The notes beneath the pieces were generated by a model. It was given only the letters and a program-made list of their open reading frames with translations, was not told where the DNA came from and did no database searches. Positions 1-64,000 of a stretch of DNA of 64,000 nucleotides are shown here, piece after piece. Positions within the stretch are counted from its first letter, which is position 1. Every line of letters begins with the position of its first letter. The DNA comes from a virus. Both the position numbers and the translations under genes were made by a program. Where the stretch lies: the IMG/VR virus record IMGVR_UViG_3300020162_002681, positions 32,001 through 96,000 of that record; one strand, given 5' to 3'.

Positions 1-58
1 GTTCCTAGACCTAAAGGATTTCGCGCCTACTGTAACAGAATGAAAATCAAGGTGAGTT

Positions 59-280
59 ATGTCTAACAGCGTACAAGAGCGTTTCATTATTGAGCAAAAA
101 TATCAATTCTCAGATTGGAGTATTTACCCTTATTATCCAAGAGGATTACTTAGTCTTAATGATGCTCAAGAAGCCGTAAAGCTTGCAGAAAAGAATGATA
201 ATGATTTCCCAGCTTACCCTAAAAGGCAATTCCAAATCGTAAGACAGACTACAACTGTTACCAGAGAGGTAATTGCATGA
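59..280 (+). CDS. hypothetical protein
   Basis: 73 aa ORF with a GGTGA SD-like motif; ATGA overlap with next gene. Confidence 0.75.
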   Translation: MSNSVQERFIIEQKYQFSDWSIYPYYPRGLLSLNDAQEAVKLAEKNDNDFPAYPKRQFQIVRQTTTVTREVIA

Positions 281-747
281 TTGACCCAACTCAAGATGGT
301 AAGACTCATATTAATATCTGGGCTAAAGGCGCGACTTTTATCGGCAAATTCCTCGCTCCTCGAACTCTTTGCGAACTAAATCTTCCCGAAGGACGATTCC
401 TGTGCGTAGCTGCATACTGGTATCATCTAACTTGCAAAGAAGATAGCCGCCTGAGTCATGTAAATGGCTGGGAAACTGAACTTCTTGCTACCCAACTCTC
501 GCCACTGCCTAGAAGCCAGCAACTACCCGCAGCCGAACTTCAAGCGAAAATCAAAAAAGCGCTCGACCAAAAAATCAAGTGGAGCGAGTACTGGCAAGAA
601 GAGTTCACTGAATCAACACTTCCTTTTCTGCAATATCACCTTGACGTTGAGGGTAATGTGGTTGACGAGAGTAGAAAATATCGATGGCTGCTAAGCCACC
701 TTGAAGCAAGACGTACACTATTACAACAACGGAGAGACGCAGCATGA
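277..747 (+). CDS. NADAR-like phage protein (degenerate)
   Basis: DGKTHINIWAKG...GRFLCVAAYWY resembles the jumbo-phage DGxxHINIYSKG..LSNF..F.SVEGYW family; family link recalled, not searched. Confidence 0.5.
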   Translation: MIDPTQDGKTHINIWAKGATFIGKFLAPRTLCELNLPEGRFLCVAAYWYHLTCKEDSRLSHVNGWETELLATQLSPLPRSQQLPAAELQAKIKKALDQKIKWSEYWQEEFTESTLPFLQYHLDVEGNVVDESRKYRWLLSHLEARRTLLQQRRDAA

Positions 748-899
748 CAGTGCCGTTTAAATATCGTCTGCACCGCAAGACCGTCGAAGTCTACCCACAC
801 ACCCGCACATTCTGGGCAGTTCAATTCTCTTGCGACGGACAAAATTGGTTTGAGCTTGATGAAATTACGACTGTACCACTAACCGCACTACCACAATGA
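744..899 (+). CDS. hypothetical protein, 51 aa (below ORF-track cutoff)
   Basis: MTVPFKYRLHRK...LPQ; ATGA overlaps at both ends fill the gap exactly. Confidence 0.75.
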   Translation: MTVPFKYRLHRKTVEVYPHTRTFWAVQFSCDGQNWFELDEITTVPLTALPQ

Positions 900-1177
900 A
901 TGAGCAACAATACCTAGACTACATTAAAAAATACTTACAAGAAGCAACCACGAAATATTACTTTGAGCTAGGCTTATACCCTGCCAATGGAGATAATTAC
1001 CCTCAAGAATGTTATGCAAGCTTGAATTTTGCTTTACAAGACGATAGTGTGAAAATACTGGAGTCTGGTGTTTCTATGGTAGAAGCGCTTAGTAATCTCG
1101 TAACCTATCTTCAGCACCCCTCAAACCAACATTACAGAACTACGGATTTTACATTACCTGAGTACAACCATGAATAG
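896..1177 (+). CDS. hypothetical protein
   Basis: 93 aa ORF coupled to its neighbours. Confidence 0.75.
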   Translation: MNEQQYLDYIKKYLQEATTKYYFELGLYPANGDNYPQECYASLNFALQDDSVKILESGVSMVEALSNLVTYLQHPSNQHYRTTDFTLPEYNHE

Positions 1178-2075
1178 CTACACTTCCGCAGACCTCACTT
1201 ATGCTTTTCTGTTGCAAGACATTCTACGCCTCAACAACGTAGTCGAAACTCGCAACCATTCATGTTACTGCAATCCTTTTCTCGATAACGTGACATTCGA
1301 CTCTCTACCCCTCATTACTGTTCGCAAGACTGCTTGGAAACTTGCTCTGACTGAGATGGAGTGGTTCATGTCAGGGGAATCAAAATGCCCTGAAAAACTA
1401 CAGAAATGGTGGGCTGGACAGCTTAATGAACACGGACACTACATCGACGGTTACAGCCACCAACTTCGCCAATCCACTTACTCTACTTCTGAAGGGCTGG
1501 CAGCCTGTTTCGACCAAATTAAATATATCCTTGACGGTATTAAAGGACATCCCCACTCTCGCCGTTTAAGAATTACGACTTGGAATACAGGGGAGATGGC
1601 TAATATTACAAAAACTAATAATAATACGAAAACACCAACTTCATGTCATGGTTCGTTTGTTCAGTTCTTTGTTGTGGATGGTGCTTTGCATATCAAGCAT
1701 CTTCAAGCTAGTATTGACACCTTACTCGGTTTGCCACACAACTTCGTCCAGTACTGGGCGTTACTCACTTACTTCGCCTTTCACGCCAATCTTAAAGTCG
1801 GTTCACTTACTTGGGTATTTGGCGATGCTCATATCTACAACGAAGAGTCTCATATCAAAGCTGCTCAGGATATAAGTTATTTTGCAAATCAAGCATTGAG
1901 AGCTAATACACTTGGGTCGTTTAGCTATCCTAAACCTGAGATTGAACTTAATCTTGCCTACAACTACTCTGGCGAACTTGACTCATTTGGCACACCTAAA
2001 TTCGCTGCTGCTGACTTCACTATCGAAGGTGAAATTCCCAAGCCAACTGTGTTGACCAAACCTAAATTGCTATAA
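1170..2075 (+). CDS. thyA: thymidylate synthase (ThyA family), divergent
   Basis: EMEWF, SRR..TTWN, catalytic SCH, QASID..LGLPHN, GDAHIY motifs. Confidence 0.9.
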   Translation: MNSYTSADLTYAFLLQDILRLNNVVETRNHSCYCNPFLDNVTFDSLPLITVRKTAWKLALTEMEWFMSGESKCPEKLQKWWAGQLNEHGHYIDGYSHQLRQSTYSTSEGLAACFDQIKYILDGIKGHPHSRRLRITTWNTGEMANITKTNNNTKTPTSCHGSFVQFFVVDGALHIKHLQASIDTLLGLPHNFVQYWALLTYFAFHANLKVGSLTWVFGDAHIYNEESHIKAAQDISYFANQALRANTLGSFSYPKPEIELNLAYNYSGELDSFGTPKFAAADFTIEGEIPKPTVLTKPKLL

Positions 2076-2104
2076 TCTATTCCTCTAGATAGATACAATT
2101 CAAC

Positions 2105-2150
2105 ATTACAGAGTGTTAGCTTTAGGACAGTAAACACTCTGTAATTTTTT
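2105..2150 (+). terminator. long hairpin followed by T-run (terminator or RNA processing site)
   Basis: ATTACAGAGTGTT (2105-2117) pairs with AACACTCTGTAAT (2133-2145), then TTTTT. Confidence 0.6.
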
Positions 2151-2152
2151 CC

Positions 2153-2452
2153 ATGCGTGAATTAGGCGACAAAGTTGCTATCATCTACAAAGCTAATGTA
2201 GTTTTTGGTACTATCATCGAGATTTTCAGTAAGAAAGTTTTCGATGAGAGTCTTTTTGGCTATCGTATTCAATCTGCTGATGCGACTGTTTATTCGCACA
2301 CTCAGCAAACCTCTTTAGACACGAATACTCCCAGACTACTTATCAGTAAAGAATCTGAAATTGCAGAAGAAACTCTTTTTACAATTTTAGATGAAGGTGC
2401 TGGAAGCGAAATTTTCAAAATCAACAATCAAGAAAAGGCAAAATATGCTTAG
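2153..2452 (+). CDS. hypothetical protein
   Basis: 99 aa ORF in the + strand run. Confidence 0.7.
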   Translation: MRELGDKVAIIYKANVVFGTIIEIFSKKVFDESLFGYRIQSADATVYSHTQQTSLDTNTPRLLISKESEIAEETLFTILDEGAGSEIFKINNQEKAKYA

Positions 2453-2543
2453 TTTCATAGTATTTCTCATTGCTACATTTGGAACTGCCTTTGTATGCTG
2501 GCTAATCTCATTAGCTTGCGGCACTGAAGGGAAGGATAATTAA
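2445..2543 (+). CDS. small membrane peptide, 32 aa
   Basis: MLSFIVFLIATFGTAFVCWLISLACGTEGKDN; overlaps the previous gene and has a TAATG junction with the next. Confidence 0.6.
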   Translation: MLSFIVFLIATFGTAFVCWLISLACGTEGKDN

Positions 2544-3133
2544 TGACAAAGCATGACATCAGACTTCGTGTTAGTTCCCTCATTCGACAACTTAACTATT
2601 CAGAGGTCAAGCTACAACGCCTTGACATCGACAAGCTTCGTAACTGGTGCAATACTAATCTCCCTAACGCAGTTGAAAAATTTAAGCGCAACCGATTCGA
2701 CCTCAATGAAGCAACAACTTGGGAAGAACTTGCTTGCTATAACACCATTCTGCAAATTTACGGTCGTAAAGTTGCCATCTATTTTACCTTTGGGTGGCTC
2801 GATTATCAGGGGGTAAAGGAATTTATCCAGTCTAAGAAGGGGGTAAAGTTCCGTGAAGATTTCGGGCTTGACCATCACAGTGCAATCCTACTTTCGCCCA
2901 CAACATTCTTTTCTGCCGAGTCGCTAGACGAGTTTTGGGTCAGCTTCGACCTAAAAAGTGGTAAGGGATACAACTTCCTCGACTATTCGCATTACAATGA
3001 CGATGAAGATATGGATTCGTCTCAGTACGACTGGCTCAACGAAGCCCTAGCCGAGCAAGAGAATGAAAAAATCAAGAATCCTTACGAAGACTTGAATCGT
3101 CGCACAACTACAACCCGCAAAACTAAAAAATAA
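2543..3133 (+). CDS. hypothetical protein
   Basis: 196 aa ORF, AAGGA upstream. Confidence 0.8.
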   Translation: MTKHDIRLRVSSLIRQLNYSEVKLQRLDIDKLRNWCNTNLPNAVEKFKRNRFDLNEATTWEELACYNTILQIYGRKVAIYFTFGWLDYQGVKEFIQSKKGVKFREDFGLDHHSAILLSPTTFFSAESLDEFWVSFDLKSGKGYNFLDYSHYNDDEDMDSSQYDWLNEALAEQENEKIKNPYEDLNRRTTTTRKTKK

Positions 3134-3137
3134 AAAG

Positions 3138-3551
3138 ATGTCATTATTACCAACAACTAAAAAATACGTTCGCCAGCCCACCTCGCCTCAAGTTGTCGAG
3201 AGTGAGCCGCACCCTAACACTTTAATGAGTGTACTTGAAGCAGAAGAGTCTCATCTTATAAATGAGCTATTAGGTATTCATGAAGCTAAAAATCGCGAAC
3301 CTAACCTGCGAAACCGACTTAACGTAGTCCAACAATCATTGCAAGCCTTCCGTGCCTTAGATGTTGCTCCTGAGCCTGTACAAGAGCAACAACTGGAATG
3401 TCTGCCTATCCCTCAAGAGAAGCGTATTCGGAAAGCCACAACTGCAAAGACGGTAAAACCTACCCCAAGAAGTATTGCACCAGAACCTGTTGTGAGCGAT
3501 ACTGAAGGTATTGAACTTGTACATGACGATTTCGCAACATTTCCTGAGTAA
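3138..3551 (+). CDS. hypothetical protein
   Basis: 137 aa ORF. Confidence 0.75.
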   Translation: MSLLPTTKKYVRQPTSPQVVESEPHPNTLMSVLEAEESHLINELLGIHEAKNREPNLRNRLNVVQQSLQAFRALDVAPEPVQEQQLECLPIPQEKRIRKATTAKTVKPTPRSIAPEPVVSDTEGIELVHDDFATFPE

Positions 3552-3556
3552 TAGCT

Positions 3557-4186
3557 ATGCTTACATCTAATGGGGAGTATTTTAATCCTCCTTATATTGA
3601 AAAATGGTACACAGACCTAGATAAACTTTGTAAAAGCCTTAATGTACCTAATCCCGCAACCTCTAGAAAAGAAGAGCCAACCATGACCGACAATAGTTTT
3701 TATTATTCTGACCTAATCGGTATTCCAGTAACCTCAGCATACTCAAAAGCAGCTAGAAACAAGGAGTTGAAGGAGCTATCCGATGCTTTGTATTTGGCAT
3801 TAATTTCCCCTCCTCCCCAATTCCCTAACACTAGCAGTAACGAGAAGTTTCTTGAGCCTGTAACTGTCTTCCATAATGAAGTTTCAGAGTATGACAACGA
3901 ACCTCTTGGCGGTACAGTAAAGTGCAAGCAATTCTACGTCTCTCTCGGCATCTTCGACCTCGACACAACTTCTGCGGTCGCTACTATCACCAAAGACAAC
4001 AAACTTGAACTCACTTGGACTGAACGTGCTGGTAAAGGAAAATTCTCTAGTAAGATTCCTAGCTACCTAGTTGCCACCTCAGCGCCTATACTTAGGTATG
4101 AAGGTGGTGTGTTAGATATTCGAGTTCCAGTGGAGTCACGAAGCAAGAATGAAGCGGTATTTGTCGGTAAGCTTGAATCGAAGTAG
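3557..4186 (+). CDS. Hsp20/alpha-crystallin-like domain protein
   Basis: C-terminal TITKDNKLEL...FSSKIP...LRYEGGVLDIRVP matches the sHSP A.Y.NGVL.I..P signature. Confidence 0.6.
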   Translation: MLTSNGEYFNPPYIEKWYTDLDKLCKSLNVPNPATSRKEEPTMTDNSFYYSDLIGIPVTSAYSKAARNKELKELSDALYLALISPPPQFPNTSSNEKFLEPVTVFHNEVSEYDNEPLGGTVKCKQFYVSLGIFDLDTTSAVATITKDNKLELTWTERAGKGKFSSKIPSYLVATSAPILRYEGGVLDIRVPVESRSKNEAVFVGKLESK

Positions 4187-4247
4187 AGACGAGCTACGCG
4201 AATTGATTCTACCTATCTTTATTGATAGGGTGAAGCAGGAAATTTCT

Positions 4248-4273
4248 AGGGGTAGTTGCGGCTACCCTTTCCC
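4248..4273 (+). terminator. GC-rich hairpin, probable intrinsic terminator
   Basis: AGGGGTAGT-TGCG-GCTACCCTT; short T tract; second hairpin CCTATC/GATAGG just upstream. Confidence 0.45.
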
Positions 4274-4290
4274 ATATCAAGGAGAAAACC

Positions 4291-4425
4291 ATGTTTAATC
4301 TTGACGAAATCTACAAGCTGATGTTGGAATATCTGCTAATAGTAGTATTGACTGTGTTTGGATTGAAGATTACACTTCTATTTACACAAACGATTTGGGA
4401 ACTTTATAACTATGGCAGACCCTAG
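4291..4425 (+). CDS. small membrane protein, 44 aa
   Basis: AAGGAGA SD; MFNLDEIYKLMLEYLLIVVLTVFGLKITLLF... Confidence 0.65.
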   Translation: MFNLDEIYKLMLEYLLIVVLTVFGLKITLLFTQTIWELYNYGRP

Positions 4426-4960
4426 GCACTATAGCATTTCCATCCTTGAAAACTTCTCGGACAAACCGCTACAAGAAATTGCACTTGTAGTTGCAAAAAA
4501 GATTGAAAAAGAAATCTCCGAAGATGACTTCACTCTCTGGGACGAAGTTGAAGACTTAGAGTTAGGCACAAATTTCTTAACTACTAAAGAAGCCTACACT
4601 TGGCATTCTGTGGCGGATGACCTTGCACCAATGTTTACCGATTTCCCTGATACTTGTTTTTGCTTATCTGTCAGTGACGGTGAAGATGGAGGACAATATC
4701 GTATTCTATTTTTCAATGGTAAGGCAGTAACACAGTACCCCGAAATTCGTTACGAAGATTTTCGACCTAACGATTTCGATTACCAAGCTTCGGCAAAAAC
4801 TCCTTTGGAGAGTGCAGAAAACAATGTTGAAGAGCTTATCTCTAAAACTTGCAACAAAATCGCTGCTTCCATGACTGAAGAGCATGACCCTGAATTACTA
4901 GGACTCATCAGACAGAATTTGTTTGGCGATATTATTTTGGAGAACTCACAAGATGCTTGA
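4412..4960 (+). CDS. hypothetical acidic protein
   Basis: 182 aa ORF. Confidence 0.8.
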   Translation: MADPRHYSISILENFSDKPLQEIALVVAKKIEKEISEDDFTLWDEVEDLELGTNFLTTKEAYTWHSVADDLAPMFTDFPDTCFCLSVSDGEDGGQYRILFFNGKAVTQYPEIRYEDFRPNDFDYQASAKTPLESAENNVEELISKTCNKIAASMTEEHDPELLGLIRQNLFGDIILENSQDA

Positions 4961-5561
4961 CCTAAATGTGACTATGATTGACCCGTCTCAACCTCCCGAC
5001 AGTATCGAAATAGCAAGTGTAGCTTCAGCAGACGACCCAGAGACTCGCAAAATAATTAGAAAACTTTTGACTATGCCACAACCAAATTTGCACTCAATGC
5101 CACAAGCTGCTAACATTCTCAACGTTGACCTGACTAAGCCTGAGAATTGTATTTTCATTCCTGTAAACTGTGTCGGGGTCATGGGTAAGGGCTTGGCACT
5201 CGACTTCAAAGAAATGTATCCAGAATTTTTTGCTCAATACAAAGAGATTTGTCGGTTACATTATTTGCGCGTTGGATTCCCTGAGATTATTTATGGGAAT
5301 GAATCTTTGGGTAGTGTAGTATTATTTGCAACTAAAAAACATTGGCAAGATAAATCCGAAGAGATTTGGATAAAAAGAGGACTTCTAGAACTTGCTGCTA
5401 CAAATGATTTAGATTACGTGAGATGGCGCAAACAAACTCGCAACATTCACATTCCCAAACTTGGATGCGGTCTTGGAGGTCTTAATTGGGCTGACGTAAG
5501 ACCTTTGATTGTGCGATTTGCCGACATGATGCCAGAACACGAAATTTATCTTTATGAATAG
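4953..5561 (+). CDS. macrodomain ADP-ribose glycohydrolase (DarG/TARG1-like)
   Basis: PVNCVGVMGKGLALDFK, FATKKHW, IPKLGCGLGGLNW motifs. Confidence 0.9.
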   Translation: MLDLNVTMIDPSQPPDSIEIASVASADDPETRKIIRKLLTMPQPNLHSMPQAANILNVDLTKPENCIFIPVNCVGVMGKGLALDFKEMYPEFFAQYKEICRLHYLRVGFPEIIYGNESLGSVVLFATKKHWQDKSEEIWIKRGLLELAATNDLDYVRWRKQTRNIHIPKLGCGLGGLNWADVRPLIVRFADMMPEHEIYLYE

Positions 5562-5611
5562 TTATGTTAGGAAGTGTACCAACCGAACCAGAAGAAATTA
5601 AGATTGGGGTA

Positions 5612-5640
5612 TTGACGACGGGCTTAATAAACTTTATATT
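5612..5640 (+). promoter_or_regulatory. sigma70-type early promoter
   Basis: TTGACG-17 nt-TATATT. Confidence 0.65.
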
Positions 5641-5730
5641 GATACTCAACACCTTTTACAGAAATATTGTAGTGTAGTCTCTGCCGAATCCACTACAATA
5701 ATCCTTACTAACGTTTTCAGGAGCAAATAG

Positions 5731-6108
5731 ATGTCACGTACCAAAAAACACAGAGATTTATTCTTCCTTCGTTTTCTGCATCAAATGATTAAGGCAATTG
5801 GCAGTCCCTTCACACATCCTCGCGCATCTCGCTGGGCTAAGGTACGCCGTAGAGTCAGCAAACAGTATGGAGGCACTAACTGGGGGGACAAGCAGGGGGT
5901 AGACAGCAGATATAATGACCTACCCTACAAACGTGCAGCCAAGCGAAACGACCGTCGAGAAGCATTACAGCAAGCACATCAACAACTTGAAGAGTACAGA
6001 GATGAAGTGGATTACTTAAGAAGAGTACAGATTCAACGTGATTGGTTTGCTAGTCTTGATGAACCAGAAGAAGAGGAGTTTGACCCAATAGGAGGCTACA
6101 TTGACTAA
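5731..6108 (+). CDS. hypothetical basic protein
   Basis: AGGAG SD; MSRTKK... Arg-rich with acidic tail. Confidence 0.8.
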   Translation: MSRTKKHRDLFFLRFLHQMIKAIGSPFTHPRASRWAKVRRRVSKQYGGTNWGDKQGVDSRYNDLPYKRAAKRNDRREALQQAHQQLEEYRDEVDYLRRVQIQRDWFASLDEPEEEEFDPIGGYID

Positions 6109-6403
6109 CTTGCGTTGGCAAGATAATGGACAATTTTCTTACGCTTGGTTCGGCATCACTAAGCTCAGCGTCGAGTATGAAGGTGCAATGCACCCTAGAG
6201 GTTCAGATTTACCTACTGGCTATCGAGTCAGTGTTGAGGGGTACAAAAAGCGTGAACTGAAGCACTTATTCAACAGTATGGGTAATGGAAAGATTGCTGC
6301 TGAACGTCTACTCTGGAGAATTGTAAACGAGATGCACCAAGACCTGTCTCAATATTCTTGGGATACGCACAACAAAGAAGAAGTTAAATGGGTGGTTAGA
6401 TGA
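6101..6403 (+). CDS. hypothetical protein
   Basis: AGGAGG SD before TTG start. Confidence 0.75.
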   Translation: MTNLRWQDNGQFSYAWFGITKLSVEYEGAMHPRGSDLPTGYRVSVEGYKKRELKHLFNSMGNGKIAAERLLWRIVNEMHQDLSQYSWDTHNKEEVKWVVR

Positions 6404-6633
6404 AATTCCCTAGATTCAAGATTTACTACAATGTTAGTGAAGATTACTATTTCATTAAGGAACGGTTCTGTTTATTCTTCTACAGGCTGAGGATGACGCT
6501 TAATGGGCATGATTACTATACAGTAAACCGATTTAGTTCTCTAGCTGAAGCTGAGGCTTATATTGAGACTACTCTTATGCTTGAAAACCAAGCAAACACA
6601 CCTGATGAAATCAAACTAGTAAAAGAACTATGA
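6400..6633 (+). CDS. hypothetical protein
   Basis: ATGA-coupled ORF. Confidence 0.75.
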   Translation: MKFPRFKIYYNVSEDYYFIKERFCLFFYRLRMTLNGHDYYTVNRFSSLAEAEAYIETTLMLENQANTPDEIKLVKEL

Positions 6634-6851
6634 TATTTGAAGAACTGACAATTGAAGAAGAATCTCTAGAAAACCTTAAGGAGTTCCAAGAACACTATCT
6701 AGGTTTTAGACTACCTTTTTGTGATAACAATAAACTTTTGGTGTCTTTAACTGAGATTATCCTTAAGCAACAAGAACAAATTGAGGAATTAAGGCAGTAT
6801 GTTGAAGACCAAAAAAGAGAGGCTAGATTAGCATCTGAAGACTGCAACTAG
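6630..6851 (+). CDS. hypothetical coiled-coil protein
   Basis: ATGA-coupled ORF. Confidence 0.7.
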   Translation: MIFEELTIEEESLENLKEFQEHYLGFRLPFCDNNKLLVSLTEIILKQQEQIEELRQYVEDQKREARLASEDCN

Positions 6852-7357
6852 TAACTCGTAACTGATTTCACGTAAATCAAATTGTTGATACAAGTAAACT
6901 CAATAATTGCGAAGTTACTTGAAAATGCAAAGACGCTCCAAGACCCAAATCTAAAACGGGAATCAAAGCCCGTAATCGTCCAAGCACCACTATTCCTATC
7001 CAACAATAAACTGCCAGCACCATTTCTCAGCGTCGCCTGTAGGTTAATGGTGCTGTTTTGTGTGAAGACCACTCGAACCTGCTCAACGCTTGTAAAATCA
7101 GCTACAGTCGTACCAGAAGTGGTTGTGACGCTTGTAATCATGTTTAATTTATTTGCAGTATTGTTTGACCTGAACCATCGCCCAGCACCAGCAGTCGGAG
7201 CAAATATCTGTCCTGCGACAGTTGCATCAGTAGCAGTGGCATCGTATATTAACCAAGACTTAAGTTCAATGCAAACAACCGCAAAGCCTTGAGGAAGTCC
7301 ACCGACATCAAGATTGAGGACTTCAGTAAGTGTAGAAAAAGAAATAGGGTGAGCCAT
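6848..7357 (-). CDS. putative tail fibre / virion adaptor protein
   Basis: YDATAT...P..GAGRWF module shared with 31224 and 49746. Confidence 0.6.
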   Translation of the reverse strand: MAHPISFSTLTEVLNLDVGGLPQGFAVVCIELKSWLIYDATATDATVAGQIFAPTAGAGRWFRSNNTANKLNMITSVTTTSGTTVADFTSVEQVRVVFTQNSTINLQATLRNGAGSLLLDRNSGAWTITGFDSRFRFGSWSVFAFSSNFAIIEFTCINNLIYVKSVTSY

Positions 7358-7527
7358 GAGATTTCAAATAAGAAATAAGTTAGATTACAGTGATAGTATA
7401 GCGTTTGAATCTGATAAGTTTTGGGTTGAGATGAAGTTTTATCCTTTAAGTAGTTGGAAAAATATTTGGGTATACCGAAAAATCGCAGGGATTGTTCCTT
7501 GTATCCGTACTCCAACTATGCAAATTT

Positions 7528-9297
7528 CTATGCACTGTAAAAAATATCAGGTAAATAAGAACTAGTATATCGTGCAGATTTAGTAACTCGGAGCTGCACA
7601 ATCTCAATCCAGCTTCTACTACGGAACAATGAGGTGTTAAGGCTTGCTACTGCGCTATCTTGGCTGTACAACCTCTTGATACTGAACTCCGAACTTGACG
7701 AGCTTGCATTCATCACTTCGCTTGTGGTTGCAGTTGCTTCGAGTTCACCATTCAAGAATAAAGAACAGCTTGTGCCAGATTTTACAAAAGACACATCAAC
7801 TACTGTGCTGTCAGGAATATCAGTCACACCGTCCAAAGTGAAACTACCAAAGGCGATGCGTAGCTTAAGGTCATAGATGCCCCACGTAAAGCCACCTTCA
7901 ACATCGATAATAGCTCCGCGAGTATTGCCAGATGGATTAAATATCTGGGCTTCGAGCGTCACATTACCAGTTATCTCCAAGTTGCTGTTTGTATAGCCGA
8001 TATGAGAGTACTTATTGAGCCTTCCTGACGCTATGAGAGGCTGTACTGTAACATTCGACGTAAAACTTCGTGAGAGGCTGTACTGGGCGAAGTCGGCATC
8101 ACTGACGTTGTATTTGAGCAGCAAAACCGTAGCGGAAGCGGAGGGGTCTTTTGGCGGAACGTCATTGGTAGAAAAAGGAATACTGGCGCTTGTATTTATC
8201 GTGAGTTGGCGCAGATATCCCTGCCAACTTTGCGAAGTCCACGAAGGTGTTCCAGTAGCGTTTTTCAAACTGCCAATGCACAGTGGCTCAATTGAGTTGT
8301 TGTTGAAGTTATTAGCTGCCTTAAGGTGAGCGCTTAATACACCATCGATGAAAACCTTGTAGACTCGCCCGATTCGATTGATGACGATACTATGCTCGGC
8401 AATATCGTCTGGTAAGGCACAAGAGAGTGTGTTACTGCCAAAGATAGCGAACAAGGTACTGTCAGCCGCTACACCCACATAAAAACCTATGCTGGATGCT
8501 CGATGACTACCTAAGATGCAACCATACTCCCCTACGGTCGTCTTGGCAGAAAAGAAGGAGATAGTGAAGTCGGTTTCGTTGAAGTTTATTGCCGATGTTT
8601 TTGTCGCCTCAAGTCTGCCCCCTGAAAGGATTAGACGAGCTTTGACTATGCTCGGAGTGCCGATTGTATTGCCGATGTCTGAGATGCCAGCGCCAGTGTA
8701 CGCCGTTGTCGATGATGCAAACGCCAGATACAAAACTTCGCTGGAAGGAGCCACCCAATTTATTTTCTGCACCGTAGCGACAGCGCCTGTATTATCTACA
8801 TTGTCACTGTAATCGATATTTGCGTAGAGTTTGTTGATATATTGCAGTTCAAGTACTTGCTTGCCGAAATATGCGGTGAGAAGCATAGCTAGGCTGTATT
8901 GTTTGGGCAGGGCGAAAATGTCGGTGAAATTCTTGATTATGTGACCGTTCGGAACTAACTCGATAAAATATTTAGTGTACTTGTCAGCATTGAGGATTGT
9001 GAGTGTTGTATTGGTAGATAGGGTGATGCTGATGTACTGATTAGCTGTAGAGAGGTCGAGCGAGTATGTGTCAGTCGAAATAGTGATTGAGGTCAGGTCG
9101 TATGCGTCGATGTCGTTTTGAGGTATGTACTCGAAACCAGAGGATGCGTTGAGGCTGCTTGCCACGTTAGTATAAACGCCCCAACATTTGCGGTCGAAGT
9201 TGATTAGCGGAGTATTTTCAGGTACGATAGTAGAATCTAGAGCTGACAATTCGTTGTCGCTGTTTACTGTATAGCCGTTACGTGGAGGTCTTGACAT
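7528..9297 (-). CDS. LamG/concanavalin A-like tail protein
   Basis: DFTISFF...YKVFIDG...WQGYLRQL and a second LamG-like repeat ending LRVTKSARYTSSY. Confidence 0.7.
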   Translation of the reverse strand: MSRPPRNGYTVNSDNELSALDSTIVPENTPLINFDRKCWGVYTNVASSLNASSGFEYIPQNDIDAYDLTSITISTDTYSLDLSTANQYISITLSTNTTLTILNADKYTKYFIELVPNGHIIKNFTDIFALPKQYSLAMLLTAYFGKQVLELQYINKLYANIDYSDNVDNTGAVATVQKINWVAPSSEVLYLAFASSTTAYTGAGISDIGNTIGTPSIVKARLILSGGRLEATKTSAINFNETDFTISFFSAKTTVGEYGCILGSHRASSIGFYVGVAADSTLFAIFGSNTLSCALPDDIAEHSIVINRIGRVYKVFIDGVLSAHLKAANNFNNNSIEPLCIGSLKNATGTPSWTSQSWQGYLRQLTINTSASIPFSTNDVPPKDPSASATVLLLKYNVSDADFAQYSLSRSFTSNVTVQPLIASGRLNKYSHIGYTNSNLEITGNVTLEAQIFNPSGNTRGAIIDVEGGFTWGIYDLKLRIAFGSFTLDGVTDIPDSTVVDVSFVKSGTSCSLFLNGELEATATTSEVMNASSSSSEFSIKRLYSQDSAVASLNTSLFRSRSWIEIVQLRVTKSARYTSSYLPDIFYSA

Positions 9298-9377
9298 TTG
9301 ACTATTATAACCTTAGACGGATGGCAGAAAAAGAGGTTCGAGGTAATGTTAAGTAGTTAATTACAAAGAAGTATAAA

Positions 9378-9605
9378 ATGTCTTATACATTCTCTGATTC
9401 CAGCCTTGTAATTTTGTCTCAAATTGCCTATATCAGTGAGATTACTATACTAAATGGTGTCCACGAATCTTTTGAGATAATTCTCGCAAGTGGTAAAACT
9501 ATGAAAAAACCTAACCATAGTATTCGCGGTGTTTACTCAGATGGTAACTACACATCAATAACTGAACGTGAAGGACTAATAAAAGCTTTAAAGGAAATTG
9601 CATGA
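9378..9605 (+). CDS. hypothetical protein (paralog of next gene)
   Basis: YTFSDSSLVILSQI...TEREGLIKAL resembles next ORF. Confidence 0.75.
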   Translation: MSYTFSDSSLVILSQIAYISEITILNGVHESFEIILASGKTMKKPNHSIRGVYSDGNYTSITEREGLIKALKEIA

Positions 9606-9871
9606 ACACTAGACATCTATACACATTTCAAGATGGTCGCGTACTTGTTCTTGAGCATATTGTAGCTATAGGTAGTCCTTACCCTAGTAGCCGAGATGAA
9701 GAAGTTTTGTTCTTTCAAGTAGATATGCTTGGTAATGTTTGTTATTGCTACCCAGATGTGGGTATTGAAGAAACAGCTTATGGATACTTAAAGGCTGACG
9801 GCACTCAAGACTCAGTTACTTATACAACAACTGAACGCGCTAAACTCCTCAAGGCTCTGTCAGCCATCTAA
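9602..9871 (+). CDS. hypothetical protein (paralog of previous gene)
   Basis: YTFQDGRVLVLEHI...TERAKLLKAL. Confidence 0.75.
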   Translation: MNTRHLYTFQDGRVLVLEHIVAIGSPYPSSRDEEVLFFQVDMLGNVCYCYPDVGIEETAYGYLKADGTQDSVTYTTTERAKLLKALSAI

Positions 9872-9872
9872 T

Positions 9873-10109
9873 ATGAAATTCAAACCATTTTTACACACCT
9901 TACCACCACTTGACCAAGCTAGTTTCGATTATCTAGAACTGGGTTTTTACCTTGGAAACTTTTACTTATGTTTAGAGTTTTTCTTTTTTCCCGTTTCTGG
10001 TTGGTCTTGGGAATGTTGTAAGATTGACCCATTTTGCTTTTTAGTGAGGGATACTAAATTTGGTTTTATTTTACCTACACTGGAATTTCAATACAGACAC
10101 CTATGCTAA
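9873..10109 (+). CDS. hypothetical hydrophobic protein
   Basis: 78 aa ORF filling the gap. Confidence 0.6.
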   Translation: MKFKPFLHTLPPLDQASFDYLELGFYLGNFYLCLEFFFFPVSGWSWECCKIDPFCFLVRDTKFGFILPTLEFQYRHLC

Positions 10110-10459
10110 CAAAAACACCGAAAGTAGGCGATGAAGTTTTCGTTACCGAACGAGGCTTCCGCAACACAACCAATCTGCTAGGGATAAAAACTGTATCTAA
10201 GGTTGGTGGAACCTATCTACACATTGAAATTTATTGTAGGTTTGAAAAATTCACGTTCACTGGGCAATGCTCTACAACTAATTATTATGAGTTGTGGGAT
10301 AGCGAAGAGTCCTACCACAGTATCATCACGAAAAGAAGAGAACGTGCAGAGAAAATTGAGAAAATTAGAAACATCACTTCTGATTGGCACTTTGCCAAGA
10401 ACCTGAGAAGTGAGGCTTTGGACGAAATTTTGCAATTACTAACACCGCAGGTACATTGA
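10103..10459 (+). CDS. hypothetical protein (SH3-like beta-barrel N-terminus)
   Basis: KVGDEVFV...TVSKVG..YLHI. Confidence 0.7.
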   Translation: MLTKTPKVGDEVFVTERGFRNTTNLLGIKTVSKVGGTYLHIEIYCRFEKFTFTGQCSTTNYYELWDSEESYHSIITKRRERAEKIEKIRNITSDWHFAKNLRSEALDEILQLLTPQVH

Positions 10460-10740
10460 TGCGAAAACCTAAGAACTATTGCCAAACAAGAATAATGGGT
10501 TATCAGTACGATGAGTTGATTTTGCTGAGGCTTATACTCATACTTAAAGAAGATTTTCCTCATTACAGCGTTCGGGACATACTAAACGCCCAAGAATGGA
10601 TACCAGTAAAACGTTGTCGGTACTATCTTGAAAAGTTTTGCAGTCGTGATTGGTATAACTACGGAGTTTGCTTGGATTTAGGTTGGTTGCAGCTCGAAAA
10701 TATCCCACAAGAAGTTTACAAAGCAATGGAGTTAATATGA
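10459..10740 (+). CDS. hypothetical protein
   Basis: TGATG coupling; YNYGVCLDLGWL. Confidence 0.7.
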   Translation: MRKPKNYCQTRIMGYQYDELILLRLILILKEDFPHYSVRDILNAQEWIPVKRCRYYLEKFCSRDWYNYGVCLDLGWLQLENIPQEVYKAMELI

Positions 10741-11165
10741 TTAAACAGCTCCTCAGACTATTCCCTTACGTGCGACAACTAGAAGACCAACTTCGCCAAG
10801 CTATTGCTGGTGAAATCTCACTCGAAAGTCTGCAAGTGAAGGACGGAAACATCGACTTAAAGTTAAAGTCAAAAATCGTACCATTAGTGGCTGAGGCGTT
10901 CCATGAGCTACTTGACGAGATGGAAGCTCCTAACTACATCGAGTTCAGCCTAGACCACCTAGAGACGCATGAAACTATTCTTGTGACAGTGCAGAAAAAG
11001 AACGGAAAGTCTCCTGCCGAGTTGCAAGCCTTGGCAGAAGAAAAAGAGCAGTATTGGGAAGAGAAATATTACGAGTTACTCGAAGGTAGTCCCAAAGCCA
11101 TGAAAGAGTCTGATATCGAGGCAAACAACAGGATTTTACGCGAATTAATGGATGAGTGTAGGTAA
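10737..11165 (+). CDS. hypothetical protein
   Basis: GGAG SD; ATGA coupling. Confidence 0.75.
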   Translation: MIKQLLRLFPYVRQLEDQLRQAIAGEISLESLQVKDGNIDLKLKSKIVPLVAEAFHELLDEMEAPNYIEFSLDHLETHETILVTVQKKNGKSPAELQALAEEKEQYWEEKYYELLEGSPKAMKESDIEANNRILRELMDECR

Positions 11166-11517
11166 TATGAGTGCAGACCGTTGGATTGCTTTACTTACGG
11201 AAGAGGAGTATGAAGCAGAGAGAGATTATGCTGATAACTTTTTTGGTGATTCAGATATGTGGTTTGATAATGTATCTGTGAAAAATAACAAAAAGCCAGA
11301 TAATGTCGAAGCTTTTTGTTTTGGGGCTACTGACGACGATGTGCCCGAACAAGTGCTGAGCAACATCGATTCCCTAAAGTGCTTGGTAGATGATGTGGTC
11401 GCCCTTCTCACATTTCTCTTTCTACAAGGTTCTGAGTCGCAGCAAATCGATATGTTTGAGCGTTTCTTGACTGCTAATTTGGGTAAGGGTAAAATTGTAC
11501 ATTTTTGGAGTGAATAA
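11152..11517 (+). CDS. hypothetical acidic protein
   Basis: 121 aa ORF. Confidence 0.75.
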   Translation: MSVGNMSADRWIALLTEEEYEAERDYADNFFGDSDMWFDNVSVKNNKKPDNVEAFCFGATDDDVPEQVLSNIDSLKCLVDDVVALLTFLFLQGSESQQIDMFERFLTANLGKGKIVHFWSE

Positions 11518-11735
11518 TGATTTCTGCAAGTGAATCTGAAATTGTATCTAAAGAAACTATTAAGAAGTACTTTGTCACTATGGCAAACATACCTATTTCG
11601 TTACCTATGACAGTATCAGAGTACAACTTAGGCGCTTGTGTTGAATTTGCCAAACATCTACAGCGACAATATCCAGCTCAGCCAATACATCTTTACGAGT
11701 CCTCCATTACTCAAATACATGTATATGGAAGTTAG
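11517..11735 (+). CDS. hypothetical protein
   Basis: TAATG coupling, GGAG SD. Confidence 0.7.
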   Translation: MISASESEIVSKETIKKYFVTMANIPISLPMTVSEYNLGACVEFAKHLQRQYPAQPIHLYESSITQIHVYGS

Positions 11736-11772
11736 TGCTAAAATCATTAAAACCTAGCAAAGAGCGACGATT

Positions 11773-12477
11773 TTGGCTAAACAGAGAAACCAATCATCCA
11801 CTGCTTTATTTAACATTCAATCGCTTCTTAAGGTAGAGGCTAAGACAGAAAATCAACAACGGGCATTCGACTATTTTCTTGAGGGGTACAACCTAATATT
11901 AAGCGGTTCGGCTGGCTCAGGCAAAACAATGCTGGCTCTGTATCTCGGTCTTAAATCCTTACTACTTCGCAAATATGAAAAAGTTGTAATCGTTCGTTCA
12001 ATTGTTCCAACACGTAACATAGGCTTCCTCAAGGGGACTCAGCAGGAGAAGGAAAGTGTGTACGAACAAAGTTATTTGCATCTTGTCAACAAGCTTCTAC
12101 CCACGATTCCTAATGCTTACGATGCGATGAAAAAGGAAAAGACAATTGAATTTACATCTACTAGTTTCATCAGAGGCAATAACATCAACAACGCTGTAGT
12201 GATTATTGATGAATTTTCCAACCTTACTTACCATGAGTTGAGTTCAGTAATAACGAGACTCGGAGAGAACGTTAGGGTAATATTTTCAGGAGATTTTTTT
12301 CAATCAGATTTACGATATTCTGATGAAAAAGCTGGAGTACTTCAATTTCTTAAAGTACTCGCTAATATGCCTGATGATTTTAAGAGGGTAGACTTTACTA
12401 TCGATGATGTCGTAAGAAGTGGTTTAGTGAAAAGGTTCCTTATTTCAGAGTATGAACTAAGAGAGCAGCAGAGCTAG
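11773..12477 (+). CDS. phoH: PhoH family ATPase
   Basis: GSAGSGKT, IGFLKG, FIRG, IIDE, TRLGE, GDFFQSD, DVVRSGLVK. Confidence 0.95.
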   Translation: MAKQRNQSSTALFNIQSLLKVEAKTENQQRAFDYFLEGYNLILSGSAGSGKTMLALYLGLKSLLLRKYEKVVIVRSIVPTRNIGFLKGTQQEKESVYEQSYLHLVNKLLPTIPNAYDAMKKEKTIEFTSTSFIRGNNINNAVVIIDEFSNLTYHELSSVITRLGENVRVIFSGDFFQSDLRYSDEKAGVLQFLKVLANMPDDFKRVDFTIDDVVRSGLVKRFLISEYELREQQS

Positions 12478-12710
12478 TACTTACGCGAATCTTCAGGGGT
12501 TGGGGTTGGTGCATCTACGGGTGCATCATCCTCGCCATCATCATCATCTTCATAAAAGATTTCTGAGATGCTATACAATTCAAACAATAGGTTTAAGTGA
12601 GTTTCTACCATCTCACTATTCTTTTCTGTCAAGTCCACTAATGCTAGATTCTGAGCTTTCGAGATAAGCTTTATTTGATTTTCTATGATAGGGGTGAAGT
12701 CGGTGTCCGT
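12474..12710 (-). CDS. acidic hypothetical protein, possible ACG start
   Basis: 78-codon open frame ending in a TAG that overlaps the phoH stop; extended -10 upstream. Confidence 0.45.
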   Translation of the reverse strand, partial: TDTDFTPIIENQIKLISKAQNLALVDLTEKNSEMVETHLNLLFELYSISEIFYEDDDDGEDDAPVDAPTPTPEDSRKY

Positions 12711-12779
12711 GTTATTTCTCTAGAGGTATTGCTGTGCGAAGTGGATGATGTTTAAATGATTCTATCACTTGGAGGTTAC

Positions 12780-13406
12780 ATGACACTAACTATTTTTGGT
12801 TATAACAAACGCACCGAACTTCACCCAAATAACTTCTCAGAGCATACACCTTTCCCCGATGTAATCTACGACTTCTTTGCAAGCACTGGATTCAAGCTTT
12901 TAAAAATCTCAGCTATTACTCAAGCAGGTGAATGTGGGTCAGGTTACTCTACCGCAACTTGGGGCTACTTCAAAAAAGAAGAAATTGCCAAAATCCCTCC
13001 TCTCGAATGGATGGCTAATCCTCCTTTGTTTTACGAGGATGCAGATGAGTTTCAAGAAAATTTCACTGTCGATGAAGATGGTGGCGACGGTTATTACCCT
13101 TGCGGAAGTGCAGAACCAAAGCCAACTTTACTCGCACTTTTCAATCCTTGTCGAGTACTGGAAGAACGTCTCTATGTTTTCTCTGGTGCTAGCGCTTTAG
13201 GTAAGTCTACATTTGCCCTTTCCTTAGCCTCTGACCCCGCAGAAATCTATGAGACTGATTCTGGCATCCAAATTGATATGGAGAAGCTTGAATACGTCAA
13301 ATACGTTGTGCTGGGCAACAAGTTCCCTAAACTCAATGATGCTGCTTTAGAGGTATTGCAGAATCTCAAAGGTCGTACTGTTATTTATGTGAAATTCGAG
13401 AAATAA
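12780..13406 (+). CDS. hypothetical protein with C-terminal P-loop-like motif
   Basis: GGAGG SD; VFSGASALGKST. Confidence 0.7.
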   Translation: MTLTIFGYNKRTELHPNNFSEHTPFPDVIYDFFASTGFKLLKISAITQAGECGSGYSTATWGYFKKEEIAKIPPLEWMANPPLFYEDADEFQENFTVDEDGGDGYYPCGSAEPKPTLLALFNPCRVLEERLYVFSGASALGKSTFALSLASDPAEIYETDSGIQIDMEKLEYVKYVVLGNKFPKLNDAALEVLQNLKGRTVIYVKFEK

Positions 13407-13424
13407 TAGAGGAGACAGATTAAC

Positions 13425-13844
13425 ATGGAAGAAGAAATTTCTCAAGTCTGGGTAATTGTGATGCAGTTAACTTTAGAGCCGAAAAAGTTCTATTGTGGCA
13501 ACTATGTTGTTACATACCTAAAAAACATAGTAGATGGCGACTATATCCAAATCACTACTTTCCTAGAGCAAGCCAAGCACTATCCTTCGGCTGAAGCTGC
13601 GAAAGCTGTCATGAGTACTGAATACTTTAAAAAATGGTATCCTGACGGAGAACCTTTCGCAATGTTGATTTCAGAGACACGTACAGTAAAAAATTTGCAC
13701 TATCGTGACCAAGACTCGGTGCTACACCAGAAAATACAATCTCTAGTCGATGAACTTTATGCAGAAAAGGAAATTGCACAGGCACTTGAGAAATACGCAG
13801 AAACACTTAAAAATATAATTTCATCTGGGGAAATTCCAAATTAA
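13425..13844 (+). CDS. hypothetical protein
   Basis: GAGGAG SD. Confidence 0.75.
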   Translation: MEEEISQVWVIVMQLTLEPKKFYCGNYVVTYLKNIVDGDYIQITTFLEQAKHYPSAEAAKAVMSTEYFKKWYPDGEPFAMLISETRTVKNLHYRDQDSVLHQKIQSLVDELYAEKEIAQALEKYAETLKNIISSGEIPN

Positions 13845-15204
13845 GCCAACTCCAGAAGCTAATGTCATCCCAGCAATAAACTCGCCTTGGCAAAGGCTGC
13901 TCAAATGGCTCAAAAGCGCTTAGACCGTCCTCTAAGTAAATTCCGTTGCACAACCCTAGAATATTATTGCAAACACTGAAATTATTAGAGTTTGTTGCTA
14001 TCGTTGTGGTATAGCTTTGCACAATGTTGATATCAGCACTATTCACTCTGAGTTTCAGTTGGGTAGCGCTTTTTTGCACCCACAGATGATTCCAAACATT
14101 TACAGGGGGAACCCATGCAGTCGAAATAATCACTGACCCATTTATTGACACCTCCAAATTATTTGAAACCGTCTTCTTAAGGGCGAACACACCATTCTTT
14201 TCTGCCAAGGCGATGAGCCGTCCCGAAGGATTTGTGGTGAAATAGCAAAAACAGTTGAAAGTGAACTCGTTAGGGAACACTACGTCTTCATAAGTAATTG
14301 ATGTACTTGCCCCAGATTGCAAACATTCTGTACCGAATAATTTGAGTTCGCTGTTATATTCAACGCCAACCATACTGTTTATGCGTGAATTACTACTCTT
14401 TTCTGCAAGTTCGCCATTAAAAGTTACGTGAAAGATGCTCGAACTATTTGAAGGGGCTTCATAAACCGTCAAATTTATCTCTGGGTCAGGAACCCTTAAT
14501 ACTAGGCTATTAGAATAAACGATAGAACTGGGCTTTAAATTAGTTGGTATTGAAATATCCGCTTCAAACCAAACTTCATTGCTTACGTCAGTGATTCTAG
14601 CTAAATTCACTACAGAGTTTATCGTGGGTAAGGTTTGTGTGTTACCGTACTCAAAAAATATCTCGCCTAGCACACCAATTTCTCTTTTTGACCACTTAGC
14701 TGCTGTCAGTGCGATTGTGGCTTGCAATGTATCGCTGTTGTCGTAATATTTGGCGTTGAGTGCGCTGGGGAATGTATTGGTTCCTTTGAAAAGCAGATTA
14801 AGTATCGCGTTGCTTAGTTTTGCTGTGCCGAACTCCAGTGTCAGTGCTATACCTGTGTCAGAGTAGAGGATTAGCTCGTTCCCTGACTCTATTGTGGTAT
14901 CAGAAAGTGCAGCATTAGCAGTGATAATGCCGTCAGAGGTAGTAAGGCGGAGTTTGAGGGGTAGCGCATAGTCAGTTAGAGCGAATCCGAAATTTATATC
15001 ACTGCTATTATTGCAGGTGTTGCCTGTGATTGTCCAGTAACTTGCATCTAGTGGTAGCGAGGAGATGCCGAAGAGTGTGTTGGTGATATTCACTCCTGCG
15101 TCGTCATGAAGAGTGGCTAGAATCGGCAAAGAAGCGGCTGTGATGGTTTGCTGCTTAATTATCTTTTCTGTTATGTCAACGCAAGTGCTGAAGAGTGTAG
15201 TCAT
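13807..15204 (-). CDS. tail protein with C-terminal LamG-like domain
   Basis: FTFNCFCY...NVWNHLWVQK...LRVN; N-terminus resembles 26697. Confidence 0.65.
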   Translation of the reverse strand: MTTLFSTCVDITEKIIKQQTITAASLPILATLHDDAGVNITNTLFGISSLPLDASYWTITGNTCNNSSDINFGFALTDYALPLKLRLTTSDGIITANAALSDTTIESGNELILYSDTGIALTLEFGTAKLSNAILNLLFKGTNTFPSALNAKYYDNSDTLQATIALTAAKWSKREIGVLGEIFFEYGNTQTLPTINSVVNLARITDVSNEVWFEADISIPTNLKPSSIVYSNSLVLRVPDPEINLTVYEAPSNSSSIFHVTFNGELAEKSSNSRINSMVGVEYNSELKLFGTECLQSGASTSITYEDVVFPNEFTFNCFCYFTTNPSGRLIALAEKNGVFALKKTVSNNLEVSINGSVIISTAWVPPVNVWNHLWVQKSATQLKLRVNSADINIVQSYTTTIATNSNNFSVCNNILGLCNGIYLEDGLSAFEPFEQPLPRRVYCWDDISFWSWLNLEFPQMKLYF

Positions 15205-15228
15205 TTAGATAGTATATCAAACGAAGTA

Positions 15229-15257
15229 TTGCAAAACTGGCACACTGAATATACACT
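15229..15257 (+). promoter_or_regulatory. sigma70-type early promoter
   Basis: TTGCAA-17 nt-TACACT upstream of 15282. Confidence 0.55.
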
Positions 15258-15281
15258 AGCTAAATAAATTGAGGATATATC

Positions 15282-15626
15282 ATGCAAGAAACATTAGAAT
15301 CACTCGAAGACGCGCTGAATAAAAACTGCGCTATCACTGAATACCTCAACCAGCAGCAGAAAGAGAACAACGAGCGCTTTGTGCAATTGATGCGTAAAAA
15401 GTGGTGGTTACTCAATCCTGATATTGTTGAGATTTCTTATGTGGCAGTCTACGAGACGGACTATTCAGATACTACCCCTTCTTATCCTGCAATATCTTGG
15501 AAGTCTGCTATTGATAAAACCAATACAGAGGTTTCTTCAATAGATACATCAGGTTATCCTGCACTTGCGTCGGAGATTACTGATGAGGAAACTGTGATTA
15601 CTGTTCGGAATCCTTACCTAACATGA
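15282..15626 (+). CDS. hypothetical protein
   Basis: GAGGA SD. Confidence 0.75.
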   Translation: MQETLESLEDALNKNCAITEYLNQQQKENNERFVQLMRKKWWLLNPDIVEISYVAVYETDYSDTTPSYPAISWKSAIDKTNTEVSSIDTSGYPALASEITDEETVITVRNPYLT

Positions 15627-16015
15627 AAAAATTATTACGCAGTTGGATTGAATCTTTGTATAAGGCTACCGAGTCTTGGTCAGAGCGCGAAGGACTAGAT
15701 TATCGAAATTCTGCTGATGAAGCTAAGGAAAGATATATCGAATTACTTCCTTGGCGTATGGCAGAGGTTTACGTTAAAACAAACTATAAAATAATGCCTC
15801 GCTATGACGGTCGTGCAGAGCATGAACCAGATTGGGTGAAAACTACAAATTGGTATGTACTACACAAAGCTACAGGCATTCTTTGTGAAAGAGCTTACGA
15901 TTCAGAGCGAGAGGCTGTGAGAAGTATGACTGACTATTGGTTGAAATACTATAAAGAGTGGGTTCCACAGAATTTGCATAGGATTACCATTCCTGATAGA
16001 TATCGAAGCTGGTAG
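15623..16015 (+). CDS. hypothetical protein
   Basis: ATGA coupling. Confidence 0.75.
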   Translation: MKKLLRSWIESLYKATESWSEREGLDYRNSADEAKERYIELLPWRMAEVYVKTNYKIMPRYDGRAEHEPDWVKTTNWYVLHKATGILCERAYDSEREAVRSMTDYWLKYYKEWVPQNLHRITIPDRYRSW

Positions 16016-16090
16016 TATCTCAAGCGCCGATGGGCTGTGAAGATTTGTCCGAGAAGAAGTAGTAGAAGTATAAAGGAGATATTTCAGCTA

Positions 16091-16246
16091 TTAGCAACTA
16101 GTCTCTGTGAGGGTTTCAGCGTATTTTGGTGTTAGCAAAACAACTTATTAAATTAGCAAAGCAGCCTATACAAAACTAAAAAATTATAAAACAACTCTAT
16201 TTAGTTAGCAGCCTAACTGCAAAATCACTGCTAATAGGCGTGCTAA
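16091..16246. repeat. AT-rich intergenic region with TTAGCA/TGCTAA repeats
   Basis: TTAGCA at 16091, 16132, 16153, 16205; inverted TGCTAA at 16229, 16241. Confidence 0.55.
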
Positions 16247-16275
16247 TATAATAATAAGAAACTAATTAAATAAGT

Positions 16276-16923
16276 ATGGAAGATAATTTAGCTCTCGTAG
16301 CCCAAGTAGAAAAAAGTTTGTGGCGTAACCCTACAGATGAGGAGGGTGTTTTGCAGCTATTTAGTGATGCAGATAGACCATTAGCCAGCGTCCTAGTCGG
16401 TGGTTTTGTCAGTATGCAAAAGCAGATGGCAGAAATTAAATCCCTGATAACTACTATTGCCAGTAACAAGACCAATTCAGTAACACCCACAGAGTTAGGT
16501 ATGTTCTTCAGTATGGACGCTTATAAGTACCTCATTGAAGACTTTAGCCTTGTAGGTGACAAAGTGGCGTATAGGGGCGAAATATGTGGTCAGAGTGACT
16601 CGGTGATTTTGCAACTGTCTATACGACTTGAAGATTTTTTTGGTTCCAAGGATGTACATTTTGCAAATCTATTCAAGGGATTGCGACGAGCCTTAACTAA
16701 ACGTGATAACGTGTTACAAGATTACAAATTACTCCTACAAAATGAGTTAGATGAATATTTCAACCAACACAAAAAAGCCAAACGAATCAAATTTAAGACT
16801 ATTGCAGATATTTTCTCTGAATTGCCTGATATGACAGAACAAAAATTAAAATTGTGGCTTGAAGAGTTAGGTTATAGACCCAAACCAGATGTAAACAGAG
16901 TATTGTGGTATACGAACAACTAA
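16276..16923 (+). CDS. hypothetical protein, possible C-terminal winged-helix DNA-binding domain
   Basis: IKFKTIADIF...KLKLWLEELGYRPK...VLWY. Confidence 0.6.
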   Translation: MEDNLALVAQVEKSLWRNPTDEEGVLQLFSDADRPLASVLVGGFVSMQKQMAEIKSLITTIASNKTNSVTPTELGMFFSMDAYKYLIEDFSLVGDKVAYRGEICGQSDSVILQLSIRLEDFFGSKDVHFANLFKGLRRALTKRDNVLQDYKLLLQNELDEYFNQHKKAKRIKFKTIADIFSELPDMTEQKLKLWLEELGYRPKPDVNRVLWYTNN

Positions 16924-17376
16924 ATGACTCAAACATTTGTACGGCTAGAAGACTCTAAAGGCTCTGAGATTTTATACTTGAATCTACCAGAGCTAAGAGT
17001 TGAAGAACTTCGCCACAGACTCTATACCTGCAAGTATGAAGGCAGTATAGAGATACTTTCGGAGCTATCATTACCACAACATTTTGTAAGTTACTGTCAG
17101 GCTTTAGGTGACTTACTCAAACAATACAAACTAGAGGAGTTATATAAGGTTAGTGCAAATCTAGAGGAAAATGTCCTGTGGTTGTCTTGTAAAGCTAAAC
17201 CATCTTGGTCTGTCAGCTTTGAAATGGTTCGTCTATCTTATAATCCTGAAATTAGGGCTAAGAACGCTAAGACAGTAGCGGCTAGATTACTGCATGACCT
17301 TCTGATTAGAATGGACAAATTAGAAGCAGCTTTTCGTATTTATACAGATTACCTAAAAGAAAAACAAACACCATGA
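16924..17376 (+). CDS. hypothetical protein
   Basis: 150 aa, abuts previous gene. Confidence 0.75.
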   Translation: MTQTFVRLEDSKGSEILYLNLPELRVEELRHRLYTCKYEGSIEILSELSLPQHFVSYCQALGDLLKQYKLEELYKVSANLEENVLWLSCKAKPSWSVSFEMVRLSYNPEIRAKNAKTVAARLLHDLLIRMDKLEAAFRIYTDYLKEKQTP

Positions 17377-17567
17377 ACAAATACCTAGTTATAGCTTACG
17401 CAACTATCGAGTATCAAGACTACGAGAAGTATGCAATCGTAGAAGCTAAAAATGAGGCTGAAGCAATGCAGTTATTTGAGTCAGAATTTACTTACTTGAA
17501 ACTAAAAGCAGAGCAAGTTCATTTATTAGAATTTAGCGGCAATGCTGAAGTAATATACTCTAACTAA
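17373..17567 (+). CDS. hypothetical protein
   Basis: IVEAKNEAEAMQLF small phage protein motif. Confidence 0.7.
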   Translation: MNKYLVIAYATIEYQDYEKYAIVEAKNEAEAMQLFESEFTYLKLKAEQVHLLEFSGNAEVIYSN

Positions 17568-17571
17568 AACC

Positions 17572-17901
17572 ATGACTAATAAAGTACTTACGAACTTCCG
17601 CGACCACCCAGCACTCCGCTTCGATGACCACCAATCTGTATTTAAAATTGACGACAAAGTGTACCTCATCCGCGAAGGTGTTGTGCGCCAAATTATTCCT
17701 CAGAGTATTCGACGCACAAATGTAGGCGAACCTTACAGAACCATAGTTAGGTTTTATTTTACATTCATTGAAGATAAAGTTAATTCTCTTGATATGGAAT
17801 CGATGGATTTTATACCCAAAGATGAAAAACAGTTGCAAGAGTTGTTCAACGAACCGCAAACCCTAATAGAGTCCTTAGATAAGGTTGGATTACTCAGTTA
17901 A
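17572..17901 (+). CDS. hypothetical protein
   Basis: 109 aa ORF. Confidence 0.7.
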   Translation: MTNKVLTNFRDHPALRFDDHQSVFKIDDKVYLIREGVVRQIIPQSIRRTNVGEPYRTIVRFYFTFIEDKVNSLDMESMDFIPKDEKQLQELFNEPQTLIESLDKVGLLS

Positions 17902-18254
17902 ATCCGACAAACCTGCACATCGAGAGTCCCACTATCTAAATTTCCAATAGCATCGAACGCAGCTTGAGACAAATCGATATTATCTCCAAAGTCACCTCTG
18001 TCATTCGCGTAGACCTCCACAGATGCTCCTGTACGCTCGTTTGTGACTCTGTAGCTACCGAAACTCCTCCAGTCTGCTATTGCGGCTGTATAGCCTGAAT
18101 TACTGAACATCTCACCACTTGCAGTTTGTCTACCTTCGTAGTAGTCCGAGTAAAAAGTAGCAGTAGCGTAAAAGCATTCAGCTAGGGCGTTTGCAGGGTT
18201 TGAGACTATTGCTAGTAGTGCCAAACTTGCTGCGGAAATATTTTTAATAAGCAA
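17898..18254 (-). CDS. rlpA: RlpA-like (DPBB) lytic transglycosylase with signal peptide
   Basis: ATFY...GRQTASGE.F...TAA...VTNERTG.SV.V..NDRG...IDLSQAAF; AAGGA SD. Confidence 0.85.
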   Translation of the reverse strand: MLIKNISAASLALLAIVSNPANALAECFYATATFYSDYYEGRQTASGEMFSNSGYTAAIADWRSFGSYRVTNERTGASVEVYANDRGDFGDNIDLSQAAFDAIGNLDSGTLDVQVCRI

Positions 18255-18300
18255 ATCGTGATTCCTTTTCTTAAGTTCTTAGCTACCATAACATACTGAG

Positions 18301-18474
18301 TTGTTCTACCTAGAGATAGATGCAGAAAAGAGGATTGGCGCTTAGTATTAGTTTGTTGTGATTCGAGACACTAATGAAGAAGCTCGTTCTTTTTTGGCTA
18401 TGCTTCAATACGACGAACCTAATGACCATCTCAGAATCGCTAAAATCACCACCATACTTGAACTTTTAAATTAA
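18301..18474 (+). pseudogene. ORF with two in-frame TAG codons
   Basis: LFYLEIDAEKRIGA*Y*FVVIRDTNEEARSFL...LLN. Confidence 0.45.
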
Positions 18475-18478
18475 TAAC

Positions 18479-18937
18479 ATGACCACACAACCACTTCTCT
18501 CTGTCTCCAACTCTACTACCGAACTCACACCCGAAGAGAATGAACTACTTCTTTCTGCAATCAATCTCAGCAGCCAAGAGAAGACCGTAGCAGCCGAGTT
18601 AAAGAACGTAAAGGTGCAAATCACCGAACTGTTCACAAAACGCTTTGACACCGCAAAAACTGGCACTATCGCGAAGCTTGGTAAATCCAGTATTCAAGTC
18701 AAGCGCAAAGCTGGTAAAAAAGAATTACCAGAAGAACTAATCGAGTTACAATCCAAATTGGCATTCGACAAACAACGTCTACTGACCGCTAATGCTAGTG
18801 CAATCGAAGCTCTGCAACAACAGATTCTCGCTTTACAGACCGATGAAGAGATTGAACTGATGGAGTTCGACTTCAAACAACGTGTTGCTGCCTTGAAAGC
18901 ACCTGAGCCAGAGTACGAAGTAGCGATTAAGGTGTGA
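18479..18937 (+). CDS. hypothetical coiled-coil protein
   Basis: 152 aa ORF. Confidence 0.8.
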   Translation: MTTQPLLSVSNSTTELTPEENELLLSAINLSSQEKTVAAELKNVKVQITELFTKRFDTAKTGTIAKLGKSSIQVKRKAGKKELPEELIELQSKLAFDKQRLLTANASAIEALQQQILALQTDEEIELMEFDFKQRVAALKAPEPEYEVAIKV

Positions 18938-18939
18938 GT

Positions 18940-19155
18940 ATGAGAGCCTACCATTTCTCGGCTATTTTTATTCTAGGTGCTAAATTTCATAATGCATATG
19001 GATGTAGAGTAGCTAATTCAGAACAAAGTATAAAAACATGGTTATTTTCTCAACCAGATATTATTGCCCGTTCTTGTGTTGGCTATGCTTTGACTCATTT
19101 TTCTTGCGGTTTGATTGACCCTGAAATTGCACCAATGAACCGTGAGGACACATGA
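18940..19155 (+). CDS. hypothetical protein
   Basis: coupled ORF. Confidence 0.65.
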   Translation: MRAYHFSAIFILGAKFHNAYGCRVANSEQSIKTWLFSQPDIIARSCVGYALTHFSCGLIDPEIAPMNREDT

Positions 19156-19508
19156 ACATCGTAGAATCTCCTAGACCAGACAATGAACTTGAGGAACTAA
19201 AAGCAGAGCGCTCTTATTATAGAGGCTTGCTAGATGATTTAGCTGACCGAGCTAACTTATATTCTGCGGATGCGTTTGAGCAACTAAAAAATCATATAAC
19301 ACCTAGACCTAGCGCCATTGAAACTAGACAAATCTATTGGCATATTGAAGCTACTAGAAAATGTTCAGGTTGGCGAGGATTATTTTTCAGTAGAAAGTTT
19401 GAAATCGATGTAAAAACTTTGAAAGAACTTGCCGAATGGTTATTGCATTTACAAGAGCAAGGACATATAATTACTGTGCAAACTAGAACTGGAGATAGAG
19501 AACTGTGA
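19152..19508 (+). CDS. hypothetical protein
   Basis: GAGGA SD, ATGA coupling. Confidence 0.75.
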   Translation: MNIVESPRPDNELEELKAERSYYRGLLDDLADRANLYSADAFEQLKNHITPRPSAIETRQIYWHIEATRKCSGWRGLFFSRKFEIDVKTLKELAEWLLHLQEQGHIITVQTRTGDREL

Positions 19509-19780
19509 AACCTAAACGCGACCCTCGCGTCAAACATCGATTCGTCACAGTATTCCCCGTCAACTTCATTCGCGGCAAACACAAATGTCGCGATGGATTT
19601 GAGCGTAGTGTAGTCTGGGAAAAGCCTTGGAGACTGGGGGGAGTGATTTTTGTTCCTCTGTTTCAGTTTTATATTGTAACTCGATTTATCGATAATCAAT
19701 ACATGAAGGAAGATTACACTTACTTTAGTTTAAGATTTATTTGGTGGCAAATTAATGGAAGTTTTTGGTACAGTAAATGA
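19505..19780 (+). CDS. hypothetical protein
   Basis: GTGA coupling. Confidence 0.7.
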   Translation: MKPKRDPRVKHRFVTVFPVNFIRGKHKCRDGFERSVVWEKPWRLGGVIFVPLFQFYIVTRFIDNQYMKEDYTYFSLRFIWWQINGSFWYSK

Positions 19781-20205
19781 CTGGAATTAATGAACTACTT
19801 ATTTTCTTGTTTGGCTTTGGCTTTATAACTTTACTTCCCGTAGCTCTTTACTTGTTATTTGATAAGCCTGTAAAGATTACTATGTATGATGAGGAAGAGT
19901 ATCTTCGCAAATATAGAAACGAAGAAGTCAAACCCCGCGTAAAAGTAGCATTCATTAAAGATGCTGCAAGTAAATTTACTATTAGACAACGCCCTTCTAA
20001 CGGTAAATGGTCTGTTTGCGATGTTCTTGAGGTTGAGTGGGAACAAACTTTCCTGACTTTTGAAGAAGCGGAAAGCGCAGTTAATGCCAAAGCTACTTCC
20101 CTAGTTGATGCCTATATTGAGAAGCATGGAGAAAAACGTCTGATTCCCCAATTCAATCTACCGCCACAACTAAGTTACCTACAAAATACCGATGACTATT
20201 ATTAG
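19777..20205 (+). CDS. hypothetical protein with N-terminal TM helix
   Basis: LLIFLFGFGFITLLPVALYLLF. Confidence 0.75.
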   Translation: MTGINELLIFLFGFGFITLLPVALYLLFDKPVKITMYDEEEYLRKYRNEEVKPRVKVAFIKDAASKFTIRQRPSNGKWSVCDVLEVEWEQTFLTFEEAESAVNAKATSLVDAYIEKHGEKRLIPQFNLPPQLSYLQNTDDYY

Positions 20206-23200
20206 CCAAAAAGTGACCTTTCCTTCAGTCCCAGATACTCGTAAATATTTTGCTCCACGCCTTGAATCTCCCCAGTCGTAAGCTGTCTGTTATAGAGCAA
20301 GCATCCCAGAAACAATCCATTAACATTTGAAGCAATAGAATCTACTGTCAACGCACTACTTGAACTAAATACCAACACCTGAGCGTCTGTGCTGTCCACA
20401 TTAGTTGTGAGAGCCACAGACTCTTTTTTTTGCCGAACATCGGTAATTATCTGAGGGATGCTTGCTCCGTCGCTACTGTAGAACTCTAGATTGTCAGTGT
20501 AGTTGCTTATCAGAATACTGCTGGCAGTCAGAGCGTTTGCATAGCCATATAGACCAGTACTGACAAAGCTTTTTGGTGTAGTCCAGTTGTCAGAAAAGAG
20601 GTACAGAAAAGAAGTACTTTCGTTCGGGCTTCCTACTAGTAGGTCGTAGCTGGCATTAAAGGACAACGAGTATCCAAAATTAGTGGTTGCACTTGTGATT
20701 GTTTTGATGACCGTCCAAGCGCCAGTTTCGTATTTCCAAATTTTTACCTCACCTGCAAAGTTAGCGGTCGCCAAGTAATCCCCCTTCAGCGCAAAATCCA
20801 AATCCGCGCCTGTAATCGTTTGTGTGAGCGTATCTGAGTCGAAAACCCGAACATTTCCTGAGTTGTCCATCGCTGCCCATCGCGACAAAGAAAAATTACC
20901 CAGAATTTTTTTTCCGAAAAAGTTGAAGACACTTACAGGGGTAGTGTTATATATCCCCGCAGACGAAGTGAACTTGTAAATGTTGTTACTGCCTTGAACT
21001 GAAGCAAGAAGCGCTGTGTTGTCATCACTTACAAAAGCTGCCAAACCAAAACCATCAATATAAGGCACTGGACTCGTTTGACCCAAATTAAGGCTGGATG
21101 TCCAAGTAGCGACACCAGTTCTAGTGAAATGAAGTACTCGCCCTTCCCCTAAATTACTATTCTTAACTCCAATGCAAATTAAGTCGCCAGTACTATTTAT
21201 TTGCAGCGAAGCGTTCCCCAAAGCTGCCGCATCGCCAGAAGTAAGTGAAAGAGTGACAGCCGAGCCAAAAGCCCAGATGCCTGTGATTCGACGCACTACT
21301 TTAACTGTATTTGCGAGGTCATCGATATAGACCAAATTACTTTCATCTTCCGAAATAGCAACTTTGCTAAAGCGCCCCGATTGTGTAGTTACTTTTACGA
21401 AATCTCCAATATCAAATTGAAGTGCGCCGACCAACTGAGTGCCTGCGCCACCATTAAATGTGTAGCCAGAATTTGCACCAACATATTTGCGATACGATTT
21501 AGCCGCCAACTCTCGATATACAAAGAACAAGGTGCGAACGCCGACCACCTGCGAAGCAAGATTTATTTTCTGCCCTGAGCTTGCGATGTTGTAGGTTTTG
21601 CCGTATAGGAGCGAAGTTTCTAGTGTTGCTGACGTTGTTGCATTGGATGTAGCGGTGAGGTTAGGAATTGTGCCGCTTACCGTACTTGATTTTGCAAAGT
21701 ATCCATCGAGATAACCAGAAATGTTTGCGATGCCAAAAGTACGTGATTCATTAAGGTCAACGGAGTAATCTTGATAATAAGTACCGTTTGAAACTCTTAT
21801 AGTGATTGGTTTTCGTGCTGGTCGTACTGCAAAATTACTAAGAACTAGCTGGAAAGTTGCTGTCAGTGAATTTGGGGATACAGATACAGTACTAACATTT
21901 AGAGTCGCTTCATTTGTTTGCCAATCAGAGTTATCGGGAATTAGTAAGTGTAAAAAGTACGCTGTTGAATCTAAATATGTACCAGCTTGAGTGATTGTGT
22001 AAGTTGTTGTTGAATTAGGGGCAACACTTATAGAGCCAGCTACAGAAAAAATTCGCCTAGAAAAAATCCCCTGAAAAGTTGAAGACGTTTTGTTCCTGAA
22101 TTTGATTGGGTAAAACTGCTCGACCTTGGCTTGAGGCAAAATTGGGTCGATTTGGGGAAAATATTGGTCAAGATTCGCTACTCGCTCATAGGCAGAAAAA
22201 GAAATTAGGCTAAAGTTTCCTGTTGGTGCTTGGTACTTACTTGAATTGAACCAGAACTTGTAGCTGGGTATTTTTATTTGCAGTGTTGTAGTGAGCGACA
22301 ATACACCATTTAGCCATACTTTTACTACAAACTGGCTAAATTCCAGCTTCAGTACTTGAACAGGCTCTAAAGGGTCAAAAGTGCCAATATTCTGTAGATT
22401 AATGGTGCTTGAGTTGAGTCTGCCAAATTTAAGTAGGTTGTCCAGTTTCCTTACAAAAAAACTGAGGTTAGGTGAGTCCCAATAGCTTAGTAACTCTACA
22501 TTTGCGCCAATGTTAGCAGAAAGAAATCGTAGCTCGGCTGTAAAACTTGAGGTGAGAGGTCGAGCGCTTTGTATGATAAGAGAATTAGGCGTTACTAGCT
22601 TTGTCTGTGTTTTGTAGTCGCGTGTGGCTGTGTCGGTTAGTTTTGTGAAATTGCCAATCTCGTCGGCGTATTTTAGGTAGCAGATTTGGTTGTTGCTTGG
22701 AGCATAGTTAACTAATGCACTAGCAAAAACATCTACACTTAATGATAAAAGCCAAGGTAATGCCACAGACTTATAGCCAATATTTTTGACATCGCCAGTG
22801 AAGTTTCCAATCTTGAAAGTGCCAGACTGAATTTTGTAGTTGAAGGTCAGAGTAGCCGCCGACTCATTAACTTTGATACTCAGCACATTTCCTTTTCTGA
22901 CAACGCGCAAAAGCGCCCATGTAAGCGTAGTGAAAGTTAGTCCTGTTGATATGTCCTCGAAGATACCCGAAGCTACCTGACGTTTGATTACTAGTACACC
23001 AGAGACGATTGCAAACGTGAAGCTATCCGCTACAGTGAATAAAGTTTGATTTATAACTCCAGAGGGATAAAATTGCCCAAAAAAGGAAAAATCGTATTTA
23101 TTTGTAACACTGGAGTAGCTTGTAGATGAAGTGGCGTATGAAATTGTGCTGCTATCGTATATGTCTAAAGAGGTAGGAAGATAATTCTGCTCTGCCTCGG

Positions 23201-23243
23201 TAAATTGAATAGGTTCTGGATTGTATGAGAATCGGGGAAACAT
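20202..23243 (-). CDS. large tail / receptor-binding protein (LamG-like plus beta-propeller)
   Basis: 1013 aa, S/T-rich, FGYSLSF..LLVGSP propeller blades. Confidence 0.65.
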   Translation of the reverse strand: MFPRFSYNPEPIQFTEAEQNYLPTSLDIYDSSTISYATSSTSYSSVTNKYDFSFFGQFYPSGVINQTLFTVADSFTFAIVSGVLVIKRQVASGIFEDISTGLTFTTLTWALLRVVRKGNVLSIKVNESAATLTFNYKIQSGTFKIGNFTGDVKNIGYKSVALPWLLSLSVDVFASALVNYAPSNNQICYLKYADEIGNFTKLTDTATRDYKTQTKLVTPNSLIIQSARPLTSSFTAELRFLSANIGANVELLSYWDSPNLSFFVRKLDNLLKFGRLNSSTINLQNIGTFDPLEPVQVLKLEFSQFVVKVWLNGVLSLTTTLQIKIPSYKFWFNSSKYQAPTGNFSLISFSAYERVANLDQYFPQIDPILPQAKVEQFYPIKFRNKTSSTFQGIFSRRIFSVAGSISVAPNSTTTYTITQAGTYLDSTAYFLHLLIPDNSDWQTNEATLNVSTVSVSPNSLTATFQLVLSNFAVRPARKPITIRVSNGTYYQDYSVDLNESRTFGIANISGYLDGYFAKSSTVSGTIPNLTATSNATTSATLETSLLYGKTYNIASSGQKINLASQVVGVRTLFFVYRELAAKSYRKYVGANSGYTFNGGAGTQLVGALQFDIGDFVKVTTQSGRFSKVAISEDESNLVYIDDLANTVKVVRRITGIWAFGSAVTLSLTSGDAAALGNASLQINSTGDLICIGVKNSNLGEGRVLHFTRTGVATWTSSLNLGQTSPVPYIDGFGLAAFVSDDNTALLASVQGSNNIYKFTSSAGIYNTTPVSVFNFFGKKILGNFSLSRWAAMDNSGNVRVFDSDTLTQTITGADLDFALKGDYLATANFAGEVKIWKYETGAWTVIKTITSATTNFGYSLSFNASYDLLVGSPNESTSFLYLFSDNWTTPKSFVSTGLYGYANALTASSILISNYTDNLEFYSSDGASIPQIITDVRQKKESVALTTNVDSTDAQVLVFSSSSALTVDSIASNVNGLFLGCLLYNRQLTTGEIQGVEQNIYEYLGLKERSLFG

Positions 23244-23593
23244 TAAATAGTTACAATTAAGTTTGCAAATCCAACCACACTGATTGAGCCTGTTAGTGAA
23301 GCGTAAGCCTTAATTACAACTGAACCTGTGTAACACATACCTGAAAGAATCGGAACTATCCCACGACCAGCAGGAATCACTTGCGAGAATATCTGATAGC
23401 CACTTGTACCGCCAATCAACACATAGAGAGTTTGGTCAATGTTGGTGTAATTAAATGCCCCTAACCAAAGTTCGTCAATATTTGTTGCGCTACTTGTGTG
23501 GATAGTATTTGCACTGCCTGATGTGACAGCATTGATGGCTATTGGCAAACCATTTGTGCTACCACCTAAAATCGACTTCTGAAAAGTATCCAA
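23243..23593 (-). CDS. small virion structural protein
   Basis: LGGSTNGLPI...TIHT...DELWL pattern of phage structural proteins. Confidence 0.6.
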   Translation of the reverse strand: MDTFQKSILGGSTNGLPIAINAVTSGSANTIHTSSATNIDELWLGAFNYTNIDQTLYVLIGGTSGYQIFSQVIPAGRGIVPILSGMCYTGSVVIKAYASLTGSISVVGFANLIVTI

Positions 23594-25642
23594 TTATAAA
23601 TCCTCTGAGTGCGGTACAAGTAAACTAGCTTTTTTAACACCCTCATTAATAATAACTAAATCAGCTTCGACACCTGATAAGTCAGTATTAATCAAAATGT
23701 CTGTTTTAGCCTTAATGCTGTCTAACTTAGTTTCGTTAGCATTAATTTCACTTATTATAGCTGTTTGAGAATTACTTACGTTGGCAGGTGTAGCAAAACC
23801 TATTGCAGTTATCCATTGATTTTGATTATTTTGTAATTCATTAGTATCTTCAAGAATAGATGCAATACCAGAATTATTTGGTGCTGTGTAATTAGCTGAT
23901 GCAAGTCTAGTTGAAGTTGGAACATCAATCCTAGCTAATTCTGTAGCAAGTTCAGTTCTGACTTGACTAGCAATAACCAAAGCTGTAGGGGGGATACTGT
24001 AAGCCACAGCAGCCAAACGTGTACCTACCGCTACATCTAGTTTTGTTGAATTAGTGTCAATTTCTGAACGAATAGCGGCTACGGTAGGAGGGATTGTATA
24101 AGAAACACTTGCTAATCGACTTGAAGTTGCAACATCTATTCTTGAAAGCTCTACAGAAAGTTCAGTCCTCACTTGGGAAGCTAATGTACTAGCAGAAACT
24201 GGTGCAGAATAACCCGAAGTTGCCAATCTGCTAGATATAGTTTCATCAAGATTATTAAGTCTAGAATCGTTCGATAACAACGTATTAGTTGGTATTGCAT
24301 CTAAAGTTGTTTGTGATGCTCTGGTTGCAATATCAGCAGATAAAGAAATAGATGGAGTACCTATTTTTGTATTTATAGTTCCAATTGTTGTATTATCTGG
24401 AGAAGTATATCCAGCAGAAGATAAGCGAGTGGAAATTGCTGCGTCAATTCTTCCAAGTTCAGTTGTTAATTCAGTACGAACTTGAGTGGCAACTTGAGAA
24501 GCTGTTGGAGGTATTGTATAGGTAACTCCAGCCAGTCTTGTGCTGACTGCAACATCCAACTTAGTAGAGTTGGTATCAAGTTCTGTTCTAATTTGAGAAA
24601 CTGTAGGGGGAGTAGTTGCATTTCTGCTTGAGATAGCTACATCAATTCGTGCCAACTCTGTAAAAAGCTCCGCCCTTACTTGAGATGAAATAGTGGAGGC
24701 AGATATAGGTGCAGAGTAGCTTGCGGATGGTAATCGGCTACTTATTGCAGCATCGAGATTATCAAGTCTAAGGTCAGAAGAAAGTAATGTTGTGACTGGT
24801 ATGGAATTAACACTGGTTTGAGATGCTCTGGTTGCAATGTCAGCACTAAGAGAAACAGAAGGTGTCCCTAATTTAGTGTTTATGGTCGATATTGTTGCGT
24901 TATCAGGTGCTATGTATCCAGCAGAAGCTAAACGACTAGAAACAGTTGCATCAATTCGCTCTAATTCTGTAGAAAGTTCGGTTCTAACTGCACTAGCAAT
25001 AGTAGTAGGAGAACTACCGCCACCAGCATCAGATAAAGCTTTACCTGCACTTCCAGATATTTGATGCCCAGATAGCAATCTATCCCAAACAGCAGTAGCA
25101 ATACTAGATGCACTAGCTCCACCACCTCCACCTGTCGCACTGTTCAAAACTTCTCCCATTGTCCCAATCACATTGTTAAGTGAAGCAATAGCTCCCCAAA
25201 CTTCTTGGGCAATATCAAATGCTGAAGGTTTAAAGCCAATATTTAAAGTGGCTCCAATAATACCTTTTCCGTCTAAAGTCAATGGTTCAAAAGTAGCAAT
25301 ACCAGCAGCAGAACCAGATTTTACAATACCCCGTATTAAAAATCCTGTAGTTGTAATTAATCCGCCTAAGTTAAGTGTAGCGGCTACAGAACCTATACCA
25401 AAAAGAGAGCTTGAGGTTGTAGCTGCACCAAAAGTTCTAAAAGTACTTCCAATTTCACCTACAGATAATGGTCGCTTTAAAGCATTTTCATAATAGCCTA
25501 CAGGAGATGAGGTTGTTTTACTAAAAGCTACTCTATTAGCCATAGACCAACCAACTCTACCACGAGAATCTATAGAAGTAGAGGCTGCCCCACCACCAAG
25601 AAATCTAATACCATTAGCAGTTATCCCGTTATTAGTCAGCAT
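23594..25642 (-). CDS. repeat-containing fibre-like virion protein
   Basis: tandem VRTELxTELxRIDxAxSSRLAS.xY repeats. Confidence 0.7.
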   Translation of the reverse strand: MLTNNGITANGIRFLGGGAASTSIDSRGRVGWSMANRVAFSKTTSSPVGYYENALKRPLSVGEIGSTFRTFGAATTSSSLFGIGSVAATLNLGGLITTTGFLIRGIVKSGSAAGIATFEPLTLDGKGIIGATLNIGFKPSAFDIAQEVWGAIASLNNVIGTMGEVLNSATGGGGGASASSIATAVWDRLLSGHQISGSAGKALSDAGGGSSPTTIASAVRTELSTELERIDATVSSRLASAGYIAPDNATISTINTKLGTPSVSLSADIATRASQTSVNSIPVTTLLSSDLRLDNLDAAISSRLPSASYSAPISASTISSQVRAELFTELARIDVAISSRNATTPPTVSQIRTELDTNSTKLDVAVSTRLAGVTYTIPPTASQVATQVRTELTTELGRIDAAISTRLSSAGYTSPDNTTIGTINTKIGTPSISLSADIATRASQTTLDAIPTNTLLSNDSRLNNLDETISSRLATSGYSAPVSASTLASQVRTELSVELSRIDVATSSRLASVSYTIPPTVAAIRSEIDTNSTKLDVAVGTRLAAVAYSIPPTALVIASQVRTELATELARIDVPTSTRLASANYTAPNNSGIASILEDTNELQNNQNQWITAIGFATPANVSNSQTAIISEINANETKLDSIKAKTDILINTDLSGVEADLVIINEGVKKASLLVPHSEDL

Positions 25643-25802
25643 TCCAATTATCTGCTATAGTTTGCAGGGCAATAATTAAATCTAGAGCTTCTTGTTTACT
25701 GTTAACTCTAATAAATCTTCCATCAACAACTTCAAAACCTACTACAGTACCTTCATTATAAGGCGGTGTAGCTAATGGGATTTTTAAGCTAGTTCCAAGC
25801 AT
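25632..25802 (-). CDS. hypothetical protein
   Basis: 56 aa from ATG; overlaps both neighbours. Confidence 0.55.
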   Translation of the reverse strand: MLGTSLKIPLATPPYNEGTVVGFEVVDGRFIRVNSKQEALDLIIALQTIADNWNAD

Positions 25803-26691
25803 ATTGAATTTCTCCGCAGACAATACTACCCGCAGTTAAAGCTCCGCCAACTTGAATAAACATTCCCAAGCAAGAATCATCATAAATTCTAGGTAAAGCT
25901 GGAATTTGGTTAAGAAAATCGCGTTCGCCAGCTACGTTAGCAGCAACAAGAGGAATATATGCAATTGGACGATGTAAAACTAGACAACCTACACCAGAAG
26001 TTGCTCCAGTATTGACTGCATAAGATTGTACAGATTGAATACCTAAATCTCCTGCTTGAGTAGGATGGAAAAGACCTCCAACTGTAACAGCCGTATTAGT
26101 TTGACCATAGCAAGTACCAACTGGAGTTGCTGTAGCAGGAGCAAAAAGTGACCCTGTAGGAGCTGCTGTAGTACGTCCAGAAGTGCCAGCTTCATTTGTA
26201 TAGGTTAAGGTGATTTGACCGTTACCAGCAGTTGTAGCAGTTGTGACAATAAGTGAAGCTTGTACACCATTAGCATTGGTTAGTCGTGTATCTCCAGTAC
26301 CAGTCCAAGTTGGATGGTTAGATAAAGTGCTGGGAGCACCAGTTAAAGCTAGTGACGGATACAAATGAATAATATCTGTAAGTAGTAGATAAGAAGGCAC
26401 TGCCGTTGCTGAGGATGTAATTGCTGTCATTGATAACAAATGACGAGTAAGAGCACCCACATCCCCATTAAGAGGTAAAGCACCTACACTAGAACGATTT
26501 CGAGAAATACCTGTGCCAGCAGTACCAGTTAAGACCATCTGACCTCCAGTACCACCTGCGGATAACAATTCGTGCCATCTTCCCGCTGCCGATGTTGCCC
26601 CAGTTTGAATAGTTTTATTAAAACCTAATTTTCTAATGCTTTGATTAACTGTGATTGCATTAACAAGAGCATCAATACTTGAAAAACCCAT
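25789..26691 (-). CDS. putative virion structural protein
   Basis: 300 aa G/T/A-rich beta protein inside the structural operon. Confidence 0.6.
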   Translation of the reverse strand: MGFSSIDALVNAITVNQSIRKLGFNKTIQTGATSAAGRWHELLSAGGTGGQMVLTGTAGTGISRNRSSVGALPLNGDVGALTRHLLSMTAITSSATAVPSYLLLTDIIHLYPSLALTGAPSTLSNHPTWTGTGDTRLTNANGVQASLIVTTATTAGNGQITLTYTNEAGTSGRTTAAPTGSLFAPATATPVGTCYGQTNTAVTVGGLFHPTQAGDLGIQSVQSYAVNTGATSGVGCLVLHRPIAYIPLVAANVAGERDFLNQIPALPRIYDDSCLGMFIQVGGALTAGSIVCGEIQYAWN

Positions 26692-26696
26692 TTATT

Positions 26697-27104
26697 TTAG
26701 TCCTCTGTGATGCTTAAAGCGCCAGCACCTATAATTGGTTGAATGTTTAGTGAAATAGCGAGAGAAGAGTTTAGTGCGCCCTTGTAAAGTACTTTTCCTG
26801 TGCCTGTGGAAGCTGTCCCAATAGCCCAGTGAGTAGCAGTGTCAGTTCCTCCTGTGCAATTACCAAAGAGAATCTGAGCAGCATTTATCGCATTATTATC
26901 TACAACAGTCCATCCTGTATTATCTCTAGGGACAGATATTCGAGCATAACCTGTATAAGAAATTTCTGATGTAGTTTGAACACCAGTTTCCCCGACATCA
27001 GCATTATGTAAAGAAACAAATAAGTTACCACCAATACCACTAATTGCAGTAGCATTAAAAGTGAATAACATTAGGTCATTTTCGTAAGTATTTGATTTAC
27101 TCAT
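26697..27104 (-). CDS. phage tail fibre-associated protein
   Basis: LFVSLH.AD.GE.G.Q..EISYTGYARI..NAAQI.F..ATHWAI..LYKGAL. Confidence 0.7.
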   Translation of the reverse strand: MSKSNTYENDLMLFTFNATAISGIGGNLFVSLHNADVGETGVQTTSEISYTGYARISVPRDNTGWTVVDNNAINAAQILFGNCTGGTDTATHWAIGTASTGTGKVLYKGALNSSLAISLNIQPIIGAGALSITED

Positions 27105-27105
27105 T

Positions 27106-27534
27106 TTATCTTGAAACTATTAAACCGCTTAAAGTTGAGCTATTGTAAGTGCTGTAAAAAGCATCTTGAGAAGCTATGTAAGGAGAAGGTACAAATCTAT
27201 ACCTAATTGTAGCATTGTGGTTATAACTGTAGATTGAACCACCTGCAATATTCTCTACAAATGTGGGGGCAGTGTCCCAAGTGCTTACATAGTAAATCCA
27301 AGTGTTTAAAGTTGCATCTTGCCCTTTCAAACTTTGAAGCCACTCCTGCTCAGTACCAACAAAGCCGTTTATCAAAGCTATAGTATAAGCACTAAGACCG
27401 CTAACCCCTAAAGATGCTACTGTAACTTGTATGTTAGTTGCTACTGATTCTGAAACAAGAATACGAAGCTGATTTGTATTTTCAGTTGCAGTTACCCTAT
27501 ATTCTTGAGTGGTTTGATTTGCAGTTACTCGCAT
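27106..27534 (-). CDS. tail fibre-related protein
   Basis: GLSAYTIALINGFVGTEQEWLQSLKG motif. Confidence 0.65.
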   Translation of the reverse strand: MRVTANQTTQEYRVTATENTNQLRILVSESVATNIQVTVASLGVSGLSAYTIALINGFVGTEQEWLQSLKGQDATLNTWIYYVSTWDTAPTFVENIAGGSIYSYNHNATIRYRFVPSPYIASQDAFYSTYNSSTLSGLIVSR

Positions 27535-27890
27535 TAACTTATCTCTGGCAGAATAGTCCAAACTAAAGGATTAGAGCCGTCTGTAATTGTAGTGACTTTA
27601 CCATTAGGAGCAACCATCTCTATGCCAAATATGTAGCGCTGCGGTTTATAATTTATAACTTGAGGCATGAAATATATCTTACCATTTGTAGGGATTGGGC
27701 AAGTTATATTACCATTAGCAGTACTAAATTCCCAAATTACAGAACCTTGAGGGCTAGTTTTAAATTTGGCAGAAAAAGAATAACCCGTTAAATCCATATC
27801 CGAATACACGCTATTCTCTTCAGTCTCGAAGTGAAATTCAACTCCGTCCCAAGTATCGCCTTGTTTGTGTGGTTTTATTGTGTCAGCCAT
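27534..27890 (-). CDS. BppU N-terminal-like baseplate / fibre adaptor
   Basis: KQGDTW...MDLTGY...GKI...YIFGIEM. Confidence 0.6.
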   Translation of the reverse strand: MADTIKPHKQGDTWDGVEFHFETEENSVYSDMDLTGYSFSAKFKTSPQGSVIWEFSTANGNITCPIPTNGKIYFMPQVINYKPQRYIFGIEMVAPNGKVTTITDGSNPLVWTILPEIS

Positions 27891-27908
27891 TTTTGTTTTA
27901 AGTTACTA

Positions 27909-28388
27909 TTATAATTTTACACTTGTTTTGTAGAGGTGGCATAAAATTGCGGCACACGCATCTGCACAGTGATTATCCCTCAATTGAAATTTTCGCTCTG
28001 GAAATACTTTTTCAACTGCTTTGATAACATCTTGTTTATCAGAACCCCCGAAATGAGCCACTGCTTTTTTGATTTCTGTTGGCATATAGGAAAATTCTTC
28101 TAGCTGGTATTTATTTGCTAAATATCGAGTCACACCTATAGACTGGTTGAGTTTTGCGCCAATATCCCCTTTTAATACAGGATTTTCATAGATATAAACA
28201 GTTGGCTTGTATTCTTTGACTATTTTTTTGAAATGGTCAACTATATCCGCAAGATTTTTTGGTAATGTATCTTTTTTATCTGTATAGAAATTTTCCGCAT
28301 AGAGAAGTTGCAATTTTTCTTTTTCTGCACTTACAATTGCAAAACCGCTATTCCTGAAGCCAACATCATTACCAAGATAAATAGTCAT
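27909..28388 (-). CDS. ruvC: RuvC-like Holliday junction resolvase
   Basis: LGNDVG..NSGFAIV, YEN, PTEIKKAV..G.SDK, NHCADACA. Confidence 0.85.
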   Translation of the reverse strand: MTIYLGNDVGFRNSGFAIVSAEKEKLQLLYAENFYTDKKDTLPKNLADIVDHFKKIVKEYKPTVYIYENPVLKGDIGAKLNQSIGVTRYLANKYQLEEFSYMPTEIKKAVAHFGGSDKQDVIKAVEKVFPERKFQLRDNHCADACAAILCHLYKTSVKL

Positions 28389-28422
28389 ATAAACTAAAAT
28401 ATAGATAAAACAACATTAACAC

Positions 28423-29331
28423 ATGACATTATCACTGGACTATATAGCAGACAACGCACTTCAATGTCGTAGCTATCTTGATTTCACTAACCCAGCCTAT
28501 ACATCTGTTAGTGGAAGTACTCTGACCCAACTAAACCTTACTGGTAACACAGATTATGACTTTATTTCCACAGGGGTGATAAACTTCCCGCAAAGAGGTA
28601 TTGAGGGGATAACATTCACTTCTACCCAAAAACTAGCTCCTCGCGTTTCAGGTATCATTGGGGCTGGCGCTTCTAGCTACTCTTTGCTTATTGTGTCAAA
28701 AAATTCCAACAACTCACTACTAAAAGTTGGCAAAACTAACCCCAATCTGCCCAAACTACTAGAAATTGACTATACCGCTACAAATTTCACGCAGAACTAT
28801 TCACGACTTAATGTTGATGACCGAGAACTAACCCTTAGTGACCTCGAAACGACTCAAGTGTGCTTGCTTTCGCATGATGTTGTTACTGGTATAACCAATA
28901 CATCAATAAATTTAGCTGATTTTCAACAAAATACCAAACTTGACGCAGGATATATGCTTCCAAACTTATCTTCGTTTATTTTAGGTGAGGGATTTGGTGG
29001 TGAACTACTTAATTTTCTTCTTTTTGTGCCAGCTATTGAAAATGTGCATCTTTTGGAGCTCGGACGAAGAATATCTGACTACATACCACAAGCAGAGCTG
29101 AAATTTGACAAACTATTACTGACAACAGAAAGTAAACTAGAATTGGCAACAACCTCTCTTTCTGCCCCTCATATGAAATTTTCGCTACCTATAAAATTAA
29201 AAAACTTAGAAACCAATAGTAGTCTAGGTTTCAATAGTTCTCTAATAGTAATTGCAAGCTACTTATGGGACAATCTAAATGAAGAATCATGGGGCAAAAT
29301 TTCTGAAGTACTATGGGACTCTATGGGCTAG
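28423..29331 (+). CDS. putative virion protein (LamG-like)
   Basis: 302 aa beta-rich; FILGEGFGGELLNFLLF. Confidence 0.5.
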   Translation: MTLSLDYIADNALQCRSYLDFTNPAYTSVSGSTLTQLNLTGNTDYDFISTGVINFPQRGIEGITFTSTQKLAPRVSGIIGAGASSYSLLIVSKNSNNSLLKVGKTNPNLPKLLEIDYTATNFTQNYSRLNVDDRELTLSDLETTQVCLLSHDVVTGITNTSINLADFQQNTKLDAGYMLPNLSSFILGEGFGGELLNFLLFVPAIENVHLLELGRRISDYIPQAELKFDKLLLTTESKLELATTSLSAPHMKFSLPIKLKNLETNSSLGFNSSLIVIASYLWDNLNEESWGKISEVLWDSMG

Positions 29332-30050
29332 TACACGAACCCGTTGTAACGACGTACTTTAAAATTAGCAAAAGGCGAGGTATTGCGGCTAAAAGGTTTG
29401 CCATTAACGTCAATAGCTGGTTCTGTAGGTAAATTACCACTACGTCTTTTACCTTGCGGGTATTTTTGCAATCTTACATCTCTACGTTGTTGTTGTGATG
29501 TAGGGCTAATTTGCTCTGTACCAACACCTTTAGTATTGGGATTGTTTAAAGGATATGGCTGAGAGTTACCAGATTGAGTTTTTCCACTTGCATTTGGGAC
29601 AGTAATTGCAGTTGTGTCAATAGTTTGTGGACTTGCGGGAGCATTAGTCTGAATAGGCTGATTGGGTACTGTAGTTTGTACAGGAGCCGCCACAGGAGTT
29701 AGTAACTTCTGATTCCCAATTTGACCTGCCTTACGTGCTTGATAAGCATTCTTAAGACTTGCACCGCCATACCCTGCTGCACCACCAACGGCTGCACCGC
29801 CAGCTACTTGACCCGCAAGATTACCAATTGACTTATCTTCACTACCGAGGTAATTCAATGCACCAATCCCTGCACCGACACCAGCTCCAAGTTTACCGTA
29901 ACCTGTAGCAGTTGTAGGTAAAGCTCCCTTAGCAGCATTCAGTGCACTACTAGTTTTGGAGCCAAGTGACCCAGCCAGACCTTGCCAGTTAAAAGGTGCA
30001 AAATTTGCGTACTTAGGATTTGTTGCTAATGCGTATGTGGAAATTCTCAT
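29328..30050 (-). CDS. low-complexity Gly/Ala-rich protein, putative internal head / ejection protein
   Basis: glycine-zipper segments; YANF and FANF motifs near the termini. Confidence 0.55.
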   Translation of the reverse strand: MRISTYALATNPKYANFAPFNWQGLAGSLGSKTSSALNAAKGALPTTATGYGKLGAGVGAGIGALNYLGSEDKSIGNLAGQVAGGAAVGGAAGYGGASLKNAYQARKAGQIGNQKLLTPVAAPVQTTVPNQPIQTNAPASPQTIDTTAITVPNASGKTQSGNSQPYPLNNPNTKGVGTEQISPTSQQQRRDVRLQKYPQGKRRSGNLPTEPAIDVNGKPFSRNTSPFANFKVRRYNGFVY

Positions 30051-30059
30051 GTTGTTATA

Positions 30060-30566
30060 CTATACTTCAAAAACTACATCGGTAAAATAATAGCTACCGT
30101 CATCTGTACCGCTATTGGGAAAAGAGCCTATACTTACGCTATATCTACCGTTAGTATTATTTAACCTTACCAGACTTGAAGATGGCTCGACTGGATTAGA
30201 ATATGCTATAGAAAAAAAAGCATTTGCATTAACGGAAATAATGTATACTTCGTTTTCTAATACTGGAAAAGGGCTTGATAATGTAGCCTCATTCCATCCA
30301 ACAAATGTACTGCCAAAAGAAACACTGGTAAGTTCAGTACCGAACGTATCCCAAATACGCATTGTATGGCTACCCGTTTCTTCGATTGGCTTGTAAAATC
30401 TAAGTTTTGTAATATTTCCATTGGCAAAGAATTTTAATGGCGAACCTATTTCAAGAGGAAACTCGTAAATATCGCTGGGAATATAATTACCAAAGTAAGT
30501 GTACAGTAATTTTTCAAGTATTACAGTAGGATTATTAAAAAGTAACATTTTCAATAATGTTTTCAC
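30060..30566 (-). CDS. DUF4082-like domain protein
   Basis: LEIG..F..NGNITKLRFYK...WNEATL..P...YIISVN...YFTDVVF. Confidence 0.7.
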   Translation of the reverse strand: MKTLLKMLLFNNPTVILEKLLYTYFGNYIPSDIYEFPLEIGSPLKFFANGNITKLRFYKPIEETGSHTMRIWDTFGTELTSVSFGSTFVGWNEATLSSPFPVLENEVYIISVNANAFFSIAYSNPVEPSSSLVRLNNTNGRYSVSIGSFPNSGTDDGSYYFTDVVFEV

Positions 30567-31216
30567 TATATTGCAATACCTTTCAATCTAACAGTTGCAG
30601 TCTCAGAGTTAGCCGCAGGAGTAAAACCTGCAAGTGTGACAAGATGAGCAAATAATGATGTTCCCGTCAACTTACAGACATAATTTATATTACTTTTTTG
30701 TGCGACAACAGACCCACCTCCAATAGCCAAAGAAGCTGATAATGAAATACCAGTGGGGTTAATAATCGCAGCTCTATCACCGCTAGGAATTGAAAATCCA
30801 GTATTATCGACTTTAGCGCTTGGAGGAGTAACATTATATAGATAAAAAAGTAAATCGCCCATACCACTTGGCAAAGCTGCGATGTTAAAAATAATTTCTA
30901 TGTCTGTAATAAGAATAAACTGACCCGCTATCGGTGCTGTACCAGAAACAAGTTCAAAAGCTGCCCCGTAAACATCATTGGCAGTATAAGGTGTAGTATT
31001 TGCTCCGCGAGTAATTGTCCCACTAAATAGAAATGCAGAATTACTATTTACACCTAGAAGGCTATTAATAGTATCTAATCTCTCTATTTGGTTTTGCTCA
31101 AGTTTTTCACCATACTCGGAGGCTAAATAAGCTTCCAGCCCAACTCTTTCTACTAGTAATTTATCTGTAAGCGTCATTCGCCTATCACTTTGTAACTTTC
31201 TACTTCTAGTATACAA
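30566..31216 (-). CDS. putative virion structural protein
   Basis: ITRGANTTPYTANDV motif; true start may be the ATG at 31177. Confidence 0.6.
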   Translation of the reverse strand: MYTRSRKLQSDRRMTLTDKLLVERVGLEAYLASEYGEKLEQNQIERLDTINSLLGVNSNSAFLFSGTITRGANTTPYTANDVYGAAFELVSGTAPIAGQFILITDIEIIFNIAALPSGMGDLLFYLYNVTPPSAKVDNTGFSIPSGDRAAIINPTGISLSASLAIGGGSVVAQKSNINYVCKLTGTSLFAHLVTLAGFTPAANSETATVRLKGIAI

Positions 31217-31223
31217 TAAGAGT

Positions 31224-32078
31224 ATGGCAGTTCAAATCGGGTACACAATCAGCGATATCTCAGCAATTAAGGCATTGCCCACAGCTTTGCTCGTTACTGG
31301 ATATGCACGACTCTGTAGGTCAGTTAATGCGTGGTTTAGCTATAATTCAACTTCTACGGCTACTGCTGACGATGTATCAATACTTTTACCAGCTTCAGGG
31401 ACTGGGCGATGGTTTAAGCTTAAAGCTGACGTAGCGGTTGCTGATATTCTTAATTTTGCTGAAGCCGTAGATGACCGTGTAGCAGCGTTAGTACAAGATA
31501 GTGAGACAATCAGCGCGAGTTATAATGATGCAGCTAATACACTTACTTTTTTAGTAGTAAGTGGCAGTATTGGCGATACTCAGATAGACAGCATTAGCCA
31601 ATCTAAAATTACCAATTTAACAACAGATTTAGCAGAAAAACTCTCAGCTAACCAAAATATCACTGTAATTGGAGATGTTACTGGAAGTGGTGCAACTAAT
31701 ATTTCGTTAACTTTAGCAGATTCAGGAGTGACCGCAGGAAGCTATTCTGTTGCAAGTATAACTATAGATTCCAAGGGTAGGGTTACCAGTGCAACAGATG
31801 GCACGGAAGCAGTACAAGATATATTAGCAGCCACACTAGTAGCTGGAACTAATGTATCTCTAAATTATAATGATGCATCAAATACGCTTACAATAAATTC
31901 TACTGCGGGTGCTTCTGGTACTAATGTAGAAATAAGAGATGAAGGTACAAGTCTTACTTCAGCAGCTACTTCAATTAATTTTGTGGGAGATGTTGTGAAT
32001 GCCACTAATTCAGGCAGCGACGTTACTGTTACAATAAGTACAACGACAGGACTTTTTGAATACTTTAATCTGATATAA
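31224..32078 (+). CDS. tail fibre protein
   Basis: ATADD..LLP..GTGRW module, EAVDDRVAAL..YNDAANTL repeats, SGVTAGSY..ITIDSKGRVT. Confidence 0.75.
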   Translation: MAVQIGYTISDISAIKALPTALLVTGYARLCRSVNAWFSYNSTSTATADDVSILLPASGTGRWFKLKADVAVADILNFAEAVDDRVAALVQDSETISASYNDAANTLTFLVVSGSIGDTQIDSISQSKITNLTTDLAEKLSANQNITVIGDVTGSGATNISLTLADSGVTAGSYSVASITIDSKGRVTSATDGTEAVQDILAATLVAGTNVSLNYNDASNTLTINSTAGASGTNVEIRDEGTSLTSAATSINFVGDVVNATNSGSDVTVTISTTTGLFEYFNLI

Positions 32079-32080
32079 AT

Positions 32081-32461
32081 ATGGCTTCCCCTAATTTTGC
32101 AACATTTCCTAGAACAGAAGCAGTAAGAATTTCTACTGCAAACGCTAATAGAGATGGTACAGGCACTGTAGCGGATTTATGGGTTGCACCTGCGGCTGGA
32201 AGTCGTATTGACAAGCTTTCCTTTATGGCTACAGGAACAACAAGTGCGGGAATGATTAGATTATATACGAAAAAGTCCTCTGTTTATAGATTTTACAAAG
32301 AATACCAAGTTACTGCTACTACACCATCAGATTCAGCGCTTGCTTTCAATATGCAATTAAATGGTTTAGCTATAATTCTTGGTAATGCGGTAACTTTGTG
32401 TGTTTCTACCAGTAAAGGAGAAACTTTTGATATAACCGCAGAAGGTGGGGATTTCACTTAG
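32081..32461 (+). CDS. small virion structural protein
   Basis: ISTANANRDGTGT...GSRID...GMIRL...AEGGDF. Confidence 0.65.
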   Translation: MASPNFATFPRTEAVRISTANANRDGTGTVADLWVAPAAGSRIDKLSFMATGTTSAGMIRLYTKKSSVYRFYKEYQVTATTPSDSALAFNMQLNGLAIILGNAVTLCVSTSKGETFDITAEGGDFT

Positions 32462-33478
32462 ATGAACTACGGAACTTTTGGAATTATCAACCCCAATGGA
32501 AATGGATTGGTTGGTGGATTAAATGCTATCAACAAAGCAAGTATAACTCAAACTTCTCCTCCTAATACCTTATATTTTGACTCTAATTATTTAGGAAGCC
32601 CTTACAGAGCAAGATATTTTTCGTCTATAGATAAAATTATGGTAGGTTTTTATGCTGCTAGTGGATATACCTATCCTGTAGTAGTAAATCCTAATAATAA
32701 TAGTGTAGAAGCAGTGATTCCTTACACTATCTCTGGTGATGCAATGAAAGGTGTCACAGATATAGCTATGAATAGAGATAAGTTATATTTCCTTTCTTAC
32801 AATGACAATCCTAATAGAGTTTATGTAACAGATGCAAACAGCTATTTTATTTCAGGTTGGCTATCTGTAGGGGGTTTTCAGTGTGCGGAGATACTCTATA
32901 GTTCTACGACTGATAAATTTTACTTCCCTAATTCGGGCAGTGGTAATTGCACAACAATGAATACTGCTACTCAAACATTAAGCACTACTTTTACTGGGCT
33001 GGCAAATTGCTCTGGTGGTTTAGTTGTTGATTCTTTAAATAAATTGTATCTATCTTCTTATGGCTCAAATTTTGTAAACATATATAATTTGACAACCGAA
33101 GTTCTAATAACCTCGATTAGTTTGAGTCTTGCTTATGATTTAGCATATTGCCCTGTAAATAATTATATATACGCTTGCTCATACAATGTAAGTGCCCCTC
33201 TAGTGAGAGTTATAGATGGAACAACTAATTCTGTCGTAACTACTATAAATTTAAGCGCAGGACATAGACCTTTTTCTATAGAGTACAATCCTAGCAATCA
33301 GCTAATGTATGTAGGAGGTGTCAGTACTATTCCTATAGCTATAATAGACCCAAGTAGTAACACTGTTATTCAAGAAAGACGAGATTTTATTACTGGTTAT
33401 TATCCAACATATTGCCCAACAAGAAATTCTATATATTTCTGCGACTCTAATTTAAGGCAACTTAGGGAGATAATCTAA
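32462..33478 (+). CDS. YVTN/YncE-type beta-propeller protein
   Basis: VRVIDGTTNSVVTTI, YNPSNQLMYV repeats. Confidence 0.8.
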   Translation: MNYGTFGIINPNGNGLVGGLNAINKASITQTSPPNTLYFDSNYLGSPYRARYFSSIDKIMVGFYAASGYTYPVVVNPNNNSVEAVIPYTISGDAMKGVTDIAMNRDKLYFLSYNDNPNRVYVTDANSYFISGWLSVGGFQCAEILYSSTTDKFYFPNSGSGNCTTMNTATQTLSTTFTGLANCSGGLVVDSLNKLYLSSYGSNFVNIYNLTTEVLITSISLSLAYDLAYCPVNNYIYACSYNVSAPLVRVIDGTTNSVVTTINLSAGHRPFSIEYNPSNQLMYVGGVSTIPIAIIDPSSNTVIQERRDFITGYYPTYCPTRNSIYFCDSNLRQLREII

Positions 33479-36177
33479 TGACGGTAATCAAACCTTCCAA
33501 TACTTACTACTATCGAGTTAAAGCTGTAAATCTTAACGGTGAATCGGCTTACTCAAATATAGTCTCCGTAACTACTCCCGCATCCTCTATTAGTGTCGGA
33601 ATTACTCCTCCTTCACCATCGTCACCAGTAATTATAGCGACAGAAAAAAATAGTAACTCAATTAGAGTAGAAATACAAAAAAATCTATCTAATGAATACA
33701 TAAAAGAATTAAAGCTTGACGTATCAGTAAATTCAGACTTCAGCGCCCCACTTTATTCTGGACTGACATTCTTGCTTACGCAAAATATTGTGGCGACAGA
33801 AAAGGAAACTCTGGCACTTACTATTGGAGGCTTAGCGGCAAATACCCTTTACTACTACCGCTTACGCTTCTCTAATGCAACTGGACTCTCTGCATGGACT
33901 TCATCTTCCCTTACGACTATAACTAATTTCCCTATTCCCGACCTCTTAGGCATAACCAACCTCACTGCTATTGCGGCTAGGCTTAATTGGGGCAAAGTAA
34001 CAGGAGCGACCACTTATTTTGTAGATTTGGCGACTGATTCTGCATTTACTTCCTTAATTCTTAGTAATGTTAACGCTGGCGATGTCAGTTTTCGCGATGT
34101 AGGGTCATTGACGGCGCTCACTCAATATTATTATCGTGTAAGAGCCTCTGATGGCACAACAACCTCATCTAGCAGCAATGTAGTTACTTTTACGACGCTC
34201 CATGACGCTGTAACGTATGATGACCAATTTCAAAATCTCGCTATACCGAGCATCAGCAATATCACTGATATCTACCTAACTTCCTTTTCTGCCTCTTGGA
34301 ACACAGTGACTTTGGCTGACAGCTATAGCATCCAAGTATCAGTAGCTTCAGATTTCAGTAGTATCGCTCAGACTATAGCAACAAAAAACACTTCAGCAAG
34401 CTTTGCTGGATTAACTGCTGCAACCGTCTACTATGTGCGTGTTAGGGCAATTTCTACGTGGCAAACGACTGCATATTCAGCAACTCAAGTCGTTACTACA
34501 CTCTCATTAAATGGTTCTCTTAATCCTCCTCAATTATTGACCCCAACTACTATTACATCTCGCAGTATCTTGTTCCAATGGGTTCTACGCAGCTATGCAA
34601 CCAGATATTTGTTTGAGTTAAGCACTTCATCTATTTTTGCTTCCATTGCTTACTCAACTATTGTGGGGAATGTCGGGTCTTTGTTGCTAAATGAAGGTAT
34701 TAGTCCTGCAACAACCTATTATTCGCGCATCAGGGCGCTTAATTCTAGCCAGTCCTCGGATTACTCTAATTCGGTCACTACAACGACCTCCGCAGCCCTT
34801 ACAAGCATCACTGGAGTCACTACAACTAGTATTACCGATACTTCGGCAGTCATTGGCTGGACTTTGAATGGGAGCTACACTGATTATTTACTTTCTGTGT
34901 GGAAAACGGAGTCAAATGCTTACTTAGGGGTTAGTTTTTACCGTAATAAGAGCCTCGGTAATACCAATACACACACAATTGACCTATTTCTAGAGCCAAG
35001 CAGCAATTACAGCTACACAATCACTGGAAAAACAGCGTCTGGGGACACAAAAACGACTGCAATACAGACATTTTCTACAAAAGCGGCTGCACCTATACTA
35101 CAACTAGCTAAAAATCTGCTCACTTGGACTTATAACCTTAATAATTTAGAAGTTAGCACTGATTCGGACTTCAAATTCTTACTTAAGGGGTATCCAAGGG
35201 CTGTCACCGATAATGGTAGCTTCAATGTAGAGAATTTGCTCGATTCCAGTACCAATTACTATATTCGAGGCAACTACAATGGAGGCATTTACTCGAATGT
35301 GGTTAGTACGCCAGCTTTAGGAGTCTACAAAGGCATTATTGGTAAAACTTCTTTTTCTGCTTTCTGGAAGCGTAGTGTTGGAGCTACTTCCTATAGCGTT
35401 CAACTCAAAGTGCTAGATACGGGCAATTATGTGCCTGTAAGTGGCTTCACGTTCCCTAAAAACATAGGAGATGTGAGTAGCTATGCATTTGAATCCCTCT
35501 CACCAGACACTCAATATCAGGTAATAGTTTATGACTCCAATTCAAACGTTTCTATCCCATACTTATTCAAGACTAACTTGTTTAGTGATTCAACAGAACC
35601 TAGTACTGCATCTCTTACGATTCCTACAATAACTCTTAGTGGAAGTGCTGATTTTGACCGAGCTAACATAGTGTTAAGTGGTTATTCCAAGTATCTACTC
35701 AATTTGGCGAGAGATAGTGCATTTACGCTCGACAATACTTATTTTGAGAGTAGTTCTAATGACTTAGAATTGCTACTCAAACCTAATCGAACATATTACT
35801 TACGTGCTTATGGATATAACGGAACTAACCGCACAACTTTGCCCTCGACCACACTTACAATCAATACACTAGCCGAGCCGTACACTGAGCTGACTATTTC
35901 TTCAGCACCAAGCATTATTAACGTTAATATATTAGATGAAAGTCAAGTTGAACTAACATTTAGCCAAGTAACCAATGCAACTGACTACACCCTTGAAATC
36001 AGCCGAGCCAATACATTTACTATTCTTGAAGAACTTAGTGTGACGAGAAGTGCCGATAACAAGTTTCTCGTAAACGGACTTTCAGGGACAATAACTTATT
36101 ATTTAAGAATGTATGGTTTTAACAACCACAAAATTTCAACCTATTCTTCTACAGTGACTGTAGATACTACACCATAA
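33478..36177 (+). CDS. fibronectin type III repeat virion protein
   Basis: multiple L...T.YYYRV.A FN3 repeats. Confidence 0.85.
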   Translation: MTVIKPSNTYYYRVKAVNLNGESAYSNIVSVTTPASSISVGITPPSPSSPVIIATEKNSNSIRVEIQKNLSNEYIKELKLDVSVNSDFSAPLYSGLTFLLTQNIVATEKETLALTIGGLAANTLYYYRLRFSNATGLSAWTSSSLTTITNFPIPDLLGITNLTAIAARLNWGKVTGATTYFVDLATDSAFTSLILSNVNAGDVSFRDVGSLTALTQYYYRVRASDGTTTSSSSNVVTFTTLHDAVTYDDQFQNLAIPSISNITDIYLTSFSASWNTVTLADSYSIQVSVASDFSSIAQTIATKNTSASFAGLTAATVYYVRVRAISTWQTTAYSATQVVTTLSLNGSLNPPQLLTPTTITSRSILFQWVLRSYATRYLFELSTSSIFASIAYSTIVGNVGSLLLNEGISPATTYYSRIRALNSSQSSDYSNSVTTTTSAALTSITGVTTTSITDTSAVIGWTLNGSYTDYLLSVWKTESNAYLGVSFYRNKSLGNTNTHTIDLFLEPSSNYSYTITGKTASGDTKTTAIQTFSTKAAAPILQLAKNLLTWTYNLNNLEVSTDSDFKFLLKGYPRAVTDNGSFNVENLLDSSTNYYIRGNYNGGIYSNVVSTPALGVYKGIIGKTSFSAFWKRSVGATSYSVQLKVLDTGNYVPVSGFTFPKNIGDVSSYAFESLSPDTQYQVIVYDSNSNVSIPYLFKTNLFSDSTEPSTASLTIPTITLSGSADFDRANIVLSGYSKYLLNLARDSAFTLDNTYFESSSNDLELLLKPNRTYYLRAYGYNGTNRTTLPSTTLTINTLAEPYTELTISSAPSIINVNILDESQVELTFSQVTNATDYTLEISRANTFTILEELSVTRSADNKFLVNGLSGTITYYLRMYGFNNHKISTYSSTVTVDTTP

Positions 36178-36183
36178 AACATC

Positions 36184-36315
36184 ATGAAACACTTTGCAGA
36201 ATTTGAGAACATTTATCAAACTGGATTGAAAAATCTCCTGACAAACAACACAGAACCTGCTGTGAAGAAATACATCAGAAAGAAGAAAGAACAGGCAGAG
36301 ACAGAAAAAGAATAA
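36184..36315 (+). CDS. small protein, 43 aa (MKHFAEF...)
   Basis: N-terminus matches MQHFADF of 51515..52078. Confidence 0.6.
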   Translation: MKHFAEFENIYQTGLKNLLTNNTEPAVKKYIRKKKEQAETEKE

Positions 36316-36316
36316 T

Positions 36317-36465
36317 AGGGCGCAGACCAGTTTCAGCTTAACGTGGTAGAGGCTTGGTCTGCTGTTTCGGTTCCTAGTTTGAGCATACTTTCGCATAGGC
36401 TTAAGAACCCTGTTAAAAATCGGATGCCCCAGACTGCAAATCGTTCCCGCGAATACCCATAACAA
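36317..36465 (-). ncRNA. candidate structured ncRNA downstream of portal gene
   Basis: three stem-loop domains with G-U pairs and a GAAA tetraloop on the - strand; own extended -10 promoter. Confidence 0.55.
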
Positions 36466-36484
36466 CTTTTTATATAGAGTGTAA

Positions 36485-36497
36485 TTAATATAACACA
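36485..36497 (-). promoter_or_regulatory. extended -10 promoter TGTGTTATATTAA
   Basis: identical 13-mer to that upstream of the tRNA cluster (40475-40487). Confidence 0.55.
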
Positions 36498-36498
36498 A

Positions 36499-38040
36499 CT
36501 ATTGTGCTGGCGGCGCTCCCTCTTCAGGAGGATATGCTTCGGCTCCACCTCCTTCTGGTGGGGTTGGGGGCATCTGCATCTGCTGTAACTGTGCCTGTAG
36601 CTGTACAACTTGTGTTTGGTCTTGTAGCTCCTTCTGTATTTGGGCTTTGAGGGCATCTTCAGCTTTTTTCTCTTTCTCAGTTTCGTCGAGAGAGGGCAGT
36701 CCAAGATTTTTGTAGATGAGGTTAAGAACTTGGACGTTATTGGTGTCAATGATACCACTTGCCATGAGCGAAGTGATGGTGCTGAGACGACCATTTACAG
36801 TAGCTTGGTCTTCCTCTACATCGAATACAAACTCGCCCCAATCTTCGCTGAACCAGCTTGAAGGGAAGTTATCGTGAAGCAAGCCACGAATCATCTTGTG
36901 AATAATTTCGTGCTTGAGAGTTGTTGTCAGTGCAAAAATGGTTGAGTCAAAGGTCATCTTGAAATTCTGACCAAAGCCGTTATTGCCTAAATTTGTCGTG
37001 CCAGAGCCACTGTTAACATCAAAGATGCCTGAAGGTATAGCGAAACTGGATTGAATGCCTCTGTCGATGTATTCTAGTGCCTTGAAATGATTGTCGCTAG
37101 TGTTTTGTATTTGAATGCGTTGCAGGTCTACATCACTATCGGTGACAATAAACCCACGTTTTTGTATATCTTTCAATTGGTAACTGAGCGCGATTTGCTT
37201 TGTCACCTGCATAGGCTTTTTAGTTTTTTCATCGATTTTTACTTTGCCCTGAGCATCCACTAAGGTTGTTGTACCATTGGCAGGGGTTTTTGCCCATAAC
37301 AGACCTTCGCTGTCATTTTTGATGCGGAGAGCTAGGTGTGTGAGTACCACGCGCTTTAATTTGTAATACGGCAAAGCTGAAACCCCGTCTCCCACACCCC
37401 ATACAGCCGTTTTATCGAATGTAGCTCCGCTATTATTTACGATGTGCAAGCATTTGGAATAAGGTATCTTTACTTGCTTTCCAGAACCATTATCATATAA
37501 AATCCACTCAATTTTCCCAGAACTTTTAGATGATTTACCAAAAGATATGATTTGGTCTGGATTTAAGACGTTTAAATTTGCAATTCGCCACTGCCCCCTG
37601 TATCCTCGCAACTTAGATGATTTGGTAAATTCTACTACAGCCACCCCATGTAAAATAACTGAACTAAAAATTTTAAATATTGTTTGTTTGAAGCTTTTAG
37701 ATAAAGTTTTTAAGTTACTATTAACAAAAGCCTCTATTTCTTTCTTGGGATGTGAATATTCTCCGAAACTGCTGGCGCACCTCAAAGCCTTAAAAGCTAA
37801 ACACTGACTGACTATGGGGTCTTTCGCAGCCATGATGGATAAGTCCTTAATGGCGGGACGCTCGACCTCCTGTGGGTGGTTTATCTCAGCAAAAGCTAAT
37901 CCTGTGAGCGCCGCGATTTCTGTGCTATACATCCCTTGGACGGAGGCATTGAGGGGCGTAGGAGTGCCAGCAAAAAGTAACTCGTTATCAAGTTCTGCAA
38001 GATTAAGTTCTAACTGGTTGACTTCTTGGAAAAGAGGCAT
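36499..38040 (-). CDS. portal protein
   Basis: 513 aa; DPIVSQCL..K, ILHGVAVVE, IPYSKCLH, coiled-coil and Pro/Gln tail typical of portals. Confidence 0.75.
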   Translation of the reverse strand: MPLFQEVNQLELNLAELDNELLFAGTPTPLNASVQGMYSTEIAALTGLAFAEINHPQEVERPAIKDLSIMAAKDPIVSQCLAFKALRCASSFGEYSHPKKEIEAFVNSNLKTLSKSFKQTIFKIFSSVILHGVAVVEFTKSSKLRGYRGQWRIANLNVLNPDQIISFGKSSKSSGKIEWILYDNGSGKQVKIPYSKCLHIVNNSGATFDKTAVWGVGDGVSALPYYKLKRVVLTHLALRIKNDSEGLLWAKTPANGTTTLVDAQGKVKIDEKTKKPMQVTKQIALSYQLKDIQKRGFIVTDSDVDLQRIQIQNTSDNHFKALEYIDRGIQSSFAIPSGIFDVNSGSGTTNLGNNGFGQNFKMTFDSTIFALTTTLKHEIIHKMIRGLLHDNFPSSWFSEDWGEFVFDVEEDQATVNGRLSTITSLMASGIIDTNNVQVLNLIYKNLGLPSLDETEKEKKAEDALKAQIQKELQDQTQVVQLQAQLQQMQMPPTPPEGGGAEAYPPEEGAPPAQ

Positions 38041-38067
38041 ATCTATAGTGAATTTTATCGATTAACC

Positions 38068-38805
38068 TCATTGTACCTTATTAGACATATAATTACGCTT
38101 CTCTTCATCGGTAGCATTTCTCCATCCAGACCATTTAGGGTCATTAGATGCAATTCTGGCAGACACAGTTTTAGGAAATACATTTTCCGCTTCTGCTGCA
38201 AATTTTCTTGCCGCATAGTATTTCCCATCGACTATAATAGCTACACACATAGGATGTTTTTCTCCACTACGAGAGGCGCTTAATCTAGCTTTAGCTTCTT
38301 TTGTACTGTGAGCAGCCGCAATCTTAGCTTTGGTCGCCTCTGTATGATGCTTCCCGTATAAGTGGTGATTCACTCCTCCATTTGCCGCTCTAAATTTTTC
38401 CGTACTTTCAGGTCTACTACGTCCCGCCGCAATCTTAGCCTTATGCTCTTCACTTTTAGGTTTGCCTTTAGTTGCAGCACTTATCTTTGCTCGGTGTTCT
38501 TCGGTAATGGCAACTCCTTTACACCCAAAGCCACCAAGACATATATTATAAGTATCTGGGCGACTAACAAACTCTTCAGTGACCATGTTGGCTTCCGCTT
38601 CATAAGCATCTTCAGCGCGACTAAATTCAGCTAGTGTAGTTCTAGTGAATTTATCTTTACCATACTTTTTCATGGCTAACTGCAAACCATCTCCACTACC
38701 GAGATAATGCCTAGATTTAGAGGTATTTTGAAGCTTATGAACCCCCACATAAATCTTGCCATTCACCAAATTTTCAGTACGATACAATATCCAAGTCTCA
38801 GCCAT
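38068..38805 (-). CDS. GIY-YIG homing endonuclease with NUMOD3 repeats (Seg-like)
   Basis: LYRTENLVNGKIYVGVH, YLGSG, YNICLGG, HTEATKAKI repeats. Confidence 0.9.
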   Translation of the reverse strand: MAETWILYRTENLVNGKIYVGVHKLQNTSKSRHYLGSGDGLQLAMKKYGKDKFTRTTLAEFSRAEDAYEAEANMVTEEFVSRPDTYNICLGGFGCKGVAITEEHRAKISAATKGKPKSEEHKAKIAAGRSRPESTEKFRAANGGVNHHLYGKHHTEATKAKIAAAHSTKEAKARLSASRSGEKHPMCVAIIVDGKYYAARKFAAEAENVFPKTVSARIASNDPKWSGWRNATDEEKRNYMSNKVQ

Positions 38806-38859
38806 TGCATATATCCCTTTTTAATGTATAATTAAACTATAACACATTGTGAGTACAAA

Positions 38860-39006
38860 ATGCGTCCTGATAAATCAAAACGGCTGAATGCGAAATTATC
38901 CGTAAAAAGACATGAAAAATTGGCAAAATATGCTGAGTCACAAGATAAAGATATGACATCAGTGATAGAGTGTTGGATTGATAGTTTACCTGAAGTACTA
39001 GAGTAA
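38860..39006 (+). CDS. ribbon-helix-helix DNA-binding protein, 48 aa
   Basis: KRLNAKLSVKRHEKLAKYAESQDKDMTSVIECWIDSLP; divergent from GIY-YIG; second copy at 44282. Confidence 0.8.
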   Translation: MRPDKSKRLNAKLSVKRHEKLAKYAESQDKDMTSVIECWIDSLPEVLE

Positions 39007-39009
39007 ATA

Positions 39010-39756
39010 ATGCCTGATTTCACTTTTCCAGTAGTCGAGGGACATACTTTTCTTGCGCCGAGGAATTTTGTAGGAAAACCATTCTCTACGCTATTTATTG
39101 CTGATGATAATGATGCCCACTATCGCTTGAATGGCACGTATGACAAGCACTTTGGGTTGTATATATTAACAAACATTATAGGTGCAAAAACCGACTACAG
39201 ACCCAGCATCAACCTAATTAATGCAACTGGCACTGAAACAAAGCTAAAAGGTGCAGCAACCCCGACAATATTCAAAGAAAAGATAAACAGGCGTGAATAC
39301 GGCAAAAAAAATGATGTACACCCCACTCTCGGCAATCGAAATCTCGCCTTCAATAAAATTTACTACAGAGAATTTCTAATCCCCAAATTTGACCCACGCT
39401 ATTCTCTGGTTGTAGATAGCAAATTCATCACCAACACAATTCAAAAGCCAGCCGACCAGTTTACTGACCTTGGAGCAAGTCCTAGCAGCGTCTTTGAGCC
39501 ATTTGCAAGAGGTAGCTTAGTAAAGTATTCCAATCAGTACTGGAGATGCCTACAACCCACAAAAGCCTACCCTAGCAGTGAAAATACAGATTGGCAGCAA
39601 CTGCCGCAGCAACAATCGGTGTTTACGGCTGATATTTACTCGATTTTTGGCAGTAACGTGCAATTTTTACAAACTTACAGTGAAGACCGAAATTTTCGAC
39701 CAGAGCAGCAAGATACCTCTCTGGTTGCATATAATGTTTCATGTTTTTATGGTTAG
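39010..39756 (+). CDS. virion protein with CBM5/12-like module
   Basis: FARGSLVKYSNQYWRCLQ...P...DWQ. Confidence 0.6.
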   Translation: MPDFTFPVVEGHTFLAPRNFVGKPFSTLFIADDNDAHYRLNGTYDKHFGLYILTNIIGAKTDYRPSINLINATGTETKLKGAATPTIFKEKINRREYGKKNDVHPTLGNRNLAFNKIYYREFLIPKFDPRYSLVVDSKFITNTIQKPADQFTDLGASPSSVFEPFARGSLVKYSNQYWRCLQPTKAYPSSENTDWQQLPQQQSVFTADIYSIFGSNVQFLQTYSEDRNFRPEQQDTSLVAYNVSCFYG

Positions 39757-39932
39757 ATAGTAATTATGAATATCTTATTTATACTATTAGCTGGTATCTC
39801 TCTAGCTACAACGCTTCTCGCTCTTTACACTTTACTTCTATGATTATATTTCTTTTGGTTTTAGTGGTGCTTGGGATAGTTCGTATGATTTTTTACAAAG
39901 AAATTTTAGATTTAATCGAGAAAAATAAATGA
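39741..39932 (+). CDS. small membrane protein
   Basis: IIFLLVLVVLGIVRMIF. Confidence 0.5.
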   Translation: MFLWLDSNYEYLIYTISWYLSSYNASRSLHFTSMIIFLLVLVVLGIVRMIFYKEILDLIEKNK

Positions 39933-40025
39933 TTACTTGGATTTTGGCGATTCTGCTTGTATTAGTTACAAGTTTTGCAGTTTGGCTTGTTTGGCAACTT
40001 ATGAAATTTGTTCCTCGGAGATAAT

Positions 40026-40439
40026 ATGTCTAAATGCTCAACACTACGATTTAAAATTTATTCGCGAGACTACGACAAACTCCGAAAGCACACCGACAAC
40101 CTTAATACAAATCCTGCTACACAAGCTCGTTTGTGGGTACAGCAGCAAATTAATAGATTGCCCGATGAAGTTGAAGAACGTGACCCAGACTTTAAACTGG
40201 AGCATCTTGAGTCTGCTCTACAACACTGGGGATTTATTAAAATAGATGCTAATCAATGTGCTCCTGAATACTGGTTTTCTAAGGTACTTGATAGGCAATT
40301 AACTGTTGTAGAGCTTAATGATGGAGTTTGGCTTTCTTATACTCAAGGAAGAGACTTAATACCTAATTACCACGCTTTTCCACATATTTTGCGACGTAGA
40401 GTGAGTTTATTGATGTCAACTCACACTATTAGACCATAA
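40026..40439 (+). CDS. hypothetical protein, RHH-like N-terminus
   Basis: GGAG SD; TLRFKIYSRDYDKLRKH...ARLWVQQQI. Confidence 0.6.
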   Translation: MSKCSTLRFKIYSRDYDKLRKHTDNLNTNPATQARLWVQQQINRLPDEVEERDPDFKLEHLESALQHWGFIKIDANQCAPEYWFSKVLDRQLTVVELNDGVWLSYTQGRDLIPNYHAFPHILRRRVSLLMSTHTIRP

Positions 40440-40474
40440 TATGAGTCTTAAGACAGATATATACGCATATAGTA

Positions 40475-40487
40475 TGTGTTATATTAA
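40475..40487 (+). promoter_or_regulatory. extended -10 promoter of tRNA operon
   Basis: TG-T-TATATT about 6 nt before the first tRNA. Confidence 0.6.
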
Positions 40488-40490
40488 CAA

Positions 40491-40571
40491 ATGAGGTACA
40501 TTAGCGACAGTCAGGCTTAAGTGGTTCATACCCACTCACAACAGTCAGTGCAATTCTGACACCTCACCCCA
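40491..40571 (+). tRNA. tRNA-Met(CAT)-like, atypical
   Basis: TGAGGT/ACCTCA acceptor, AGTGG-TTCATAC-CCACT anticodon arm, GTCAG/CTGAC T-stem, encoded CCA. Confidence 0.7.
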
Positions 40572-40575
40572 ATTT

Positions 40576-40658
40576 GGAAGGTTGAACATAGGCACGTTAA
40601 GCTCTTTGCTAAAGAGTCGAGGGTAATACCTCTGTAGATTCGACTTCTACACCTTCCG
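40576..40658 (+). tRNA. tRNA-Ser(GCT)
   Basis: GGAAGGT/ACCTTCC acceptor, TTGCTAA loop, long variable arm, TTCGA. Confidence 0.85.
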
Positions 40659-40661
40659 TTT

Positions 40662-40742
40662 GGAAGAATGCGCTCATGGGGGCAAACGGTCTTGAAAACC
40701 GCGCTAGGGTCACACCTAACAGTTCGATTCTGTATTTTTCCT
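40662..40742 (+). tRNA. tRNA-Ser(TGA)
   Basis: CGGT-CTTGAAA-ACCG, long variable arm, TTCGATT. Confidence 0.85.
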
Positions 40743-40772
40743 TTGGCAATCGATTGCCAAAAACAAAACACC

Positions 40773-40992
40773 CTTCCGAGTGTCTCGGATTGCTTAGTGA
40801 AAGTGGCAGCTTCAACGCTGCGTCTAGCCGCATAAAGGCTAGGCTACCACAGGTGGAGACGGAAGCTAATATTGGTGTTCATAACAATAAGAGTTGCATT
40901 ACGTGAGTATGCAAAGTTGGGGCTGGTAATACTACAGGCTGTCAGAAGGTTCCAAGAACGGTTGCAAAACAGTTGAGAGCTGACCTCTTATT
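40773..40992 (+). ncRNA. candidate structured ncRNA in tRNA cluster
   Basis: two multibranch domains closed by CTTCCG/CGGAAG and AATAAGAG/CTCTTATT; GNRA loops. Confidence 0.6.
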
Positions 40993-40998
40993 TAACTT

Positions 40999-41072
40999 GC
41001 GGAACTAGCTCAATTTGGTAGAGCAAGCCCCTTCCAAGGGAAAGGTTAAGAGTTCAAGTCTCTTGTTTCGCT
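40999..41072 (+). tRNA. tRNA-Gly(TCC)
   Basis: GCGGAAC/GTTTCGC, AGCTCAATTTGGTAGAGC D-arm, CTTCCAA loop, TTCAAGT. Confidence 0.9.
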
Positions 41073-41773
41073 TTTTTAGTAATTCCATATTCCTTGCATC
41101 TATTTCTTATAGTTATATCGCTTACGCCATATATTTTAGAGATTTTTATCATAGAATATTTATTTACAAGGTCTTGTAAGGTATTTCTATCTATGTGAAA
41201 TTTTATAGTTTGATTTTTATATCTATTAGAACATTTTACACATCTCTTAGACTGCCTTAATATATCTAATCCACAATCAACGCATTTTAAATTGGGCTTT
41301 ACTTTAATGTTTTTACCTGCATAATTATCTGTTTGGGAATGGCAATTTGGACAAAGTATTCTTAAATTATCGATTCTATTGTCGTTATTTATACCGTTTA
41401 TATGGTCAAGCTGTAAACTAAGCTTAGCTCCATTCCATTCCCCAAGATTATTGCAAATAGCGCAAGAATAGTTCAAAATACCTTCTTTTACTAGTCTAGC
41501 TTTTAGGTTGGAAGTGTTATTATACTTAGAATTTTCTACTAAGATTAAATCTAAATCTATTTTCGATTTAGGTTGGGATTTTATATATTTCGCCCTATTT
41601 ACATCCAAATTATTCAAACATAAACCATTTTCACCTATGAGTTTTTTAAGGCACTCATAATTTGTGCTGTGTACAGGAACACCGACGTTTGTTAAAACTT
41701 GTTTGAGTGTATCCGACTCATTCAATAGTTTTTGTAGGTCGATAGTACTTAAACTTTTTAATTTTTTACTCAT
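41054..41773 (-). CDS. HNH homing endonuclease with C-terminal zinc finger / HTH
   Basis: CAIC...LQLDHINGINNDNRIDNLRILCPNCHSQT; CxxC pairs. Confidence 0.92.
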   Translation of the reverse strand: MSKKLKSLSTIDLQKLLNESDTLKQVLTNVGVPVHSTNYECLKKLIGENGLCLNNLDVNRAKYIKSQPKSKIDLDLILVENSKYNNTSNLKARLVKEGILNYSCAICNNLGEWNGAKLSLQLDHINGINNDNRIDNLRILCPNCHSQTDNYAGKNIKVKPNLKCVDCGLDILRQSKRCVKCSNRYKNQTIKFHIDRNTLQDLVNKYSMIKISKIYGVSDITIRNRCKEYGITKKAKQET

Positions 41774-41852
41774 AATCCCAATTATACACTACCTTAAAAC
41801 AGGTATTCCCTAAAACCAAGAGATGAGATATCGTAATTCTCTAACCGCTTAA

Positions 41853-41923
41853 TCCTTTGTAGTGAAATGGCATCACACGACACTTTGATTGTCGCATTCT
41901 ACGTTCGACCCGTAGCAAAGGAA
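41853..41923 (+). tRNA. tRNA-Gln(TTG)
   Basis: TCCTTTG/CAAAGGA, CGACA-CTTTGAT-TGTCG, TTCGACC. Confidence 0.9.
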
Positions 41924-41933
41924 TTGGGATGCT

Positions 41934-42008
41934 GAGATAGAACCCAAACGGCTAGGGACATGACTGTGAATCATGGTTTAGTGAGTTCGACCCTCACCTA
42001 TCTCCCCA
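41934..42008 (+). tRNA. tRNA-His(GTG)
   Basis: GAGATAG/CTATCTC, CATGA-CTGTGAA-TCATG, C73 plus CCA. Confidence 0.9.
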
Positions 42009-42011
42009 AAT

Positions 42012-42083
42012 GGCTCTCTAGCATAATGGTATTGCACTTGCTTTGTAAGCAAAAGATTGTCAGTTTGATTCTGACGGGAGCCT
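42012..42083 (+). tRNA. tRNA-Thr(TGT)
   Basis: GGCTCTC/GGGAGCC, TTGC-TTTGTAA-GCAA, T-loop TTTGATT. Confidence 0.85.
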
Positions 42084-42124
42084 TTATTTTCACTGTATAA
42101 TGAGAAAAACAGGGGAAAATTCTC

Positions 42125-42382
42125 ATGCAATACGCCGCACTCTTAGTCATAGTAGCTCTAGTTGTCTTTATTATCACTCCAAACCTAAAGAAGAGTGACG
42201 ATTCTCCAGCACGTTTAGACCTATTTTTCCGAGAGGTTCAATATAAGCTTGGCTTGCCTAAAAGCGCTGGTCAAGGAGCTGGTACTCGATTCAAACCCGA
42301 AGGTCGTAAACCACCTGAAAAAACACAACCTCAAGGAAGTCGCATAAGCGAAACTGAACCAGAAGTAAAAGAAAAGGACTAG
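42125..42382 (+). CDS. small membrane-anchored or secreted protein
   Basis: N-terminal hydrophobic helix; GAGTR and QGSR motifs. Confidence 0.7.
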   Translation: MQYAALLVIVALVVFIITPNLKKSDDSPARLDLFFREVQYKLGLPKSAGQGAGTRFKPEGRKPPEKTQPQGSRISETEPEVKEKD

Positions 42383-44277
42383 CTGTAGAAGCCATTCGGA
42401 AAAATCGACGGTTCCTCACTCATTCTCAACTTCTGTTCTGGATTAGGTGAGCGCACAAGTATAGACTCGGTATCACTAGCTGCTATCGGTCTATACCCAA
42501 TATTAAAACTGCTGACGCTACCACCACCTAAAGCACCAAGAATTTGCGTATATATTGCTATGTACGCATTTTGTTTGGCGTTTGGATTTGTACTATCAGG
42601 AGAAGAAAAGCTTGGCGCTACACTAAAACTAGGCTCGTTAGGCGTAACAGTATTGTCGTAAAATCTATCACCAGACGACGAGCTTGACCCTATACGCTCT
42701 GGATTGACCTGATAGTAGTAGCAACCATCATGCGAGAACAGTGGAGGCATTGAGTAACGGAGCACAAAGCTGAACTCTCCTCGACGAATAGGAAAATAGC
42801 CAGTTTCAGGGAAAGGTGGTGCATCCCAAGTAGTTATCGCTTGATTTGGCAATGTTTTATACAAAGCTCCATAAGGCGCAGCTCCTTCAACAAATAGCAG
42901 TGATTTCCGCTCTAAATTTGTAGCTCGGTCAGTAAAATAGGTATATTGATTTTTGGTCAAGGGGTACACATCAAGAATTTCACCATACGCCCACCAATAC
43001 TTATATTGCCACTCGTAACTAACTCCACGTTTGCCTACAGCGCTTTTAATCTCATAGGGATGGTTTATTTTTCCTTCTGCCGTACCCATATCAAGTCGCA
43101 ACATATTCACACCTTCTTTAGAGGAAGCAAGTATACCCCAAGGGTTAGGGCGAATTACATTTGATTGCTGTGTGTACTTTTGCAAACTGAATCTAGCTTG
43201 GTCAGTTCCGTAGTCAGGGGATTGGCGCGGAGAAAACAAAGTATAGTTAGTATTCCCAACATAAGTTGCAGTTGAATTACAGAACTCAGTAATATTCTTT
43301 TCTGTCAGCGTAGCCGATTGTGAAGGACGAAGTACTAATTCCAAATTGTAGTTAGAAGCTCTGTTGTGAACAATTACGCCTGTGGCTTCTAGAGCCTTAG
43401 CATCATCTGAAACTGAGTAGCTACGTTCGCGATATCTGAGCACTGACTGACCACGACACCACGTAAAAGCATATGTAGGAGTGACACTGTAAGAAGTTAC
43501 CGTAAAATTAACTCCACTAACTGTTGAAATCTTTTTGTAGCGTGTATCAGTAGCTGGAGCCACACCTTCAAGGGGAATCCTATCTTCGGGGTCGATTACC
43601 ATACATGACCATATACCTCCACCAAGATAATTCAGATTATCTAGGGAGAAATTCGATTTGAAGCACTTCGGTAATCCAGTTGCATCTAAGTCAAGCTGAT
43701 ATACCTGCCTTTCGGCTATGTTGATGTTGTTATTAGTTGGAGAGATGTCTGAATTATCGATACTAACTAATTTCCAATCGATTTCCTTTAAACCATCTTG
43801 TTTGTCCTTGACTGACTTGACATAAGCCAAATGTACACTCCAGCCTCCTCGATTAGCAGAGTTTGCACTGACGAACGCTTTTATCTGGGTCTGGTAGCTT
43901 GAAGAGAAGAACGTGTAGATTGGCTCGTTAGTCCCTCTTAAATCTTCATCAATGTAAACCGAGAAGTAATTAATAGTATTCTCGCTAGTTTCAGGAAACT
44001 TGACAGGAGCAGGAATAGGGAATTTTGCGAGTACAGCACTTTTTTCGAGGTTTGCTTGTGAAACTCTTAGTCTAGAGATAATTGTGTCTATGGGAAGCCC
44101 AGTAAGTCTACGAACCGTGACCAATTTGAATAACGATTCCGAATTAATTTTTTGCTTATTTTTTTTCTGTACCTTAGTATCAACAGTAGACTGGTTAGAT
44201 ACTAAAATCCATTCATTCGTCTGATTTTCACGTAAATAAATTTTCCCATTATTTTCACGTTTGATAAATCTGCCCAT
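42379..44277 (-). CDS. hypothetical protein (probable virion protein)
   Basis: 632 aa ORF in late-strand block. Confidence 0.7.
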   Translation of the reverse strand: MGRFIKRENNGKIYLRENQTNEWILVSNQSTVDTKVQKKNKQKINSESLFKLVTVRRLTGLPIDTIISRLRVSQANLEKSAVLAKFPIPAPVKFPETSENTINYFSVYIDEDLRGTNEPIYTFFSSSYQTQIKAFVSANSANRGGWSVHLAYVKSVKDKQDGLKEIDWKLVSIDNSDISPTNNNINIAERQVYQLDLDATGLPKCFKSNFSLDNLNYLGGGIWSCMVIDPEDRIPLEGVAPATDTRYKKISTVSGVNFTVTSYSVTPTYAFTWCRGQSVLRYRERSYSVSDDAKALEATGVIVHNRASNYNLELVLRPSQSATLTEKNITEFCNSTATYVGNTNYTLFSPRQSPDYGTDQARFSLQKYTQQSNVIRPNPWGILASSKEGVNMLRLDMGTAEGKINHPYEIKSAVGKRGVSYEWQYKYWWAYGEILDVYPLTKNQYTYFTDRATNLERKSLLFVEGAAPYGALYKTLPNQAITTWDAPPFPETGYFPIRRGEFSFVLRYSMPPLFSHDGCYYYQVNPERIGSSSSSGDRFYDNTVTPNEPSFSVAPSFSSPDSTNPNAKQNAYIAIYTQILGALGGGSVSSFNIGYRPIAASDTESILVRSPNPEQKLRMSEEPSIFPNGFYS

Positions 44278-44281
44278 AATC

Positions 44282-44374
44282 TTAGTTCACAACTGTCGGT
44301 AAACTGTCAATCCAGCACTCTATCACTGATGTCATGTCTTTATCTTGTGACTCGGCATATTTCGCTAACTTTTC
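44282..44374 (-). pseudogene. 5'-truncated copy of the RHH gene
   Basis: EKLAKYAESQDKDMTSVIECWIDSLP identical to 38914-38991; 70/78 nt identical. Confidence 0.85.
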
Positions 44375-44376
44375 TA

Positions 44377-44766
44377 CTAGAAATTTACAAAGTGCTGAAA
44401 ATTGCCACTGAAACCGCCGTATTGCCCTTGGAGAGCCGCCTGTTGACTACGCCAAGCACTCGCAGGAATTTTTTTACGTGCTACACCTGCTGCATCAATG
44501 AAGCTATTTTCACCTAATGGTCTTTGAGGGTTTCTAGGTGCTTGTTGCTTTGCCATGCCTCTACCCACGCTGGCGCTAGCAATTGCTTCCTGTCTGTTCA
44601 GGCTAGGAGGGGAGTTCTGCACCACTGCTGACCTCTGATTTCTCGTCAACGCTAGAGGTGAGGAATTAATAGGAGTCTCACCCCAAGTTGGAACTTCAGG
44701 TGCTTTTGGTTTGAAACTTTGACGAAGCTGATTTGCTTTTTGCCCGATAGTGGAGGTAGGTAGCAT
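44377..44766 (-). CDS. low-complexity basic protein, putative internal head protein
   Basis: P/Q/R-rich; ends FSGNFQHFVNF. Confidence 0.6.
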   Translation of the reverse strand: MLPTSTIGQKANQLRQSFKPKAPEVPTWGETPINSSPLALTRNQRSAVVQNSPPSLNRQEAIASASVGRGMAKQQAPRNPQRPLGENSFIDAAGVARKKIPASAWRSQQAALQGQYGGFSGNFQHFVNF

Positions 44767-44813
44767 AGTTTTTAGGTAGAAATCTTTATACTTTAGTTTA
44801 ACATCGTTAGTTA

Positions 44814-47800
44814 CTAATCTTTTGGCAGTGGCAAGCTTGGAGGTACAAAGTCAGTAGTATATCTGGCTTGACCTAATGTTGCACGAAAAGATTGAATGTA
44901 CCCTTGGAAATTTGTTAGGGCGTAGCCGATATTTAAACTTGCATCCCAACCCATATCACTATTCTTGAGCTTATCAACCAAAGACCCGTCAATAAAAAGT
45001 TTAGTGGACTTTGCAGAAGAATTATTAGTCAGAGCAACGTGATACCACTGTTTTGCTTCAAGGTCTTCAGCAACCATTGGACTTGTATAGTTTGGTTGTG
45101 ATTTGTAACATCTGAGCGTATTCTCATCGTTGAACGCAAAGATTTTAGGCGAGGATGAGCCTGACGAAAGGATTCCTTGCAAAATACTGTTAGAACTATA
45201 TGAACCTGATGAAGAGCCGCTATCGACCACTACAGGCTCTGGCGTATATTCAACCGCATCAGTCACATCTCCAATCGAAATGTTGTTACTACGAGTGAAT
45301 ACTCCTGAAATCGCTTGTATGCTTGTGTCGAACGTGCTTGACAACGATGAATATACGCGATACCCGACAGCTCCAATTTTTTTCTGCCATTCCGCAACAA
45401 ATCCTTTTTCTGCCTTAACTCTATTTGGAACTACTTCAGGAGACTCAATCGCTGAATTGCTAGTGACTGAGACACTGTTGACATCTCCCACCAACATATT
45501 GTCAAATCCATCTAATTTTCTCGAAAAGTCGCTCGTATTTGAGATATCCACTAAATAATCGGTAGCACCATCTACATCACTCCAGCTAATATCAAACGAA
45601 GTAGGCGTAACCGACGATGCAGGGCTTGCGATGGGGGCAGAAAGAGAGAATGTAGTGAGTGAGGACAGATAGATATAAAACTCGATGCAATAGTCTTGGT
45701 TTGCACTCATGGGTTGATTCAGCGTCGCCACAATGCTCGAACCTTGACCGTTGAACCGCATAGACTTCAGTAGCCCTGTAGGATACTCATCTGCGACCAC
45801 ATCAACATTGTTAATTGCCAGCGCACACTCATATTGACTTTCATCAACGATACTACTCCCTTCGGGTTGCAAAAACAGTAAAACTTGCCCAAAATAAGAA
45901 TCTGGAAGATAATCTGGAACTACTGCGGTGCGCGTGAGAGTGTTGGAAGCTAAGTTAAGTGTGCCAATCGATGAAGCCACTGCACCTGCCTCGACCTGCA
46001 AGCTAAAATCACCACTTGTAAGAGCCTGTACCTCGAAATTATAGACATTGTTGTTACTAGCCTTAATAAGACCACCCACAATGCAATTATCGAGCGTCAG
46101 CGAGGCAAGATTGAAGGTTGAGGCATCTTTGTTGAGTGTTGCTGTTGCATATAGCTTATAACTGTTGTCGTTAGGCTGAGTAGTGGACAAAACGATAGTA
46201 AAATCGCTGTTCTCAATGAATACCGCAGTTCCGTTAGTTGTGGAGCTGAAATCCTTATTCGGAAGACTTGGTTCATCATGAATAGCGATATTGAAATACA
46301 CTTGCTGGTCAATCGTCTCATCTACCAGAAGCGTAGCGACGTAAGTATTGTATATCGTGTTAGTAACTGTAGCAGCTTGCCCTAGAATCGTCACTAGAGG
46401 CAATTGAGTAAGGTTGATGATGCTATTGAAGGTAAGTGATAGCGTATTGCCGTTAACAGCTTTATTTGATACATAGTTGTCCGATACCAGCGAAATGTAG
46501 TCTAGCAACTCACTGACATCAAGGATATTTGTAATCAAAGAATAAGGAATCAATGGAACGTCATGTTGGTATGCCGTGTAGAGTGCCTTTCCGACAGTTA
46601 GCCGTACATTTGACAGGAAGTATGCAGCTTGAGTAACACGATTCTCGTAATAACCGACCTTGAGAGCACCACTGGAGATGTTAATGTCAGTATTAGATTG
46701 AGCCAACCCAATACGCACTCCATTACGGTAAAAGCGGTAAATATTGCCTTTTTTAGTAATTGCAAAGTGAGGGAACTTCTGTTGTAGGGTGTAGGCTCCG
46801 TTTTCGTAAGCTGGGTAAATTGGTGTGGCTCCTGAGAATATATCGGACTCGCGTAAAACTACACTGGAGAACAGATTACTAGACTGGTCAATGCTCCGAA
46901 CTATCTGAATATTCCCATTGACCGCAAGTACTGCAAAGCCAGTATTTTCACGTTCGACAGAAAAAAGATGAGTTGTGTTCTGTGGGCTGAAAGTATTGCC
47001 GCGATAATGAAACTCAATAGTCCAATCACCATTCATTACCAAAGATGACCCTTGACCGATAGCTTCAAAGTTTTCATACGTTAATCCAGACTGCTCTAAT
47101 TGAGGCACTACGGCAAGGGAACTATTTGTGCCGATAGGGAAGACTGTAGAAGAGAAAAGCGTGTTGTTAGCGACGATTTCATCGAGCTGATAAGCATTTG
47201 GTGAAACATCGTTGAAAGTAGTTGAAAGGTCGAGAGGTAATTGCAAAATAGGGAAAGACTCGGCGTAGACCCTCGCAAGTAAATTACTCTTAGACGAACT
47301 GACATCACCATCAGTAATACCTGCACCTTCAATTGCCTGAACGTATACTACACCTTGTTTTTCGGGAGTAACATTGAATTGATAGCTCTGTTTTACTTCG
47401 TCGAGGAGAATAAAGTTGGAAAGAACTCCATTGCTTACACCAATTTTGGTGATATCGAACGTTTCAATAGATGCATCCCAAGTCAGGGTGCAAGTGAAAG
47501 TTTCGTTGATATAAGGGCTTGAGCCACTGGTTATGGTAGGTATTGGTGCGTTTTTGTTGATGACATAGAGCTGACCTTGGAAATTTAGCTCACCAGTAGA
47601 GTTCGAGATAAAAACGTTGATACCTTTGTACTTGACTGTTCTCCTATCGACAAAATTGAGTCCGAGCTTACCGTTCCCCGTTCCAGTAGTTGCAGTAACA
47701 ACATATTCCAACTCATTATTTTTGACAAGTGAAACCAGTGCTGCTCCACTGACCCCTTCTATTTGTGTAAGGCTAAAATCTGCTAATACAAGGCTATCAA

Positions 47801-49709
47801 CTGCCTGAGCCATGTATACATACCACTGACATGTACCAGTACTGATTGAAGGATTGAGAATAACTGGAACAATTGAAAGAACTCTCGCTTTGGGATGTGT
47901 AAGGGCGTTAGTGGTTAATAGTAGAGGCTGCAAGCAATGCCCGTAAAAATAATCGTTGGGAACTGTGGTACTTAAAAATCTAGAAGTATTGGTTACTCGT
48001 AAACCTTTGACACCTATGCTTCGTTTGGCTGAGGAAGTTGACGCTACCCAAGGAGTATACAAACTGCCAAAAGTCAGCTCCAGTTTGTCAGTTTCTTGAT
48101 ACAAAGTCCCAGAATACGCTACCGTTTTTACGTTGATGCCATTTACATAAAAATACAGATTGTTTTCAAATCTAGAAACTGCTAAATGTGTGTTAGGCTC
48201 AGCAAAAGCCGAGGCGATAGCCGTAGTGCTGGCTGTAATATTAGAAGTGATGCCAGCATTATGATAAAAAACGATGTCCGAGCTTGGTATTGCTAGTGCT
48301 GTGGTTGGAAGTGTGGCATTGATAGTATTGCTACCTTCAGAACCAAATGTCTTCCATGATGTGCCATTCTCACTGACACTGAAACTTAGGTAAGGGGCAG
48401 TTCTGGCAAAACTCCCTTCCCCAGCGTAGTCAGCATAAAAATTGAGGTCGATACTAGCTACTAACTTATCATTAGATGTCAGCTTAAGAAGATTGATTTT
48501 CTCAATTCCATCAGTGTTGGATAAATTAGCAGAAAGCCACTCCAGTAATGTTTTTGGTGTGGTGATTGGCGCATTATTCTCAAATAGCCCCAGATAAAGT
48601 TCGAGTGTCCACTCTGAAGTCGAAAGGTTATCGACGACCTGCTCAGACACATATACAGTATCTCCGTCAAGTTCTAAGAAGCCTGTATTGAAATTCGGCG
48701 TATCTTGACGTAAGGTGGAGTTAGCTAATCTCTTCAGGTTCGAGGCATAGTTGTAAGCATCAAATTGGAGGGGGAAGTTAAAAAGTACGTCAGCATAGCT
48801 TGGGTCAATTCGATTTGCTACGGAATTAAAGGGGAAATGCGCTGTAGTTGGGTAAAATGTTGAGGGATATCTTGCAATAGTCTTTGTGATGCGGAAATCT
48901 GCTATGCTCCCGCTGAAGCTGGTATCGATTAGGTTATCGTAAACAGTTCCACCTGTAGTAGCTGTCATAAATAAAGCAGCACCAAGAGCTAAGCGATTTT
49001 TCAGTGTATTTGCATTGGTATCTTGCGTGAAAGTTAGGTCGAAGCTACAACTGTAAGAATTTGTTTGTGTAAAAGCGAGAAAGGTGCGTAATGTAGACCC
49101 CTCACGTTGAATAGCGACTTTGTATACTGCATCGGTCACTATAGGGGAATTATTGACTTTGAAAGTAGTTCCCTTGGCTGCAAAATACAGGTCGGTATTA
49201 AAAAGAAAAAGCCCGTACCCTTTGTTGTCGGTTAGGACTGGCGGAGCCGCAGGAGTGAAAGTACTCCATGTCAAGCTGCTACCTACAGTGAAGATTGTCT
49301 GCACAGGATATATATTTGAGGTAGAAAAAGAAATCTCAATGGTGAAATTGCTCGTACCTAACGAAAAACCCTCTTCCCAACCACTCAGTTGTACATCTGC
49401 ATAAGTTGGCTTGACAGCCGATACATTTTGTCCCAAGTTAAGCTCGGCGGCTCTATTGATGCGGTTTAGGTTATTAGGAAGTACTAAGCCATTGATTCCG
49501 TAGGTGATAGCTGACTCGGTGTTGCTGCCAGTGAAATTCTTGACATGACGCTGGTATCGTGAATAATCGCGGCTGAAAGGTAGACCTCGACTGTTATCGT
49601 TGAAGTTGCCTGAGATGAGCAAGATAACATCGTTGAAATATACGTCCTCAACCACAGAGTTAGTGGCATCGGCGCTTGCTAGGTATTTTGTGAGAGTTTT
49701 GCCTTCCAT
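44814..49709 (-). CDS. large tail protein with LamG, Ig-like and FN3 domains
   Basis: repeated DPxYxxV/FTIE..HxAx..F.G.I..FR.T...RY LamG units and FTCTLTW Ig-like units. Confidence 0.8.
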   Translation of the reverse strand: MEGKTLTKYLASADATNSVVEDVYFNDVILLISGNFNDNSRGLPFSRDYSRYQRHVKNFTGSNTESAITYGINGLVLPNNLNRINRAAELNLGQNVSAVKPTYADVQLSGWEEGFSLGTSNFTIEISFSTSNIYPVQTIFTVGSSLTWSTFTPAAPPVLTDNKGYGLFLFNTDLYFAAKGTTFKVNNSPIVTDAVYKVAIQREGSTLRTFLAFTQTNSYSCSFDLTFTQDTNANTLKNRLALGAALFMTATTGGTVYDNLIDTSFSGSIADFRITKTIARYPSTFYPTTAHFPFNSVANRIDPSYADVLFNFPLQFDAYNYASNLKRLANSTLRQDTPNFNTGFLELDGDTVYVSEQVVDNLSTSEWTLELYLGLFENNAPITTPKTLLEWLSANLSNTDGIEKINLLKLTSNDKLVASIDLNFYADYAGEGSFARTAPYLSFSVSENGTSWKTFGSEGSNTINATLPTTALAIPSSDIVFYHNAGITSNITASTTAIASAFAEPNTHLAVSRFENNLYFYVNGINVKTVAYSGTLYQETDKLELTFGSLYTPWVASTSSAKRSIGVKGLRVTNTSRFLSTTVPNDYFYGHCLQPLLLTTNALTHPKARVLSIVPVILNPSISTGTCQWYVYMAQAVDSLVLADFSLTQIEGVSGAALVSLVKNNELEYVVTATTGTGNGKLGLNFVDRRTVKYKGINVFISNSTGELNFQGQLYVINKNAPIPTITSGSSPYINETFTCTLTWDASIETFDITKIGVSNGVLSNFILLDEVKQSYQFNVTPEKQGVVYVQAIEGAGITDGDVSSSKSNLLARVYAESFPILQLPLDLSTTFNDVSPNAYQLDEIVANNTLFSSTVFPIGTNSSLAVVPQLEQSGLTYENFEAIGQGSSLVMNGDWTIEFHYRGNTFSPQNTTHLFSVERENTGFAVLAVNGNIQIVRSIDQSSNLFSSVVLRESDIFSGATPIYPAYENGAYTLQQKFPHFAITKKGNIYRFYRNGVRIGLAQSNTDINISSGALKVGYYENRVTQAAYFLSNVRLTVGKALYTAYQHDVPLIPYSLITNILDVSELLDYISLVSDNYVSNKAVNGNTLSLTFNSIINLTQLPLVTILGQAATVTNTIYNTYVATLLVDETIDQQVYFNIAIHDEPSLPNKDFSSTTNGTAVFIENSDFTIVLSTTQPNDNSYKLYATATLNKDASTFNLASLTLDNCIVGGLIKASNNNVYNFEVQALTSGDFSLQVEAGAVASSIGTLNLASNTLTRTAVVPDYLPDSYFGQVLLFLQPEGSSIVDESQYECALAINNVDVVADEYPTGLLKSMRFNGQGSSIVATLNQPMSANQDYCIEFYIYLSSLTTFSLSAPIASPASSVTPTSFDISWSDVDGATDYLVDISNTSDFSRKLDGFDNMLVGDVNSVSVTSNSAIESPEVVPNRVKAEKGFVAEWQKKIGAVGYRVYSSLSSTFDTSIQAISGVFTRSNNISIGDVTDAVEYTPEPVVVDSGSSSGSYSSNSILQGILSSGSSSPKIFAFNDENTLRCYKSQPNYTSPMVAEDLEAKQWYHVALTNNSSAKSTKLFIDGSLVDKLKNSDMGWDASLNIGYALTNFQGYIQSFRATLGQARYTTDFVPPSLPLPKD

Positions 49710-49745
49710 TACCTTCCTTTTCTGTCTGCGAACGTCAGTGAGCTA

Positions 49746-51359
49746 CTAACCAGCATCAGTAGTTGCAATCTTACCACGCTTCTTCACTACACCAGAACTA
49801 TCTTTCCTTGCCGAAAAAATTACGATATCTGATTTACCATTACCTGAAAGAACAGGAGTCGCCCCACTAGGAAACAGAATAGTGTTATCGAAAGCTACTA
49901 CTCCTGTCTGCTGTACCAATTCGACTATAAGTGCCTTAGTTTGGTTATTGGAAAGCGTAGCGGTGAAATTAATGTTCGTTACTGTGTTGCTGATATCTGT
50001 TAGTGGGCATTTTAGGATTAAGTAGTCATAATCTGCGTCAAGGTCAATCGTATAGTTGGTCGGTGAGCTAATAGTGACGGTGTTGGTTTTAATTTGGTCA
50101 CCAAGAGCCGTTATGACTTCATCGGCTAGTTTGTCCAGTCCGATACTTCCATCGGGCAGTGCAGGGTCAAAAACTATCCACCTACCAGTCGTCGGGTTGG
50201 TGTTGGGAATCAGAACTGTATCGCCATTGTCACTTGCAGTAGATGCAGCGTCATATTTGTAAGGTCTGTTGACCGATTCAACCAAGCGTACTTGTCCAGA
50301 TTTGTACTGAACAGAGTTGAGTGACTTGAGAGCCGCTATGTTGTCTACTGGCGCATCCCAGAAAAGAAGGTCTTGTAAAAGTGCGTAATTGACCAGCTTA
50401 GGGTAGATACTAATGAAACTCTGTGCCGATACCCCATCTAGAAGCTGTGAAGATGGTGTGACCTCGATTACTACTGCTGAGCCATCGGGAATACCTTTGT
50501 TGAGCGCAATATCAAGTGTTGGGTACTCTTGCACCACTCCGAGGTTGTCGATGCCAGTAGTGTCCAAGGCGAAGGAACTGAGACTGATGTAGCCAATGAT
50601 TTTAACACCAAAGACGAGCCTGATAGCTGGGTCAGAACTGTATTCGCTTAGGTTAAGTCGCAAGCCAGTCAGAGTGCCGCCAGTGTCGTTCACAATCCAG
50701 TATTTGATAGGCACTGGTATGGAATTGATATTTTCGAGTGGGGCAACGAGTAATGTATCTTGGTCAGCGCTGATTACGTCTATTTCGGCTAGGGCGGTCG
50801 TTTCATAGAGGCTAGCTTCTCTTGTCTTGAACCACCTGCCGCTTGAGTGCGTGAGGATTGTTACGTTATCAATCTGAACTACCGAACCGCTAACAAATTC
50901 GTAGCAAAAACCATTTCCGTTGAGCAGTACCCTGAAGCCTGTTAATAGACCTGTGAGCGCACTGATGTCTGCGGGATTAGAGTAGCTAGTAGGACTGTTT
51001 AAAGTGGCGTTAGCAGTGATTACTACGTCACTGGGAGTGATTGGAGTAACGTAGTCATCTTCAAAGTGCGAGAACTTGTAGATGATTCGTGAAGAAGCGT
51101 AGTCATTGGTGGTGGATACGCTGATTAGGGTTTCATGGATGTCTTCGTATGAGAGGGCAGTGAAATTTTCAGATTCGAGGGTAATGCTGCCGCTTGCGCC
51201 TACGACAAGAGATTTTACAGGGCTTTCAGTAGTATACCCAGCTCTGTTTCTTTTTACAACCCAGAAAAAATATGTGTCTGCATCGATTGACCCACCAGAT
51301 GTGGTTGTGATGGTGGGAGCTACAAGTGTTTTGCTGGAGGCGTAGATTGTTTTAGACAT
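49746..51359 (-). CDS. tail fibre / baseplate adaptor protein
   Basis: two GRW modules; C-terminal FPSGATPVLS..GKSDI. Confidence 0.65.
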   Translation of the reverse strand: MSKTIYASSKTLVAPTITTTSGGSIDADTYFFWVVKRNRAGYTTESPVKSLVVGASGSITLESENFTALSYEDIHETLISVSTTNDYASSRIIYKFSHFEDDYVTPITPSDVVITANATLNSPTSYSNPADISALTGLLTGFRVLLNGNGFCYEFVSGSVVQIDNVTILTHSSGRWFKTREASLYETTALAEIDVISADQDTLLVAPLENINSIPVPIKYWIVNDTGGTLTGLRLNLSEYSSDPAIRLVFGVKIIGYISLSSFALDTTGIDNLGVVQEYPTLDIALNKGIPDGSAVVIEVTPSSQLLDGVSAQSFISIYPKLVNYALLQDLLFWDAPVDNIAALKSLNSVQYKSGQVRLVESVNRPYKYDAASTASDNGDTVLIPNTNPTTGRWIVFDPALPDGSIGLDKLADEVITALGDQIKTNTVTISSPTNYTIDLDADYDYLILKCPLTDISNTVTNINFTATLSNNQTKALIVELVQQTGVVAFDNTILFPSGATPVLSGNGKSDIVIFSARKDSSGVVKKRGKIATTDAG

Positions 51360-51510
51360 TTCGAGCTAATTTCTCAGTTTCTTTTGTAATATATGCTAAC
51401 CAATCTCGACCTTCAGCCACTTTTAGTTGTGGGTACTCAGGCTTGAAGGACTCGGCACGTTCTAGCCAGTCTTGGTCTATTTTACAGAGGTTATTTATGG
51501 CTTTTGGCAT
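51352..51510 (-). CDS. hypothetical protein
   Basis: 52 aa from ATG between coupled genes. Confidence 0.5.
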   Translation of the reverse strand: MPKAINNLCKIDQDWLERAESFKPEYPQLKVAEGRDWLAYITKETEKLARNV

Positions 51511-51514
51511 ATTG

Positions 51515-52078
51515 TTAGTAACGAATACGGGCTTTAGGCATTCTAACACCTGTAGATACCATGTCAACAGGTTCTTCCATCATTCCACCCATTCCTTTGT
51601 ATGAGTCAGTTCTAAATCCTAAGTATCCTGTTGGACTTGCAGCTTCATCGGTTGTTTTGCGAATATCTGTGAAGCCTTTAGTGTCTGGGGTTTTCACGTA
51701 ATCTCTTTTTAGTGGGTCAGGTGCATAGAGGTCTTTATATTCGTACCCTTTAGGCTTACGCATTAGTTGTGGTAATCCAGCCTCTTTTCTTAGTCTGGTT
51801 CTATTGCCGCCTCGGTCGTTATACCACTCATCCTTTAAAAGAGTATTTCCACCATCTCTAGTATCGAAACTATAAGGCTTTAATGACTCTCTAGCTACTC
51901 TAAGTGTATTTGCAGGTTTAGTCTGGCTTCCAAACGGTTTTAGTTTCTCATTTAGAGTGTCTTCTACTCCCTTACCGTACTTTTTTGTATATATTTCGTC
52001 AGCTTTACCTAATTGAGCATTTCTTTTCAGTTGTTTGTTTTGCTGCTTGATTACACCAAAATCTGCGAAGTGTTGCAT
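51515..52078 (-). CDS. basic low-complexity protein, putative internal head protein
   Basis: starts MQHFADF. Confidence 0.65.
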   Translation of the reverse strand: MQHFADFGVIKQQNKQLKRNAQLGKADEIYTKKYGKGVEDTLNEKLKPFGSQTKPANTLRVARESLKPYSFDTRDGGNTLLKDEWYNDRGGNRTRLRKEAGLPQLMRKPKGYEYKDLYAPDPLKRDYVKTPDTKGFTDIRKTTDEAASPTGYLGFRTDSYKGMGGMMEEPVDMVSTGVRMPKARIRY

Positions 52079-52080
52079 AG

Positions 52081-52233
52081 TTATTTAATATCCAATAGTG
52101 TATTTGCGCCCCTTTTAAAACTCACCCAAGCATGGTAGGGGATATTCACAAAACTTTTGTAAGGTACACCAGAAAGTCGCTCATCAGGGATAGTGAGGTC
52201 AACTTTTAGCTGCTTAGTTCTTTTTCTGTGCAT
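52081..52233 (-). CDS. hypothetical protein, 50 aa
   Basis: MHRKRTKQLKVDL...; fills the gap with 2-nt spacing on both sides. Confidence 0.6.
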   Translation of the reverse strand: MHRKRTKQLKVDLTIPDERLSGVPYKSFVNIPYHAWVSFKRGANTLLDIK

Positions 52234-52235
52234 AT

Positions 52236-52406
52236 TTATTTCATGATTGTAGAGGAGGTCACTGGAGGAGAGATATTGAAAACGAACGTGTCGCTGCCTT
52301 GGACTAAAGTTACTTTGTTGCCAGAGACTTGAACCCTCGGTAAAACGTTTTGAAAACCTTGCTTGATGTCGGCTAATGCTTGTGCGTAATCGATGTTTTG
52401 TGCCAT
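52236..52406 (-). CDS. hypothetical protein, 56 aa
   Basis: MAQNIDYAQALADIKQG...; TATACT 6 nt upstream. Confidence 0.65.
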   Translation of the reverse strand: MAQNIDYAQALADIKQGFQNVLPRVQVSGNKVTLVQGSDTFVFNISPPVTSSTIMK

Positions 52407-52428
52407 TTATTAAGTATACCGCAGGAGG

Positions 52429-52457
52429 TTGACAGGTTGTATTAGCTAAGATAGACT
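52429..52457 (+). promoter_or_regulatory. sigma70-type promoter
   Basis: TTGACA-17 nt-TAGACT. Confidence 0.7.
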
Positions 52458-52480
52458 TAGATATCTTATAAATAAAGTAT

Positions 52481-52912
52481 ATGATTATTATCGATGATGT
52501 AATTGTTCCACCTCCGACATCAGAACAAAAAGCAAGTATGCTCAGGCTGTACCAAGAACATTTGCGATTTGACTATCTAAATGTTCTTGGTATTTCTAAT
52601 TACAATCACAATTTTGGGGTTGCTAACACTGCTGAGCTATAGAATAGACTTGCCGCTAAGAAGCTAGACGAAGAGCTATGCGAGAAATTCAGAATCCGTC
52701 ACGCAAATTCAGAACAAGAACTGCAAAAAATGTGGGGTTGCAACGAGATTTACCGCAACTTTGGTACAAGACTTATTCTCCTTAATATCGAAGAAAGCTT
52801 TTTACGAATTACGACTAATTTTGGTGTGTTGGAATTTTTTGCAAAGCCAGAAGAGGAATTTTTTCGAGGAAAAGACCGTAGTTTACCCGTAGTAAGTTTG
52901 ATTGATTATTAA
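52481..52912 (+). pseudogene. 143-codon ORF interrupted by one in-frame TAG (52640)
   Basis: MIIIDDV...AEL*NRL...MWGCNE continuous frame. Confidence 0.6.
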
Positions 52913-55599
52913 AGTCCACTTCCTCCATTATCGACCCAGCGCCCAAAACCAGCACTGATTCCACTGATGTCATTGCCAATCAAGTTCGGTAAATTTGTAA
53001 CTTCAACAGTAGTCACCAATCCACCCTTGATAGTATTTAGCGCCGTAGCGGTCGTGCTGACTGTCGTGAGGCTAACTGGTATCACTTCCCCAAATGTGAC
53101 GTTGACAGGCTGATTAAGCGCACTTCCGTTGATAATCTGCGTAGTGAACGTACTCGACTTGGCAGCCCACTTTTGCCCGAAGTATTGAAACACGCTATTT
53201 GGCTTCACCGCGTTTTGTGTCCATGTAAAGGATGTGCTCAGGCTGGCTCCATCGAACACATCTTTATGCAGCTTGAATGTAGCTCCCTTAATTGCTTCTT
53301 GTATGTTGTTTGCTCCAGTGATTGTTACGTCACTCAGTATGTTGCGGTCACGTACATTTGAGGTTATATAGGTCAGCGAGTCCTTAAGTCCATCCTTATC
53401 CTGCTTGGGGTTTAGCTGATTGATTGGCTTACGAACTGTGGCACTAGGAGGTCGCCCAAGAGCTGTACTGAAACTCGAACTCTGTATATTGCCTTTAAAG
53501 CTTGCATCTGCAACGGTACGGATAGTCCCATAGACAGAATAAGAATCATCCTTAAAGCTGGCATCATTACTTGCAGTCGAATAGCTTGGAATTGTGTCAG
53601 GGTCTTTCTTCTGTTGTGTAGCAATAACTCTGCTAGTATCAATAGTCGGTAGCACACCAGTACCAATAACTGCATTGTCAGGGACATTCATATAACTGAA
53701 AGGTCTATAGAACGTGCCAGTGTATAGCTGATTCTGGTCAATTGAAGTCAGTAGACCGCCAAGGTCATTAAAAGTTTCGTAAATCCTGTCAATATTTGGT
53801 TTAGTCGTCTTGCTAGGACGAATCATGTAGCGAGTATGTTCGTAAACCTCTTCACCAGTGGTCAAATAAATAGGATTCTTGCCCCATAAACTTGCAGCTT
53901 GGTCATTATACTCAGGATTCCCGCTAACACCCGCAGAAATTGAATATCGGGACTTAGCGACAATCATCAAGTTGGGAACCCAGTCAGGACTAGGGAACAG
54001 TACTGCTACAGGGTCTTGGGTACTCGCTACATTAGGTAATTGTGCTTTGGGAATATACTCAACATTCCAATCAACTTTGTCGCCATCTTTGTAATATTTG
54101 CTGAATGGTTCAATAAAGTAATCGACACGCTCAGTAATAGGTATTTTGCGGTATAGGAAGCTTTCAAGAGCACACTTCGCCTTGTAGACAGAAAGATAGT
54201 AGTATTGAAGGCTTATTGGGTCATTAGCGACCAGACTGCCAATTTCAAGCAGGTATGTCAGCCGTATCCATGCTTCGATACTTCCTTTTGACCAGTTAGC
54301 CGCATCTTCATTAGCAAACCGCTTCACAGCCCAACCTTCAGACTGCTCAGCTACTAGAACTTGAGAATGGCACTTGAGCAGATTGTCGAACTGAGGGGGA
54401 ACTGTAGTTGCAACATAATTGCCGTTGGCATCTCTGACTTGCGGTTTAATGTTGAGGTCAAGATTCTGATAAAGGAAATCTGTCTGTTTAATACTCGTAA
54501 CGCGCCACACAATAGGTCTTGCAAAGATATTCGCACCAACCATACCCATCGCACTATTAGCAAGGTCTTTGAGTAGTCCACCGAATGCATTTGCTTGAGC
54601 TGCTGGATTACTTTGCATCCTATCGAGAATAGAATAATCGATGTTGAGTGGAGCTAGAGGATTGCTAACTAATTCGAGCGCTGAGTGACTAAATCCGTAA
54701 GTGCCAGATATTTCCGAGCTTGGTTGCCCATATTTATACAGCGTAATCTTGAATTGCTTGCTCAGACCGCCATTATCTACAAATACACTGAGGTCGCGAG
54801 GAACCAAACTTCCATCCCCAACTTCTACTGGAGGTAAGTGAGGATTGCTATCACCTTCATATAGCACATATTCATCATCAGTTACTTGGACGTAGGTGTT
54901 TTGAAGCGCGTAGTTAGTCCCACCATTCCAATTCAATAAGGTGTTCTTATAGCAAGGCGTTTCATTATCAGATAAAGTTACCTCAGTAAGTGGTGCTGAG
55001 GTAATGGCGCGACCTGACCCCAAATCAACATAATCAATACCTGACTTGGAGAAAACTGCTACTTTGGCATCTAGGGCAGCACGTTCATCAAGAAAAGAGC
55101 GAAGCGTAAAGAAATCCGTGTTAGCTGGTCGGTAAGGTAGATTGACAAAACCACTAAGCCCTGTGATTGGGCAAGTGATGCCAGTAAATGCCGAAACTTG
55201 AGCTAGTAAGCCTGAAAGCGGAAAGCGATAAAACTGTTCGCCAATGATTTGAGCCGACCGCCCATAAGCCAAAACAAACTTAGCTGTATTAATTCCTTTT
55301 TCTGTAAACAGCTTGCTGACATGGGCGTAGCTGAGAGAAACTTCGTACCGAACAACTGCATTACCTATCTTTTGTACTTGAGGAGATTCTTTATAGCTGT
55401 AATTGGTTAGATAGAAATCGTAGTTACCAAATGTCAAGTCACTTCCCAAATTTGGCACATCTTCAAGAGTTGCAACATAAATGATGGCAGAAAGAGATGG
55501 AGGTTGGTTAAGCTCCTGATTTAAGGTGTAAGTGCCTACAACGGCTCTGAGAGGATTTTCGGCGCTACTGGATAGATTATTTGCTACGGGCACAGGCAC
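52909..55599 (-). CDS. putative baseplate hub / tail tip protein
   Basis: 896 aa; position downstream of tape measure. Confidence 0.5.
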   Translation of the reverse strand: MPVPVANNLSSSAENPLRAVVGTYTLNQELNQPPSLSAIIYVATLEDVPNLGSDLTFGNYDFYLTNYSYKESPQVQKIGNAVVRYEVSLSYAHVSKLFTEKGINTAKFVLAYGRSAQIIGEQFYRFPLSGLLAQVSAFTGITCPITGLSGFVNLPYRPANTDFFTLRSFLDERAALDAKVAVFSKSGIDYVDLGSGRAITSAPLTEVTLSDNETPCYKNTLLNWNGGTNYALQNTYVQVTDDEYVLYEGDSNPHLPPVEVGDGSLVPRDLSVFVDNGGLSKQFKITLYKYGQPSSEISGTYGFSHSALELVSNPLAPLNIDYSILDRMQSNPAAQANAFGGLLKDLANSAMGMVGANIFARPIVWRVTSIKQTDFLYQNLDLNIKPQVRDANGNYVATTVPPQFDNLLKCHSQVLVAEQSEGWAVKRFANEDAANWSKGSIEAWIRLTYLLEIGSLVANDPISLQYYYLSVYKAKCALESFLYRKIPITERVDYFIEPFSKYYKDGDKVDWNVEYIPKAQLPNVASTQDPVAVLFPSPDWVPNLMIVAKSRYSISAGVSGNPEYNDQAASLWGKNPIYLTTGEEVYEHTRYMIRPSKTTKPNIDRIYETFNDLGGLLTSIDQNQLYTGTFYRPFSYMNVPDNAVIGTGVLPTIDTSRVIATQQKKDPDTIPSYSTASNDASFKDDSYSVYGTIRTVADASFKGNIQSSSFSTALGRPPSATVRKPINQLNPKQDKDGLKDSLTYITSNVRDRNILSDVTITGANNIQEAIKGATFKLHKDVFDGASLSTSFTWTQNAVKPNSVFQYFGQKWAAKSSTFTTQIINGSALNQPVNVTFGEVIPVSLTTVSTTATALNTIKGGLVTTVEVTNLPNLIGNDISGISAGFGRWVDNGGSGL

Positions 55600-56249
55600 A
55601 CATCCCCATTAAGCTTGAAGAAGGTATTTTTAGGGAAGTCTAAGTATTTGTCGAAGCGATAGACTTGACCGTAATAGCTGACTGTATTTGAATTAGGGGC
55701 AACACCAACAATTTTCAGCAGCTTCTTTTTTCGTATAAATGGGGAAAAACCTAAGAATGGGTAAAATAAATCAAAACTAATGCGTACTCGAATAGTTGTT
55801 CGGTCAGTTATGGACAAGCCTTTGAGGTCGGCTACTTTATACTGTGTGGGTTCTCGGTCTTTGTAGATTGCCGCTTCATTGGCGTAATAATTCACCCAAT
55901 CCAAGTCTCGGTAGCTGTTGAGGTCTGTAAAGTAAAACTCCAGTTCCGCTTGTTTTGATGTAGGAAAATCTCCAATAGTCAAGTAATAGCAAGCATTGAG
56001 GTCAACGGTAGGTCGTCTCGAAGCCGAGTTGTTGTATCCATCTACACCGAGATTGGTAACTAAAAATCCCGCTAGAAATGGCAACTTACTTTTCTGCACG
56101 AAGTTCATGGTAGTCAGGTAAGAAGCTTGTGCTTCGTAGCTGTTGAGTGAAATGGTTTCTGTAGTTAGAGAAGCATCATAAGGAGACAAGGATGTACCGC
56201 CTACCCAAGTTGGTAATCGTTTGGGAGTGTCTTGAAGAATTTTCCACAT
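55584..56249 (-). CDS. putative tail tip protein
   Basis: position in tail operon. Confidence 0.5.
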   Translation of the reverse strand: MWKILQDTPKRLPTWVGGTSLSPYDASLTTETISLNSYEAQASYLTTMNFVQKSKLPFLAGFLVTNLGVDGYNNSASRRPTVDLNACYYLTIGDFPTSKQAELEFYFTDLNSYRDLDWVNYYANEAAIYKDREPTQYKVADLKGLSITDRTTIRVRISFDLFYPFLGFSPFIRKKKLLKIVGVAPNSNTVSYYGQVYRFDKYLDFPKNTFFKLNGDVCLCP

Positions 56250-56258
56250 GAGTCTCGC

Positions 56259-56630
56259 CTACTGTATCGTAAATTCTGGGGTATTGATTTCAACTGCTTG
56301 GAGTGTATATGTTCTATAGCACTGGTCGGCTCCGATAGTATAAATACCTCCATAGTCTATTCCAGTAACTACCCAAGTCTTGCCCCGAAAGGTGAACGTT
56401 TGATTTCCAAAAGTAGTTAGTGTAGGTTTCTCGAAAGGGATATCTGCAACTTTGATTCCCTCAATTGTTACCGAGATTGTCTGATAGGAGACAACTCCAG
56501 CAAGCAAAGTCGAGTTGTTGAGTAGGAAGAAGGCGTTCGCGTTTTGAGCATTAATTTTCCCAAAAGAAATTGCCCCCGATTTTAAGGGGTAGCCAAATAA
56601 CTTCTCTTGGGAAAAACTAAGCCCAGCCAT
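56259..56630 (-). CDS. putative distal tail protein (paralog of next gene)
   Basis: position; similarity to 56634. Confidence 0.5.
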   Translation of the reverse strand: MAGLSFSQEKLFGYPLKSGAISFGKINAQNANAFFLLNNSTLLAGVVSYQTISVTIEGIKVADIPFEKPTLTTFGNQTFTFRGKTWVVTGIDYGGIYTIGADQCYRTYTLQAVEINTPEFTIQ

Positions 56631-56633
56631 AGG

Positions 56634-57041
56634 TTAACCCAGTTTACCGATATATTTGTTAGTGACAAAAGTAACGGGAAACGATTTGAGGGTTTCTTCA
56701 GTCGCTCCTACACGAATACCACCAGTTTCCTCATATTGGTAAGGGTACATGGTGTTACCGCGATAGAGAATACCTCCAGTCAAGCCAGTACCAGCAGTCA
56801 AGTTTACCTGACCTAATAGCATAGCTTCTTGGTTGGCATCGCAAATAGCTTGGATGTCTTCAGCAGCAGAAAGAGAGATACCACCGATATCGAAGGTGTA
56901 AGTACGGGCAGAGATGTTACCAGTAGCAACAAAGTCGCCAAGGTTAGCAACTGTAGAGTCGATAGATAGTTCACCAGCAGTAATTTTGTCTGCGGGAACA
57001 GGGATGCCATAAATCTTTGTTTGTTGAACGTTTAGAGACAT
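56634..57041 (-). CDS. putative distal tail protein
   Basis: directly downstream of tape measure. Confidence 0.5.
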   Translation of the reverse strand: MSLNVQQTKIYGIPVPADKITAGELSIDSTVANLGDFVATGNISARTYTFDIGGISLSAAEDIQAICDANQEAMLLGQVNLTAGTGLTGGILYRGNTMYPYQYEETGGIRVGATEETLKSFPVTFVTNKYIGKLG

Positions 57042-57101
57042 TTATTTTAGTTTGTTCACTATTTTCTCCAATTATACCACCGAGGAAGGATTGACAAAAA
57101 G

Positions 57102-60100
57102 CTACACTCCAAAGGCAGTTTTAGACAAGTCAAGAAATTGTTTGCCAAAATCATTGAATGCCTTAGAAATAACATCACCACTCTTACCGACAGCAGCACC
57201 AACTTTATTAAGGCTATCTCCACTAAACGAAGTCTTAACTCCATCAAGGCTAATAGTGTTGTTAACGACTACAGATAGATTTTGCTGACTAGAAGCTGAT
57301 GCGGGGTTCTGAGGCTTGTTAGGAGATGCAGCAGCAAACTCATTGGTGATTTTCTTTGCATCTTTTTGCAGGAATGCTTGGTACTCTTGAGCTTGCTGTT
57401 TTATAGTATCTCTAGTGTTTCCGCCAATACCTTGCAGTTCCTTTTGTGTTTGGTCAAACGAAGCACCAAAAGGCTTGCGCTCCTCTATTTGTTGAATAGG
57501 TTGCTGCCTAGAGAGGTTGATTCCATTGCGTAACGCTGCAAAGACTTCGGGCGAACCTAAGCCAGCCGTAGGATTATTTTTAGCAATTTCCAAAATTTGA
57601 GACTGACCACTCAAATCAATGTTACGGATTTTGCTTTGAGTTTCCTGTCTAACTACGTTTTGAGTATCAGTATTCAGTGCTAATGACTTAGCTGTTTGTG
57701 CTTGCGCGTCAGCAATGTTTTTTGGTATGTTTCCGATAACTTGATTGACTGAACTGATGTCGCCAACTTGAATACCGCTTGTAGGGTCAATTTTTTCTAC
57801 GAGTTTGCCTAGCAACTGAGTCTGAGTCAACGCATTAGTCAACATCAAATTCTCAGTCAGTAATTGTTGGCGCTGAACTTCTAGTGTATTGAGTTCTTTT
57901 TCCCCAGTTCGACCAGCTTCATTCTTATCGGCTTTTGTTTTGTCGATTGTACCGAGAATTTCGTTGCGTCCAACTAAGGCTTGAGCCGCAGGGTTGTTTT
58001 GTCCAAACAAGCCAAGAACTGAGTTGCTGAAACCTCTGGTAGCCTGATTACTTTGTAGTGTAGTCTGTTCTCTTCGTCCTTGCAGGTCTAGCCGCGCATT
58101 AGCTAGATTGGCAACCTTATCAAGTTTGTCTGCCCCTTCTTTAGCAATTGCGCCAAATCTTTCAAGGGAAGCGTTTACTCCTTCGAGAATAGTGCGTTGC
58201 TTGATATACTGCAAGTCACGGTCGGCTTCAGCTTTAGCAGTCTTAAGTTGTTTTTCAATATCCTTTTGTTGTTTTTCAAGGTCAGGATTACTTACACCAC
58301 TTTTTTTAGCATCGGCATTGGCGCTAGCTACTCGGTCACGAACAACTTGAACTGTGTTTAGTCGAGCAGTTATTTTGCTGATTTCTTTGTTGGCATCAAG
58401 AAGTACTTGACCAGTCCTATCGGATAGCTTAGAGCCAATATTACTAAAGACAGAGCCAAGCGAAGAGGCAGAAAAGAGAGACGAGGCAGTGGAGCCAAGC
58501 GAACTAAATGCATCTCCTATACCTTTAGAGATATCTATTAGACGTTGTTGCCCAGCAAAGCTTGCGTCAATGGCAGCTTCATTACGTGCAATAGTCTCAG
58601 CTAACGCCCCAATCTCTTGTTTGAGGCGATTAGCTACGACTGTGAACTTAAGGTCTTGCTCAGCTTGCTGAACGACTTTCTTGGCACTTTCGAGGTCTAT
58701 GCTATTCACACGCTCTTTAAGTTGGTCAGAAGCGCCTACTACATCGCTAGCACGTTTTTTTGCGGAGTCTATATCAGATTGTTTAGAGCTTTCTGATTTT
58801 TGAGTGTTTGCAAGCAATAAGTCAGCTATTTTTGTTGCTTCATCGCCTTGACCATTACCTAAGTTTTGAAGTTCTCTCAAATTAATAAATTTGCCGTCTT
58901 CATTAGAGGTAACTATGCTATTGACCTTTTCATTAGCAATCTTATCTACTTTAGCTGTATTGCTTACCCTACCTGAATTACGAAGCTTAGTCCTTTGCTC
59001 TTCTATTAGGGTAGTTATTTGCGAATCATCAATTTTGACTAAACCTTTATCGGTAGCCTCTCTGCTTTTTTGCAAAGACTGTTCAGCTAAAGTCTGGTCT
59101 TTTTTAGCTGTATCTTTTACTTGTTGCACTGCTTGGGTATTTGCCAAGTCAATTTTGGTATTTGCTGCCCCACTTGAGCTAGAATCTTCTACTGAAATAT
59201 TTCCAGATTTCAAGACTTGTTGCAGTTGTTTTTGCCTGTTACCCAGTTCAGCTTGTGCAGCTTCAAGAATATTGTTTTTCGTGATTTCTTCTTCTCGCGC
59301 CGAGATAGCCAAAGACTCTTGCTTGACAGACAATTCCTTTTCTGCCGCAGCCAGCTTAGCTTGTGCCAATGAGACACTAAAGGAGCCAAATTTACTTTCT
59401 TGTGCAAATACAGAGACAATATTTTTCTGAACTTCAAGCAAGCCTTGATTGAAAGTCAATAGTTGCTTACGTTTACCAAGTTCTTCGCTAATTTGCCCAG
59501 AATTTTTTACACTAAAAGCTTCGGCACTTAAATCCGCAATCTTACTTAATCTATCTGCATAGTCCTGAGCGCTAATGTTGGGAGCAGCAAGAGAGGCACG
59601 AAGAGCTTCGATGTTACCTTTAATGCCTTGAAGACTTTTCTTAGTCGCACTGCCAATAGCTTCGCCCCCAACAGCACCAGCCCCTGAAATTACTGAGAAT
59701 AATTTTGTGTAAGAATTTGTTACGGTGTTGTTGTAGCTAAGTATTTTATCAGTGGCAACCTTAAAGGCTTCATCCATTGCTTTTTGAGCAGTGGGGTCTG
59801 AAGCAACAAATTGCATCACTCTAACATCTTTAGTTAGTCTTTGTAGACCTTCTATAGCTCCTTTAGGGTCTATATCCGCTTGAACGGTAATATTGCTCAA
59901 AACACCCTGTAATTTAGGAAGTATCTTGGAAAACTCTTGTGGGTCTACTTTAGAGATATCAATTTTATCTATAACAAAAACTTTATCCAGAGTTTCTTTT
60001 AGTTGATTAAATTGAGCCTTTGCTGAACTGTTAAATGCTACGCTGGTACTTACTGCAATAGGAACTGCACTATTAAAACTTTGGAGTTTCCTTAGTTGAC

Positions 60101-62873
60101 TAGAAAGGATAATTCTTTTTTGTTCATTATCCGCAGCTTTCTCTTGTTCTTTACTTTGAGCTTGTAAGGCTTGTAGTTGGTCTTGAAAATCTTGAACTCT
60201 TTCCCGACTTCCAATACCACCCTTCTCTTCTTCACTCTTTATTTTTGCGCGAATACCTTCAAGACGTTTTTCAATTATATCTTTCTGACCTTCAAAAGAA
60301 CTCTTGACAGCTTGAACATCTTCTTCATTAAGAACAATCCCAAGTTGAATTTTCTGCTTTACAGTTTTTTCAGACTCTGTAATAGCTTTAAAATCGCCAG
60401 TCTTTATATTTGCTTGGTCAGTATTGATTTGGGAAGTTAACAGTGCTGTTGACTGGTCTATCTTCTTTTGGAATACGTCATTTTGAGCAGCATTACCATT
60501 GAGTATATTGAAACTTTGACCTAGGTTACTGATTACAGTATTGAGTACTCTCGCTTCTTCGCTCATAGCTTTTAGTTGAGAGCGAGTATCTGTAATACCT
60601 TTTACAAAGTCGTCAAGTCCTGCAACACCCTTAAGTTCCTTTAAATTCTCAGTAAGCTCCTGTACTTCGGGAATACTAGCAGCATTACTATAAGCGTTGA
60701 AAGCTGTGATACCTCCAGCTATCGCTGTGGTGGCGAGGGCAATCCCTCCTCCGACAAGACCTGTAGACAAGGCAAAACTTCCAAGCTCTTTAGCCGCACC
60801 GCCAATAACGTTACGAATTGGTGCAGTAGCTTTACCTAATTTGCTTATTGCTCCCCCTGCTTTATTAAGTAAATCATTATCGCCAGAAGCCAACCCAATA
60901 ACACCACTTACAGTACCTTTGACAGTATTCCCTACTGCTCGACCAGCACGTAGAATTTCACTGCGCTCTGTTATAGATGCAGGATTTTTAACGGGGGCAG
61001 GTTTTGTGACTACAGGAGAAGTTTGTGGTGTCTGTACTTGGGGGGAAGATATAACATCGGCAGCTACTTTTGCGGTATCACTGCCAACCTTAGCAATTTC
61101 GTCATTAACTTGAGTTACAAGCCCCTTAACTCTCTTTACTACAGCACTAGCTAGACGAACTACAGCATCTTCAATCTTTTGAGCTAAGGTCTTAACATTA
61201 ATATCCCCCTCATCAAGTTTCAATGCAGATTTAATTGTCTGACCTAAACGACCAAGATTCTTAAACAGAAAGGAGAAAAATGCAAGAGGAGCGACCACAC
61301 TGAATACGCTACCGATAAACCCAGAGACAGCTTGAAACTTATTAGCTATACCATCAAGTTGACCTGCAAATGTACCAAAACTACTGCTGCTCTTAGTCGC
61401 AAGAACACCAAGCAATGTATTGGTATCTTGGAGGTTCTTTTTGACTTCTTCCCCTACACCAGAGCCAAAATCTTCTACAGCAGCTTGAGACTTATTAAAC
61501 GAAGACCTAAATGCTCCTTCAAGAGTTTGCCCTCTTTCTTTGGAGCTTTGGGTTAATTTATCTTGACCTTGAGTAGTTCCAGCCTCCTCGATAGTGGCTC
61601 GGAAGTTCTTACGGTTTTCACCGCCAGATTGCAACAATGCGTTAGCGGCTTTGACTGCTTCGCTTGAACCAAAGACTTTATTAAGAGCATCACGACTTCC
61701 TCCAGTCGCTTTACCCAAACGTTCAATAAGTTTTACCAAACCCTCTTCTTTAAGAGCGCCAAAACCAAATTGAATAGGCTTACCAGCTTCGTCTCTTAAA
61801 GTACCAAGAGCTTCCTGAGCCTTAGAGCTATTATTGACAATTTCGTTGACAAGAGATTTAATTGCAGTAGAGCCTTCCCCTGCTGAAATACCTTGGGTAG
61901 TAACAAGAGCTAACGAGGTAGCCATTTCCTCAAAGGAAACTCCAGCAGACGCACCAGTTGAGGTTAATTCAGCCGCCTCAGCATTTAATTGGTCAAGGGT
62001 GAGAATACCTACCTTAGTCGTTGCAAAGAGCTGTGCAGCCCGTTTGTCGGCATCTCTAAAGCTGTCACCAAGATTCTTGTTTGCAGCAAGTATTTTAACA
62101 ATACCTTCGTTAGTTCCTTCCAGATTACCGAAACCAACTTCCGAAAGATTTACGGAAGCTTTACCGACACTTTTTTGAGCTGACTTAGAGTTAAAGCCAG
62201 CAGAAGCAATATCATACTGAGCATTTAAGGTTTGTGCAGAATTAGTTGCAAAGTTTGTTTCGCGTTGCAATTCTCGTAATGCTTTGATACGAGCGCCAAC
62301 CACACTCAAGGCAGACTCCTCTGACGAGGTGGTGATTGTGGCAAGTCGGAATGCTGCACTCTCTACTTTGCTGTAAGCTGCAACTGCGCCAATAGACCAT
62401 TTTTGATACGATTGGTTGTCAAAGATAATTTGACTGGCAGTACTGATACGGTTGAACGTGGTATCAGAAGTTTCTTCAAGAATTTTAATGTTGGCAGCAA
62501 ATTCTTTTGTCCCTAGAATCGCTTCACTGAAACTAATGCTTTTACTTACACCCGCAAGACTTTTTAAAGATTGCGCAGCCGCATCTATAATGCTTTTTGC
62601 ACCTTGAAGCTTACTAAAGGCACTACTAATATTTGCAATACCGAATGTGGCATTTACCGCAATAGAGCCAACCGCAGTGAGAGATGTACCTAGCTTAGCC
62701 GTTTGACTTATATTAGACGACCAAGCCCCTGATAACTTTGTAAGCCCTTTTTCAAGCTCTACAACGTTACCAAGCGTACCTTTAATATCGTCCCCAATAT
62801 TTAGAGTGCCTTTATTGATGGCATCTCTAAGCCCTAACTGAGCTGGAGTTGTATCTATTGCTGGCGCTGCCAT
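57102..62873 (-). CDS. tail tape measure protein
   Basis: 1923 aa helical A/Q/K-rich; YDIASAG, AGVSFEEM, GSTAIKS, VFGSSEA TP901-type motifs. Confidence 0.9.
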   Translation of the reverse strand: MAAPAIDTTPAQLGLRDAINKGTLNIGDDIKGTLGNVVELEKGLTKLSGAWSSNISQTAKLGTSLTAVGSIAVNATFGIANISSAFSKLQGAKSIIDAAAQSLKSLAGVSKSISFSEAILGTKEFAANIKILEETSDTTFNRISTASQIIFDNQSYQKWSIGAVAAYSKVESAAFRLATITTSSEESALSVVGARIKALRELQRETNFATNSAQTLNAQYDIASAGFNSKSAQKSVGKASVNLSEVGFGNLEGTNEGIVKILAANKNLGDSFRDADKRAAQLFATTKVGILTLDQLNAEAAELTSTGASAGVSFEEMATSLALVTTQGISAGEGSTAIKSLVNEIVNNSSKAQEALGTLRDEAGKPIQFGFGALKEEGLVKLIERLGKATGGSRDALNKVFGSSEAVKAANALLQSGGENRKNFRATIEEAGTTQGQDKLTQSSKERGQTLEGAFRSSFNKSQAAVEDFGSGVGEEVKKNLQDTNTLLGVLATKSSSSFGTFAGQLDGIANKFQAVSGFIGSVFSVVAPLAFFSFLFKNLGRLGQTIKSALKLDEGDINVKTLAQKIEDAVVRLASAVVKRVKGLVTQVNDEIAKVGSDTAKVAADVISSPQVQTPQTSPVVTKPAPVKNPASITERSEILRAGRAVGNTVKGTVSGVIGLASGDNDLLNKAGGAISKLGKATAPIRNVIGGAAKELGSFALSTGLVGGGIALATTAIAGGITAFNAYSNAASIPEVQELTENLKELKGVAGLDDFVKGITDTRSQLKAMSEEARVLNTVISNLGQSFNILNGNAAQNDVFQKKIDQSTALLTSQINTDQANIKTGDFKAITESEKTVKQKIQLGIVLNEEDVQAVKSSFEGQKDIIEKRLEGIRAKIKSEEEKGGIGSRERVQDFQDQLQALQAQSKEQEKAADNEQKRIILSSQLRKLQSFNSAVPIAVSTSVAFNSSAKAQFNQLKETLDKVFVIDKIDISKVDPQEFSKILPKLQGVLSNITVQADIDPKGAIEGLQRLTKDVRVMQFVASDPTAQKAMDEAFKVATDKILSYNNTVTNSYTKLFSVISGAGAVGGEAIGSATKKSLQGIKGNIEALRASLAAPNISAQDYADRLSKIADLSAEAFSVKNSGQISEELGKRKQLLTFNQGLLEVQKNIVSVFAQESKFGSFSVSLAQAKLAAAEKELSVKQESLAISAREEEITKNNILEAAQAELGNRQKQLQQVLKSGNISVEDSSSSGAANTKIDLANTQAVQQVKDTAKKDQTLAEQSLQKSREATDKGLVKIDDSQITTLIEEQRTKLRNSGRVSNTAKVDKIANEKVNSIVTSNEDGKFINLRELQNLGNGQGDEATKIADLLLANTQKSESSKQSDIDSAKKRASDVVGASDQLKERVNSIDLESAKKVVQQAEQDLKFTVVANRLKQEIGALAETIARNEAAIDASFAGQQRLIDISKGIGDAFSSLGSTASSLFSASSLGSVFSNIGSKLSDRTGQVLLDANKEISKITARLNTVQVVRDRVASANADAKKSGVSNPDLEKQQKDIEKQLKTAKAEADRDLQYIKQRTILEGVNASLERFGAIAKEGADKLDKVANLANARLDLQGRREQTTLQSNQATRGFSNSVLGLFGQNNPAAQALVGRNEILGTIDKTKADKNEAGRTGEKELNTLEVQRQQLLTENLMLTNALTQTQLLGKLVEKIDPTSGIQVGDISSVNQVIGNIPKNIADAQAQTAKSLALNTDTQNVVRQETQSKIRNIDLSGQSQILEIAKNNPTAGLGSPEVFAALRNGINLSRQQPIQQIEERKPFGASFDQTQKELQGIGGNTRDTIKQQAQEYQAFLQKDAKKITNEFAAASPNKPQNPASASSQQNLSVVVNNTISLDGVKTSFSGDSLNKVGAAVGKSGDVISKAFNDFGKQFLDLSKTAFGV

Positions 62874-62917
62874 TCCTACCTACATTCTTTTCTGCCTCTG
62901 TTTATTGTACCATCAGG

Positions 62918-63328
62918 CTAATTGAAAAACTCAAAGCTGTATTTCTTGATACCTCTTAATGTCTTTTTCTGTTCAAGTCCTCGCCAAGAGAAAGGTTTGT
63001 CGGACACTTCATCCAACAGCTCGTTGAATTTTTCATTCTTCAATTCTTGGATTTTAATATCGGGAGAACGTGCAGATTCGCGCTTAAGGGCTAAAAGTGT
63101 GCGAATTTCCCAGTAATCGAGAGTTCTCCACAACTCCAAAGCATTCTCTGGATATGCAGAGAGAAGGCAGTCGAGTATAATATCGCTGCCCTCAAATTCT
63201 ACAGGGTCTTGAAACTGAGGGAAATACGGTTCGGTTAGTTTGCTTCTGTTTTTGGTTTTGACGCTTCCACCAGAGTCTCCAGTTCCTTCTCTCTGTCCAG
63301 AAGAATCTTGCCTTGACTCAATCTCCAC
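62918..63328 (-). CDS. tail assembly chaperone -1 frame extension (gpGT-like)
   Basis: no ATG in frame; overlaps end of upstream ORF in the -1 frame; precedes tape measure. Confidence 0.65.
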   Translation of the reverse strand: MEIESRQDSSGQREGTGDSGGSVKTKNRSKLTEPYFPQFQDPVEFEGSDIILDCLLSAYPENALELWRTLDYWEIRTLLALKRESARSPDIKIQELKNEKFNELLDEVSDKPFSWRGLEQKKTLRGIKKYSFEFFN

Positions 63329-63765
63329 TGATGCCAGTGAATTTGGAGTTGAGACTGGAAGGGCAAAAAATGTAATTTACTTACCTCTGGTTCGGTAGCA
63401 CCTTCTACATATGCGCGAGTTTTTTCGTCAATTGAACCGTTAAAAATTAGCTTAACAAGTTGCTCCCAATTGTCTTTGATGTCTTCATAATCTAAATAAA
63501 CATCATTGTTGTCTGCATCTTTTTTACCTTGTACTGGAAGTAGCCCCACATATTCTCTGATAAGCTCTACTACATCGTCCTCTACAAAAAGTTCAGCAAT
63601 AGCACCATTGGATTGTACATACTTGCCAGTCAATTCACTTTGTAATTCAATAAGCCGTTTCAAATTGCTTTGAGGTGTACGTTTAACTCGGCATTTAGTT
63701 CCATCATCTAGAACGACTTCGAGGGTTTGGTAAGATGGTTTGCTTGATACTGATGAGGCTGCCAT
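63235..63765 (-). CDS. tail assembly chaperone (gpG-like)
   Basis: position upstream of tape measure; AGGA SD. Confidence 0.65.
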   Translation of the reverse strand: MAASSVSSKPSYQTLEVVLDDGTKCRVKRTPQSNLKRLIELQSELTGKYVQSNGAIAELFVEDDVVELIREYVGLLPVQGKKDADNNDVYLDYEDIKDNWEQLVKLIFNGSIDEKTRAYVEGATEPEVSKLHFLPFQSQLQIHWHQWRLSQGKILLDREKELETLVEASKPKTEAN

Positions 63766-63964
63766 AGAATTGTCCTAGTTCTGTTTTTTCGTTGAGTAAA
63801 GTATTGTTTTGTAAAATCAAGTCTGGCTGGAAGCTGTATATTCCTTTATAGCCATAAGACTCATTTCGAGGCTCTTCAGTCTGATGCACAGACCTTAGAA
63901 AGAAGGTTTCTATTTTTCCGTCAAAAGATATAACGTAGAAAAATAAGTCAAATATGTAGTCCAA
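63704..63964 (-). CDS. hypothetical protein
   Basis: 86 aa ORF, TGCTATAGT extended -10 upstream. Confidence 0.45.
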   Translation of the reverse strand: MDYIFDLFFYVISFDGKIETFFLRSVHQTEEPRNESYGYKGIYSFQPDLILQNNTLLNEKTELGQFYGSLISIKQTILPNPRSRSR

Positions 63965-64000
63965 TACGAGTGGACTTTCGTAGTAACTACTATAGCATAG

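Follow-up and report, generated by a model that had tools for sequence, protein, structure and literature searches.

Two tandem abiF-type RNA units behind the portal gene of a putative Pseudanabaena phage, a probable decoy for the host ribonuclease AbiF

Introduction

What sort of RNA is encoded in the short interval behind the portal gene of a large uncultured phage, and what purpose does it serve? The initial annotation of this locus described, in the orientation of the portal gene, a structured non-coding RNA of about 150 nt composed of three domains and a T-rich tail, preceded by a promoter motif common to the tRNA operon. Owing to the vicinity of the portal, a packaging role similar to that of the phi29 pRNA was evoked, a regulatory small RNA being considered equally possible. 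The DNA analysed here, referred to as the window, consists of 64,000 nt taken from an IMG/VR virus record of 146,232 bp, in which direct terminal repeats are present, and covers its bases 32001-96000. A blastn comparison of the locus with the phages of GenBank gave no match. The portal protein shares 89% of its amino acids with the annotated portal of the Pseudanabaena phage Pam2 and 81% with that of PA-SR01, and it is from this likeness to isolates that a Pseudanabaena is presumed to be the host of the uncultured phage.

As judged from sequence comparisons, the locus is probably a gene for a pseudo-antitoxin RNA, a decoy directed against the AbiF protein of the host. AbiF is a widespread abortive-infection RNase whose RNA antitoxin has been characterised only in 2025; AbiF and its RNA have been proposed as the ancestors of Cas13 and of the crRNA repeat, respectively.

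The Locus and Its Genomic Setting

The RNA element sits between two convergent genes, the portal gene on the minus strand and an ORF of 43 aa on the plus strand. Its features are listed below, together with those of its surroundings, the scores of the units being those of R1, a covariance model built from the seven phage units only.

36184..36315, plus strand: convergent 43-aa ORF (context), conserved in relatives and annotated as a CDS in Pam2 and PA-SR01
36302..36321, minus strand: U-rich tail, likely the 3' end region, antisense to the stop of the convergent small ORF
36322..36362, minus strand: unit d3 (domain 3 of the initial annotation), abiF-type motif near the canonical Rfam type ("type 2"), R1 42.8 bits
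36363..36368, minus strand: linker of 6 nt between d2 and d3, read from the sequence and also present in the relatives L003, L008 and L010
36369..36409, minus strand: unit d2 (domain 2), abiF-type antitoxin RNA motif of a cyanobacterial "type 1", R1 44.3 bits
36410..36484, minus strand: variable 5' leader (domain 1), aligning poorly to relatives and devoid of any significant fold
36485..36497, minus strand: promoter-like extended -10 element directly after the portal stop codon, hexamer at 36487-36492
36499..38040, minus strand: portal gene (context), Pfam Phage_portal 28.1 bits, under the cut-off of 39.1 bits
40475..40487, plus strand: the 13-mer of the promoter again, located 88 nt ahead of tRNA-Ser, with which the tRNA array begins

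The 43-aa ORF comes after the gene of an 899-aa protein containing fibronectin type III repeats (33478-36177, plus strand). The Pam2 homologue of this protein bears the annotation "receptor protein tyrosine phosphatase delta", a name that seems to be an artefact of the fibronectin repeats; a tail or fibre protein is more likely. Directly upstream of the portal gene occurs a gene resembling homing endonucleases with GIY-YIG and NUMOD3 domains (38068-38805, minus strand), and a fifth tRNA, not reported by ARAGORN, was called by Rfam at 41934-42005 on the plus strand (46.9 bits).

The 13-mer thought to be common to the RNA and the tRNA operon occurs exactly at both places (36485-36497, minus strand, and 40475-40487, plus strand) and is confined to them within the window. 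Its sequence, TGnTATATT, made of TG, one base and the hexamer, can be read as an extended -10 element; 12 related loci, as well as Pam2, have this motif behind the stop codon of the portal gene, regardless of what lies downstream. The idea of a promoter proper to the RNA and common to the tRNA operon consequently holds as far as the exactness and the conservation of the motif are concerned, but a consensus scanner called neither a -35/-10 promoter nor a canonical terminator at the locus, and no -35 element was found. Transcription is predicted to proceed in the direction of the portal gene from this extended -10 promoter, which would also serve the tRNA array, and to start near 36479-36481 on the minus strand.

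Both ends of the RNA differ from their first description. Domain 1, presented as a set of G-U-rich stems, is poorly conserved, and the fold of 36410-36478 is no better than that of shuffled sequences (z +0.58); the leaders of the relatives, of about 45 to 145 nt, can hardly be aligned with that of the window. The T-rich tail corresponds to the antisense of the Lys/Glu-rich end of the convergent 43-aa ORF, and U-tracts come after the units of hosts and of other phages. Taken as a whole, the 191 nt are thermodynamically unexceptional (z -0.04) and unremarkable on either strand. As to coding capacity, the view that the region encodes no protein proved sound: one frame is open in the window but stops occur in every frame among the relatives.

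Structure and Covariation of the Units

Domains 2 and 3 are present as initially delineated and are kept by compensatory changes in related phages. The seven distinct phage units adopt one fold, in which all of the 77 cells are paired (77/77, 100%) and eight of the 11 pairs have changed on both sides. When phage and host units are considered jointly, 97.1% of the cells pair, nine of the 11 pairs are doubly changed, and the covariation score of the alignment is reached by none of 500 shuffles. The claim of a stable structured non-coding RNA is thereby backed by conservation and covariation.

Unit d2 consists of a 7-bp outer stem, an unpaired A, a 3-bp inner helix, a 14-nt loop comprising a mini-hairpin capped by GAAA, and a 6-nt bulge on the 3' side. 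The loop of d3 also comprises 14 nt and is three bases longer than in the relatives. Parsed against RCd22 of phiC2, the unit of S-CREM1 and the host units, d2 and d3 display the secondary structure of the abiF motif, with an outer helix, an inner helix of 3 bp and an asymmetric 6-nt 3' bulge. The strand was correctly assigned, since the U-G wobbles and the GAAA tetraloop fit the portal-sense strand only, whereas the wobbles would turn into A-C on the opposite one.

A Variable Slot behind the Portal Gene

The place occupied by the element was compared among 14 viral contigs encoding portals 77-85% identical to that of the window. Two units occur behind the portal stop codon in L003 and L014, a single unit in L002 and L009, and hairpin modules totalling about 260 nt in L008, L010, L011 and L012. 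Nothing follows the portal gene in L005 and L006, where two stop codons abut, and a plain terminator stands at the same place in L013 and in PA-SR01 (L026:4040-4090). In Pam2, the same promoter precedes the gene of a T5orf172-like protein; this ORF, Pam2_51 (L025:4080-4688), encodes 202 aa resembling T5orf172/MUG113, of the GIY-YIG type. Because the downstream content varies behind a conserved promoter, the site is a variable cargo slot, and the RNA element is an optional accessory cargo of this slot.

This distribution bears on the packaging role suggested at first, according to which the RNA would dock on the portal in the manner of the phi29 pRNA. The element adjoins the portal gene, as expected for such a role, and in a second phage lineage a unit lies between the terminase and portal genes. 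However, the element is absent from L005, L006, Pam2 and PA-SR01, the portals of which are 77-89% identical to that of the window; being present in some close relatives and absent from others, it is not an essential packaging component. Moreover, the window contains no match to the Rfam pRNA family, both structured domains replicate the AbiF antitoxin RNA of the host, and units found elsewhere adjoin tape-measure or replication genes in phages and precede abiF in bacteria. The pRNA interpretation is rejected here as extremely improbable.

The relatives also bear on a more modest interpretation, in which the element would be a host leader captured by recombination and devoid of any anti-defence role, serving as a stem-loop insulator or terminator between convergent transcripts. 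Its location between convergent genes and the plain terminator found at the same place in PA-SR01 and L013 are in keeping with this proposal, as is the U-tract that comes after the unit in hosts and may attenuate transcription. Conversely, a conserved promoter immediately precedes the units behind the stop codon of the portal gene, L005 and L006 do without any spacer, and two different types of unit are retained in tandem. In other phages, a single unit has a promoter to itself, and there is nothing else for it to terminate. In addition, the protein-contacting core is kept while the stems drift, a terminator requiring the reverse. A role as an insulator is accordingly considered unlikely.

The longer elements deserve a separate description. 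In L008 (3012-3154), additional 5' modules also found in L010, L011, L012 and partly in L009 comprise two hairpins with one common loop motif and a hairpin of 10 bp, next to which an A-rich bulge on the 3' side resembles that of the abiF units. Taken as a whole, the L008 element has a significant fold on the sense strand (z -3.84) but not on the antisense strand (z -1.23). A BLAST comparison of the 143 nt of extra 5' modules of L008 with 71 Pseudanabaenales genomes yielded only chance matches inside coding sequence. These L008-type modules may be decoys for other RNA-controlled toxins.

Identification with the abiF RNA Family

In Rfam, the abiF RNA, also known as AbiFr or RCd22, constitutes the family RF03085 with a gathering cut-off of 37 bits. 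No Rfam family, the pRNA included, reaches its threshold at the locus: searches of the window, with gathering as well as with permissive thresholds, yielded nothing but tRNAs and noise, and units d2 and d3 lack any RF03085 report at E <= 10, hence below the gathering cut-off. The homologues of d3 by position in L003 and L008 were aligned end to end with RF03085, at 21.0 and 18.6 bits. Calibration on RCd22 of phiC2 gave 37.6 bits for the second motif and 19.5 bits for the first, an experimentally validated motif, and a gene-linked type-1 unit of a host also remains under the cut-off (27.5 bits). The low scores of the phage units are attributable to outer stems that lack the widely conserved G+C-rich sequence.

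Rfam alone being inconclusive, the covariance model R1 was built. Applied to the 146-kb phage genome, R1 gives just two matches, which are units d2 and d3. Elsewhere, it coincides with RF03085 matches above the cut-off (55.3, 48.9 and 44.6 bits) and also retrieves the published abiF sRNA of S-CREM1 (27.8 bits). The RCd22 motifs of Clostridioides were not significantly detected in phiC2 (8.8 bits), so the phage model is specific to the cyanobacterial branch. The link of the window units to Rfam is a transitive one, passing through R1 and the homologous units of the relatives. With this qualification, the interpretation of domains 2 and 3 as two different abiF-type units in tandem, homologous to the AbiF antitoxin RNA, is well supported by the sequence comparisons.

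A match to a known family had been named in advance as an outcome that would refute the initial interpretation. The result is a mixed one, the fold belonging to the abiF motif family and the copies of the window remaining under the Rfam cut-off. The cyanobacterial variant of the abiF RNA defined here is missed by Rfam. Other readings, namely a CRISPR-repeat or Racr-like origin of the recurring bulge motif, a hammerhead core, tRNA-like minihelices and CsrA-type loops, were dropped by inspection in view of the abiF alignment.

AbiF Loci in Pseudanabaena and in the Phylum

The host side was approached with the GTDB order of a Pseudanabaena MAG found by a 16S primer scan, represented by 71 species genomes. 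An Abi_2 match occurs in 15 of them, 10 of which contain a full-length protein of about 300 aa (157-204 bits). Although built from phage units, R1 matches nine of the 10 full-length AbiF loci, once each and on the strand of the gene, at 29.8-41.6 bits, with E values from 2e-9 to 5e-6 in 55.5 kb; the units are located 20-60 nt upstream of the abiF ORF, and the phage model thereby recognizes RNAs placed directly upstream of Abi_2 genes. The leader of AbiF in G025 contains no abiF-type unit. In L150, taken as an example, the order is a canonical promoter, one unit, a short spacer rich in U, and the start codon of abiF. The encoded protein matches PbAbiF (PDB 8VZ6, chain A) over its full length with 191 bits, and the HEPN motif is kept.

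The likeness between d2 and the host leader units resides in the core. The 14-nt loop and the 6-nt bulge are identical, and 25 of the 27 core positions agree, the two differences forming one compensated pair of the inner helix. In the outer stem, only one position out of 14 agrees, yet the stem of d2 pairs perfectly. Selection keeps the protein-contacting core while the stems drift, which matches the report that neutralisation by RCd22 depends on the structure of the stem and not on its sequence (bioRxiv 10.1101/2025.04.15.648962). While d2 copies the leader RNA that precedes abiF in Pseudanabaena, d3 resembles the canonical motif, which is also encountered in that genus: a type-2 unit of G048 reaches 46.2 bits under R1 and 44.6 bits under RF03085.

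Within the genus Pseudanabaena, full AbiF proteins were found in nine of 48 species genomes, a patchiness that defence genes typically show and that the phage element likewise displays. A host-side partner is thus identified, the same RNA core being found before abiF in about a fifth of the Pseudanabaena species genomes. When 151 genomes sampled more widely from the phylum were searched, R1 retrieved six units, three of which precede Abi_2 ORFs; two of the six pass the Rfam cut-off (55.3 and 48.9 bits). One unit, in L206, lies upstream of a 324-aa Abi_2 ORF in G148, a distant, small and A+T-rich member of the phylum, and has a 7-bp outer stem identical to that of d3. This identity may be due to chance or be a hint to the origin of d3.

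A weaker group of Abi_2 proteins from the Pseudanabaenales (L160-L163; 227-231 aa, about 30 bits) has leaders without any abiF-type unit. These leaders share a different conserved stretch of about 30 nt.

Orphan or degraded copies also occur in the host genomes G023, G008 and G048. In G048, a genome without Abi_2, a unit of the canonical type with its own promoter and U-tract stands before a DUF29 gene (L167:1501-1538, minus strand). In G023 and G008, the units are followed by truncated starts of abiF. Hosts consequently keep orphan antitoxin RNAs as well, and an orphan copy, taken alone, is no proof of a decoy role.

Orphan Units in Other Phages

Two further viral contigs and 12 metagenome contigs contain the exact type-1 core, with AbiF downstream in four of the latter and not in the eight others. 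Orphan units with the exact host core, provided with their own promoter or with a tRNA neighbour, occur in at least three other phage lineages. The first shows the order terminase, tRNA-Asn, unit and portal; in the second, the orphan unit adjoins the tape-measure gene; the third is a small phage with Erf and primosomal genes.

Some details of these contigs may be added. In L215 (11212-11324, minus strand) and L200 (2017-2057), the unit stands between the genes of the large terminase and the portal, its start being a few bases beyond a tRNA-Asn. This arrangement recalls the unit located inside the tRNA array of S-CREM1 and, by analogy, suggests that the RNA could be released by tRNA processing. 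In L213, a tRNA-shaped sequence with a long extra arm, not called by ARAGORN, lies about 20-110 nt downstream of the orphan unit.

The association with tRNA genes leads to another interpretation, in which the RNA would engage AbiF or another host factor for the benefit of the phage, either by recruiting the RNase to process phage transcripts or tRNAs, or as a regulatory sRNA. The promoter common to the tRNA array and the units located inside or next to tRNA genes in S-CREM1 and L215 are compatible with such a role, as is the reported processing by AbiF of its own ncRNA (PMC12737573). Against it, no target complementarity was found, the conserved parts correspond exactly to the antitoxin core, and both published activities of the abiF RNA are inhibitory. 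Recruitment or regulation of this kind is held to be quite improbable.

Possible Function as a Pseudo-Antitoxin

At variance with a type III toxin-antitoxin locus, no abiF gene accompanies the units in cis, the gene downstream being the convergent 43-aa ORF. A search for Abi_2 (PF07751) in the six-frame translations of the phage, of four near-complete or large relatives (estimated to be 80-100% complete) and of PA-SR01 detected none. An RNA copy in the phage, a toxin in the host lineage and no toxin in the phage together compose the situation described for pseudo-antitoxins. Since the phage is devoid of a toxin gene, the RNA would most likely be made to disarm the AbiF defence.

Should the RNA act as such a decoy, the following course may be proposed. 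Infection would normally free AbiF, the suicide RNase. The phage would supply its own copies of the antitoxin in excess, in the form of a pseudo-antitoxin RNA of roughly 160-180 nt with two hairpin units in tandem, made early together with the phage tRNAs; AbiF itself might cut this RNA down to single units. AbiF would stay inhibited and the infection would proceed, as has its precedent in the pseudo-ToxI of phage PhiTE. The two types of unit may cover two subtypes of AbiF.

A broader proposal is put forward more tentatively, as one that may or may not prove right: several unrelated cyanophage lineages would possess natural AbiF-antitoxin decoys expressed together with their tRNAs or in the manner of these, the tandem of two types described here neutralising two AbiF subtypes of Pseudanabaena. 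If this were true, the slot behind the portal gene would be a site for anti-defence cargo, and the L008-type modules would be decoys for further RNA-controlled toxins. The isolates Pam2 and PA-SR01 are naturally without the element.

Comparison with Known Systems

The units of the window share with the abiF motif (AbiFr, RCd22) the outer stem, the unpaired A, the 3-bp inner helix starting with AG, the loop starting with pyrimidines and the A-rich 6-nt 3' bulge. Their host counterparts are located in the 5' UTR of Abi_2 genes, as is the abiF motif, whereas the phage has no abiF in cis or elsewhere. In contrast to the canonical motif, the loop of d2 is a GNRA-capped mini-hairpin, a cyanobacterial variant. 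The abiF RNA binds the dimer of the HEPN RNase AbiF, and single-stranded nucleotides of the bulge block the active site of PbAbiF, an enzyme also reported to process its own ncRNA (PMC12737573). The association of two motifs in one RNA is reminiscent of RCd22 from the Clostridioides difficile phages phi027 and phiC2, which contains two abiF motifs, binds AbiF and neutralises it in trans as well as in cis (bioRxiv 10.1101/2025.04.15.648962).

With respect to phage counters to AbiF, the literature searched contains only escape mutations and an unrelated hairpin at the cos site of the lactococcal phage sk1; it does not describe copies of the AbiF antitoxin RNA encoded by phages as a means of counter-defence. 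RNA anti-CRISPRs (Racr) are solitary repeat units that occur in phages and subvert the assembly of Cas complexes. Like Racr, the RNA described here is a phage-made copy of a small RNA normally bound by a defence nuclease; unlike Racr, the copied RNA is itself the natural inhibitor. The cos-site hairpin of sk1 protects against AbiF (Rince et al. 2000; PMC13064643) and offers another example of a phage nucleic-acid hairpin opposed to this protein; it is reported to be unlike the AbiF ncRNA (PMC13064643), which the present units closely resemble.

An orphan abiF motif is also known from a cyanophage, the Synechococcus phage S-CREM1 (PMC9964418; OP535465, 10531-10567), in the genome of which no Abi_2 was found. 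As here, the unit is linked to the expression of tRNAs, but it is a single canonical unit inside the tRNA array. This sRNA passes the Rfam cut-off with 51.6 bits, and the authors proposed no function for it, antitoxin and decoy roles included, and made no comparison with a host AbiF (PMC9964418).

Another parallel is the pseudo-ToxI of the Pectobacterium phage PhiTE, a phage copy of an RNA antitoxin devoid of its toxin (Blower et al. 2012, PMC3475682). Pseudo-ToxI mimics the type III antitoxin of the abortive-infection RNase ToxN, whereas the RNA of the window would address the HEPN RNase AbiF by means of another RNA fold. The PhiTE escapes arose by expansion or capture under laboratory selection; by comparison, the phage element described here is a natural accessory gene under purifying selection, distributed in several lineages and assembled from two types of unit.

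Follow-up and report, generated by a model that had tools for sequence, protein, structure and literature searches.

The tRNA operon of the virus analyzed here probably contains two distinct small non-coding RNA genes, termed modules A and B, organized as operon cassettes that would be excised by tRNA-processing enzymes and act in trans, with a layout like that known from phage T4. From comparison of related sequences, we assign this interpretation a probability of about 0.6. Module A is a structured RNA gene of 116 nt (40767–40882, + strand), and module B is a conserved RNA of ~110 nt (40883–40998, + strand; core 40886–40992); they are best read as two new families within the known class of small RNAs carried along by phage tRNA operons. 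The feature is real and conserved, but it is ordinary in kind, narrow in distribution and only partly settled in its fold. The window, i.e., the whole stretch of DNA analyzed, comprises 64,000 nt and corresponds to bases 32001–96000 of an IMG/VR virus record, which is complete, 146 kb long and bounded by direct terminal repeats. The nearest cultured relatives of this record are the Pseudanabaena phages Pam2 and PA-SR01, with ~73% nucleotide identity over neighbouring genes.

The operon runs along the + strand and consists of a promoter-like box, a tRNA-like gene with a CAU anticodon, tRNA-Ser(GCT), tRNA-Ser(TGA), a small hairpin, modules A and B, tRNA-Gly(TCC), an HNH gene on the − strand, and finally tRNA-Gln, tRNA-His and tRNA-Thr. 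This arrangement confirms the location given by an earlier sequence-only reading of the DNA, which had placed the feature within a tRNA operon; the feature also lies on the tRNA strand. The first unit of the operon is an atypical tRNA-like gene (40493–40565, +) with a cloverleaf fold, comprising a 5-bp acceptor stem, the anticodon arm AGUGG-UUCAUAC-CCACU, a T-like arm and an odd D region. It was called by neither ARAGORN nor Rfam, and its match in Pam2 (83.6% identity) lies under a “hypothetical protein” annotation. It is followed by tRNA-Ser(GCT) (40575–40659, +; ARAGORN) and tRNA-Ser(TGA) (40662–40742, +; ARAGORN, 85% threshold), the latter also scoring 30.4 bits with the Rfam tRNA-Sec model, under the cut-off of that model. 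Downstream of the modules, tRNA-Gly(TCC) (40999–41072, +; ARAGORN and Rfam, 54 bits) sets the end of B with its 5′ end, and tRNA-Gln(TTG), tRNA-His(GTG) and tRNA-Thr(TGT) (41853–42083, +; ARAGORN and Rfam) make up the remainder of the operon. The HNH-type homing endonuclease gene in the array (41054–41773, −; 239-aa ORF) matches, at the DNA level, annotated HNH endonuclease genes of many phages; it shares 19 nt with the 3′ end of tRNA-Gly and is missing from the other arrays. The tRNA content of the arrays is very different among close relatives.

The promoter-like box TGTGTTATATTA (40475–40486, +) lies upstream of the tRNA operon, and in the arrays of the window and of the contigs L003, L013 and L018 the first tRNA-like gene has the box GTGTTATATTA, usually following a T, on its 5′ side, consistent with a putative promoter role. 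A second exact copy of TGTGTTATATTA is present on the − strand (36486–36497); two copies are within chance expectation (16 of 100 shuffles). This second box precedes an ORF-poor stretch beyond the portal gene (36317–36497, −), which may be another small RNA gene, and models R1 and R2, built for modules A and B, respectively, matched neither module there. Between tRNA-Ser and module A, the operon contains the small hairpin UUUGGCAA-UCGA-UUGCCAAA (40742–40761, +; z −3.4), and UUGGC-N6-GCCAA hairpins occupy a like position in L017 (5254–5269, before A) and L018 (1561–1576, before B). In all three cases the short UUGGC-loop-GCCAA hairpin sits directly 3′ of a tRNA and just 5′ of A or B; it may represent a tiny third module or a processing signal.

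Relatives of the window were gathered by pattern scans and by searches with the neighbouring 632-aa protein and with the portal protein. The family is small, with module A in 8 viral contigs and module B in 4, all from close relatives (IMG/VR exact-pattern scans; the window’s own record is counted). Both modules occur in one copy per genome, always in a tRNA array and on the tRNA strand. Module A alone, running straight into tRNA-Gly, is found in L003/L009, L006/L011, L007/L016 and L017, whereas B follows A without a gap in the window, L010/L013 and L008/L015; the order in L018 is A, tRNA-Ile, small hairpin, B, tRNA-Asp. The tRNA located 5′ of A also varies by contig (Ser, Met or Met-like, Tyr, Pro). 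Because these contexts differ among contigs, A and B behave as separate cassettes of the array, like tRNA genes. In every context, A runs without a gap into the unit that follows, be it a tRNA or B, its NAN tail stopping exactly where that unit begins, and in three contexts A begins 1–2 nt past the preceding tRNA. Most tRNAs in these arrays are spaced 1–4 nt apart.

Identity between the window and the other carriers amounts to 84–99% for A and 90–91% for B, compared to 67–78% for the flanking protein genes, and the two modules are the best conserved stretches of the neighbourhood; this comparison shows strong purifying selection acting on both. On this point the sequence-only reading is supported, the stretch being conserved well above its surroundings and carrying some compensatory changes. 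Model R1 did not find module A in Pam2, PA-SR01 or G005, which are complete or nearly complete relatives, and module B was found neither in G005 (model R2) nor in GenBank phages (blastn). Blastn of A and B against GenBank phages and PLSDB plasmids returned only chance matches of 23–29 nt, the 14 related contigs gathered by portal protein yielded no more copies of either module, and an exact-pattern scan of JGI metagenomes recovered the L003 variant only. Pattern matches in L012 and L014 fall in a coding region and were rejected as chance. A 25-nt pattern taken from the invariant part of A was found in none of 185,579 GTDB species genomes except for one phage contig. This 2957-bp contig, L019 (JBKCEW010000023.1), belongs to a MAG labelled Crocinitomicaceae but shows no difference from the tRNA array of cyanophage contig L018 (IMGVR_UViG_3300008121_000001), and its presence in that MAG is most likely a binning error. 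A and B are dispensable, since complete relatives exist without them, and their distribution is best read as that of accessory genes that Pseudanabaena-type cyanophages acquire and lose along with tRNA genes.

Module A is represented by 7 distinct variants, all 116 nt in length and free of indels, with a mean column identity of 92%; its first 43 nt are nearly invariant. Model R1 scores these variants at 136–143 bits, with a single match per genome. One further R1 match in the window (60360–60453, 19 bits) lies within a 1923-aa ORF and is therefore due to chance. ORFs across module A begin inside a tRNA, in line with a non-coding sequence. Folded alone, the module has a z-score of −2.7 relative to shuffles. 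Hairpin H3 (GCAGC-UUCAAC-GCUGC; 40806–40821, +) has a conserved loop and a closing pair that changes among C-G, U-G and U-A across the variants, providing one compensatory pair. In the adjacent hairpin H4 (40822–40844, +), the 8-bp stem GTCTAGCC/GGCTAGGC displays three compensatory and three one-sided pairs, with every cell of the alignment paired, and encloses a 7-nt loop that is free to vary and occurs in 4 forms. Taken together, H3 and H4 contain 4 pairs in which both partners change, along with several G-C to G-U replacements, and no pair is broken in any variant. The covariation score of module A was reached by 0 of 500 shuffles, and controls with slid partners dropped to 30–48% paired. 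The alignment supports an RNA-level constraint that acts on the + strand in the adjacent hairpins H3 and H4; the + (tRNA) strand is favoured because several U-G and G-U pairs would turn into A-C mismatches in a transcript of the opposite strand. The sequence-only reading had likewise argued for the + strand, and the GNRA loops and G-U pairs bear it out. The covariation in A rests on few independent events, which do not fix the whole fold.

The ends of module A can form an outer stem, with AACACC (40767–40772, +) pairing with GGTGTT (40874–40879, +), the latter strand being invariant and followed by the 3-nt tail. This helix, absent from the sequence-only reading, is invariant except for position 1 in L003, and its pairing probability ranges from 0.5 to 0.96 across all variants; because AACACC/GGTGTT shows no covariation, we can only infer it. 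Near the 5′ end, hairpin H1 (UCCGAG-UGU-CUCGGA; 40775–40789, +) is 100% paired in the 7 variants, with one C-G to U-G change, and is an alternative to long-range pairing with 40855–40867. In ensemble folding, positions 7–25 of A have two alternatives, the local hairpin and a pairing with positions 89–101, and the long-range pairing adopts two registers depending on the variant, set by an AG/UC double change at positions 91–92. The predicted ensembles suggest that the 5′ strand of A may be bistable between H1 and the long-range pairing, and it is plausible that both the outer stem and H1 are real helices. Reading H1 as a terminator on the minus strand was rejected, with the T-run present in the window and L017 only.

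Module B is known from 3 distinct variants that are 90–91% identical and differ by one 1-nt indel, which rules out a coding sequence. Model R2 scores the module at 132–140 bits and matches 4 records only. Its hairpin with a GUGA tetraloop (TTGCA...TGCAA; 40894–40914, +) carries two compensatory pairs (U-A to C-G and G-C to A-U). In 2 of the 3 variants the closing pair of the GTT/AAC helix is gone, and the remaining helices of B are no more than compatible with the alignment. The covariation score of B, computed from 3 variants, was reached by 55 of 500 shuffles, and the module folded alone has a z-score of −0.2, with no thermodynamic signal.

All helices listed in the sequence-only reading were found in the DNA at the positions given, and covariation separates them: GCAGC/GCTGC, H4 and the TTGCA...TGCAA hairpin of B gained support, whereas the other listed helices did not. 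The two helices proposed to close domain A are not conserved. GTCTC/GAGAC is broken at 2 of its 5 pairs in 4 of the 7 variants, and CTTCC/GGAAG shows one-sided changes only, with one pair broken in 5 of the 7. The GTGG/CCAC junction is present, but its changes are one-sided and lend it no compensatory support. That reading also described the stretch as GC-richer than the genome and different from a tRNA, and in both respects it was correct: G+C content is 42–49% compared to 27–40% around it, and ARAGORN made no tRNA or tmRNA call, even at the 85% threshold. The single-sequence fold of 40773–40992 has a z-score of −0.8, with 38 of 200 shuffles equally good, and the region with its flanks gives −1.7 on the + strand and −1.75 on the − strand, so that energy does not discriminate between strands. 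Because this fold is no better than that of shuffles and energy does not tell the strand, the case rests on the relatives.

The proposal of two excised RNAs builds on the position and strand of the modules, their exact abutment to tRNAs, their modular inheritance and the compensation in three hairpins, all of which were observed directly. A and B would be transcribed together with the tRNAs from the upstream promoter of the operon. Removal of the 3′ trailer of the preceding tRNA would then generate the 5′ end, and RNase P would generate the 3′ end by cutting where the following tRNA starts. Excision by the enzymes that mature tRNAs is proposed because the abutment is exact, and the abutment at the 3′ end of A in every context fits the putative release by RNase P. 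Each RNA would be closed and protected by a terminal helix, AACACC/GGTGTT in A and AAUAAGAG/CUCUUAUU in B, and would act in trans as a stable small RNA. Since the first 43 nt of A are near-invariant, we propose a sequence-specific protein or RNA partner for this segment. In contigs where B lies directly 3′ of A, there is no tRNA cut between them, and in the window phage the two modules might stay joined.

The main alternative is that A and B are cis-acting parts of the precursor, namely folding insulators or processing and decay signals that aid the neighbouring tRNAs and have no role once released. In favour of this, A and B always reside between tRNAs with exact abutment; the separate UUGGC...GCCAA hairpin recurs in the same spacers, and related phages dispense with both modules. 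However, the sequence conservation of A goes far beyond the need of a spacer helix, its first 43 nt remaining near-invariant though the upstream tRNAs differ, and most tRNAs of the arrays, only 1–4 nt apart, need no such element. Because conservation is so high, we disfavour the cis-acting spacer and regard it as unlikely. Doubt weighs more heavily still on the idea of one composite RNA of ~232 nt in the window phage, with a reduced form in phages carrying A only, which is close to the single ~220-nt multibranch RNA of the sequence-only reading. In the fold of the whole region the two domains lie next to each other, and A and B are directly joined in the window and two other contigs with no tRNA or obvious cut site in between, but no pairing between A and B is predicted and each module has its own closing stem. 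Four contigs contain A only and a fifth, L018, has tRNA-Ile between A and B, resolving the proposed single RNA into two separable modules and making a composite quite improbable.

Several readings would instead tie module A to a host system. Taken broadly, A could serve the phage to decoy or hijack an RNA-guided or translation-surveillance system of the host, delivered in large amounts through tRNA processing; it may, for example, act as a tmRNA-like template for a tag while lacking a tRNA domain, or be a bistable RNA with an invariant 43-nt 5′ segment recognised sequence-specifically by a host factor. We give this idea little credence. The more specific notion of a message-like, tmRNA-related RNA, with a degradation-tag-like peptide used or mimicked in ribosome rescue, arises from a frame at 40806–40835 (+), GCA GCU UCA ACG CUG CGU CUA GCC GCA UAA, which encodes AASTLRLAA-stop and resembles the SsrA tag. 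The frame opens with GCA and closes with LAA and UAA, the stop falling in the H4 loop; the UAA is in frame in 6 of the 7 variants, and four substitutions are synonymous. A hairpin loop also holds the stop codons of E. coli tmRNA, and AAAGUG, the sequence 5′ of GCA in A, resembles the AUAGUC of E. coli tmRNA. However, A has no tRNA-like domain, G3:U70 pair or CCA end, and its outer stem AACACC/GGTGTT contains no G-U pair at position 3; ARAGORN called no tmRNA, and no Rfam tmRNA family matched at E ≤ 10. TAA is present in all four H4 loop variants, but L018 has it in another frame, with no in-frame stop before the next tRNA. The C-termini differ among variants (LAA, LAV, HQA), and hairpin pairing explains the same substitutions, which renders this reading very improbable.

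The invariant 5′ part of A could also be a mimic of a host CRISPR repeat, acting as an RNA anti-CRISPR or as a single-repeat crRNA with a 3′ end made by RNase P. Cas6-type repeats typically share a similar length, an internal hairpin and a ...GAAAG end, and the 36-nt segment ACACCC-hairpin-...GUGAAAG of A agrees with them in all three. Phage-encoded solitary repeat mimics are reported to exist (PMC10651486). Against this, the exact 25-nt pattern was found in 0 of 185,579 species genomes, bar one mis-binned phage contig, and in no plasmid, and no Rfam CRISPR-DR family matched. Furthermore, the hairpin is 14 nt, not 8 nt, from the end of the putative repeat, conservation extends beyond that repeat, and the “spacer” consists of two hairpins that compensatory substitutions maintain; we consider the mimic extremely unlikely. 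We hold the same view of A and B as small mobile DNA elements (MITE-like) or protein-binding DNA sites. They have terminal inverted repeats (6 bp in A, 8 bp in B), their presence varies among close relatives, and a homing endonuclease gene adjoins them in the window phage, but each is a single copy per genome with no target-site duplication seen, confined to the tRNA array and oriented like the tRNAs. Compensatory changes and G-U pairs also indicate selection on the fold of a + strand RNA, leaving the DNA-level explanation with hardly any weight compared to two excised small RNAs.

Comparison with known families was performed using Rfam 15, in which 4227 families were searched at E ≤ 10 over 241 nt (40760–41000) and also over 1.8 kb. 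This search had been suggested by the sequence-only reading, and it returned no match to A or B, either at gathering score or at E ≤ 10; the families covered included GOLLD, ROOL, YrlA, tmRNA, CRISPR-DR, group I introns and self-cleaving ribozymes. Over 40760–41000, the tRNA family (RF00005) likewise gave no match at E ≤ 10. For a group I intron in a tRNA there was no Rfam match, and the flanking tRNAs are complete. Mimicry of rRNA was considered and rejected: the best local match to the E. coli rrn operon covers 16 of 18 nt in 16S, lacks significance (reached in 4 of 100 shuffles) and is lost in the other variants.

The closest parallel is found in phage T4, whose cluster in GenBank combines tRNA genes and the homing endonuclease gene segB with two RNAs next to tRNA-Arg, rnaD (119 nt) and rnaC (139 nt), with rnaC and rnaD annotated as “small, stable RNA” (“species 1” and “species 2”). 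Like rnaC and rnaD, A and B are two consecutive tRNA-sized RNAs in a tRNA cluster and on its strand, a tRNA is abutted within 1–6 nt, and the cluster contains a homing endonuclease gene. A and B can thus be classed by layout as non-tRNA RNA genes inside a phage tRNA cluster, on the same strand and abutting tRNAs. Unlike A and B, T4 rnaC has at its end a T arm of canonical tRNA type (CCGGGUUCGAAUCCCGG), and the folds differ. No likeness between rnaC/rnaD and A was detected by sequence or model, the best R1 score on the T4 region being 9.6 bits and located elsewhere, and the host and phage group of T4 are unrelated to those of the A/B carriers. The parallel with rnaC and rnaD is one of layout, not of homology.

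GOLLD and ROOL are structured phage RNAs often encoded near tRNA islands (PMC12286853). The sequence-only reading had invoked them, aptly with regard to location near phage tRNA islands, but they are ornate, multimeric RNAs of 500–800 nt, compared to ~110–116 nt for each of A and B, and their Rfam models do not match. With tmRNA (SsrA), A shares a short Ala-initiated frame running to LAA-stop with the stop in a hairpin loop, but tmRNA has a tRNA-like domain and A has none. Y RNAs such as YrlA are small, closed by a terminal stem and sometimes encoded by phages near tRNAs. A and B resemble them as small structured RNAs closed by a terminal stem; the Rfam YrlA model gave only a 15-bit match, located inside tRNA-Gly and outside A and B, and no TROVE (Ro) gene was found in the phage.

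Small RNAs without an explanation, such as T4 rnaC and rnaD, are a long-known component of phage tRNA clusters. The occurrence of two more families, unrelated in sequence and with the same layout, in freshwater cyanophages suggests that phages have repeatedly turned to the tRNA operon to produce RNAs other than tRNAs. Given how narrow the family is, this is at present a modest addition. Module A nevertheless offers a compact test case, with a fixed length of 116 nt, a near-invariant 43-nt segment and close relatives that naturally differ in having or lacking it; its non-carriers include two cultured Pseudanabaena phages.

Antisense targets within the phage genome were limited to one 13-mer and a few 11-mers, which is within chance. 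The 13-mer (G000:9043) is complementary to positions 19–31 of A, and at G000:13163 (+), outside the window, 11 nt complementary to positions 22–32 of A lie directly after a promoter-like GTTATATTAA box and before a gene start; neither site is significant alone. Partner genes were sought in a presence/absence screen of ORFs of at least 50 aa, comparing 5 carrier genomes (that of the window as query and four as subjects) with 3 non-carriers. This co-occurrence screen yielded no RNA-binding partner candidate for A or B, and the A-associated ORFs were a few small ones without a Pfam family. The phage has no RtcB gene and only a sub-threshold match to a nucleotidyltransferase. A 370-aa DUF932 protein encoded outside the window (G000:139813-140925; L096:13813-14925) is present in all genomes, in two alleles that follow the presence of A, being 87–90% identical among A carriers and ~50% identical in the three non-carriers. 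In addition, an AAA_24 (Sak4-like) protein (G000:13569-14504, L095) and an 85-aa ORF just past the tRNA array (window 42125–42382) are each limited to the three B-carrying genomes.
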